Virus record (IMG/VR): IMGVR_UViG_3300010342_001360
Coordinates: 1 to 25,576 of that record
Direction: 5' to 3' (one strand)
Length of the DNA stretch: 25,576 nucleotides
DNA from: a virus
The translations under genes were made by a program, and so were the position numbers. Positions 1 through 25,576 of this stretch are shown here, one piece after another. Numbering within the stretch: position 1 is the stretch's first letter; every line of letters starts with the position of its first letter. The notes beneath the pieces are model-generated. The model was not told the DNA's origin. It did no database searches and saw only the letters and a list, made by a program, of their open reading frames with translations.

Positions 1-6105: not shown

Positions 6106-6149
6106 CTCTACAATTACAAACAAACGATCTTTCATATTTTGATTTATAC

Positions 6150-6594
6150 GCCCCGTCCCACCGGCTACAAGAAAGGATGGCTCTATCATAATAGTGATCA
6201 TAAAGGGTAGATGCGCGGTGAAAGTCCGCGATGGGGTAGTCCTAAGGATACTCCTTCAGAAGGAGGTCCGAAGATGCCTGCCGACCAGAGCATGAGATGG
6301 TCCTCACCTATGAGCAAATAGGGGTTTTTTACGTTCTCGTTTTATCCTAAGAAAATGAGAGTACCGCTTCCACAGCGTGATAGGGGTCTGGCCACGAGAC
6401 TGATGCGGTGGTAGGGTTTTTACGTTTCTGATTTTTCAGCTTGGGGATTTTAAACCTTTCCCCTAAACAAAATCGGTGTACTGCAAGGTTCCGGCATATT
6501 GGACCTTTCGGCTAGCTTCAGTCAATGTAGGAATGGCATCCGTGAGCAAGAGCAACCAGCGCAAGGTTCTCGGGGGGGAAGATTAAACTTCCCC
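6150..6594 (+). ncRNA. Large ornate structured ncRNA candidate (~445 nt; GOLLD/ROOL-like context)
   Basis: GC-richer, no ORF, own promoter and terminator, many hairpins, and two repeated GGGTTTTTACGTT-hairpin-GTACYGC modules. Confidence 0.6.
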
Positions 6595-6605
6595 TTTTCT
6601 TTTTT
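6575..6605 (+). terminator. Intrinsic terminator
   Basis: GGGGAAG-ATTAAA-CTTCCCC followed by TTTTCTTTTTT. Confidence 0.75.
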
Positions 6606-6662
6606 ATCGTTCTTCGAATATTTGTCATAATCTAGGGCGTTTGCGAAGATATATAAACTAAA

Positions 6663-7292
6663 ATGTATATTTGCAAATGCGGGAGGAAATTTGAAAAACA
6701 AAATTCTTTAAATGCCCATTTTTCTCATTGTTTAATTCATAGAAATGGAAAAATTCCTATAAATCGTTTTAAGGGAAGGGAAAATTGGAATAAGGGGCTT
6801 AAAAAAGAAACTGATGAAAGAGTTCAAAAATATTCGAAATCATTAAAGGATTCTTTAAATAGTGGAAAGGTTATTCCGAGTTTTTTTGGGAAACATCATT
6901 CAAATAAAACCAAAGAAAAGCTTAGTTTAATTCAAAGCACTTCTCATAAAGGGGGATACTGCAAATGGATTCCATACCAAAAGGGGGATAAAATAATTTA
7001 TCTTCAAGGATCCTGGGAATTTAAATATGCCCAATATTTGGACTCATTAAATTTGAAATGGATTAAACCCGGGAACGGAGATTTAAAATATTCTTTTTTC
7101 TGGATGGATGACTTGGGAATTAAAAGAATTTATACCCCGGATTTTTATATCATAGATTATAATCAATATATTGAAATAAAAGGATATTGGAGAGAAAATG
7201 ATAGAATTAAAATGAAAAAAGTCCTTGAACAAAATAAAATATCTCTTCAAATTCTTGAAAAGAAAGATTTAAAAAATCTTAATTTATTGTAA
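6663..7292 (+). CDS. PD-(D/E)XK-type free-standing endonuclease with N-terminal Zn-finger-like and NUMOD3-like segments
   Basis: CKCG..HFSHC, FFGKHHSNKTKEKLS, SWE..YA, YTPDFYI...YIEIKGYW. Confidence 0.72.
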   Translation: MYICKCGRKFEKQNSLNAHFSHCLIHRNGKIPINRFKGRENWNKGLKKETDERVQKYSKSLKDSLNSGKVIPSFFGKHHSNKTKEKLSLIQSTSHKGGYCKWIPYQKGDKIIYLQGSWEFKYAQYLDSLNLKWIKPGNGDLKYSFFWMDDLGIKRIYTPDFYIIDYNQYIEIKGYWRENDRIKMKKVLEQNKISLQILEKKDLKNLNLL

Positions 7293-7294
7293 TC

Positions 7295-7381
7295 GCCCTC
7301 GTGATGGAAATGGGTAGACATACCAACCTCAAAAGTTGGTGCTTATAAAATAGCGTGTGGGCTCGAGTCCCACCGAGGGCA
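7295..7381 (+). tRNA. trnL: tRNA-Leu(CAA), T loop CTCGAGT
   Basis: Acceptor GCCCTCG/CGAGGGC, anticodon arm CCAAC-CTCAAAA-GTTGG, long variable arm. Confidence 0.9.
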
Positions 7382-7578
7382 CGACAGTGACAACAGGTTC
7401 CAGCCTGGTGCAAAATTGACTATAATAATAGGATGATGAGATTAATCTGGACGTATCATCCTTGCCACTGTTTCTTTTTATAACCAACATGTCCTTAATC
7501 TTTTAACCTACATTTAACAAAACTTATTTTCGTTTATAAGAAGATGAAGGGGACTTCAAAAACTGAATAATTGATTAA

Positions 7579-7613
7579 GAAGGGGCTATCGTCAATTTAG
7601 CCCCTTCTTTTTT
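7579..7613 (+). terminator. Intrinsic terminator
   Basis: GAAGGGGCT...AGCCCCTTC followed by TTTTTT. Confidence 0.75.
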
Positions 7614-7705
7614 ATTTTATGACATTTTGTCGATAAATAAGGATCGGCATAATTATCGGAAGATATATATTATTTAAGGGATATTTTTAATTAAAAAACA
7701 AAATT

Positions 7706-8080
7706 ATGAAAAAACCATTTTATTACTAGATTCATTCAAAACTTATCGTCATTACAAGACGAGATTTAGCCCCAGGAATTCAGGCTGTACAAGCTGCTCA
7801 TGCGGCAATTGATTTCCAGCATCAACATTCTTCTATTGCTCGAGAATGGAATATAAATTCCAATTATCTCATTTTCTTATCTGTACAAGACGAGCAAGAA
7901 CTCAAAAGATTTATTCAAAAATTTCAGATTTATGGTCTTAACCATACAGTCTTTGCTGAACCCGATTTAGATAATCAGGTTACTGCTGTTTGTGTTGAAC
8001 CATCTGAAAGAACTATGAAATTATGTTCTCATTTACCTTTGGCACTCCGTGAATTTAACGGGTCTTTAACGCAAGGGTAA
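7706..8080 (+). CDS. Pth2-superfamily (peptidyl-tRNA hydrolase-like) protein with in-frame TAG at codon 8 (missed by the ORF track)
   Basis: Translates as MKKPFYY*IHSKLIVITRRDLAPGIQAVQAAHAAIDF...YLIFLSV...FAEPDLDNQVTAVCVEP...LCSHLPLAL. TAG at 7727-7729. The V.R.DL..G..A.Q.AHA and EPDL...TAV motifs are intact. Confidence 0.8.
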
Positions 8081-8118
8081 TGAGATTTTTTGTATATTTA
8101 AATTAAAATTTTTGAACT

Positions 8119-8148
8119 ATGGAACACTAGATTATTAGACCGCCTTAA
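8119..8148 (+). CDS. Amber-interrupted micro-ORF MEH*IIRPP-stop (putative leader peptide)
   Basis: ATG GAA CAC TAG ATT ATT AGA CCG CCT TAA, downstream of a TATATTTA box (8093-8100) and an A/T-rich leader. Confidence 0.45.
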
Positions 8149-8150
8149 CC

Positions 8151-8222
8151 ATGAATTATTTTATTTAGACATTAAATGGACATAAAATATGGACATTTGG
8201 ACATCAATCAGGTCAACTTTAA
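8151..8222 (+). CDS. Amber-interrupted micro-ORF MNYFI*TLNGHKIWTFGHQSGQL
   Basis: ATG 2 nt after the previous stop, TAG at 8166-8168, internal repeat I*T..GH / IWTFGH. Confidence 0.4.
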
Positions 8223-8249
8223 TTTTTTAACTCAAATAAAATAATAATC

Positions 8250-8582
8250 ATGGAAACTTTAACTATCAATAAAATTGCAATTAACGCTTTAAAAAGCGAT
8301 ATTAAAAAACTTTCTGAAGAGCAGAAATTTTTAAGAAATCAGAGAAAGACAGTTTACATCAAAGGGGAAAGAACAATGGAACCTTGGGTAGCTGCCATGA
8401 AACACAGGGCTAACAGAGAAAAATTAAGAATCATGTTTGCTGCTTATGGTTTAATGAGAGGAAAATCTTTAGAACAAATTGAACTAAAGTCATCTAAGGA
8501 AAACTCTATTAAAAACTTTCTACCTCAGGTAAGTAAAACTATTGAAACTTATAACAAATTATCAGATGAGTTACAAAAGTGA
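8250..8582 (+). CDS. Hypothetical phage protein (110 aa, basic, helical)
   Basis: Full ORF with A-rich leader. No function recognised. Confidence 0.8.
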   Translation: METLTINKIAINALKSDIKKLSEEQKFLRNQRKTVYIKGERTMEPWVAAMKHRANREKLRIMFAAYGLMRGKSLEQIELKSSKENSIKNFLPQVSKTIETYNKLSDELQK

Positions 8583-8730
8583 TTTCAAAAAAAGGGAGCT
8601 CGAACAAGAGCTTGCAGAGGAAGAGCGAGAAATCCTTGAAGAAGAAAAAAAGTTAACTACGGAAGAACTTCGTAAAAAAAGGCGTCAGGAGATAGAGGAT
8701 GAAATACGGAGAGAACAGGCCGGATGGTAA
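8566..8730 (+). CDS. Small highly charged hypothetical protein (54 aa)
   Basis: ATG 8566 overlaps the upstream gene end. E/K/R-rich, coiled-coil-like. Confidence 0.6.
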   Translation: MSYKSDFKKRELEQELAEEEREILEEEKKLTTEELRKKRRQEIEDEIRREQAGW

Positions 8731-8736
8731 TAACAA

Positions 8737-8775
8737 GCATGGACATTATCATAGACACGATGTCCATGCTATTTT
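8737..8775 (+). terminator. Terminator-like or processing hairpin directly before the suppressor tRNA
   Basis: GCATGGACAT/ATGTCCATGC 10-bp stem followed by TATTTT. Confidence 0.5.
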
Positions 8776-8847
8776 GGTTGTGTAGTTCAGTGGTTAGAAC
8801 AGAGGTCTCTAAAACCTTATACGCGGGTTCGACCCCCGCCGCAATCA
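8776..8847 (+). tRNA. Amber suppressor tRNA (anticodon CUA)
   Basis: Acceptor GGTTGTG/CGCAATC plus A73, D arm GTTC-AGTGGTTA-GAAC, anticodon arm GAGGT-CT-CTA-AA-ACCTT (anticodon 8809-8811), T arm GCGGG-TTCGACC-CCCGC. Confidence 0.92.
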
Positions 8848-8913
8848 CAATTTTTTATTAAAACTTCAATAAAATAAGCCATACAAAGAATAAATAAAAT
8901 AAATAAACTACGT

Positions 8914-9261
8914 ATGGAATATTTAACTACTGAAACTTTCAAAGAGAAAGTTTTTAATTTTGAAAGCGAATCCGAATTTAAGGTAACAAAACCCACAATA
9001 ATTGATTTTTATGCTGATTGGTGCGGCCCTTGCAAGACTATTGCTCCAATATTAGAAGATCTATCTAAAGAATTTGAAGGAAAAGTAGACATCTATAAAG
9101 TAAATGTAGATGAGAGTCATGAATTAGCTGGTGCATTTAATATTAGAAGCATACCTGCCCTTCTTTTTGTTCCTATAGAAGGTAAAGCTCAAATGATGGC
9201 AGGGGCCCTTCCTAAAACTTCTTTTAAGAAAGCCATTAAAGATATTTTTCACATTGAATAA
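8914..9261 (+). CDS. trxA: Thioredoxin
   Basis: IDFYADWCGPCK, KVNVDE, IRSIPAL. Confidence 0.95.
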   Translation: MEYLTTETFKEKVFNFESESEFKVTKPTIIDFYADWCGPCKTIAPILEDLSKEFEGKVDIYKVNVDESHELAGAFNIRSIPALLFVPIEGKAQMMAGALPKTSFKKAIKDIFHIE

Positions 9262-9467
9262 TGTCTATCTTTGAAAAAATATTAAAACCCTCTGGATCAG
9301 AAAAATTCTGGCAGGAGATGTCTTTAGAAGATCGAAGAAGACTTCTTGAATCCCATAATCTTTGGCAGGGGGCTAACACATATTTTTGGCAATATTTGCC
9401 TAAGGAAATTAGGGATCGAGTTGAAGAAGAATATCAAAAACTCGTCGATAAGTCCAGATTTGAATAA
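9261..9467 (+). CDS. Hypothetical protein
   Basis: TAATG overlap with thioredoxin. Confidence 0.7.
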   Translation: MSIFEKILKPSGSEKFWQEMSLEDRRRLLESHNLWQGANTYFWQYLPKEIRDRVEEEYQKLVDKSRFE

Positions 9468-9512
9468 AATTAGATTTTATATATAATTAAAATTTAACAA
9501 TTTTTTAACAAG

Positions 9513-9549
9513 AAAATATTTTTTTCTATAGAACTTTTGGTTACATTTG
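9513..9549 (+). promoter_or_regulatory. Bipartite promoter for the Y-like RNA/Ro60 unit
   Basis: AAAATATTTTTTT...TACATTTG(CTCTA). Shares TTTAACAAGAAA and GCTCTA flanks with the promoter at 6069-6105. Confidence 0.6.
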
Positions 9550-9577
9550 CTCTATAGAAACTAACAAAGAATTTTTA

Positions 9578-9641
9578 GTTGTAGTAAGAAAAGAGTTACT
9601 TCGATGGCAATTTGAAAAACGCTCTTTTCAGGTTTCTCAAC
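9578..9641 (+). ncRNA. Y-RNA-like element, copy 4 (minimal, no tRNA module), upstream of Ro60
   Basis: GTTG/CAAC and a perfect GAAAAGAG/CTCTTTTC helix with the shared GTAGTAA and AGAGTTACTTCG motifs. Confidence 0.7.
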
Positions 9642-9679
9642 ATTAATTTGCATACTTTTTTAATTTTTAATTTATATGC

Positions 9680-9715
9680 AAGCCCGAGAAACCCTTAGTT
9701 GATCGGGCTTTTTTT
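9680..9715 (+). terminator. Intrinsic terminator
   Basis: AAGCCCGA...TCGGGCTT followed by TTTTT. Confidence 0.75.
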
Positions 9716-9735
9716 GTTAACTTAAAAAGAATAAA

Positions 9736-9867
9736 ATGACAAACGAAATGACCGAGGAACATAAAAAAGCTATTAGCGAAGCAAATAGGGGGAAAACAAA
9801 AAGAAGAAACCCAATGACAGAAGAACATAAAAAAGCTATCAGCAAAGCAAAATTAAAAACCAAATAA
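9736..9867 (+). CDS. 43-aa protein made of two NUMOD3-like repeats (possible endonuclease remnant; missed by the track)
   Basis: MTNEMTEEHKKAISEANRGKTKRRNPMTEEHKKAISKAKLKTK. Confidence 0.55.
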   Translation: MTNEMTEEHKKAISEANRGKTKRRNPMTEEHKKAISKAKLKTK

Positions 9868-9877
9868 TTCTTTATAT

Positions 9878-9907
9878 TTAAACTTAAACTTAAACTTAAA
9901 CTTAAAT
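9878..9907 (+). repeat. Hexamer tandem repeat (TTAAAC)x4 + TTAAAT
   Basis: Seen directly in the Ro60 leader. Confidence 0.85.
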
Positions 9908-9917
9908 TTAATAGTAA

Positions 9918-11618
9918 ATGGCTAAGTACAACACCAAGAGGGAAATTTCTCTCGCAGACCAGAAGAGCGGAGTTGAAAAGACTACTACTCACCAGGGCGG
10001 ACAGGGTTACACCCAGCGTCCAGAAGCGGAACTTATCGGTATCCTCGCAACGGGTATGGGTAACAACTTTTACGAAAAGGAAACTGAACGTGAAAAGAGG
10101 TTCCGTGATGTTCTCGACAAGGTTGCAAAGGTTAACAAGCTTTTCGCAGCTAAGGCACTTATTTACGCTCGTACTATTTTTGGACAGCGTTCCGTTACTC
10201 ACTTCGGTGCAGTTGAAATGATTCCTCACCTTCAGGGGGACCCACTTGCTAAGAAGTTCTTCACCAAGAGGGACAAGAAAGCAGAACGTGGCGGAATTAT
10301 CTGGAGGCTTGACGATATGGCTGAAATCCTTGCAGCATATTTTGCAAAGAATGGCCAGGAAGCATCTCTTCCTAACTCCCTCAAGAAGGGATTCAAGGAT
10401 GCTCTTGAACATGCTGACACTTACGAACTTGCTAAGTACCAGATGAAGAATAGGGGTGTATCACTTGTTGACATTGTCAACCTTGTTCACCCAGTTGAAA
10501 CTCCTAAGAATGGTTTCATCTATATTCCTGAACAGGATTACCTCAAGGCAACTGCTGGAACAAAGTTCGTTGGCAAGGAATACCAGAAGAACGAAAAGGG
10601 CGAAGTCCAGGTTCCTGCACTCCGTGCTCTCGTACTCGGAATTCTTAAGCAGTTCAACACCGTTGAAGATAAGAATACTGAAGCTGGTAAGGTTGTAGCT
10701 GAAAAGGTTAAGAGCGGAGAAATCACTCAGGAACAGGCAGCAGCTCAGCTTAACGAAGCTAAGACTGAAAACTACAAGGAACTCATCGAAACCAAGAAGA
10801 TTGGTTACCTTGCACTTCTTCGTAACATCAGGAATATTCTTAAGACTAACGATACAGTTCTCCTTGACAAGGCGTGCGAACTTCTTGTCGACCAGAATTT
10901 CATCCGCAAGTCACTTGTTTGGCCTCACCAGATTGACCTTGCTCTCGAAGTAATGTTAATCGAATTCAATGGTCGTCAGCTCCAGAAGATTGCAGCAGCT
11001 CTCGATGAAGCTTATGAAAAGTCAATCCCTAACCTTTCTCAGCTTCTTCCAGAAGGAAAGACTGCAGTTGTCTTTGACACTTCAGGTTCTATGGAAGGCG
11101 GATGGGGCGGTGGAATCAAGATTGATGGCAAGCCAAGCAACTCTCGCCCAGTTGATAAGGCAGCTCTTATCGCAGCAACTTTTGCTAAGGGTACCGGCGG
11201 AGACGTCTACCATTTCGGCTCAACTTGCTCGGTTATTAAGGGATGGAATCCAAATGATGCCATCAACACTCTTAAGAAGAGTTTTGCTCGTCATATCGGA
11301 GAATGCGGTCATGGTACTGTTTATTCATCTATTCTTCCTGAACTCGAAAGAGTTGGAGGTGGATACGACAGGATTCTTATCATCACCGACGAACAGGGTG
11401 CAGATTCTTTCGAAGATACCTACAAGAGGTATTCTGGAAAGTATGGAACTCCATACGTTTACTTCATTAACATTGTAGGCTACGGCCCAACAATGGCTAA
11501 GGCTGGAAACAAGGTATTCCGTCTCTTCGGATACTCTGCAGACATCTATGAAAAGATACCTCACTTGGAAATGAACATCAACGAAGTTATCGATGCAATT
11601 AACCGTATCGAAATCTAA
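9918..11618 (+). CDS. rsr: Ro60/Rsr-like RNA-binding protein (TROVE domain + vWA domain)
   Basis: TTHQGGQGY, FYE, KALIYAR...RSVTH, YELAKYQ, DIVNLVHP, YLALLRNIRNI, MIDAS DTSGS, ILIITDEQ, FGYS. Confidence 0.92.
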   Translation: MAKYNTKREISLADQKSGVEKTTTHQGGQGYTQRPEAELIGILATGMGNNFYEKETEREKRFRDVLDKVAKVNKLFAAKALIYARTIFGQRSVTHFGAVEMIPHLQGDPLAKKFFTKRDKKAERGGIIWRLDDMAEILAAYFAKNGQEASLPNSLKKGFKDALEHADTYELAKYQMKNRGVSLVDIVNLVHPVETPKNGFIYIPEQDYLKATAGTKFVGKEYQKNEKGEVQVPALRALVLGILKQFNTVEDKNTEAGKVVAEKVKSGEITQEQAAAQLNEAKTENYKELIETKKIGYLALLRNIRNILKTNDTVLLDKACELLVDQNFIRKSLVWPHQIDLALEVMLIEFNGRQLQKIAAALDEAYEKSIPNLSQLLPEGKTAVVFDTSGSMEGGWGGGIKIDGKPSNSRPVDKAALIAATFAKGTGGDVYHFGSTCSVIKGWNPNDAINTLKKSFARHIGECGHGTVYSSILPELERVGGGYDRILIITDEQGADSFEDTYKRYSGKYGTPYVYFINIVGYGPTMAKAGNKVFRLFGYSADIYEKIPHLEMNINEVIDAINRIEI

Positions 11619-11630
11619 CATGGATACTAA

Positions 11631-11658
11631 GGACCCCGGGAAATCCGGGATCCTTTTT
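11631..11658 (+). terminator. Intrinsic terminator
   Basis: GGACCCCGG-GAAAT-CCGGGATCC followed by TTTTT. Confidence 0.7.
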
Positions 11659-11709
11659 ATTATCAATTAAGCAAGGTAAAGTATGATATAAGATAAATAT
11701 AATCATACT

Positions 11710-12351
11710 ATGGAAAAAAACCCTATTTTTTATATCTACTCTATTACTAATAAAATTCTAAATAAAAAATATATAGGAAGCCGGGTATGTTACAAGGATA
11801 AAATAGAGAATGATAACTATTGGGGCTCAAGTAAATATCTTCAGCGGGATTATAAAATATTCGGAAAAGAAAATTTTATAAAAGAAATAATATCTATTGA
11901 AAGGGATCAAAAAGATTTATTTGAAATAGAAGCTAAATTTATTTTGAAATATAATACTTTAGAACCTAATGGATATAATAGATTTTTGCCGAATAAGAGA
12001 AATGGTTTTTCTACAAGGGGATGCCATCATTCAGAAGAAACCAAACAAAAAATGATTTCATCTTCGATAGGTAAAAATAAAGGGAGGATATTATCGGAAG
12101 AACACAAGCAAAAGATTTCTAAATCATCAATAGGCAAACATATTGGGGAAATAAGGTCGGAAGAAACAAAAAGAAAAATAAGCCAATCTAATAAAGGATT
12201 AAATAAGAATAGACCATGTTCTGAAGAGAAAAAAGAAAAATTAAGGAAAGCATTATTAGGTAAAAATAGAGGAAAAATTCGATCAGACGAGACAAAAGAA
12301 AAAATGAGAATAGCAAAACTGGGAAAAAATAAAAAGGATATACAGGCATAA
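11710..12351 (+). CDS. GIY-YIG homing endonuclease with NUMOD3 repeats
   Basis: YIYSITNKILNKKYIGSR, repeated HSEETKQKM / SEEHKQKIS / SEETKRKIS. Confidence 0.9.
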   Translation: MEKNPIFYIYSITNKILNKKYIGSRVCYKDKIENDNYWGSSKYLQRDYKIFGKENFIKEIISIERDQKDLFEIEAKFILKYNTLEPNGYNRFLPNKRNGFSTRGCHHSEETKQKMISSSIGKNKGRILSEEHKQKISKSSIGKHIGEIRSEETKRKISQSNKGLNKNRPCSEEKKEKLRKALLGKNRGKIRSDETKEKMRIAKLGKNKKDIQA

Positions 12352-12386
12352 GCCTATTATCAATAAATTAATCAATAAATATTATC

Positions 12387-12626
12387 ATGAGTAAAAACGG
12401 AACAGTAAAATTTTTCAACGAGACTAAAGGTTTTGGATTCATCAAAGAAACCGGAACTGGAAAAGAATACTTTGTTCATATTTCTGGCGTTAAGGAAAAC
12501 ACCTTACGAGAAAATGATGAAGTAGAATTTGATCTCGTAGAAGGAAAGAAAGGTTTAAATGCAGTTAATGTCGTACAAAGAAACCGGAACTGGAAAAGAA
12601 TACTTTGTTCATATTTCTGGCGTTAA
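12387..12626 (+). CDS. csp: Cold-shock protein (CSD) with C-terminus altered by tandem duplication
   Basis: GTVKFFNETKGFGFI, YFVHISG, VEFDLVEGKKGLNAVNV. The native end VLV-stop is at 12850. Confidence 0.85.
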   Translation: MSKNGTVKFFNETKGFGFIKETGTGKEYFVHISGVKENTLRENDEVEFDLVEGKKGLNAVNVVQRNRNWKRILCSYFWR

Positions 12627-12841
12627 GGAAAACACCTTACGAGAAAATGATGAAGTAGAATTTGATCTCGTAGAAGGAAAGAAAGGTTTAAATGCAGTTA
12701 ATGTCGTACAAAGAAACCGGAACTGGAAAAGAATACTTTGTTCATATTTCTGGCGTTAAGGAAAACACCTTACGAGAAAATGATGAAGTAGAATTTGATC
12801 TCGTAGAAGGAAAGAAAGGTTTAAATGCAGTTAATGTCGTA
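12443..12841 (+). repeat. Three identical 133-bp tandem copies of the csp 3' two-thirds
   Basis: Units begin CAAAGAAACCGG at 12443, 12576 and 12709. Confidence 0.95.
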
Positions 12842-12875
12842 TTAGTATAACTTTTACTTTTAACCAAAATTTAAC

Positions 12876-12917
12876 ACCCGGGATATTTTTTTATCTCGGG
12901 TTTTTTTTGTATATTTG
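12876..12917 (+). promoter_or_regulatory. Terminator hairpin overlapping a bipartite promoter
   Basis: ACCCGGGATA...TATCTCGGGT plus T run, GATATTTTTTT in the hairpin, TATATTTG at 12910-12917. Confidence 0.6.
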
Positions 12918-12931
12918 TAAAAATAATCAGT

Positions 12932-13348
12932 ATGGAAGAGCTTGAATTATATGTTGTTCGAAATAAGCAAGGACAATATTTCCGCAATAAAGGATATGGC
13001 GGCTATGGATCTAACTGGGTAAATGAATTAAAAAAAGCCAGGATCTATCCCAAAATTGGTCCGGCAAGAACTCAGGTTTCGTTTTGGGCTACAAATTATC
13101 CAGAGTATGGAACCCCGGATATTCTCGTTTTAAAGGTTTCAGTAATACAGGTTCTTCAGGAAGAAGATCGGGTAAAGAAAGCAGCTTTAAAAAGGAAAAA
13201 AGAAGAAATTTCAAAACAACTTTATTGGGCAAAGAGGGAACAGGAAAAAGCTGAAATTAAAGTTAGACAACTATCAGATCAAAAAGAAGCTCTTTTAGCA
13301 AAACAAAAAGTTGAAAAGCTCGAGGAAGAATTAAAATCTCTATCATGA
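12932..13348 (+). CDS. Hypothetical protein with C-terminal coiled coil
   Basis: ORF after promoter. No family recognised. Confidence 0.8.
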   Translation: MEELELYVVRNKQGQYFRNKGYGGYGSNWVNELKKARIYPKIGPARTQVSFWATNYPEYGTPDILVLKVSVIQVLQEEDRVKKAALKRKKEEISKQLYWAKREQEKAEIKVRQLSDQKEALLAKQKVEKLEEELKSLS

Positions 13349-13400
13349 GAAAATATATGTGGATAAACAAATATAGGTATTGACGATTTATTAGGATGAT

Positions 13401-13952
13401 ATGATGAAATATAGAATGTATTTTTTTGTTCCTTATAATATATCTCCTATTCAGCAGGCGATACAGGCAGGACATGCAGCATTAGAATATGCTTTTCGTT
13501 ATTATAACCCAGTTGAAGGAGAATTGATTAGTTTTATGACAAATGATAAAACCTGGATTATTCTTAATGGGGGAACTACTAATAAAAATTTTACTACAGA
13601 AGACGGTTTCCCCCCTCAAAGAATAGGATCCTTAAATGCTATAATGGATAGTCTTGAAGAAAAAGGAATACAATATTCTTTCTTTGAGGAACCTGATCTT
13701 AATGATGCTCTTACGGCAGTTTGCTTCCTTGCAGATGAAAGAGTTTGGGAAATCAAAACATATCCGGATTTAGCAGATTATATCTTACATAATCTTGTGA
13801 TGGCGGACAATGAATATGTCTCAGTAAAATCAATGAGAAAAGAACAACTTATCGAGGAATTTCCTGGGCTTTATAACAAATGGAAAAAACTAATAGGAGG
13901 GGAAAGTAATGAATTTTTAAGAGATCTAATCAGAGGAAAAAAATTAGCATAA
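13401..13952 (+). CDS. Pth2-superfamily protein (phage type)
   Basis: YFFVPYNISPIQQAIQAGHAA, KTWIILNGG, FEEPDLNDALTAVCF. Confidence 0.7.
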   Translation: MMKYRMYFFVPYNISPIQQAIQAGHAALEYAFRYYNPVEGELISFMTNDKTWIILNGGTTNKNFTTEDGFPPQRIGSLNAIMDSLEEKGIQYSFFEEPDLNDALTAVCFLADERVWEIKTYPDLADYILHNLVMADNEYVSVKSMRKEQLIEEFPGLYNKWKKLIGGESNEFLRDLIRGKKLA

Positions 13953-14164
13953 TGGCAACAATTAATGAAATAATGTCAGATCTGGATGTTATTAATCAAC
14001 AAATATCAGCTGTTGTTGTAGAATTCAATGAGTGGCTTGATATATGTAAGGAAATGGGAATGACTGATGATGAGATATTAGCAAAAATAAATGAACACTG
14101 GGATTTTTCTTCTTTTTCATCATTGGAAGAAGCAATTGAATGGTTTGAGGATTTAGGAATTTAA
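13952..14164 (+). CDS. Acidic hypothetical protein
   Basis: TAATG overlap. Confidence 0.7.
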   Translation: MATINEIMSDLDVINQQISAVVVEFNEWLDICKEMGMTDDEILAKINEHWDFSSFSSLEEAIEWFEDLGI

Positions 14165-14166
14165 TT

Positions 14167-14727
14167 ATGGCATTCTTTTCTTTCGGCGGAGATTATCCAG
14201 ATTCAGGGCCTTTATCACATTGGTCAGAGGATTTTTCATATAATAATGATATTATGGACATAGGTTCGGGAAATGCCTATCCGGCAAATGCTTTGAGTAA
14301 TTTTGCCCCTCATCCATTTGAGATTGATGGCGTAAAATGCAATTCTATGGAAGGATTCTTGCAATCTCTGAAATTTGAATCCAAAGAGATGCAAGAATAT
14401 GTGTGTACTCTTGTAGGATATTCCGCTAAGAAAAAAGGATCCAAAAAGAATTGGAAAAAATCCCAGACCCTTTATTGGAGAGGAACCCCTATCAAAAGAG
14501 ATTCCCAGGAATATCAGGATCTTCTCGACCGTGCGTATTCAGAATTATATAAAAACACAAAGTTTAAATCAGCTTTGGAAGCTTCTGGTAAATCGGTCCT
14601 TACTCACTCAATTGGTAAATCCAAAATATCCGAAACTGTGCTGACAACTAAGGAATTTTGTTCAAGACTTACTAAGCTAAGGGACACGGGAACTTTAACG
14701 CCGCCTAAACAAAAAAAATTAATTTGA
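14167..14727 (+). CDS. T4 gp30.3-like / NADAR-superfamily protein
   Basis: ALSNFAPHPFEIDGVKCNSMEGFLQSLKF, LYWRG, YQDLLDRAY, LTHSIG. Confidence 0.78.
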   Translation: MAFFSFGGDYPDSGPLSHWSEDFSYNNDIMDIGSGNAYPANALSNFAPHPFEIDGVKCNSMEGFLQSLKFESKEMQEYVCTLVGYSAKKKGSKKNWKKSQTLYWRGTPIKRDSQEYQDLLDRAYSELYKNTKFKSALEASGKSVLTHSIGKSKISETVLTTKEFCSRLTKLRDTGTLTPPKQKKLI

Positions 14728-14764
14728 TATTGTTATTTTTAGTATTTTTATAAAAAATAAAACA

Positions 14765-15235
14765 ATGGGAATAATTGCTAATCATATTAAAGGTAATCTC
14801 TATGCCACATCGGGGGATTTTGAATTTGCATTTCTTAAAGATAGATGCGAATTAATATTAAGAAATGATCCTGCTGTTTGCAGCCAACGAGATGATTTAA
14901 TTTCATTAAAAGATGGGAAATATCGTATAGAGGGAGGAGTCCTTTATATAAAAGCTACCAGAATTTATTTTGGCTATCTTCCTAGTTATTGTGAAAAAGA
15001 AGATGTTTGGAGTCCAAGAGCAATTTATTGGCCAGATGAAAAATTCCTTTTATCTCTGGAAAATCCCCCCGAAGTAAAAGAGGTTATCATCAAAAGATGG
15101 TGGAGGAATAATAAAAAAATTCAAGCGATTGAATTATCTGAAGATGACCCCAGATGGTATAAAGCTAAAGTAGAGCATCCTTTCGAAATGGCTATAGAAA
15201 ATTTCAGGCTAAATGAATCAAATTTTGCAAAATGA
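14765..15235 (+). CDS. Hypothetical protein
   Basis: ORF in operon context. Confidence 0.75.
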   Translation: MGIIANHIKGNLYATSGDFEFAFLKDRCELILRNDPAVCSQRDDLISLKDGKYRIEGGVLYIKATRIYFGYLPSYCEKEDVWSPRAIYWPDEKFLLSLENPPEVKEVIIKRWWRNNKKIQAIELSEDDPRWYKAKVEHPFEMAIENFRLNESNFAK

Positions 15236-15296
15236 AATACGAATACAAAGCTATTACTATATTAAGAAAAGAATCAATTAAAAATCCCCTAAACTA

Positions 15297-15791
15297 ATGT
15301 CAGCAATGCACGACGTATTTATGTTTACGGCTTTTCACTTTGCAAGTAAAAGCCATTGCGTATCCCATCATGTTGGGGCTGTCATTGTTAAAGATGGAAG
15401 AATCATATCAACAGGAATAAATGGAACTCCAGAAGATATGCCTAATTGTGATGAGATTTTTGATAAAGATAATTTTGACAGAGAACAGCATCATCATTGG
15501 TCAAAGGATAATGAGATACATGCTGAAATGAATGCCATTGCTTTCGCCGCAAAACATGACATCGGAATAGGTGGAGCAGATATGTATGTCACTATTTCTC
15601 CTTGCAATGATTGTCTTAAGAATATGATCCCTGCCGGAATTAAGAATGTTTATTATCTTTATCTTTATGATAAGATCTCCCTTAATCCTGCTCTTTTGAA
15701 AAAAATAAATGTTCAGGAAGTTCCCGGATCAGAAGAGATTAAAAAATTTGTAGAATATAATGATCTTTTATATAAACCTAAAAATCGTTAA
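15297..15791 (+). CDS. dCMP deaminase (ComEB-like)
   Basis: VGAVIVKDGRIISTGING, HAEMNAI, TISPCNDC zinc motifs. Confidence 0.92.
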   Translation: MSAMHDVFMFTAFHFASKSHCVSHHVGAVIVKDGRIISTGINGTPEDMPNCDEIFDKDNFDREQHHHWSKDNEIHAEMNAIAFAAKHDIGIGGADMYVTISPCNDCLKNMIPAGIKNVYYLYLYDKISLNPALLKKINVQEVPGSEEIKKFVEYNDLLYKPKNR

Positions 15792-15793
15792 AA

Positions 15794-15991
15794 ATGGGAT
15801 ATTTTGTTAAAGATGAATATAGAACTAGTCCTCTTTCTCACAGACCAGGAGGATTTGACGTTGAAATATTTTTTACAACGGGGCCTTCAAGAATTTATTC
15901 AAAGGTAAAATCTCCTTATAAATTCTGGAAAGAATCAAGGGAAAATGATCCAAATATAAAGGGATATAAAGTTCGCGGAGTTTCAAAATAA
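15794..15991 (+). CDS. Hypothetical protein
   Basis: Tightly packed ORF. Confidence 0.7.
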   Translation: MGYFVKDEYRTSPLSHRPGGFDVEIFFTTGPSRIYSKVKSPYKFWKESRENDPNIKGYKVRGVSK

Positions 15992-15996
15992 TTATC

Positions 15997-16917
15997 ATGG
16001 AAGATACAGGAAGACCTTTAAAACCCGTACATTTTCACCTTTTTAAACCTCATAGCAGTATCTTTAAGAGTTCGAAGAAAGATAAGGCACAGGTTCAATT
16101 AGTAATGTGTTCTAGATCTGATGAATGCGATCTTTTTAAAAGAGGCCAATGTTCTTTTACTTCCTCTTTTGGATGGCATGCTTGTCCTTATGGAATCTAT
16201 AGAAAATATGAAGGATTTACACCTAAAGCAAGAGCTTATTCAGAATGGATAAGAAAGGAAGAAGAAAAATACAAGGGAACACCATATCTAAATAGTCATT
16301 CAGATGTTTTAGCTTTCATTGGGGATTATGTATTTCTTCCTTATGCTCACATGGATATGGCTGATGTGGGATGGATACAAAAAAACACCGGCTTCTTTGG
16401 TAAAGGATGTGCTTTCTTAAAGAAAGAATTATTTACCCCTCAGACAGTTCTTCAGCTGATTGATTTTAGACCTCAAGCAATGATGGGAGGGGAAATAAAG
16501 GATTATCAGGAAAAATCAATCCCAAAATTTGTTAAGCATCTTCAGGAAAAATGCCCTGATTTATTGAAGGAAGTTGAAAAGCTAGAGATTAAAAGAGCTC
16601 TTGATCTGGGACGAAAAAATGGCGAAGAACAGGAAAATAAATTTTTTAGATCAAGGGTAAGAAAAATTCTTGAAGAATATTCATATATTGGCAGAAAAGC
16701 TATTCTTGAAACATTAAATCCTAATGTTGGCCAATTTACAGATATTCATAAAGGAAATTGGATCTGGGATGGATCATATCTTATATCCTTAAATTCAAAG
16801 GCCTCATTTATGCTTGTAGATAAATTTGAAGAAATAAGGATAAAACCAAAACCTGGATCTGTGGTAGTAATTACAGATAATGCACAAGTTAACGAAAAAA
16901 CAGAATTTTTATCATGA
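15997..16917 (+). CDS. Hypothetical protein with Cys-rich N-terminus
   Basis: 306-aa ORF with CSRSDEC..C..C cluster. Confidence 0.8.
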   Translation: MEDTGRPLKPVHFHLFKPHSSIFKSSKKDKAQVQLVMCSRSDECDLFKRGQCSFTSSFGWHACPYGIYRKYEGFTPKARAYSEWIRKEEEKYKGTPYLNSHSDVLAFIGDYVFLPYAHMDMADVGWIQKNTGFFGKGCAFLKKELFTPQTVLQLIDFRPQAMMGGEIKDYQEKSIPKFVKHLQEKCPDLLKEVEKLEIKRALDLGRKNGEEQENKFFRSRVRKILEEYSYIGRKAILETLNPNVGQFTDIHKGNWIWDGSYLISLNSKASFMLVDKFEEIRIKPKPGSVVVITDNAQVNEKTEFLS

Positions 16918-17249
16918 ATTATCAGGATTATCAAAAAAATAAGGAAAGAAAATTTCCGATCGGGGCCAAGGTCACTCCAGGGGATCCGATAAAAATAGAA
17001 AAGAAGCATACTCCAAAAAGAAAAATATTGGATATTTTATCTGAACCGCAATATCCTAATTTAGGTGCTATTGTAGCTGTTATTTGTATGCTTGTCTTTT
17101 GGAATACTCAAATAATTCCAGCTATCTTATCATGGATAACATTTACTTTATTTTTAATCTCTTACGCAAAAGGAAAATCCAAAGGGTGGCTACCTTGGAT
17201 CTGGGCTTTCAATGCATCAATTTGGACATTACATCAAATTATAGGATAA
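16914..17249 (+). CDS. Hypothetical membrane protein
   Basis: ATGA overlap, hydrophobic C-terminal segments. Confidence 0.7.
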   Translation: MNYQDYQKNKERKFPIGAKVTPGDPIKIEKKHTPKRKILDILSEPQYPNLGAIVAVICMLVFWNTQIIPAILSWITFTLFLISYAKGKSKGWLPWIWAFNASIWTLHQIIG

Positions 17250-17250
17250 T

Positions 17251-18126
17251 ATGAATTACGAACTTGCAGTAAATAACATTCGCGGGGAATTAAAAAAATA
17301 TCTCCAGAAAACAAATCTTAAATCTCTTGTTATTGGAATATCTGGAGGTATAGATAGCTGTCTCTGCGCAGCCTTAGCTCGCCCTGTTTGCGATGAATTG
17401 GGAATAGCTTTAATAGGCAGAAGCCTTCCTATTAAAACAAATGAAGAAGATGAACTCTTTAGGGCAAGGGAAACCGGAGAAGCTTTTTGCACTAATTTTA
17501 AAGAGGATAGAATTCTTGAGGTTTATTATGATAGAATGTCTTCAGAATTAAACCCCCAGATAGATAACCAGGAAATGCAAAAATGGAAGATCCGTAATGG
17601 CAATATGAAAGCGAGATTACGTATGACTTACCTATATAATCTTGCTTCCATGAATAATGGAATGGTCCTTTCAACTGATAATTTAACTGAATATCTTCTT
17701 GGATTCTGGACACTTCATGGTGACGTTGGCGATTTTGGAATGATACAAAACCTTTGGAAAACAGAAGTGTATAACATGGCTGAATGGATTGCAGATAATT
17801 ATCCTAATCCTTCTTCAAATCCAAAAGCGATTAATGCTATTCGGACAACAATCCAAGCTATGGCAACAGATGGTCTGGGGGTAACTAATTTAGGAGATTT
17901 AGGCCAGATTCTTTCTGACTGGCGTGGAACATCAAGAGAAGGATATAAAGAGGTTGATAGGGTCCTTCAGGTTTGGACTTCTATGCATACTCTCGAATCT
18001 ACTCAGAAAACAATTCTTACCTTAGCTTATGAAAAACATCCGGTAATTCAAAGGCATTTAAATTCGGATTTTAAAAGAGAAAACCCTCAAAACATAAATA
18101 GGAACTTAATATGGACGACTTCTTAA
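17251..18126 (+). CDS. nadE: NH3-dependent NAD+ synthetase
   Basis: VIGISGGIDS, GNMKARLRM, STDNLTE..LGFWTLHGD, LWKTEVY, ATDGL. Confidence 0.93.
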   Translation: MNYELAVNNIRGELKKYLQKTNLKSLVIGISGGIDSCLCAALARPVCDELGIALIGRSLPIKTNEEDELFRARETGEAFCTNFKEDRILEVYYDRMSSELNPQIDNQEMQKWKIRNGNMKARLRMTYLYNLASMNNGMVLSTDNLTEYLLGFWTLHGDVGDFGMIQNLWKTEVYNMAEWIADNYPNPSSNPKAINAIRTTIQAMATDGLGVTNLGDLGQILSDWRGTSREGYKEVDRVLQVWTSMHTLESTQKTILTLAYEKHPVIQRHLNSDFKRENPQNINRNLIWTTS

Positions 18127-18464
18127 ATGATTTTAGGTCTCAAAAAATTGAGCCTTATAAAGGACCCGTATCCGCAGGCGATATGTTTAAATTAACTAGA
18201 GAATCTATTGAAGCATCTTTATCGGACGTATTTGAAAAAATAAGTAAAGCTGCTTCAGAAGGAAATGGAACTGCTGAAATTGAATGCGGATTAGATCAAA
18301 CCCAGGTTTGGTATTTGGAAAAAATGGGATACACTATTGAAAATATTGGAAATAAGGAATGGGATGATTTAGAGGAAGGAGAAGAAATCTTAAATACCAC
18401 TTGGGAAATTACCTGGTTTGATCAATATTGGAACCCTGAGGGAGAATATGAAGAAGAAGAATAA
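18111..18464 (+). CDS. Acidic hypothetical protein
   Basis: ORF overlapping the nadE end. Confidence 0.65.
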   Translation: MDDFLNDFRSQKIEPYKGPVSAGDMFKLTRESIEASLSDVFEKISKAASEGNGTAEIECGLDQTQVWYLEKMGYTIENIGNKEWDDLEEGEEILNTTWEITWFDQYWNPEGEYEEEE

Positions 18465-18483
18465 TTTTTAAAATTTTAGATAT

Positions 18484-19092
18484 ATGAAAAAAGCTTTAAT
18501 AGTTGTAGATGTTCAGAATGACTTTTGCCCGGGAGGGTCATTAGCTGTTCCTGAAGGAGATAAGGTAATTCCTGTTATCAATAAGCTTTTTCCGAACTTT
18601 GATTTAGTTATTTTTACAAAAGATTGGCACAATCCAGAAATGGAAGCATTTGCCTCTCAGCATACTGGCAAGAAACCTTTTGAGAAGTATACGAATTCGG
18701 ATGGGCAAGAAGATACATTATGGCCTGATCATTGTGTTGCAAATACCCCCGGAGCTGATCTCCATAAAGATATTGATTTTGGAGCTATTCCCAAAGATTT
18801 TTATATTTTTAAGAAAGGAACTAAAAAAGATTATCATCCTTATAGCGGATTTGGGGAAACGGAGTTACAGGATTTCTTAGAAAGCCGGGGAATTAACCAA
18901 GTTTTTATAACGGGTTTAGCTCTTGACTATTGTGTTAAGGATACAGCTTTGGATGCAGTTGAAGCCGGGTTCGATACTTATGTTATTGAAGATGCTTGTG
19001 CTTCAATAGATCCAGATATTAATCCCACCCTGCGGGAATTTAACAAAGCAGGGATTTCTTTTATCGAAAGCTTTGAAATAGAACAAATATGA
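18484..19092 (+). CDS. pncA: Nicotinamidase/pyrazinamidase
   Basis: ALIVVDVQNDFCPGGSLAV, DWH, LWPDHCV, YSGF, GLALDYCVKDTA. Confidence 0.95.
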   Translation: MKKALIVVDVQNDFCPGGSLAVPEGDKVIPVINKLFPNFDLVIFTKDWHNPEMEAFASQHTGKKPFEKYTNSDGQEDTLWPDHCVANTPGADLHKDIDFGAIPKDFYIFKKGTKKDYHPYSGFGETELQDFLESRGINQVFITGLALDYCVKDTALDAVEAGFDTYVIEDACASIDPDINPTLREFNKAGISFIESFEIEQI

Positions 19093-19496
19093 AACAACAA
19101 TCCAAATCAATTTATGATTTCAAGAAAGGAGATATAATCACCCGCCATGAACCAATGGTAGACGAAGATGGATATAAAGATTTCTCTTTAGTCGGTGCCA
19201 AGTTAACTTTTGTGGGAATTGCTAATGCGTGTGCTTATTTAGTGAGAAAGGCAAACCCCTTAATGAAAATCTTTTTGGGGCAAGATACAGATCAACTTAA
19301 AATTCCTTTGGCTCTTTGCGAAAGCGGATGGGCTGTTTATGTCGAACCTGATTTTTTAGATAATCCTATTGAGTTAACTGATGAAAAAGCTTTAGAAGAT
19401 GAAATAAAAAAAGCTGTTGAAGAGGAAGATTATTTCAAAGCTGAAGCATTAAGAAAAAAATTGGAGGAAATTCGAGGAGAATCCAATAAAAATTAA
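19089..19496 (+). CDS. Hypothetical protein with C-terminal UVR-like coiled coil
   Basis: LEDEIKKAVEEEDYFKAEALRKKL. Confidence 0.7.
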   Translation: MKQQSKSIYDFKKGDIITRHEPMVDEDGYKDFSLVGAKLTFVGIANACAYLVRKANPLMKIFLGQDTDQLKIPLALCESGWAVYVEPDFLDNPIELTDEKALEDEIKKAVEEEDYFKAEALRKKLEEIRGESNKN

Positions 19497-19500
19497 AAAA

Positions 19501-19545
19501 AATCCCTTAAATATTTTTTTATTTAGGGGATTTTTTGTATTTTTG
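19501..19545 (+). promoter_or_regulatory. Terminator hairpin overlapping a bipartite promoter
   Basis: AATCCCTTAAAT/ATTTAGGGGATT hairpin with AATATTTTTT inside, TATTTTTG at 19538-19545. Confidence 0.55.
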
Positions 19546-19549
19546 CCCT

Positions 19550-20170
19550 ATGGAGCACTTTTCAAAAGATTTAGAAAGCCATGTTAATCGCTTAGTTAAG
19601 ATCATGGAAAAGATTCCTTCAAAAGGGGTTTCTATACTTACAGGTAGCAACGGATCCGGAAAATCACTTATTCGGACTCAATTTATCTTTTATTTGGCCC
19701 GGAGAAAAAAGAAAGATGTTAAAAATATGAAAGGCCAACTTGGATCGGTTTCTATGCAACTCCGGACCTCCTCCAATGCAGAATGGGGAGCTCTATCCGG
19801 AGCAATGAGGGATACTGAATGGATCCCCACTTCCTTAAATACTTTCGATCTTATAAAAGGGCTTCTCGACAAAAATTTTCCTTTTGTTATTATTGATGAA
19901 CCCGAGATTGGGATGGGGGAGGAACTCATTATGAGTCTTTGCGATTATCTAAATGAAGAATTAGCAAAGCATCCAAATAGGGGATTTTTAATAATTACTC
20001 ATAATAGGTATCTTGTTCAAAATCTTAATTATAAAAAATTTTTTAATTGCGATGGAATTAAAACTAAGGAAGATTGGCTAAATCGCCCTATGGAAAAAGC
20101 CGATCTTAAAGTTTTAGAAGAAAATGTTCTCTTTGATTTTATAAGGGATAGAAATAAAAAAGACAAATGA
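19550..20170 (+). CDS. Stand-alone ABC/AAA-type ATPase
   Basis: Walker A GSNGSGKS, Walker B IIDEPE, H-loop IITHN. Start moved to ATG 19550. Confidence 0.8.
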   Translation: MEHFSKDLESHVNRLVKIMEKIPSKGVSILTGSNGSGKSLIRTQFIFYLARRKKKDVKNMKGQLGSVSMQLRTSSNAEWGALSGAMRDTEWIPTSLNTFDLIKGLLDKNFPFVIIDEPEIGMGEELIMSLCDYLNEELAKHPNRGFLIITHNRYLVQNLNYKKFFNCDGIKTKEDWLNRPMEKADLKVLEENVLFDFIRDRNKKDK

Positions 20171-20430
20171 AAGATTTACATTACTTAAGAATTCAATTTC
20201 TTCTTTGGTTAAAGGGGAAAAAAGTTCGGGATTGGATGACCTGGGGGACTTATGGAAAAAATGGGGATCAGCCTCTAAAATGGGTAATTCTCAAAAATAT
20301 GAGTGACGAACATATTCAAGCCATCCTTGATACTCAATTCCATATCGGGGGATTTTATAGGAGGCATTTTAATAAAGAACTCCAATTAAGAAAAAAATAT
20401 CCTAAATTTTCAATTAAAGAAACGAAATGA
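20167..20430 (+). CDS. Hypothetical protein
   Basis: ATGA overlaps on both sides. Confidence 0.75.
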   Translation: MKDLHYLRIQFLLWLKGKKVRDWMTWGTYGKNGDQPLKWVILKNMSDEHIQAILDTQFHIGGFYRRHFNKELQLRKKYPKFSIKETK

Positions 20431-21353
20431 ACATACAAACAATTTCAATCGTAGTTCCAACAAGGGGATGCGTTAATAAATGTCCCATTTGTGTTTCTCG
20501 GATGCATGAAAATAATTATGAAAATTCATTCGACGAATTCAAAATTACCCAGAGAATAAAATGGGCCGTTATGAATGGAATAAACACCTGTATCATAACA
20601 GGAACAGGAGAGGCTTTTCAGAATTTCCATTTCCTTGGCCGTCTTGCAGATATTTTCCGTAAAATGAATCACCCGTTTCCTAATATTGAATTCCAAACAA
20701 CCGGTGTTATGCTTGATGAATGCGATGAAGCTATTAATGGAAAAACGGGTAACATCGAAAACAAATATCATAATTTAGCACTTCTTAAAGAATTGGGAGT
20801 TAGTACAATTTCTCTTTCTGTTTCAAATGTTTTTGATTCAGCTAGAAATGCAGATCTTATTGTAATGCCTGAGAAAATGAGATTCCTCCTTTCTGAAAGA
20901 TGCAGACTTATTAAAAATTCAGGTTTTAATCTACGGCTTTCTCTCAATATGTACGAAGAATATGATAATTATCATCCTTCACAAATTATAGAAGCCTGTA
21001 AATCCCTTGGAGCAGATCAAGTTACTTTCCGTAAATTATATCACGGAGATGACGATTCAGATCAAACAAAATACGTTCAAAAACATTCATGTACAGACGA
21101 AACACTCTATAATATCAAGTGTTATATTCAAGGAAGATTGTTTGAAAAGGAAGGGGGATTTAAGCCGGGGAGGGGAAAACTCCTTTATAAACTTCCTTTT
21201 GGAGCCTTTGTTTATTCAATCGAAGGAATGAGCACCGTTATTGATGATGATTGCATGTCGAAAGAAAATAATGAATCATTAAAATATGTTATCCTTAGAG
21301 AAAATGGAAAACTCTATTCTCAATGGGATGACGAGGGATCTTTAATATTTTAA
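20427..21353 (+). CDS. Radical SAM enzyme
   Basis: CVNKCPIC (CxxxCxxC), ITGTGE motif, QTTG. Confidence 0.88.
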   Translation: MNIQTISIVVPTRGCVNKCPICVSRMHENNYENSFDEFKITQRIKWAVMNGINTCIITGTGEAFQNFHFLGRLADIFRKMNHPFPNIEFQTTGVMLDECDEAINGKTGNIENKYHNLALLKELGVSTISLSVSNVFDSARNADLIVMPEKMRFLLSERCRLIKNSGFNLRLSLNMYEEYDNYHPSQIIEACKSLGADQVTFRKLYHGDDDSDQTKYVQKHSCTDETLYNIKCYIQGRLFEKEGGFKPGRGKLLYKLPFGAFVYSIEGMSTVIDDDCMSKENNESLKYVILRENGKLYSQWDDEGSLIF

Positions 21354-21355
21354 TT

Positions 21356-21757
21356 ATGATTTCAATAAAAAAGATTGAGGAATTTAAAAAAACAGATTTA
21401 AAAGACTTTCAAAATTATATTTCTGAAAAGCGAATCCTGGATAATAAAACAAAAACTTTATTCCTTCCTTCTGGCCATTTTTATTTTGACCTTGAGGAAC
21501 TAAAGGAAACTCAGGTTATTATTAATCCAAGAATTGTAAAGAGCACTGACGAGATGGTAGGTCTTATGGACAGTATAAGCATGGTATTAAAAAGAGATGG
21601 GGTAATTTGTGGAAGATTTATACAAACATATAAAATCTGGTCTATTTTCAAAAAAAGAAACTTTTTTAAATTCCTTGAATCTTATGGATTTGAAATTTTG
21701 GATTTAACAGAGATTAAAGAAATAACATATTTTTATGCTAAAAAAAATGACAAATGA
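21356..21757 (+). CDS. Hypothetical protein
   Basis: Packed ORF. Confidence 0.7.
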   Translation: MISIKKIEEFKKTDLKDFQNYISEKRILDNKTKTLFLPSGHFYFDLEELKETQVIINPRIVKSTDEMVGLMDSISMVLKRDGVICGRFIQTYKIWSIFKKRNFFKFLESYGFEILDLTEIKEITYFYAKKNDK

Positions 21758-22173
21758 AGAGAATAATTTTATTGTTAGTGTTCGTACTTTTGTCTCCTTT
21801 TATAATGGGACAAATTAATGGAGTATCTTTTAAGAATGCGATACCATTTGATCCATTTAAATATGAAGTATTAATGCAACTTTCTGATTCTTCTTATGTT
21901 ATACCGTTTGAAGAAACAGTAGTAGGATTAAAACATTGTTTTGACCGGGCAAAAGAAATATTGGAAATTAATAAAAAGGATTTTTATAATCCCGAGCTAA
22001 GTGATGAATTGATAGACGAAAATGTAAATATCAATAATTATAAAGACTTAGATATGAGTATCTGGCTAGGGAATTCTGAAATTTTTAGAATATGGAAGTT
22101 TGATAAAAAAATCTCCATGACTTTAGTTGTTAAAAAGAATACCCGAGCTATTATATTTTTAATACGACAATAA
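21754..22173 (+). CDS. Hypothetical exported protein
   Basis: MKRIILLLVFVLLSPFIMGQ signal-peptide-like N-terminus. Confidence 0.7.
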   Translation: MKRIILLLVFVLLSPFIMGQINGVSFKNAIPFDPFKYEVLMQLSDSSYVIPFEETVVGLKHCFDRAKEILEINKKDFYNPELSDELIDENVNINNYKDLDMSIWLGNSEIFRIWKFDKKISMTLVVKKNTRAIIFLIRQ

Positions 22174-22219
22174 CCATTCTTTGGGAGGTTCCCATGAATA
22201 TATAAAATAAAATATATTC

Positions 22220-22963
22220 ATGCAAATTTATAAAATAATAAACACTATTAATCAAAAGTGTTACGTAGGAAAAGATAAGAATAATCGAAAAGATTATTTT
22301 GGTTCGGGAAAAATAATTAAAAATGCCATTAAAAAATACGGAAAGGAAAACTTTAAAAAAGAAATAATTCAGGAATGTTTTTCTTTAGAAGAATTAAATG
22401 AACAAGAGATTTTTTGGATTAATGAATTAAACACGATTATACCCAATGGATATAATATATCAAAAGGCGGAGACGGAGGTGATACAATTTCTAAAAATCC
22501 AAATAAAAAAGAAATTATAGAAAAACAAAAAAATACAAAAAAGCAGAAAGGTATAGGCAAAGGTGAAAAAAATCCCAGTTTTGGAAAACATTTATCCAAA
22601 AATCATAAAGAAAAAATATCAAAAAGCATAAAGCTTTTATATGAAACAGGAAAAATAGAACGCTATAGAATGACTGATGATGGGAAGAAAAAATTAAGCA
22701 AACGGATGAAAGAAAAATGCCCTACCAAAACACCAGAAGGTAGAATTAAAAATAGAGAAAATAATTTAGGAATAAAAAATCCTAATGCACACATATATGA
22801 ATTTATTTCTCCTAATGAAAAAATATTTAAAGTAAAAGGAAATATAAAACAATTTTGTAAATTAAATAAAATATCTTATAAACGTATAATCAAAATCTAT
22901 AATACAGATAATAACGTTGAAGGATGGAAATGTAAAAAAATATCTAAAGTACGTAACAATTAA
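22220..22963 (+). CDS. GIY-YIG homing endonuclease with NUMOD3-like repeats
   Basis: QIYKIINTINQKCYVGKD...YFGSG, GYNISKGGDGG, NPSFGKHLSKNHKEKIS. Confidence 0.9.
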   Translation: MQIYKIINTINQKCYVGKDKNNRKDYFGSGKIIKNAIKKYGKENFKKEIIQECFSLEELNEQEIFWINELNTIIPNGYNISKGGDGGDTISKNPNKKEIIEKQKNTKKQKGIGKGEKNPSFGKHLSKNHKEKISKSIKLLYETGKIERYRMTDDGKKKLSKRMKEKCPTKTPEGRIKNRENNLGIKNPNAHIYEFISPNEKIFKVKGNIKQFCKLNKISYKRIIKIYNTDNNVEGWKCKKISKVRNN

Positions 22964-22974
22964 TACATAACACT

Positions 22975-24147
22975 ATGATAATCAAATCTTTACTTGACAA
23001 TGACCTTTATAAGTTTTCGATGGATTTTGCTATTTTAAAACTTTTTCCTACGGCAAAGGTCAGGTATAAGCTTTTTTTGCGGTCAGAGGTTGAATTCCCT
23101 GATGGGTTTGCCGAAAAATTAAGAGAAGAAATCAAATTAATGGAGAGTTTAAAACTATCTCCTCAGGAAAAAGATTTTTTTATTAAAAGATGCCCATATA
23201 TCGACCAGTCATATTTTGATTTTTTAGAAGGATATAGATATAATTCCTCTGAAGTCGGAATAATACAAGATGGAGGCAAATTAGAATTAAATATTGAGGG
23301 GTGGTGGTTTAGAGTCGTGCTTTGGGAAGTCCCTCTTATGGCTCTCATATCAGAGCTTTATTTTAAAATGACTTTCCATTCCATATACGATGAAACAACC
23401 CGTAGAGATACAAACCAGAAGAAAGCAGCTATTTTTAATTATGCAAATATCAAAGTAGCGGATTTTGGAACTAGAAGGAGATTTTCTTATGATGTACAAA
23501 AAGAAATGGTAGAGGACCTAAGCAACCGAATGCGAAAAGGCTTATTCGTGGGTACTTCAAACGTTCATTTGGCACATCTTTATAATTTAACTCCTATAGG
23601 AACTGAAGCTCATGAATGGTTTATGTTCCATGCTGCAAAATATGGATTTCAGATGGCAAATGAACTCGGTCTTAAACATTGGGCAGATGTTTACAATGGA
23701 AGTCTTGGAACTGCACTTGCAGATACTTTCACAACAGAAGCATTTCTTAAGGCCTTCAATATGAAATACGCTAAGTTGTATGATGGTGTTCGTCAGGATA
23801 GCGGGGATCCATTCGAATTTGCTGATAAATTCATTGCACATTATAAAAAATTAGGGATCGATCCTTTATCCAAAACCATCGTATTTTCTGATTCCTTGGA
23901 TCCGGATACTGCTAAGGATATTCAAAATTACTGCATCGGAAAAATTAAATGCTCCTTTGGAATTGGAACAAATTTATCCAATGATGTTGGGGTAACTCCT
24001 TTGAATATGGTTATAAAAATGAGTGCAGCAAAACCAACTCCAGAAGATGAATGGATTCCTACTATTAAATTATCTGATGTAGCAGGAAAACATACCGGGG
24101 ATGTTAAAATGATTGAAGTTTGTAAGTATCTTTTAAACATAAAATAA
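22975..24147 (+). CDS. pncB: Nicotinate phosphoribosyltransferase
   Basis: SLLDNDLYKFSM, DFGTRRRFS, GTSNV, GTEAHEW, LADTF, GVRQDSGDP, IVFSDSL, FGIGTNL, IKLSDVAGK. Confidence 0.95.
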   Translation: MIIKSLLDNDLYKFSMDFAILKLFPTAKVRYKLFLRSEVEFPDGFAEKLREEIKLMESLKLSPQEKDFFIKRCPYIDQSYFDFLEGYRYNSSEVGIIQDGGKLELNIEGWWFRVVLWEVPLMALISELYFKMTFHSIYDETTRRDTNQKKAAIFNYANIKVADFGTRRRFSYDVQKEMVEDLSNRMRKGLFVGTSNVHLAHLYNLTPIGTEAHEWFMFHAAKYGFQMANELGLKHWADVYNGSLGTALADTFTTEAFLKAFNMKYAKLYDGVRQDSGDPFEFADKFIAHYKKLGIDPLSKTIVFSDSLDPDTAKDIQNYCIGKIKCSFGIGTNLSNDVGVTPLNMVIKMSAAKPTPEDEWIPTIKLSDVAGKHTGDVKMIEVCKYLLNIK

Positions 24148-24151
24148 TATT

Positions 24152-24190
24152 AAAAATATTTTTTTATTTGGGGAATTATTAGTATATTTG
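24152..24190 (+). promoter_or_regulatory. Bipartite promoter
   Basis: AAAAATATTTTTTT...TATATTTG with the same 26-nt spacing. Confidence 0.6.
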
Positions 24191-24206
24191 TCTAAAGAAT
24201 TGAAGT

Positions 24207-24467
24207 ATGGGACCAGTTGAAAAAGCAAAATCGGATGGGCATTTGCCTAAAGTAGGAATTCCAGTAAAAACTACTCAAAAAATAATGGAATCTAATGAAT
24301 GTAGGGGATTTCTTGTAAAAGATAAACATATTACTTGCAGACGTCCTAATCAAAAGGGGATTTATAGAGGATATGTTCCAGGTGCTGGAGGTGATTTATG
24401 GTGGGTCGAACACGAAGATGGAACTATCGGAGCTTATATGTATAACGAAATTGAAGACATATCATGA
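24207..24467 (+). CDS. Hypothetical protein
   Basis: ORF after promoter. Confidence 0.75.
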   Translation: MGPVEKAKSDGHLPKVGIPVKTTQKIMESNECRGFLVKDKHITCRRPNQKGIYRGYVPGAGGDLWWVEHEDGTIGAYMYNEIEDIS

Positions 24468-24835
24468 AAAAGGATAGGGAAATAGAGGAAAGGTTGGAAG
24501 CCAGGAGAAAATCAATGGAAAATCAGCCTCCTGTTCCTGAACCTCAGATTGGCCAAAAGATTTATGTTCCTACCTCATTGTATGTTTACAGAGGTGCGGA
24601 TGATTTTGCCGGTGGTATAGCTACTATCAATAAAATTGAAAAATCCAAAACTCTTCCTCCGGATCATTATAACTATATGTCTGTTGGGATAGTTGAAAGA
24701 CCTGGAACCTTATATAACTGGAGGCCTTTACTTGAAAGACAGGAAGAGCTCAAGAAAATGTTTGGAGATGAGATTGCTCATCCAGATCCTGATGACAGAC
24801 CGGAATTCAATGATGAAAATGCCGATTGGCACTAA
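24464..24835 (+). CDS. Hypothetical protein
   Basis: ATGA overlap. Confidence 0.75.
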   Translation: MKKDREIEERLEARRKSMENQPPVPEPQIGQKIYVPTSLYVYRGADDFAGGIATINKIEKSKTLPPDHYNYMSVGIVERPGTLYNWRPLLERQEELKKMFGDEIAHPDPDDRPEFNDENADWH

Positions 24836-24846
24836 ATATAAAAATT

Positions 24847-25068
24847 ATGGAAACTCCGAGATTTCGATTGACAAGAGATGTTTCGGTGAATGAATGCGAA
24901 TGGTTACACCGGAACTTTAAAGAAGGTGAAATTGTTTTTGAATACCCTCTTTATATTTCTAGTTACATGAACAACAAAGGAATTATTTGTTCTGAAAAAG
25001 ATTCAGAAAGTCCTTTTTTTGAACTGCCAAAAGATGCTCTTAAAAAGGTAAACCCAGGAGATGTATAA
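24847..25068 (+). CDS. Hypothetical protein
   Basis: Start placed at ATG 24847. Confidence 0.65.
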   Translation: METPRFRLTRDVSVNECEWLHRNFKEGEIVFEYPLYISSYMNNKGIICSEKDSESPFFELPKDALKKVNPGDV

Positions 25069-25477
25069 AGAACAAGCACCCAAACAGGTCATTATTATTC
25101 GTAAAGACCTTAATATGAGAAAGGGCAAGATGATTGCCCAGGGAGCTCATGCTTCAATGAAAGCTATTTTTGATCTCATGTGGAATCAAAATCATTGGTG
25201 GACAGAAAACACCATTAAATGTCTTTGTGTAAAACCAGATTCCCCTCTTGATCTCTGGGTAAATGGTATTTTCAAAAAAATTGTCGTTGGCGCAGAAAAT
25301 CTAAATGAAATGGTGGAGGCTTACAATGAAGCAAAAAAACAAGGAATTATTTGTTCATTGATTGAAGATGCTGGTTTAACAGAATTTGGAGGAAAAGTTA
25401 CTATAACAGCTGTAGCAATTGGCCCGGATCTTCCAGAAAAAATAGATCCAATAACTAGTAAATTTAATTTGTTATAA
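25061..25477 (+). CDS. pth2: Peptidyl-tRNA hydrolase, Pth2 family
   Basis: KQVIIIRKDLNMRKGKMIAQGAHAS, KKIVV, IEDAGLTEF, TAVAIGP. Confidence 0.92.
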   Translation: MYKEQAPKQVIIIRKDLNMRKGKMIAQGAHASMKAIFDLMWNQNHWWTENTIKCLCVKPDSPLDLWVNGIFKKIVVGAENLNEMVEAYNEAKKQGIICSLIEDAGLTEFGGKVTITAVAIGPDLPEKIDPITSKFNLL

Positions 25478-25576
25478 TACGCAAGAAAATGATAAAAAAA
25501 TCTCTTATAATAATATTTTTTCTGGGGATCTCATTATCCTCTTTTTCCCAGGCTTTAACAGATACTATCAATATTT

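What the first reader, a model, noticed from the sequence alone, without database searches (positions are those of the whole stretch)
7706..8847. Candidate amber-gated module: suppressor tRNA(CUA) clustered with three TAG-interrupted ORFs in a standard-code genome
Seen: three consecutive ORFs carry an early in-frame TAG. These are the Pth2-like gene (codon 8, 7727), MEH*IIRPP (codon 4, 8128) and MNYFI*T... (codon 6, 8166). A well-formed tRNA with anticodon CUA follows about 600 nt later. No other gene in the window is broken by TAG, and of roughly 40 CDSs only one HNH gene ends at TAG, so this is not whole-genome code-15 recoding. Established: phage amber suppressors are known mainly from fully recoded phages, and Pth enzymes recycle peptidyl-tRNA. 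Inference: a local translational switch in which suppressor availability, charging or RF1 competition licenses a tRNA-recycling hydrolase and the downstream 110-aa gene. A feedback loop is possible if the hydrolase acts on drop-off peptidyl-tRNA(CUA). I know of no described system of this form.
Basis: partly seen in the sequence, partly recalled or inferred. Interest (0 to 1): 0.95.

Follow-up and report, generated by a model that had tools for sequence, protein, structure and literature searches.

The report
Stop-reading tRNA gates phage genes
A large wastewater phage with the normal genetic code carries its own UAG-reading tRNA beside a tRNA-hydrolase-like gene and a tiny leader gene that each hold an early UAG stop; this layout is kept in about a hundred related phage loci and looks like a natural tRNA-operated switch that I did not find described in papers.

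Summary
The core observation is real and conserved. The PTH2-like gene (7706-8080) has TAG as codon 8 and no usable start after it. Every homologous phage locus I read (44 + 41) begins ATG, 1-7 codons, then TAG; one has TAA. A well-formed tRNA(CUA) (8776-8848) lies nearby, as in 45 of 54 distinct relatives.

The second ORF, MEH*IIRPP (8119-8148), is also conserved: 48 distinct versions, none on the reverse strands. It is a leader ending in R/K-x-P-P or IRGPT, which resembles arrest peptides. Its stop codon abuts a helix that pairs with the start region of the 110-aa gene. The third ORF (MNYFI*) is not a gene; it is the 5' strand of that helix.

Relatives use the standard code. In one 675-kb relative, both in-frame stops are TAA, the suppressor tRNA is UUA, and the leader ends in TAG.

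Best reading (about 0.6): the phage tRNA must read UAG for the hydrolase-like protein to be made. On the leader, read-through places a stalled ribosome where it melts the helix and switches on the downstream gene. Nothing here is experimental.

This scan has noted the same module before on other DNA. I found no published description. Cultured carrier: Tenacibaculum phage pT24.

The parts
7706..8080 (+). PTH2-like gene (124 codons), with an in-frame TAG as codon 8 at 7727-7729.
   Evidence: Pfam PTH2 E=3e-8, 34.3 bits against a cut-off of 23, residues 12-102. Also matches phrog_1866. The AlphaFold model has pLDDT 90.7, and its best PDB matches are archaeal and human Pth2, TM 0.7-0.78. The TAG is conserved in all homologous loci read.
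7727..7729 (+). Gate codon TAG of the PTH2-like gene, followed by ATT.
   Evidence: 54 TAG and 1 TAA among 55 distinct loci, always 15-22 codons upstream of the QAVQxxHA motif and 1-7 codons after an in-frame ATG. The next base is A or G in nearly all loci.
8119..8148 (+). Leader mini-ORF MEH-TAG-IIRPP-TAA, with TAG at 8128-8130.
   Evidence: 48 distinct versions on the + strand of 116 loci and none on the reverse strands. They end in R/K-x-P-P or IRGPT. The relative that uses TAA in its PTH2-like gene also uses TAA in its leader.
8149..8166 (+). 5' strand of a long-range RNA helix, starting one base after the leader stop.
   Evidence: Pairs with 8234-8253 in the minimum-free-energy fold. Window duplex -16.4 kcal/mol, z = -6.7 against a shuffled partner.
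8175..8204 (+). Three direct copies of (A)TGGACAT in the loop of the helix.
   Evidence: TGGACA at 8177, 8190 and 8198. Relatives carry the same kind of GACA repeat, usually with an inverted copy that forms a hairpin.
8234..8253 (+). 3' strand of the helix. It covers the A-rich region upstream of the 110-aa gene and its AUG (8250-8252).
   Evidence: The same arrangement is seen in 19 of 22 loci with different sequences, including compensatory changes.
8250..8582 (+). 110-aa gene downstream of the leader ('cargo'). Function unknown.
   Evidence: No Pfam or PHROG match. Homologues follow the leader in L007, L008 and L010 at 67-89% identity. Other clades have unrelated small genes at this position.
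8566..8730 (+). Possible 54-aa Glu/Lys-rich ORF that overlaps the end of the 110-aa gene.
   Evidence: Read directly from the sequence. No Pfam match. Whether it belongs to the module was not tested.
8737..8769 (+). GACA repeat-hairpin GCATGGACAT-N13-ATGTCCATGC, followed by TATTTTGG, just 5' of the tRNA.
   Evidence: The same composite motif lies directly 5' of tRNA(CUA) in L008 and L010. A related palindrome lies before the candidate CUA tRNA of mycobacteriophage Catera.
8776..8848 (+). tRNA with anticodon CUA (8809-8811). Anticodon loop C-U-CUA-A-A, discriminator A, no encoded CCA.
   Evidence: Found by ARAGORN. Rfam tRNA score 67.5 bits, E=6e-13, full length. A tRNA(CUA) lies within 3 kb of the PTH2-like gene in 45 of 54 distinct TAG loci.

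Best explanation
This is a small translational switch operated by the phage's own amber suppressor tRNA, in a phage that otherwise reads TAG as stop.

Step 1. The tRNA(CUA) is made and charged. This is inferred, and the amino acid is unknown.

Step 2. Ribosomes on the PTH2-like mRNA start at ATG 7706. They reach UAG at codon 8 and make the full protein only if the suppressor beats release factor 1. The comparative evidence is strong, but there is no direct proof.

Step 3. Ribosomes on the leader (8119) normally stop at UAG, codon 4. That is too far upstream to touch the helix that hides the start of the 110-aa gene. When the UAG is read through, they translate I-I-R-P-P and pause at the Pro-Pro-stop end. 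There the ribosome covers the 5' strand of the helix (8149-8166) and frees the AUG at 8250. This step is a structure-based inference, of the ermC/secM type.

The module therefore turns 'suppressor tRNA active' into two outputs: a PTH2-fold enzyme and a small protein of unknown function. The hydrolase-like protein most likely acts on the suppressor tRNA itself, or on products of its use, which would give feedback. This last point is speculation. It rests only on the fact that the gene and the tRNA stay adjacent even in lineages without the in-frame stop.
For: 1. The gate codon is conserved. All 44 loci from the first search and all 41 further loci have ATG, 1-7 codons, then a stop in frame before the domain. 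Among 55 distinct loci that passed a strict motif filter, 54 have TAG and 1 has TAA; none has a sense codon. Protein identity to the window falls as low as 45%.

2. The codon after the stop is not a start codon in most loci. It is ATT, ATA, GTT, GTA, CTT, ACT, ACA, AGC or AAA.

3. tRNA(CUA) lies within the fetched flank in 45 of 54 distinct TAG loci. In most clades it is 110-270 nt upstream of the gene; in the window clade it is about 1 kb downstream.

4. The stop and the anticodon change together. In G006 (675 kb) the PTH2-like gene reads ATG AAA GAA ACA TAA ATT. Its leader reads ATG AAA GAC ACA TAA ... CCA TAG. The 40 tRNAs I read there include a UUA and no CUA. The related G007 keeps TAG and has tRNA(CUA).

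5. The genomes use the standard code. The major capsid frames of five large relatives are open for 554-623 aa with no stops. Reading TAG as sense adds only 1-2% of ORF coverage, less than reading TGA as sense does. TAG ends 7 of 159 and 43 of 439 long ORFs.

6. The leader is conserved: 48 distinct versions against 0 on the reverse strands. It always lies 40-130 nt upstream of a small gene.

7. The helix is conserved. Cognate duplexes average -10.5 kcal/mol against -5.2 for non-cognate pairs. Mean z is -3.7 against a shuffled partner, and 19 of 22 loci show it, with compensatory changes.

8. The protein has the PTH2 fold.

9. RAPP and RGPP ends are known arrest motifs (PMC10951233, PMC12992588).
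Against: - There is no experimental evidence. Contigs from RNA libraries cover the module, but they do not prove transcription and say nothing about read-through.
- The amino acid carried by the tRNA is unknown. Nearest-neighbour comparison with other phage tRNAs gave no isotype.
- Some TAG-bearing genomes lack a clear tRNA(CUA). In G004 (complete, 57 tRNAs) there is only a weak tRNA-like element with a CUCUAAAAC loop, 23.7 bits, just upstream of the gene. In G010 I found a UUA tRNA but no CUA, though I did not read all its tRNAs.
- In mycobacteriophages Catera and Myrna a GTG with good Shine-Dalgarno spacing follows the TAG directly, so read-through may not be needed there.
- A working suppressor would also extend the phage's own TAG-terminated genes.
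- The window's leader ends in IIRPP, not the proven RAPP or RGPP.
- The helix is AU-rich, and the fold of the whole window region scores only z = -1.7.
- The genes behind the leader belong to at least four unrelated families, so the output of the switch is unclear.
- The catalytic Lys of archaeal Pth2 is not conserved in this family.
Confidence: 0.6

Rival explanations
1. The switch is real, but its purpose is the reverse. The suppressor tRNA exists for some wider job, such as reading through host or phage TAG stops or countering a host defence that attacks tRNAs or translation. The TAG-bearing hydrolase-like gene is then a sensor that limits it, by hydrolysing aminoacyl- or peptidyl-tRNA(CUA) once suppression rises (negative feedback).
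For: The PTH2-like gene stays next to a suppressor-type tRNA even where it has no in-frame stop: in L172 it is followed 7 nt later by a type-II tRNA(UUA). The window also has a second, canonical PTH2 without TAG at 25061-25477, so the TAG-bearing copy is probably specialised. Published jumbo phage genomes report suppressor tRNAs whose targets could not be found (PMC5852040; PMC6102473).
Against: No wider set of TAG targets is visible. Only these two frames in the window need read-through, and late genes of relatives carry no in-frame TAG. The substrate of the enzyme is unknown.
Confidence: 0.2
2. The TAG is not read through. ATG-x-TAG is a tiny upstream ORF, and the PTH2-like protein starts just after it, by re-initiation or at a non-standard start codon. 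The tRNA(CUA) sits nearby for another reason.
For: In mycobacteriophages Catera (ATG TAG GTG) and Myrna (GTG TAG GTG), the annotated start is the GTG right after the TAG, and the Shine-Dalgarno spacing favours it. ATT, the commonest codon after TAG here, is a rare but known bacterial start codon; this is from my general knowledge.
Against: The codon after the stop varies: ATT, ATA, GTT, GTA, CTT, ACT, ACA, AGC, AAA. Both in-frame stops switch to TAA exactly where the tRNA anticodon is UUA. The leader repeats the same ATG-x-TAG-ATT layout and would make no sense as a start site.
Confidence: 0.12
3. The phage is at an early or partial stage of genome-wide TAG recoding (code 15), and these are simply its first recoded genes.
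For: The genome has low GC (34.5%) and TAG stops are rare (1 of 40), which matches the proposed path to recoding in 10.1101/2021.08.26.457843. The public protein collection translates many of these genes with Q at the TAG position.
Against: The same two sites are kept across relatives down to 45% identity and across several phage lineages, with no synonymous CAA or CAG at the site and no spread to other genes. A transitional state should not be this stable or this specific.
Confidence: 0.05
4. The gene is broken (a pseudogene), or the TAGs are assembly errors.
For: A single window read alone cannot exclude this.
Against: The protein is under clear purifying selection, with invariant D20, Q29, H32, E85, P86 and D87. 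The TAG is present in independent contigs from many samples and in contigs of three RNA-library studies.
Confidence: 0.01

Closest known systems
Stop-codon-recoded phages with phage-encoded suppressor tRNAs (TAG read as Gln, 'code 15'; crAss-like and Lak phages; 10.1101/2021.08.26.457843, PMC9523058)
   Same: The phage carries a tRNA(CUA). In-frame TAG is thought to hold back translation of certain genes until the tRNA is available.
   Different: In recoded phages, many genes, mostly late and lysis genes, carry TAG, and standard-code gene calls fall apart. Here the code is standard. TAG still ends genes, only two short frames next to the tRNA carry it, and it always lies in the first few codons.
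prfB (release factor 2) autoregulation through an in-frame UGA
   Same: An early in-frame stop codon in a translation-factor gene acts as a sensor of how well that stop codon is being read.
   Different: prfB escapes by a +1 frameshift and senses a release factor. Here escape would be by a dedicated tRNA, with no change of frame.
Leader-peptide arrest and translational attenuation (ermC, secM-secA; RAPP/RGPP arrest peptides ApdA, ApdP, ApcA; PMC10951233, PMC12992588, PMC7897499)
   Same: A short upstream ORF ends in a Pro-rich arrest-like motif. It sits directly in front of an RNA helix that hides the start of the next gene.
   Different: In the known cases, stalling is relieved or induced by a drug, by the secretion machinery or by an amino acid. 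Here the ribosome can reach the arrest site only if a stop codon inside the leader is read through. The window's motif is IIRPP, not RAPP or RGPP, and stalling is untested.
trp/his/pheL attenuation, which senses charged tRNA through ribosome position on a leader
   Same: The supply of one particular charged tRNA decides how far the ribosome travels on a leader, and so which RNA structure forms.
   Different: Those leaders use runs of sense codons and a terminator/antiterminator pair. Here there is one stop codon, a suppressor tRNA and, as predicted, a helix that masks the start.
Engineered amber-codon switches in leader peptides for genetic code expansion (PMC6412442, section 6)
   Same: A TAG placed in a leader peptide makes downstream expression depend on a suppressor tRNA.
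   Different: Those are man-made circuits that use orthogonal tRNA/synthetase pairs and unnatural amino acids. This one would be a natural counterpart.
'Orphan' suppressor tRNAs and PTH2 genes reported in jumbo phages (XacN1 PMC5852040; Atu_ph07 PMC6102473; survey PMC7824862)
   Same: Large standard-code phages with many tRNAs, a suppressor tRNA and a PTH2-type hydrolase.
   Different: Those papers list the tRNA and the hydrolase separately. The XacN1 paper states that no target genes for the suppressor could be identified. XacN1's own homologue has no in-frame stop.

Membership tests
PTH2 peptidyl-tRNA hydrolase (Pfam PF01981) | Sequence match above the curated cut-off | tested here: met
   34.3 bits against a cut-off of 23, residues 12-102 on profile positions 2-102 of 115. 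A profile of the family finds archaeal Pth2 chains at E=1e-9.
PTH2 peptidyl-tRNA hydrolase (Pfam PF01981) | PTH2 alpha/beta fold | tested here: met
   Model pLDDT 90.7. Foldseek matches 2zv3, 3erj, 1q7s, 1wn2 and 1xty at TM 0.66-0.78 and probability 1.00.
PTH2 peptidyl-tRNA hydrolase (Pfam PF01981) | Catalytic residues: the Lys of the G-K motif and the Asp of the D-A-G motif. These residues are recalled from the archaeal Pth2 literature, not checked here. | tested here: inconclusive
   In the profile alignment the Asp position is an invariant Glu (E85, in E-P-D). The Lys position is variable (P-G-x-Q). The family has its own invariant set: D20, Q29, H32, E85, P86, D87, T93, A94.
PTH2 peptidyl-tRNA hydrolase (Pfam PF01981) | Hydrolysis of peptidyl-tRNA | not testable with these tools
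   Needs an enzyme assay.
Amber suppressor tRNA | Complete cloverleaf with anticodon CUA | tested here: met
   ARAGORN and Rfam 67.5 bits over the full model. The loop is C32 U33 C U A A37 A38.
Amber suppressor tRNA | It actually decodes UAG | tested here: inconclusive
   Indirect support only. Both in-frame stops are TAA in the one relative whose suppressor is UUA, and its leader then ends in TAG. Charging and decoding need experiments.
Code-15 (TAG-recoded) phage | Many genes, especially late genes, hold in-frame TAG; standard-code ORF coverage is low; TAG is not used as a stop | tested here: not met
   Capsid genes of five relatives have no stops. ORF coverage is 0.82-0.84 under code 11 and rises by only 0.01-0.02 with TAG read as sense. 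TAG ends 4-10% of long ORFs. In the window, only the two module frames need TAG read-through.
RAPP-like ribosome arrest peptides | C-terminal RAPP or RGPP core | tested here: inconclusive
   The window has IIRPP. Four relatives have exact RAPP; others have RPP, KPP, KAPP, KVPP or IRGPT. The family-level motif is R/K-x(0-1)-P-P next to the stop.
RAPP-like ribosome arrest peptides | Encoded just upstream of the regulated gene, with an RNA structure that masks its start | tested here: met
   The leader lies 40-130 nt upstream of a small gene in every locus that has one. A helix joins the leader stop to the next gene's start in 19 of 22 loci.
RAPP-like ribosome arrest peptides | Ribosome stalling shown by toeprint or reporter | not testable with these tools
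   Needs in vitro translation or reporters.

The most novel reading that the evidence does not exclude
This is a natural, self-contained 'orthogonal' translation switch. A private suppressor tRNA serves as the key for just two locked frames. One frame encodes a PTH2-fold enzyme that acts back on that same tRNA and so sets the level of suppression. The other is an arrest-peptide leader that converts read-through into expression of an interchangeable small effector gene. The module moves between very different large phages (Bacteroidota-type, mycobacterial, high-GC) and can change its stop codon and anticodon together.
Probability: 0.3. Interest if true: 0.9.

Novelty: new variant of a known kind. 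Interest (0 to 1): 0.8.

Why it matters
- **Orphan suppressor tRNAs.** Papers on large standard-code phages have reported suppressor tRNAs without finding their targets; the XacN1 paper says so outright. This module would give them a concrete job.
- **A new use of an in-frame stop.** It would be a natural case of gene control by a stop codon that a dedicated tRNA overrides. That principle is so far known mainly from engineered genetic-code-expansion circuits and from genome-wide recoded phages.
- **Annotation.** Gene callers either truncate these genes, as for pT24 gp293, or silently translate TAG as Gln.
- **Testability.** The short leader, helix and tRNA unit could be tested directly, and it might serve as a compact natural part for synthetic biology.

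Tried and rejected
- **DNA search of phage records.** blastn of 7000-9300 against GenBank phage records found no match.
- **Genome context.** The 'genome' held for this window is only the window itself, so context came from relatives.
- **TAG-containing frame at 6103-6453.** I first suspected a recoded gene. The translation looks non-protein, and the stretch is GC-rich and probably RNA. Rfam found nothing there, even at E up to 1.
- **tRNA isotype.** Nearest-neighbour comparison with 300 other phage tRNAs gave scattered, weak answers.
- **Fold of the whole window region 8081-8262.** This gave only z = -1.7. The helix became convincing only when I compared cognate and non-cognate strand pairs across loci.
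- **Genes behind the leader.** A Pfam scan of ten of them found nothing.
- **XacN1 homologue.** It has no in-frame stop and no nearby tRNA, so it does not show the module.
- **DNA run X2.** Laying this run gave no contigs because of a filter. That says nothing either way.
- **Literature.** Searches for suppressor tRNA together with peptidyl-tRNA hydrolase, leader peptide or attenuation in phages found no description of this arrangement.
- **Not used.** I did not run complex prediction, because no protein-protein claim is made.
Full report
**What the window is**

The 25.6-kb window is all that is held of this genome. It is a fragment of a large T4-like phage:
- gp30.3, NAD synthase, NAPRTase and dCMP deaminase genes;
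- many homing endonucleases;
- a Ro60/TROVE protein and thioredoxin.

GC content is 34.5% and there are no Shine-Dalgarno sequences before the genes. The window holds 12 tRNA genes. Near-identical DNA occurs in wastewater, activated-sludge, anaerobic-digester and soil metagenomes.

**Checking the observation**

The PTH2-like frame starts at ATG 7706. TAG is codon 8 (7727-7729), and the frame then stays open to 8080. No in-frame ATG, GTG or TTG follows the TAG until codon 104, after nearly all of the PTH2 match, so the gene is missing from the table-11 ORF list. It appears as a 124-codon ORF when TAG is read as sense.

The mini-ORFs at 8119 and 8151 and the tRNA(CUA) at 8776-8848 are also present. 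The tRNA is the best-scoring tRNA of the window (67.5 bits). Of 40 plausible ORFs, 28 end in TAA, 11 in TGA and 1 in TAG. A weak-HNH ORF at 2964-3533 also ends in TAG.

**The TAG in the hydrolase-like gene is a conserved feature**

A search of IMG/VR with the protein gave 45 loci. In all 44 that include the gene start, the gene begins ATG, 1-6 codons, TAG, then ATT, GTT, GTA or CTT, in frame with the domain.

A profile search found 310 relatives. Among the 80 kept, 41 were new, and all show the same layout: 40 with TAG and one with TAA.

A strict recount over distinct sequences gave 54 TAG and 1 TAA, 15-22 codons before the QAVQxxHA motif. No locus has a sense codon at the site.

Many proteins in the public collection begin MKQ or MTQ. 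In the one entry I compared with its locus DNA (P0005, which reads like the L008 gene), the Q stands for TAG read as Gln. More distant homologues such as P0117 and P0086 translate under table 11 and have no in-frame stop.

**The tRNA travels with the gene**

ARAGORN finds a tRNA(CUA) within 3 kb in 38 of the first 45 loci. Most of the misses are loci truncated by contig ends. Counting distinct loci, 45 of 54 have one.

In most clades the tRNA starts 110-270 nt upstream of the gene. In the window's clade it lies about 1 kb downstream.

The tRNA sequences differ greatly between loci. They share the C-U-CUA-A-A loop and, mostly, an A discriminator. I could not assign an amino acid.

**The genomes use the standard code**

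- The gp23-type capsid genes of five large relatives (133-429 kb) are open for 554-623 aa with no stops.
- I fetched two relatives in full: a 133-kb fragment and a complete 363-kb genome. ORFs of 100 aa or more cover 82-84% under table 11. Reading TAG as sense adds only 1-2%, less than reading TGA as sense adds. TAG ends 7 of 159 and 43 of 439 long ORFs.

So this is not code 15.

**Stop codon and anticodon change together**

One relative, G006 (675 kb), has TAA at the gate of the PTH2-like gene: ATG AAA GAA ACA TAA ATT. Its leader also uses TAA: ATG AAA GAC ACA TAA ATT TTC ACA CGA GGT TCA CCA AGT CCA TAG. That leader now ends in TAG.

The 40 tRNAs I read in that genome include a UUA suppressor and no CUA. 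The related G007 keeps TAG and has a tRNA(CUA).

Two sites and the tRNA have switched together. This is the strongest evidence that the tRNA decodes these stops, but it is a single lineage.

**The second 'ORF' is a conserved leader**

Downstream of the PTH2-like gene, nearly every locus has a mini-ORF of the form M, 1-5 residues, TAG, a few residues, then R/K-x-P-P-stop or IRGPT. Examples are MEH*IIRPP (window), MKH*INRPP, MK*IRRKPP, MM*IYRAPP, MN*IKAPP and MK*IIRGPT.

A pattern search found 48 distinct versions on the + strands of 116 loci and none on their reverse strands. RAPP and RGPP ends are established ribosome-arrest motifs (PMC10951233, PMC12992588). The window's IIRPP is related but not identical.

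A small gene of 76-144 aa always follows, 40-130 nt downstream. These genes fall into at least four unrelated families with no Pfam match.

**A helix links the leader to the next gene**

Folding the stretch from the leader to the next start gave the same architecture in almost every locus. A strand that starts at or just after the leader's stop codon pairs with the A-rich region just before the next gene's AUG.

In the window, 8149-8166 pairs with 8234-8253, which includes the AUG at 8250.

The helix sequences differ between clades, with compensatory changes:
- UUAAGUUU/AAACUUAA against UUAAAUUU/AAAUUUAA;
- UUUCUUA/UAAGAAA against UUUUUUA/UAAAAAA.

Cognate strand pairs average -10.5 kcal/mol against -5.2 for non-cognate pairs. 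Mean z against a shuffled partner is -3.7 (window -6.7), and 19 of 22 loci show the helix.

**Geometry of the proposed switch (inference)**

A ribosome that terminates at the leader's TAG (8128-8130) should cover mRNA only to about 8140. A ribosome paused with CCT (8143-8145) in the P site and TAA in the A site should cover to about 8158. That would open the part of the helix that pairs with the AUG of the 110-aa gene.

**Other conserved elements**

The loop of the helix holds repeats of an 8-mer ending in GACA, such as ATGGACAT, CTTGGACA or CATAGACA. These are often arranged as 8-mer, 4-5 nt, 8-mer, 3 nt, then the inverted 8-mer.

In the window clade this composite lies directly 5' of the tRNA (8737-8769), and three direct copies lie in the loop. 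Its role is unknown.

**The protein**

The model is confident (pLDDT 90.7), and its best structural matches are Pth2 enzymes.

The family has its own invariant residues. The acidic catalytic position is kept as Glu, while the Lys position of archaeal Pth2 is not conserved. I cannot say what it hydrolyses.

The window also has a canonical PTH2 without TAG at 25061-25477.

In a high-GC relative without an in-frame stop, the gene is followed 7 nt later by a type-II tRNA(UUA). This suggests a functional tie between enzyme and suppressor that goes beyond gating.

**Cultured phages**

Tenacibaculum phage pT24 (NC_049383) has ATG AAA TAG ATA at the start of a PTH2-like gene that carries a C-terminal extension. 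GenBank annotates the gene from an internal ATG. The best-scoring of its four tRNAs has anticodon CUA and lies 2.6 kb upstream. The genome paper mentions only '4 tRNAs' (PMC5502841).

Cluster C mycobacteriophages (206 records) have a homologue annotated as peptidyl tRNA hydrolase. Its annotated GTG start is directly preceded by ATG TAG in Catera and GTG TAG in Myrna. A tRNA that ARAGORN reads as CUA lies 130-250 nt downstream, although GenBank calls these Arg and Ser. There the GTG may serve as the start, so that case is ambiguous.

**Expression**

Contigs from three RNA-library studies cover the gene start, the leader and the 110-aa gene, with both TAGs unchanged. This shows that the TAGs are real. 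It does not prove transcription.

**Literature and earlier notes**

- Papers describe genome-wide recoding with suppressor tRNAs (10.1101/2021.08.26.457843).
- Others report orphan suppressor tRNAs in standard-code jumbo phages whose targets were not found (PMC5852040, PMC6102473).
- A survey notes PTH2 genes in jumbo phages (PMC7824862).
- Engineered amber switches in leader peptides exist (PMC6412442).

I found no paper linking these into the module seen here.

Earlier notes of this scan describe the same module on other DNA. I tested their main claims again here and do not count them as independent support.

**Verdict**

The most likely mechanism is suppressor-tRNA-gated translation, coupled to an arrest-leader and helix switch. 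It is inferred entirely from comparative sequence data.

Noticed in passing
window 6100-6600: A GC-rich stretch of about 500 nt that looks structured. It has no credible ORF and no Rfam match even at E up to 1. It lies between a SiaC-family gene and a homing-endonuclease gene. It may be an undescribed RNA; the phage also encodes a Ro60/TROVE protein, whose partners are small structured RNAs.
   Followed up: partly
window 9918-11618: A 566-aa TROVE-domain (Ro60-like) RNA-binding protein (Pfam E=4e-7; phrog_850 E=4e-28). It lies about 1 kb downstream of the tRNA(CUA), after a thioredoxin gene.
   Followed up: no
window 25061-25477: A second, canonical PTH2 gene (Pfam E=2e-28) with a normal start and no in-frame stop. 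The phage therefore has two PTH2-fold proteins, and only one is gated.
   Followed up: partly
window 1427-1602, 2874-2925, 5397-5462: Three weak tRNA-like Rfam matches (29-34 bits) that ARAGORN does not call. One is 176 nt long and may hold an insertion.
   Followed up: no
window 12387-12626 and 12559-12759: Two overlapping ORFs in different frames, both matching the cold-shock domain. They may be tandem csp genes or one gene with a frame change.
   Followed up: no
window 4918-5340 and 5671-6048: Two SiaC-family regulatory phosphoprotein homologues (Pfam E about 1e-27 each), inside the tRNA array of a phage.
   Followed up: no
L012:3601-3670, L013:2512-2584, L029:3663-3735, L173:3366-3439: In many relatives a tRNA-like gene lies between the PTH2-like gene and the leader. 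It either has an abnormal anticodon loop (ARAGORN reports 2- or 4-base 'anticodons') or is a tRNA-Cys. The window lacks it.
   Followed up: no
L021:2896-2961 (G004, complete 363-kb genome): This genome keeps TAG in the gene and the leader, but none of its 57 tRNAs has a canonical CUA anticodon. Only a degenerate tRNA-like element (23.7 bits) with a CUCUAAAAC loop sits just upstream of the gene.
   Followed up: partly
L170 (mycobacteriophage Catera) 2483-2863 and 3087-3187; L175 (Myrna) 1974-2537: Cluster C mycobacteriophages have a homologue whose annotated GTG start is directly preceded by ATG TAG or GTG TAG. A nearby tRNA can be read as CUA. In Catera a TGGACA palindrome lies just before that tRNA, as in the window.
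   Followed up: partly
L174 (Tenacibaculum phage pT24, NC_049383) about 2477-3409; tRNA at record 191520-191593: This cultured phage carries the TAG-gated gene, fused to a further domain of about 160 aa. GenBank annotates it from an internal ATG. One of its four tRNAs is CUA.
   Followed up: partly
L172:3001-3432: A high-GC (60%) homologue without an in-frame stop, followed 7 nt later by a 90-nt type-II tRNA with anticodon UUA.
   Followed up: partly
L164 (G007:8784-8856): The 425-kb relative with tRNA(CUA) also has a tRNA with anticodon UCA, which would read UGA.
   Followed up: no
window 7655-7680, 6645-6662, 785-800, 3855-3872, 8089-8105: AT-rich motifs of the type GAAGATATATA or TATATAGAATA recur 20-45 nt before several genes, and TTTGTATATTTAAAT lies before the leader. 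They may be phage promoters. The leader's motif is invariant across the window clade.
   Followed up: no

What the first reader, a model, noticed from the sequence alone, without database searches (positions are those of the whole stretch)
7706..8080. Hidden Pth2-like gene whose only ATG start lies upstream of an amber codon
Seen: the hydrolase fold starts right after the TAG (IHSKLIVITRRDL), and the next in-frame ATG comes only near the C-terminus. Full-length protein therefore needs readthrough or initiation at the ATT that follows TAG. The catalytic-type motifs are intact, which argues against decay. The same TAG-ATT junction occurs in the next micro-ORF.
Basis: partly seen in the sequence, partly recalled or inferred. 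Interest (0 to 1): 0.8.

Follow-up and report, generated by a model that had tools for sequence, protein, structure and literature searches.

The report
Amber-gated Pth2 beside suppressor tRNA
A giant phage that otherwise uses the normal genetic code keeps a UAG stop codon at the start of its peptidyl-tRNA hydrolase gene and in a tiny ribosome-stalling leader next to it, right beside its own UAG-reading tRNA. These genes are therefore probably made only while that tRNA is working, and I found no published description of such a natural switch.

Summary
The frame 7706-8080 reads ATG, six codons, TAG (7727-7729), ATT, then a complete Pth2-fold domain, with no canonical start after the TAG until codon 103.

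- **Real gene.** It has Pfam and PDB matches and a confident Pth2 fold model. dN/dS is 0.07-0.14.
- **Conserved stop.** All 39 related phage loci checked keep ATG, 1-6 codons, then TAG at this place (19 distinct contexts). One further relative found through the protein database (L095) lacks it.
- **Matching tRNA.** A tRNA(CUA) gene lies at 8776-8848 and was found in 31 of 35 related loci.
- **Standard code.** Two complete relatives and a 132-kb close relative use the standard code, and Pth2 is their only long frame gated this way.
- **Second gate.** The "next micro-ORF" (8119-8148, MEH-UAG-IIRPP-stop) is a conserved RAPP-like arrest leader. Its 3' flank pairs with the start region of the next gene.
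- **Matching variants.** Outgroup phages carry a TAA leader with tRNA(UUA), and a TGA leader with a probable tRNA(UCA).

Best reading: translation of Pth2 depends on the phage suppressor tRNA, within a module that senses suppression. ATT initiation, general recoding and gene decay are all disfavoured. This scan noted the same module before on other DNA (at least 33 genomes); I found no paper describing it. No direct evidence of translation exists.

The parts
7582..7618 (+). Terminator-like hairpin (AAGGGGCT ... AGCCCCTT followed by a T run) between tRNA-Leu(CAA) 7295-7382 and the Pth2 gene. It is the likely upstream boundary of the unit.
   Evidence: Read directly from the sequence. The consensus scan did not list it because its loop is longer than 8 nt. 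An RNA-library contig nevertheless runs across it (X16 record 3).
7706..8080 (+). Pth2-family gene, 124 codons if TAG is decoded. ATG 7706, in-frame TAG 7727-7729 (codon 8), stop TAA 8078-8080.
   Evidence: Pfam PF01981; PDB Pth2 1rzw, E 1e-9; fold; dN/dS 0.07-0.14; conserved layout.
7727..7729 (+). Conserved amber codon, the gate, in the disordered N-terminal tail of Pth2. It is followed by A (ATT).
   Evidence: TAG is present in all 39 related loci examined. The base after TAG is a purine in 18 of 19 distinct contexts. Residues 1-10 have mean pLDDT 58, against 96 and above for most of the domain.
8119..8148 (+). Leader micro-ORF M-E-H-(TAG 8128-8130)-I-I-R-P-P-TAA, an amber-containing peptide with a RAPP-like Pro-Pro-stop ending.
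   Evidence: Equivalents lie downstream of Pth2 in about 41 of 45 loci, with endings such as RAPP, KAPP, KKPP, RPP, RGPT, RAPT and RPPN. The motif occurs once in each complete relative, G2 and G3.
8149..8169 (+). 5' strand of stem P1. It starts immediately after the leader stop codon.
   Evidence: Minimum-free-energy fold and alignment fold. It pairs with 8232-8253.
8165..8203 (+). Four direct WTRGACA repeats inside the loop closed by P1.
   Evidence: 7 of the window's 17 matches lie here and at 8739-8767. Similar repeats plus an inverted copy occupy the same place in most relatives. Function unknown.
8232..8253 (+). 3' strand of stem P1. It covers the A-rich leader and the ATG (8250-8252) of the next gene.
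   Evidence: Cognate duplexes average -11.0 kcal/mol and non-cognate ones -5.4 (permutation p <= 1e-4).
8250..8582 (+). ORF110, the gene behind the leader. Function unknown.
   Evidence: No Pfam or PHROG match. It is conserved in the close clade. In other clades, unrelated-looking ORFs of 76-144 aa hold this position.
8737..8769 (+). Inverted repeat GCATGGACAT ... ATGTCCATGC, which contains WTRGACA motifs, directly upstream of the suppressor tRNA.
8776..8848 (+). Amber suppressor tRNA. Anticodon CUA in a normal 7-nt loop (CUCUAAA), G1-C72, discriminator A73, short variable arm, no encoded CCA.
   Evidence: ARAGORN. Rfam tRNA 67.5 bits. Counterparts were found in 31 of 35 related loci.

Best explanation
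The stretch 7706-8848 is a suppression-dependent (amber-gated) module of a huge phage that otherwise uses the standard code.

Inferred mechanism for Pth2: translation starts at ATG 7706. At codon 8 the ribosome meets UAG. Without the phage tRNA(CUA), encoded at 8776-8848, release factor 1 ends a 7-residue peptide and no enzyme is made. With charged suppressor tRNA the UAG is decoded and the 124-residue Pth2-family protein is produced. The inserted amino acid is unknown; databases write Q by convention. The gate sits in a disordered N-terminal tail, so the inserted residue does not matter and an aborted product costs almost nothing.

Inferred mechanism for the second client: the same tRNA serves the leader 8119-8148 (MEH-UAG-IIRPP-stop). 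Only if its UAG is read does the ribosome reach the Pro-Pro-stop (RAPP-like) end. There it should pause on the 5' strand of stem P1 (8149-8169) and free the start region of ORF110 (8232-8253).

Shown here: the anatomy, its conservation, the covariation of P1, the standard code of relatives, and the match between stop codon and anticodon in variants.

Inferred only: that UAG is decoded by this tRNA, that the leader stalls, and the physiological role. My guess at the role is that Pth2 recycles the short peptidyl-tRNAs that fall off ribosomes waiting at gates and arrest sites, or arise from readthrough, so it is needed just when suppression is on.
For: 1. Real gene under selection. Pfam PTH2. Profile hits to solved archaeal Pth2 structures, E 1e-9. 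AlphaFold2 pLDDT 91.4. Foldseek top 13 matches are all Pth2/Bit1. dN/dS 0.07-0.14.

2. TAG conserved as TAG.
- It is present in 39 of 39 viral loci examined, with an in-frame ATG 1-6 codons upstream, in 19 distinct contexts.
- 75 of 93 full-length database homologues show Q followed by I, V or L before the domain. The two whose DNA I checked translate to the database sequence only with TAG read as Q.
- Elsewhere in the gene there is no TAG.

3. The next codon is GTA, GTT or CTT in 6 of 19 contexts, which argues against initiation there.

4. A tRNA(CUA) lies within 0.05-1.1 kb of the gene in 31 of 35 loci. It is 40-150 nt upstream of the ATG in most clades and about 700 nt downstream here.

5. 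This is not general recoding.
- Complete relatives G2 and G3 and the 132-kb relative G5 are 78-84% covered by table-11 ORFs of 100 aa or more.
- Reading TAG as sense gains no more than reading TGA as sense in G3 and G5, and 0.6 points more in G2.
- 6-9% of long ORFs end in TAG.
- Pth2 is the only long ORF with an N-terminal TAG and no nearby start.

6. Second gate. The leader with TAG plus a RAPP-like end is conserved downstream of Pth2 and occurs once per genome. Stem P1 is supported by cognate versus non-cognate duplex energies, with the own partner ranked 1-3 of 21 in 20 of 21 loci.

7. Stop codon and anticodon co-vary.
- L085 has a leader MNSLF-TAA-LHRSRGPP, an operon ending in Pth2 without its own stop, and tRNA(UUA).
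- L086 has a TGA-containing RARGPP leader, Pth2, and a tRNA whose loop reads UUUCAA, probably anticodon UCA.
- Where Pth2 lies behind the leader it has no own stop. Where it lies ahead of the leader it carries its own TAG.

8. The base after TAG is a purine in 18 of 19 Pth2 contexts and 15 of 15 leader contexts. From my own knowledge (Bossi 1983; Miller and Albertini 1983), that is the context that favours amber suppression in E. coli.

9. Contigs from RNA libraries of two studies span the ATG-TAG-domain junction with the TAG unchanged (X16 record 3 and X17 record 6).

10. RAPP and RGPP are documented robust arrest cores (PMC12992588, PMC10951233, PMC7897499).
Against: - There is no direct evidence of translation, readthrough or stalling.
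- RNA-library contigs may derive from contaminating DNA and cannot show strand or transcript ends.
- The amino acid carried by the tRNA is unresolved. It is not most similar to the phage tRNA-Gln genes, and A73 with a short variable arm would fit Lys better than Gln by E. coli rules.
- One relative at 81% identity (L095) has a Pth2 without the TAG while keeping the leader and the tRNA, so the gate is dispensable.
- In G3 the tRNA upstream of Pth2 is atypical and is missed by ARAGORN and Rfam. No tRNA(CUA) was found in the flanks of L025 and L038.
- Relatives end 6-9% of long ORFs in TAG without nearer back-up stops, so suppression must be partial or confined in time.
- The window's leader ends in RPP rather than the tested RAPP/RGPP, and the nascent chain is only 8 residues, shorter than studied arrest peptides.
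- The canonical Pth2 lysine is not conserved, so the enzyme's substrate may differ from classical Pth2.
Confidence: 0.72

Rival explanations
1. The upstream ATG-to-TAG stretch is a separate mini-ORF. Pth2 is started on its own, or by termination-reinitiation, at the ATT that follows the TAG, without any suppressor.
For: ATT and ATC are rare bacterial start codons, and ATT or ATC follows the TAG in 13 of 19 distinct contexts. The Pfam domain starts only four codons later. Very short ORFs are known to release ribosomes inefficiently (own knowledge of minigene work).
Against: In 6 of 19 contexts the following codon is GTA, GTT or CTT, which are not start codons. The position behaves like a conserved Ile/Val/Leu residue. 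The same M-x-TAG-I/V layout is used by the leader, where reinitiation would give a pointless 5-residue peptide. The tight linkage to tRNA(CUA), and the swap to TAA with tRNA(UUA) in L085, would be unexplained.
Confidence: 0.08
2. The phage uses genetic code 15 (TAG is a sense codon) in general or in its late genes, and the Pth2 TAG is just one ordinary recoded codon seen in a small window.
For: A suppressor tRNA(CUA) is the hallmark of TAG-recoded phages (10.1101/2021.08.26.457843; PMC13037316). None of 34 curated ORFs in the window ends in TAG. The window is only about 6% of the genome. Databases already translate these homologues with TAG read as Q.
Against: Two complete relatives and a 132-kb close relative are covered 78-84% by table-11 ORFs. 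Reading TAG as sense gains no more than the TGA control in G3 and G5, and 0.6 points more in G2. 6-9% of long ORFs end in TAG. No other gene in the window has an in-frame TAG. With TAG used for about 6-8% of stops in relatives, 0 of 34 is expected about one time in eight, so it is not informative. A drifting sense codon would not stay fixed at codons 3-13 of one gene across 19 contexts while never appearing elsewhere in that gene.
Confidence: 0.06
3. The gene is decaying or silenced: a nonsense mutation near the start has inactivated a Pth2 gene.
For: There is an in-frame stop at codon 8 and no canonical start after it.
Against: dN/dS is 0.07-0.14 after the stop. Ten residues are invariant across 35 homologues. 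The stop is at the equivalent place in dozens of divergent phages. The fold model is intact and confident.
Confidence: 0.01
4. The UAG is read through, but the purpose is to report on the host termination or tRNA-damage state (release factor 1 activity, anticodon nucleases) rather than to time expression to the phage's own tRNA. In this view the module is a stress sensor feeding a ribosome-rescue enzyme.
For: Jumbo-phage PTH2 has been proposed to help rescue ribosomes jammed by cleaved tRNAs (PMC7824862). The gate output depends on the ratio of suppressor tRNA to release factor, so either side could be the variable that is sensed. The module sits among large tRNA arrays.
Against: Nothing in the sequence tells this apart from the simpler timer or AND-gate reading. 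No nuclease or release-factor gene was seen next to the module.
Confidence: 0.1

Closest known systems
RAPP/RGPP-type ribosome arrest peptides (ApdA, ApdP, ApcA; SecM RAGP) that unmask a downstream start site (PMC7897499, PMC10951233, PMC12992588)
   Same: A short upstream ORF ends in an Arg/Lys-x-Pro-Pro type motif. The mRNA just behind it pairs with the start region of the next gene, so a paused ribosome would switch that gene on.
   Different: The peptide is only 8-15 residues and has no signal or membrane segment. The input is not protein export but an in-frame stop codon that must be decoded by a phage suppressor tRNA. The window's version ends RPP-stop rather than RAPP/RGPP. Stalling was not tested.
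prfB (release factor 2) autoregulation through an early in-frame UGA
   Same: An early in-frame stop codon inside a translation-factor gene makes the yield depend on competition at that stop codon.
   Different: prfB escapes by a +1 frameshift and senses its own product. Here the frame is unchanged, escape needs a dedicated suppressor tRNA, and the product is a Pth2-type hydrolase.
TAG-recoded (code 15) phages with suppressor tRNAs, such as crAss-like, Lak and jumbo phages (10.1101/2021.08.26.457843; PMC9523058; PMC13037316)
   Same: A phage-encoded tRNA(CUA) is present, and in-frame TAG has been proposed there to time the expression of certain genes.
   Different: There, hundreds of TAG codons are spread over late genes and table-11 coding density collapses. 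Here relatives keep the standard code, still use TAG as a stop, and only two small targets carry the codon at fixed positions.
Attenuation leader peptides that sense charged tRNA (trpL, hisL, pheL)
   Same: A tiny leader ORF contains the codon whose tRNA is being monitored, and ribosome position on the leader changes an RNA structure downstream.
   Different: Those sense shortage of a sense-codon tRNA and act on transcription termination. Here the presence of a stop-codon-reading tRNA is sensed and the inferred output is translational unmasking.
Archaeal and eukaryotic Pth2 (AF2095 1rzw/3erj, MJ0051 2zv3, human Bit1 1q7s) and the PTH2 genes noted in jumbo phages (PMC7824862)
   Same: Same fold (TM 0.70-0.78) and same family by Pfam and profile search. 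The conserved acidic residue and the Thr-Ala strand are kept.
   Different: The GKGK-loop lysine is replaced by variable residues. The clade has its own invariant set (D20, Q29, H32, F83, E85, P86, D87, T93, A94). The amber gate and the tRNA linkage were not reported in that paper.
Lambda bar minigenes and peptidyl-tRNA drop-off (own knowledge)
   Same: Two- to seven-codon ORFs ending in a stop codon are the classic source of dropped-off peptidyl-tRNA, the substrate of peptidyl-tRNA hydrolase. Unsuppressed, the Pth2 5' end and the leader are such minigenes.
   Different: bar minigenes are toxic only in Pth-defective hosts and are not fused in frame to a hydrolase gene. No link to suppressor tRNAs is known.

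Membership tests
Pth2 (PF01981) peptidyl-tRNA hydrolase family | Sequence match above the curated family threshold | tested here: met
   Pfam PTH2 34.3 bits against a cut-off of 23, residues 12-102. A profile of 35 homologues hits the solved Pth2 structures 1rzw, 2zv3, 1q7s, 1wn2 and 1xty, with E from 1e-9 to 9e-3.
Pth2 (PF01981) peptidyl-tRNA hydrolase family | Pth2 alpha/beta fold | tested here: met
   The AlphaFold2 model has pLDDT 91.4 and pTM 0.84. The 13 best Foldseek matches are all Pth2/Bit1 chains, TM 0.55-0.78.
Pth2 (PF01981) peptidyl-tRNA hydrolase family | Catalytic residues proposed for archaeal Pth2: the Lys of the GKGK loop and the Asp of the DAG motif. This residue assignment comes from my own memory of the Sulfolobus work. 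I did not find it in a paper here. | tested here: inconclusive
   In the HMM alignment to 1rzw the Lys column holds variable residues in this clade (I, Y, A, S, Q). The acidic column is an invariant Glu85, with invariant Asp87 two residues on.
Pth2 (PF01981) peptidyl-tRNA hydrolase family | Hydrolysis of N-blocked aminoacyl-tRNA or peptidyl-tRNA | not testable with these tools
   This needs an enzyme assay.
Amber suppressor tRNA | Cloverleaf tRNA with anticodon CUA in a 7-nt loop and elongator-type features | tested here: met
   ARAGORN cloverleaf with loop CUCUAAA and G1-C72 paired. Rfam tRNA 67.5 bits.
Amber suppressor tRNA | It is aminoacylated and decodes UAG in vivo; identity of the amino acid | not testable with these tools
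   Similarity to the phage's other tRNAs gives no assignment. A73 and a short variable arm are the only hints.
RAPP-like regulatory arrest peptide | Short upstream ORF with a C-terminal R/K-x-P-P (RAPP, RGPP) or related core | tested here: met
   The window has IIRPP-stop. Relatives have RAPP, KAPP, KKPP, RKPP, RGPT, RAPT and RPPN. Outgroups have RGPP. The exact RAPP/RGPP core is present only in some relatives, not in the window.
RAPP-like regulatory arrest peptide | An mRNA structure couples ribosome position on the leader to the downstream start site | tested here: met
   Stem P1 is predicted in the window (8149-8169 with 8232-8253) and in most relatives with different sequences. Cognate pairs average -11.0 kcal/mol and non-cognate pairs -5.4, p <= 1e-4. 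It was not seen in L016, L022 and L025 with the fixed segments used.
RAPP-like regulatory arrest peptide | Demonstrated elongation or termination arrest | not testable with these tools
   This needs toeprinting or in vitro translation.
Code-15 (TAG read as sense) recoded phage | Many genes interrupted by TAG, a clear gain in coding density when TAG is read as sense, and TAG not used as a stop | tested here: not met
   G2, G3 and G5 show table-11 coverage of 78-84%. The gain with TAG as sense is 1.2-3.2 points, against 2.6-3.9 for the TGA control. 6-9% of long ORFs end in TAG. The window has no other gene with an in-frame TAG. The window's own full genome is not available.

The most novel reading that the evidence does not exclude
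Standard-code huge phages carry a self-contained sensor of genetic-code state. It consists of a suppressor tRNA and two dedicated targets, and it explains why such phages keep suppressor tRNAs at all. One target is an arrest leader whose in-frame stop codon matches the tRNA's anticodon (TAG/CUA, TAA/UUA, TGA/UCA). The other is a Pth2-type hydrolase, placed under the same control either by its own N-terminal stop codon or by lying behind the leader. In this reading the Pth2 clade, which lacks the canonical lysine, is specialised. It would clear the short peptidyl-tRNAs generated at these gates, or act on the suppressor tRNA itself and so set the suppression level by feedback.
Probability: 0.5. 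Interest if true: 0.9.

Novelty: new variant of a known kind. Interest (0 to 1): 0.8.

Why it matters
- **Annotation.** Gene callers working with table 11 miss this gene entirely. Callers that switch a whole contig to code 15 to rescue it would then read through the contig's real TAG stops. This is a practical problem for thousands of large-phage contigs.
- **Role of phage suppressor tRNAs.** The module gives a concrete, testable job to suppressor tRNAs found in phages that do not use an alternative code.
- **New sensor input.** It would be a natural regulatory device that uses a stop codon plus a private tRNA as an AND gate or timer, combined with an arrest peptide whose input is the decoding of a stop codon. 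Synthetic biologists built this kind of design with amber suppression (PMC6412442), and I found no description of a natural one.
- **Origin of recoding.** It ties a peptidyl-tRNA hydrolase to stop-codon suppression. That points to peptidyl-tRNA drop-off as a cost of suppression that phages have to manage, and it may be a stepping stone towards full TAG recoding.

Tried and rejected
- **Zero of 34 window ORFs end in TAG.** I first took this as a sign of recoding. I rejected it because relatives use TAG for only 6-9% of stops, so zero of 34 is expected about one time in eight.
- **Back-up stops.** In G2 and G3, TAG-terminated genes do not have nearer back-up stops than other genes (Mann-Whitney p 0.77). 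This gives no support for adaptation to readthrough.
- **Other N-terminally gated genes.** Searches of G2, G3, G5 and the window found only trivial cases, where an upstream in-frame ATG precedes a real stop and a normal start follows. One candidate, G2 239226 (MEEFK-TAG-LNSF..., next start 27 codons on), was not followed up.
- **Amino-acid identity of the suppressor tRNA.** Similarity to 130 phage tRNAs gave no clear nearest isoacceptor.
- **UAG as an initiation codon read by an initiator-like tRNA(CUA).** Rejected. The tRNA has G1-C72 paired and only two G-C pairs at the foot of the anticodon stem, and an in-frame ATG always precedes the TAG.
- **Function of ORF110 and its positional counterparts.** No Pfam or informative PHROG match.
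- **Rfam.** Nothing but tRNAs in the window or in five related loci, and nothing in the GC-rich gap 6040-6680 even at E 0.1.
- **Consensus promoter and terminator scan of 7350-8950.** No more hits than shuffles for promoters.
- **Literature.** Seven searches found no paper linking Pth2, suppressor tRNA and an amber-containing leader. The catalytic residues of Pth2 could not be confirmed from the papers held.
- **RNA-library contigs.** The parts of 7300-8900 without cover in a given run are not evidence of anything.
Full report
**What is there.** The window is a 25.6-kb fragment of an IMG/VR virus record that CheckV rates 6% complete, so it comes from a phage of several hundred kb. GC is 34.5% and there are at least 12 tRNA genes. 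On the + strand, ATG 7706 is followed by six codons, TAG at 7727-7729, ATT, and an open frame to TAA 8080. Table 11 lists no ORF here, because the next canonical start after the TAG is 95 codons on. Read through, the product is 124 residues. Pfam PTH2 matches residues 12-102 above threshold. A profile of 35 homologues finds the solved archaeal Pth2 structures. An AlphaFold2 model is confident (pLDDT 91.4), except for residues 1-10, which include the TAG position. Its best structural matches are all Pth2/Bit1.

**The stop codon is conserved, not accidental.** A scan of viral contigs returned 45 related loci at 48-99% identity. In all 39 whose 5' end could be read, the gene begins ATG, then 1-6 codons, then TAG, then an Ile/Val/Leu codon, then the domain. 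These make 19 distinct 15-nt contexts. A database relative has 12 codons before the TAG. Among 93 full-length database homologues, 75 show Q followed by I, V or L before the domain. The two whose DNA I checked translate to the database sequence only with TAG read as Q. After the TAG, dN/dS is 0.07-0.14. Synonymous divergence reaches about 1.2 between the window and its 80% relatives while the TAG stays put. This rules out a pseudogene. The codon after TAG is GTA, GTT or CTT in 6 of 19 contexts, which argues against initiation at that codon.

**A matching tRNA sits beside it.**
- A tRNA with anticodon CUA in a normal seven-base loop lies at 8776-8848.
- ARAGORN found a counterpart in 31 of 35 related loci. 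In most clades it ends 40-150 nt upstream of the Pth2 ATG. In the window's clade it lies about 700 nt downstream.
- In G3 the element in that position has the CUCUAAA loop but an atypical body, and the tRNA finders miss it.
- The tRNA bodies differ widely between loci. The anticodon loop and A73 are what is shared.
- I could not assign the amino acid.

**These phages are not recoded.**
- I fetched two complete relatives, G2 (369 kb) and G3 (363 kb), and a 132-kb contig of the closest large relative, G5.
- Table-11 ORFs of 100 aa or more already cover 78-84% of them.
- Reading TAG as sense adds no more than reading TGA as sense in G3 and G5. In G2 it adds 3.2 points against 2.6 for TGA.
- 6-9% of long ORFs end in TAG.
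- A search for a stop followed by 90 or more open codons with no nearby start found the Pth2 gene. Everything else was off-frame noise or trivial cases, apart from one candidate in G2 (around 239226) that I did not follow up.
- In the window no other gene has an in-frame TAG.
- My early impression that zero of 34 ORFs ending in TAG meant recoding does not hold against this background rate.

**The "next micro-ORF" is a second, conserved target.**
- The frame 8119-8148 encodes M-E-H-(TAG)-I-I-R-P-P-stop.
- Equivalent micro-ORFs lie within about 1.5 kb downstream of Pth2 in about 41 of the 45 loci. Examples are MK-TAG-IRRKPP, MM-TAG-ILRAPP, MN-TAG-IKAPP, MK-TAG-IIRGPT, MM-TAG-IARPPN and MK-TAG-IKIRGPTYVVFN.
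- The pattern occurs exactly once in each complete genome, at this place.
- R-A-P-P and R-G-P-P are documented as robust ribosome-arrest cores (PMC12992588, PMC10951233, PMC7897499).
- Each micro-ORF is followed, mostly after 22-126 nt, by an ORF of 76-144 aa of unknown function. That ORF belongs to at least three unrelated-looking families.

**Stem P1.**
- The bases that begin at or just after the leader's stop codon pair with the region just upstream of, or including, the start codon of that next ORF.
- In the window, 8149-8169 pairs with 8232-8253, which hides ATG 8250.
- The stem sequences differ between loci. Cognate pairs fold at -11.0 kcal/mol on average and non-cognate pairs at -5.4.
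- The own partner ranks 1-3 of 21 in 20 of 21 loci (permutation p <= 1e-4).
- A ribosome held at the Pro-Pro-stop would sit on the 5' strand of this stem. A ribosome that terminates at the leader's UAG, 18 nt further up, would not.

**Stop codon and anticodon change together.** Two outgroup homologues at 45-51% identity have no stop in Pth2 and start with GTG. In L085 (GC 60%) a leader M-N-S-L-F-(TAA)-L-H-R-S-R-G-P-P precedes an operon that ends with Pth2, followed at once by a tRNA with anticodon UUA. In L086 a GTG-started frame with an in-frame TGA and R-A-R-G-P-P precedes ORF113 and Pth2. Then comes a tRNA whose loop reads UUUCAA, probably anticodon UCA; ARAGORN could not parse it. So where Pth2 lies behind the leader it needs no stop of its own, and where it lies ahead of the leader, as here, it carries its own. 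One exception is L095 (81% identical), which has lost the TAG in Pth2 but keeps the leader and the tRNA.

**Other support.** The base after TAG is a purine in 18 of 19 Pth2 contexts and 15 of 15 leader contexts. From my own knowledge of the E. coli context studies, that is the favourable context for amber suppression. Near-identical DNA is held by runs of 18 studies, mostly anaerobic digesters, wastewater, sludge and soil. Contigs from RNA libraries of two studies span ATG-TAG-domain with the TAG unchanged. Another contig runs from ORF110 into the tRNA. These are contigs, so they show presence in RNA libraries only.

**How it most likely works.** Shown: the anatomy, its conservation, the covariation of P1, the standard code of relatives, and the stop/anticodon match. 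Inferred:
- The phage tRNA decodes both UAG codons in competition with release factor 1.
- Pth2 is made only then.
- The leader, once read through, pauses at its proline end and opens the start of ORF110.

The gate's place in a disordered tail at the very start of the gene fits a regulatory codon: any residue will do, and an aborted product is a few residues long. As for why a hydrolase should be tied to suppression, ribosomes waiting at early stop codons or arrest sites with very short nascent chains are prone to lose peptidyl-tRNA. That is the substrate of such enzymes. This last step is a guess. The clade lacks the lysine of the canonical GKGK loop, so its substrate may be special.

**Comparison and novelty.**
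- PTH2 genes in jumbo phages have been noted (PMC7824862), as have suppressor tRNAs in recoded phages (10.1101/2021.08.26.457843; PMC13037316).
- Seven literature searches found no description of an amber-gated Pth2, or of an arrest leader whose input is stop-codon suppression.
- This scan's own earlier notes describe the same kind of module in at least 33 other genomes, and another first-stage note covers 7706-8847 of this window.
- Those notes are unchecked AI notes. One of them (e1-5650616) gave me the lead to look for non-amber versions, which I then confirmed in L085.
- I class the finding as a new variant of known kinds: programmed readthrough, arrest-peptide leaders and phage suppressor tRNAs.

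**Verdict.** Confidence in suppressor-dependent translation of a functional Pth2-family gene is about 0.7. Interest is 0.8.

Noticed in passing
window 8165-8203 and 8737-8769; also L019, L024, L026-L028, L030, L033 and L040 between leader and next ORF: Clustered WTRGACA repeats. Four direct copies lie inside the loop closed by stem P1, and three copies (one inverted, forming a hairpin) lie right before the suppressor tRNA. In relatives, two direct copies 12 nt apart plus an inverted copy sit in the same leader loop. They may be a protein-binding site or a processing signal; the function is unexplained.
   Followed up: partly
L085:756-860 and 3343-3432: A GC-rich (60%) huge-phage contig has a leader M-N-S-L-F-(TAA)-L-H-R-S-R-G-P-P upstream of an operon that ends in a Pth2 without its own stop. 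A 90-nt tRNA with anticodon UUA and a long variable arm follows directly. This is an ochre version of the module.
   Followed up: partly
L086:2531-2632 and 3366-3439: A GTG-started frame with an in-frame TGA followed by R-A-R-G-P-P lies upstream of ORF113 and Pth2. Directly after Pth2 is a tRNA whose anticodon loop reads UUUCAA, which ARAGORN could not parse and which probably has anticodon UCA. This is a candidate opal version.
   Followed up: partly
L022:2895-2962 (G3): Directly upstream of the TAG-gated Pth2 of a complete 363-kb phage lies a tRNA-like element. It has a good acceptor stem, a good T arm and a CUCUAAA loop, but an aberrant D and anticodon-stem region. ARAGORN and Rfam both miss it.
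   Followed up: partly
L095:42-443: In a relative at 81% identity, Pth2 has a sense-coded 17-residue N-terminus (a TAG is present only out of frame), while the amber leader M-E-(TAG)-I-R-T-L-P-P and the tRNA(CUA) are kept. A Lys codon aligns where the window has TAG.
   Followed up: partly
window 9918-11618: A 566-aa protein with a TROVE (Ro60-like) domain (E 3.6e-7). Such proteins usually work with small Y-type RNAs, and none was looked for here.
   Followed up: no
window 6050-6660: A gap of about 600 nt between genes, with many small ORFs in all frames and no long ORF. No Rfam match was found even at E 0.1. It may be a structured RNA or a degraded element.
   Followed up: partly
window 85-4891, 1427-1602, 2874-2925, 5397-5462: A tRNA array (Thr, Gln x2, Pro x2, Leu x3, Tyr, Glu) is interleaved with small ORFs. 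There are also three weak tRNA-like Rfam hits that ARAGORN does not call, one of them 176 nt long (possibly carrying an insert).
   Followed up: no
window 8542-8730: A highly charged 55-62-aa frame (rich in Glu, Lys and Arg) overlaps the end of ORF110 in another frame and runs almost to the tRNA. It may be a separate small gene or a frameshift extension; which is not resolved.
   Followed up: no
window 6663-7292 and 5671-6048, 8914-9261: A NUMOD3-like putative homing endonuclease abuts tRNA-Leu(CAA). A SiaC-family regulatory phosphoprotein homologue and a thioredoxin flank the module.
   Followed up: no
G2 (L066-L084) around 239226: A possible further gated gene, about 10 kb from Pth2 in a complete relative: M-E-E-F-K-(TAG)-L-N-S-F-N-K..., with 187 open codons and the next canonical start 27 codons on.
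   Followed up: no

What the first reader, a model, noticed from the sequence alone, without database searches (positions are those of the whole stretch)
8776..8847. Amber suppressor tRNA with a Trp-like body but non-Trp acceptor end
Seen: anticodon loop CT-CTA-AA in a canonical cloverleaf. Its D and anticodon arms (TAGTTCA..GGT.AGAACAG.GGTCTC.AAAACC) resemble bacterial tRNA-Trp with CCA changed to CUA. The acceptor has G1-C72, G2-U71 and A73 rather than the G73 of Trp. Established: U35 amber suppressors are often charged by GlnRS or LysRS. The inserted amino acid is therefore open. A 10-bp hairpin immediately upstream may control its transcription or processing.
Basis: partly seen in the sequence, partly recalled or inferred. 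Interest (0 to 1): 0.8.

Follow-up and report, generated by a model that had tools for sequence, protein, structure and literature searches.

The report
Phage amber-suppressor tRNA gating neighbouring genes
This is a real UAG-reading (amber suppressor) tRNA in a fragment of a giant phage that otherwise uses the normal genetic code; its apparent job is to let ribosomes pass a deliberately placed early UAG in the neighbouring peptidyl-tRNA-hydrolase-like gene and in a tiny leader gene, an arrangement kept in about two dozen distant phages.

Summary
Window 8776-8847 is a canonical 72-nt tRNA with anticodon CUA (8809-8811), G1-C72, G2·U71 and A73. It scores best of the 14 tRNA-family matches in this phage tRNA array.

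The "Trp-like body" is not supported; no isotype stands out. The inserted amino acid remains open and probably does not matter.

The lineage is not stop-codon recoded. A complete 425-kb relative and sampled regions of nearer relatives are densely coding in the standard code.

The tRNA belongs to a conserved module:
- The Pth2-like gene just upstream (7706-8080) starts ATG-(0-7 codons)-TAG in 24 sequence-distinct lineages. Each has a CUA tRNA or tRNA-like gene nearby, mostly within 2.6 kb.
- These include cultured Tenacibaculum phage pT24 and published 462- and 735-kb phages.
- A mini-leader (8119-8148, MEH-UAG-IIRPP-stop) is kept in 13 lineages.
- In the 425-kb genome the Pth2-like gene is the only credible gene needing UAG read-through.

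Best reading: a dedicated suppressor that gates its neighbours' translation. All of this is inferred from sequence; nothing is experimental. I found no paper describing it. This scan has reported the same module before on other DNA.

The parts
8776..8847 (+). tRNA with anticodon CUA (amber suppressor); anticodon at 8809-8811; A73 at 8847; CCA not encoded
   Evidence: ARAGORN; Rfam 67.5 bits; minimum-free-energy cloverleaf; family covariation
8736..8770 (+). 12-bp hairpin (palindrome GCATGGACA..TGTCCATGC) followed by UAUUUU, ending 5 nt before the tRNA; terminator-like, or an operator or processing element
   Evidence: Fold. A hairpin at the same position occurs in relatives: the sequence is conserved in L008, L011, L016 and L021, and an unrelated GC stem plus T-run replaces it in L013 and L014. 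The motif occurs only here in the window.
7706..8080 (+). Pth2-like (PF01981) gene whose only ATG precedes an in-frame TAG at codon 8 (7727-7729): MKKPFYY-UAG-IHSKLIVITRRDL...; proposed main client of the suppressor
   Evidence: Translation; Pfam E 3e-8; PDB profile hits to Pth2 at E 3.5e-10; early TAG conserved in 24 lineages, each with a CUA tRNA nearby
8119..8148 (+). Mini-leader ORF MEH-UAG-IIRPP-stop (TAG at 8128-8130); the stalling-type Pro-Pro-stop ending is reached only after UAG read-through; proposed second client
   Evidence: Conserved as M-x(1-4)-TAG-I-x-R-(G)-P-P/T-stop in 13 lineages
8092..8102 (+). Conserved GTATATTTAAA box about 17-27 nt upstream of the leader ATG (promoter-like; inferred)
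   Evidence: Present upstream of the leader in window, L008, L011, L016 and L021
8250..8582 (+). Conserved 110-aa gene of unknown function that follows the leader (METLTINKIA...); no family match
   Evidence: tblastn homologues after the leader in 11 loci; no Pfam or PHROG hit
8542..8730 (+). 62-aa charged ORF between the 110-aa gene and the hairpin; found only in the closest clade
   Evidence: tblastn hits only in window and L008

Best explanation
The element is a functional, phage-encoded amber-suppressor tRNA in a giant phage that otherwise uses the standard genetic code. It is one part of a conserved small module. That module holds a Pth2-like hydrolase gene whose reading frame is blocked by a UAG a few codons after its only start codon. 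It also holds a tiny leader ORF whose Pro-rich, stalling-type ending lies behind another early UAG, then a conserved 110-aa gene, a terminator-like hairpin and the tRNA(CUA) itself. Proposed mechanism: once the tRNA is transcribed, processed, given its CCA end and charged by a host synthetase, it competes with RF1 at these early UAGs. Full-length Pth2-like protein is then made, and ribosomes on the leader run on to the Pro-Pro-stop ending, where a pause could change expression of the downstream genes. Expression of the module would thus be gated by, or proportional to, suppressor activity. The UAGs lie in unconserved leader positions, so which amino acid is inserted is probably irrelevant; by analogy with E. 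coli amber suppressors, Lys or Gln is the most likely. Shown here: the tRNA and its covariation, the standard code of the lineage, and the conserved early UAGs and their co-occurrence with the tRNA. Inferred: expression, charging, read-through, and any regulatory purpose.
For: A canonical tRNA with an invariant CUA and strong compensatory covariation. A36-A37-A38 is nearly invariant (21 of 25); from established knowledge this is the context for i6A37 modification, which aids decoding of UNN codons. The lineage uses the standard code. There is no coding-density gain with TAG as sense in 22 loci. The TerL region of the complete 405-kb relative is 96% coding, with no in-frame TAG and with 2 of 14 genes ending in TAG. 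The whole 425-kb relative has density 0.898 against 0.899, and TAG ends 49 of 604 ORFs. A 20-kb region of the 133-kb nearer relative is 95% coding. Pth2-like genes start ATG-(0-7 codons)-TAG in 24 sequence-distinct lineages down to 31% identity and from 23% to 61% GC. Each has a CUA tRNA or tRNA-like gene nearby: 22 lie within 2.6 kb, and in two of those only my covariance model detects it (29 and 42 bits; the 29-bit copy has several non-paired acceptor positions). LR756501 has two about 2.4 kb away, and the 425-kb genome has one 5.7 kb away. The codon after the TAG varies (ATT, ATA, GTT, GTA, CTT, AGC, ACA), so no conserved restart codon exists. It starts with a purine in 23 of the 24 lineages, and purine after UAG is the classical favourable context for suppression. 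Relatives lacking the Pth2-like gene also lack the CUA tRNA in the DNA fetched (L010, L012, L017, L018). A GC-rich homologue with a normal start has no CUA tRNA (L039). Genome-wide in the 425-kb phage, the Pth2-like gene is the only credible early-TAG gene, and the TGA and TAA controls give only background. The leader M-x-TAG-I-x-R-(G)-P-P/T-stop is conserved in 13 lineages.
Against: Nothing is experimental: transcription, CCA addition, charging and read-through are all untested. Two lineages (L051, L053) keep the CUA tRNA beside a Pth2-like gene that has a normal start and no TAG, so the link is not only gating. TAG still ends about 4-8% of phage genes and presumably many host genes, so a strong suppressor has a cost. 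In 15 of the 24 lineages the codon after the TAG is ATT or ATA, a possible weak start, so termination-reinitiation cannot be excluded for those. Two of the tRNA copies (L041, L043) are structurally degenerate. The Pth2-like family lacks the Lys that I recall as catalytic in archaeal Pth2, so its activity is uncertain.
Confidence: 0.68

Rival explanations
1. The phage uses genetic code 15 (TAG as sense) in late or other genes that are not in this 25.6-kb fragment, and the tRNA serves that general recoding, as in Lak and crAss-like phages.
For: Suppressor tRNAs are strongly associated with TAG-recoded phages (Borges et al.). TAG is rare as a terminator in this clade (6 of 139 ORFs against 38 for TGA). 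The window's own genome is incomplete.
Against: Coding density shows no gain with TAG as sense in any locus. The TerL region of the 405-kb relative has no in-frame TAG. The full 425-kb relative has identical densities and TAG as a normal stop in 49 ORFs. The 133-kb nearer relative is 95% coding in code 11.
Confidence: 0.05
2. It is a general-purpose suppressor without dedicated clients. It would either be a pre-recoding intermediate, acquired after TAG stops became rare, or a host-takeover device that makes host ribosomes read through UAG stops. On this view the nearby TAGs are secondary.
For: Borges et al. propose this path and saw suppressor tRNAs in standard-code relatives. TAG terminators are depleted in the near clade. 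L051 and L053 keep the tRNA next to a Pth2-like gene without a TAG. A Pth-type enzyme could mop up the consequences of read-through.
Against: It does not explain why one gene family carries an early TAG in 24 independent lineages, nor why a leader with the same design is conserved in 13. In the 425-kb relative TAG is no rarer than TGA.
Confidence: 0.13
3. The short ATG..TAG stretches are true minigenes that terminate at UAG, and the Pth2-like ORF is translated by re-initiation at the adjacent AUU or AUA. On this view the tRNA is not needed for them.
For: ATT or ATA follows the TAG in 15 of the 24 Pth2-like lineages and in most leaders. Two- to four-codon minigenes are classically linked to peptidyl-tRNA drop-off and Pth (lambda bar minigenes; from established knowledge).
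Against: In the other lineages the next codon is GTT, GTA, CTT, AGC or ACA, none of which is a start codon. The rival leaves the strict co-occurrence with a CUA tRNA unexplained.
Confidence: 0.07
4. It is not a decoder but a tRNA-like RNA, for example a partner of the neighbouring Ro60/TROVE protein in the manner of YrlA, or a decoy for a host nuclease.
For: It lies about 1 kb upstream of a Ro/TROVE gene, and this synteny holds in many relatives. Bacterial Y RNAs mimic tRNA (established knowledge).
Against: It is a complete canonical cloverleaf with a 7-nt anticodon loop, and the anticodon is invariant while the stems covary. The tRNA follows the Pth2-like gene, not Ro, in loci without Ro nearby (L034-L055, pT24). 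There is no Y-RNA family hit.
Confidence: 0.04
5. It is a pyrrolysine tRNA, as ARAGORN's label says.
For: Only the CUA anticodon.
Against: The label rests on the anticodon alone. No pylS or pylBCD-type domain appears among the window proteins scanned.
Confidence: 0.01

Closest known systems
Suppressor tRNA(CUA) of stop-codon-recoded phages (code 15: Lak, crAss-like, Garnet, Amethyst and others; Borges et al., bioRxiv 10.1101/2021.08.26.457843; Peters et al., PMC9523058)
   Same: A phage-encoded CUA tRNA in a low-GC phage whose host uses the standard code. In-frame UAG is proposed as a way to make genes depend on the phage's own tRNA.
   Different: Here the genome is standard-coded. Only one gene family plus a leader carry the UAG, always within the first few codons and in unconserved positions, so this is a gate on a few genes rather than a code change.
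Standard-code relatives of recoded phages that have acquired a suppressor tRNA (Borges et al., Fig. 3A)
   Same: A standard-code phage with a suppressor tRNA and rare use of the matching stop codon.
   Different: Those cases were TGA suppressors read as a step towards recoding, with no specific client genes. Here the clients are identifiable and conserved across very distant lineages.
Orphan CUA suppressor tRNAs of Xanthomonas jumbo phage XacN1 (PMC5852040)
   Same: A standard-code jumbo phage with CUA tRNAs and a Pth-type gene. The authors could not find target genes.
   Different: The XacN1 homologue of this family is the C-terminal domain of a 279-aa ORF without any stop, and its CUA tRNAs lie in the terminal repeats. 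It is therefore not the same module.
prfB (RF2) autoregulation through an early in-frame UGA
   Same: An early in-frame stop codon in a translation-factor-type gene makes its synthesis depend on how that stop is handled.
   Different: prfB uses a +1 frameshift and senses RF2 itself. Here a dedicated tRNA is supplied in cis, and no frameshift is needed.
RAPP/RGPP regulatory arrest peptides (ApdA, ApdP, ApcA; PMC7897499, PMC10951233, PMC12992588)
   Same: A short upstream ORF ending in Arg-(Gly)-Pro-Pro-like residues just before a regulated gene.
   Different: The window's leader ends IIRPP-stop, not R-A/G-P-P. It has only 8 sense codons and can be read only after UAG suppression. It is not linked to Sec or YidC genes.
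E. coli su+7 (tRNA-Trp with CUA, charged with Gln) and other engineered amber suppressors
   Same: A class-I tRNA with CUA. Charging by GlnRS or LysRS through U35 is the usual outcome in E. coli (established knowledge).
   Different: No specific similarity to tRNA-Trp. The discriminator is A73 here and varies (A, G or U) within the family.

Membership tests
Canonical elongator tRNA (Rfam RF00005) | Cloverleaf with 7/4/5/5-bp stems, supported by covariation | tested here: met
   67.5 bits. The minimum-free-energy fold is the cloverleaf. 96.8% of cells are paired, 18 of 21 pairs have double changes, and 0 of 500 shuffles reach this.
Canonical elongator tRNA (Rfam RF00005) | Conserved tertiary nucleotides (U8, A14, G18-G19, U33, T54-Psi55-C56) | tested here: met
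   T8, G10, A14, G52-T53-T54 and G56-A57 are invariant in the alignment numbering; GG is present in the D loop and GTTCGA in the T loop.
Canonical elongator tRNA (Rfam RF00005) | Expressed, given CCA and aminoacylated | not testable with these tools
   CCA is not encoded. No expression data are available.
Amber suppressor tRNA | Anticodon CUA in a 7-nt loop with U33 and a purine at position 37 | tested here: met
   CU-CUA-AA at 8807-8813. CUA is invariant in 25 family members, and the loop is CUCUAAA in 18 of 25.
Amber suppressor tRNA | In-frame UAG codons that need it | tested here: met
   Early TAG in the Pth2-like gene (24 lineages) and in the leader (13 lineages). Actual read-through was not tested.
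Code-15 (TAG-recoded) phage system | Many genes, especially late genes, interrupted by in-frame TAG; coding density rises when TAG is read as sense | tested here: not met
   Relatives were tested; the window's own genome is incomplete.
Code-15 (TAG-recoded) phage system | TAG aligned with Gln in conserved proteins | tested here: inconclusive
   The only TAGs lie in unconserved leader positions with no aligned residue in homologues.
tRNA-Trp-derived suppressor (su+7 type) | Body closer to tRNA-Trp than to other isotypes | tested here: not met
   The best E. coli hit is tRNA-Asn and is not significant. Trp ranks 14th of 19 isotypes. Trp scores 51.7 bits against Arg at 61.9 and Met at 56-58.
tRNA-Trp-derived suppressor (su+7 type) | G73 discriminator of bacterial tRNA-Trp | tested here: not met
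   A73 in the window; in the family A 16, G 6, U 3.
tRNA-Pyl (pylT) | Atypical pylT architecture and pylS/pylBCD genes | tested here: not met
   The architecture is canonical. No such domains appear among the proteins scanned. The pylT features are recalled from memory.
Pth2 peptidyl-tRNA hydrolase (PF01981), for the neighbouring gene | Sequence membership above the curated cut-off, and similarity to solved Pth2 structures | tested here: met
   34.3 bits against a cut-off of 23. PDB profile hits 24bt, 1rzw, 2zv3 and 1q7s at E 3.5e-10 to 3e-8.
Pth2 peptidyl-tRNA hydrolase (PF01981), for the neighbouring gene | Catalytic residues and peptidyl-tRNA hydrolase activity | tested here: inconclusive
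   The invariant E-P-D aligns with the canonical D-A-G. The Lys before the QxxHAA helix is not conserved. Residue roles are recalled from memory, and activity was not tested.
RAPP/RGPP arrest peptides, for the leader | C-terminal R-A/G-P-P motif | tested here: not met
   The window has IIRPP-stop. Relatives have IRPP, NRPP, IRGPT and NRGP. Stalling was not tested.

The most novel reading that the evidence does not exclude
The tRNA(CUA), the early-UAG Pth2-like gene and the UAG-gated, Pro-rich leader form a self-contained translational switch in standard-code giant phages. The module's proteins would be made only while the phage's own suppressor is active. Through the leader and the terminator-like hairpins, suppressor activity may also feed back on transcription of the downstream genes, including the tRNA itself. 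This would be a natural single-operon use of a stop codon as a regulatory codon, and it is testable in cultured Tenacibaculum phage pT24.
Probability: 0.4. Interest if true: 0.85.

Novelty: new variant of a known kind. Interest (0 to 1): 0.68.

Why it matters
Phage suppressor tRNAs have so far been explained by whole-genome or block-wise stop-codon reassignment. Where they occur in standard-code phages, such as XacN1, their targets have been called unknown. Here the targets can be named: a Pth2-like gene and a mini-leader that keep a UAG within their first codons across very distant large phages.

If the gating is real, it is a compact natural example of a dedicated tRNA used as a gene-expression key. 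It gives a concrete function to 'orphan' suppressors in jumbo phages. It points to a possible first step towards stop-codon recoding. It also explains why gene callers truncate or miss these genes: pT24's CDS is mis-started, and database entries read the TAG as Q. The link to a peptidyl-tRNA-hydrolase-type enzyme suggests a connection between stop-codon read-through and tRNA recycling or ribosome rescue during infection.

Tried and rejected
1. General TAG recoding: rejected.
2. Trp-like origin: not supported. No isotype could be assigned, and the identity positions vary within the family.
3. Sinorhizobium phage phiM12/M7/M19 'tRNA-TERM', the best annotated BLAST hits: these are ochre (UUA) suppressors with an unrelated neighbouring gene, so they are not the same module.
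4. XacN1 and Stenotrophomonas RAS14: their homologues are C-terminal domains of longer ORFs without stops, so they are not the module.
5. HDV-like/theta ribozyme or Y RNA next to the tRNA: no Rfam match in 7300-9950 even at E <= 1.
6. The GCATGGACA motif as a window-wide regulatory word: it occurs only at the two hairpin arms.
8. Other early-TAG genes: none recurrent in 13 loci or in the 425-kb genome. An in-frame TAG just upstream of NadE has a canonical ATG two codons later, so I treat it as incidental.
9. The 110-aa and 62-aa ORFs gave no Pfam or PHROG match.
10. One contig (for P0007) had no retrievable DNA.

Full report
**1. The observation**

- ARAGORN finds 12 tRNA genes on the + strand of the window. 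The last one, at 8776-8848, has anticodon cta.
- Rfam's tRNA model matches 8776-8847 at 67.5 bits, the highest of its 14 tRNA matches in the window.
- The sequence gives the anticodon loop CU-CUA-AA at 8807-8813, so the anticodon is at 8809-8811.
- The acceptor stem GGUUGUG/CGCAAUC gives G1-C72, G2·U71 and U3-A70, with discriminator A73. No CCA is encoded.
- The region 8725-8870 folds into a 12-bp hairpin (8736-8747 with 8759-8770) followed by the cloverleaf, z = -3.3.
- The ARAGORN label 'Pyl' reflects only the anticodon. The molecule has an ordinary architecture: GG in the D loop, GTTCGA in the T loop, a 5-bp anticodon stem and a short variable loop.

**2. What the window is**

- The window is the whole contig held for this assembly.
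- It is a + strand accessory region of a large phage.
- The tRNA array (85-8848) is interspersed with GIY-YIG/NUMOD3/HNH homing endonucleases.
- It also holds two SiaC-family genes, a Ro60/TROVE gene (9918-11618), thioredoxin, NadE, a radical-SAM protein and a nicotinate phosphoribosyltransferase.
- Relatives in IMG/VR include a complete 405-kb genome with terminal repeats, and contigs of 133, 66, 59 and 52 kb. The lineage is therefore a megaphage.

**3. The tRNA is under selection as a UAG reader**

- A CUA tRNA sits at the equivalent position in relatives whose Ro protein is only 63-84% identical.
- Twelve diverged copies average 67% identity, yet C34-U35-A36 is invariant.
- 17 of 20 RNAalifold pairs show compensatory changes.
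- On the full cloverleaf, 96.8% of cells pair, against 31-50% when partners are slid. 18 of 21 pairs have double changes, and no shuffle out of 500 reaches the observed values.
- Independent contigs from several samples carry the identical anticodon arm, which excludes a read error.
- A36-A37-A38 is kept in 21 of 25 members. From established knowledge this is the context recognised for i6A37 modification of tRNAs that read UNN codons.

**4. The lineage is not recoded**

- Across the window and the first 22 fetched loci, reading TAG as sense raises ORF coverage no more than the TGA control does.
- In the complete 405-kb relative, TerL is an uninterrupted 655-aa frame.
- The 18 kb around that TerL are 96% coding in code 11, with no in-frame TAG and two genes ending in TAG.
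- A 425,361-bp contig deposited as a 'Pacearchaeota' MAG carries the same module and 53 tRNAs, and is evidently a megaphage. I fetched it whole.
- In that contig, coding density is 0.898 (code 11), 0.899 (TAG as sense) and 0.899 (TGA as sense). Terminators are TAA 502, TGA 53 and TAG 49.
- In-frame joins of two ORF halves are rarer for TAG (7) than for TGA (26) or TAA (95).
- A 20-kb region far from the tRNA array in the 133-kb nearer relative is 95% coding in code 11.
- In the near clade TAG is a scarce terminator: 6 of 139 ORFs, against 38 for TGA. In the window itself the only two TAG-ending ORFs overlap tRNA genes.

**5. The clients**

A first-stage note on the same window pointed to a Pth2-like ORF with an early TAG, and I tested it.

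*The Pth2-like gene*
- Window 7706-8080 reads MKKPFYY-TAG-IHSKLIVITRRDL....
- It matches Pfam PTH2 above the curated cut-off.
- As a family profile it matches solved archaeal and human Pth2 structures at E 3.5e-10 to 3e-8.
- No canonical start follows the TAG for 95 codons.

*Conservation of the early TAG*
- The gene lies next to the CUA tRNA in all relatives that have the tRNA.
- In each lineage it begins with ATG, 0-7 codons, then TAG. The leaders seen are MK\*, MKDT\*, MTH\*, MNN\*, MKNM\*, MT\*, MKET\*, MR\*, ML\*, M\* and MS\*.
- Searches seeded with the protein extended this to homologues of 31-59% identity, on contigs of 23-61% GC binned under many unrelated taxa.
- Published 462-kb and 735-kb phages (LR756500.1, LR756501.1) have it, as does cultured Tenacibaculum phage pT24.

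*Tally*
- 24 sequence-distinct lineages have the early TAG, and each has a CUA tRNA or tRNA-like gene nearby.
- In 22 of them it lies within 2.6 kb. In two of those 22 (L041, L043) only my covariance model detects it, at 29 and 42 bits; the L041 copy has several non-paired acceptor positions.
- In LR756501 two CUA tRNAs lie about 2.4 kb away.
- In the 425-kb genome it is 5.7 kb away.
- Two lineages (L051, L053) have a normal start but still have the CUA tRNA adjacent.
- L039, XacN1 and RAS14 have a normal or fused gene and no CUA tRNA nearby.
- Ro-relatives without the Pth2-like gene (L010, L012, L017, L018) have no CUA tRNA in the DNA fetched.

*Context and specificity*
- The codon after the TAG is ATT or ATA in 15 of the 24 lineages. 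In the rest it is GTT, GTA, CTT, AGC or ACA, so there is no conserved restart codon.
- That codon starts with a purine in 23 of 24, and purine after UAG is the classical good context for suppression (from memory).
- A systematic scan searched for an ATG within 12 codons upstream, then a stop, then at least 80 open codons with no nearby start. Only this gene recurs, both in 13 loci and in the whole 425-kb genome. The TGA and TAA controls give background only.

*The mini-leader*
- A second conserved client lies just downstream: the mini-ORF 8119-8148, MEH-TAG-IIRPP-stop.
- Thirteen lineages keep M-x(1-4)-TAG-I-x-R-(G)-P-P/T-stop at the same place.
- It is preceded by a conserved GTATATTTAAA box.
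- It is followed by TGGACA-type hairpins or repeats, and then by a conserved 110-aa gene of unknown function.
- The Pro-Pro-stop or Arg-Gly-Pro endings recall RAPP/RGPP arrest peptides (PMC7897499, PMC10951233, PMC12992588). The window's motif is not R-A/G-P-P, so I do not file it there.

**6. The hairpin**

- A hairpin ends 4-6 nt before the tRNA in the relatives examined.
- In the nearer clades it is a sequence-conserved palindrome, GCATGGACA...TGTCCATGC, often with an extra direct copy.
- In L013 and L014 an unrelated GC-rich stem with a T-run takes its place.
- It therefore behaves like a terminator or attenuator, or an operator, that insulates the tRNA from upstream transcription. I could not decide between these options.
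- No ribozyme or other Rfam family is present.

**7. Which amino acid**

- The short variable loop excludes the bacterial class-II types (Leu, Ser, Tyr).
- Body similarity gives no isotype.
- Within the family, N73 is A, G or U. Pair 1:72 is mostly G-C. Pair 2:71 is G·U in 12 of 25. Pair 3:70 is U-A or C-G.
- G3·U70 (the Ala determinant) is absent. The U1-A72, G2-C71, G3-C70 and G73 set of E. coli tRNA-Gln is also absent.
- From established E. coli work, arbitrary class-I tRNAs given CUA are mostly charged with Lys or Gln through U35, and A73 favours Lys.
- The UAGs lie in unconserved leaders, so selection probably requires only that some amino acid be inserted.

**8. Mechanism and rivals**

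- The best-supported reading is a dedicated suppressor that gates, or scales, translation of its neighbours.
- The two TAG-less lineages show that the tRNA and the Pth2-like gene are linked beyond gating. The enzyme may deal with products of read-through, or act on the suppressor itself. This is speculation.
- The rivals are hidden code 15, a general suppressor or pre-recoding intermediate, minigene plus re-initiation, a Ro-associated tRNA mimic, and pylT. They are weighed in their own sections of this report.

**9. Novelty**

- Suppressor tRNAs in recoded phages, and occasionally in standard-code relatives, are known.
- PTH2 and TROVE genes in jumbo phages have been noted, without any link to suppressors.
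- The XacN1 authors could not find targets for its CUA tRNAs.
- The pT24 announcement does not discuss its suppressor.
- Six full-text searches found no description of the Pth2-like/early-UAG/tRNA(CUA) module.
- Earlier reports of this same scan describe the same module on many other genomes. Their readings agree with mine, but they are not independent evidence.

Noticed in passing
window 9918-11618, with weak tRNA-model hits at 1427-1602, 2874-2925 and 5397-5462: A Ro60/TROVE gene lies beside the tRNA array, and three sub-canonical tRNA-model matches (29-34 bits) were not called by ARAGORN. They may be tRNA-like or Y-RNA-like modules, as a first-stage note suggests (e1-5813031).
   Followed up: no
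window 13401-13952: A second, longer Pth2-like paralogue (about 25% identical; phrog_3668 'hydrolase') has a normal start and no TAG. It is conserved in relatives.
   Followed up: partly
window 17251-18126, 20427-21353 and 22975-24147: NAD synthetase, a radical-SAM protein and a nicotinate phosphoribosyltransferase cluster together, interrupted by a GIY-YIG homing endonuclease (22220-22963). This is a phage NAD salvage set.
   Followed up: no
window 4918-5340 and 5671-6048: Two SiaC-family (PF09345) regulatory phosphoprotein genes lie inside the tRNA array.
   Followed up: no
L056-L077 (G006:C1, 425,361 bp) and the contigs behind L047 and L051: Contigs of 171-427 kb deposited as Pacearchaeota, Methanobacterium and Thermoplasmatota MAGs look like mis-binned megaphages. 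The 425-kb one has 53 tRNAs, including a UCA (opal-reading) tRNA at c[8783,8856] as well as the CUA tRNA.
   Followed up: partly
L081 (Tenacibaculum phage pT24, LC168164.1 about 194,080-195,036): GenBank CDS BPT24_235 starts 81 nt inside the Pth2-like homology. The real frame opens with ATG-AAA-TAG further upstream. The phage has only four tRNAs, one of which is the CUA suppressor.
   Followed up: yes
L084 (LR756501.1, 735-kb phage), about 100 nt into the Pth2-like gene: There is a second in-frame stop inside the Pth2-like domain (…FAQEFP*IYEQW…), and two tandem CUA tRNAs lie about 2.4 kb downstream. I did not check which stop codon it is, or whether this genome is more widely recoded.
   Followed up: no
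L021 1505-1580; L043 480-545; L041 3884-3957: Odd family members. One has C33 instead of U33, one has a D arm shortened to 7 nt, and one has several acceptor mismatches. The last two are missed by ARAGORN and by Rfam at its gathering score.
   Followed up: partly
window 8160-8215, and the region after the leader in L021, L034, L035, L044 and L046: TGGACA/TGTCCA repeats and palindromes recur between the leader and the 110-aa gene. They resemble the palindrome in front of the tRNA and may be a shared operator or attenuator motif.
   Followed up: partly
L010 5122-5193: A 72-nt tRNA with anticodon CGA (called Ser) has a class-I shape with no long variable arm. It occurs in the one close relative that lacks both the CUA tRNA and the Pth2-like gene.
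   Followed up: no
protein database clusters P0002, P0004, P0014 and others: Public gene calls for this family often begin MKQ..., which means the TAG was silently read as Gln under code 15. Others are truncated to internal V, L or M starts.
   Followed up: partly
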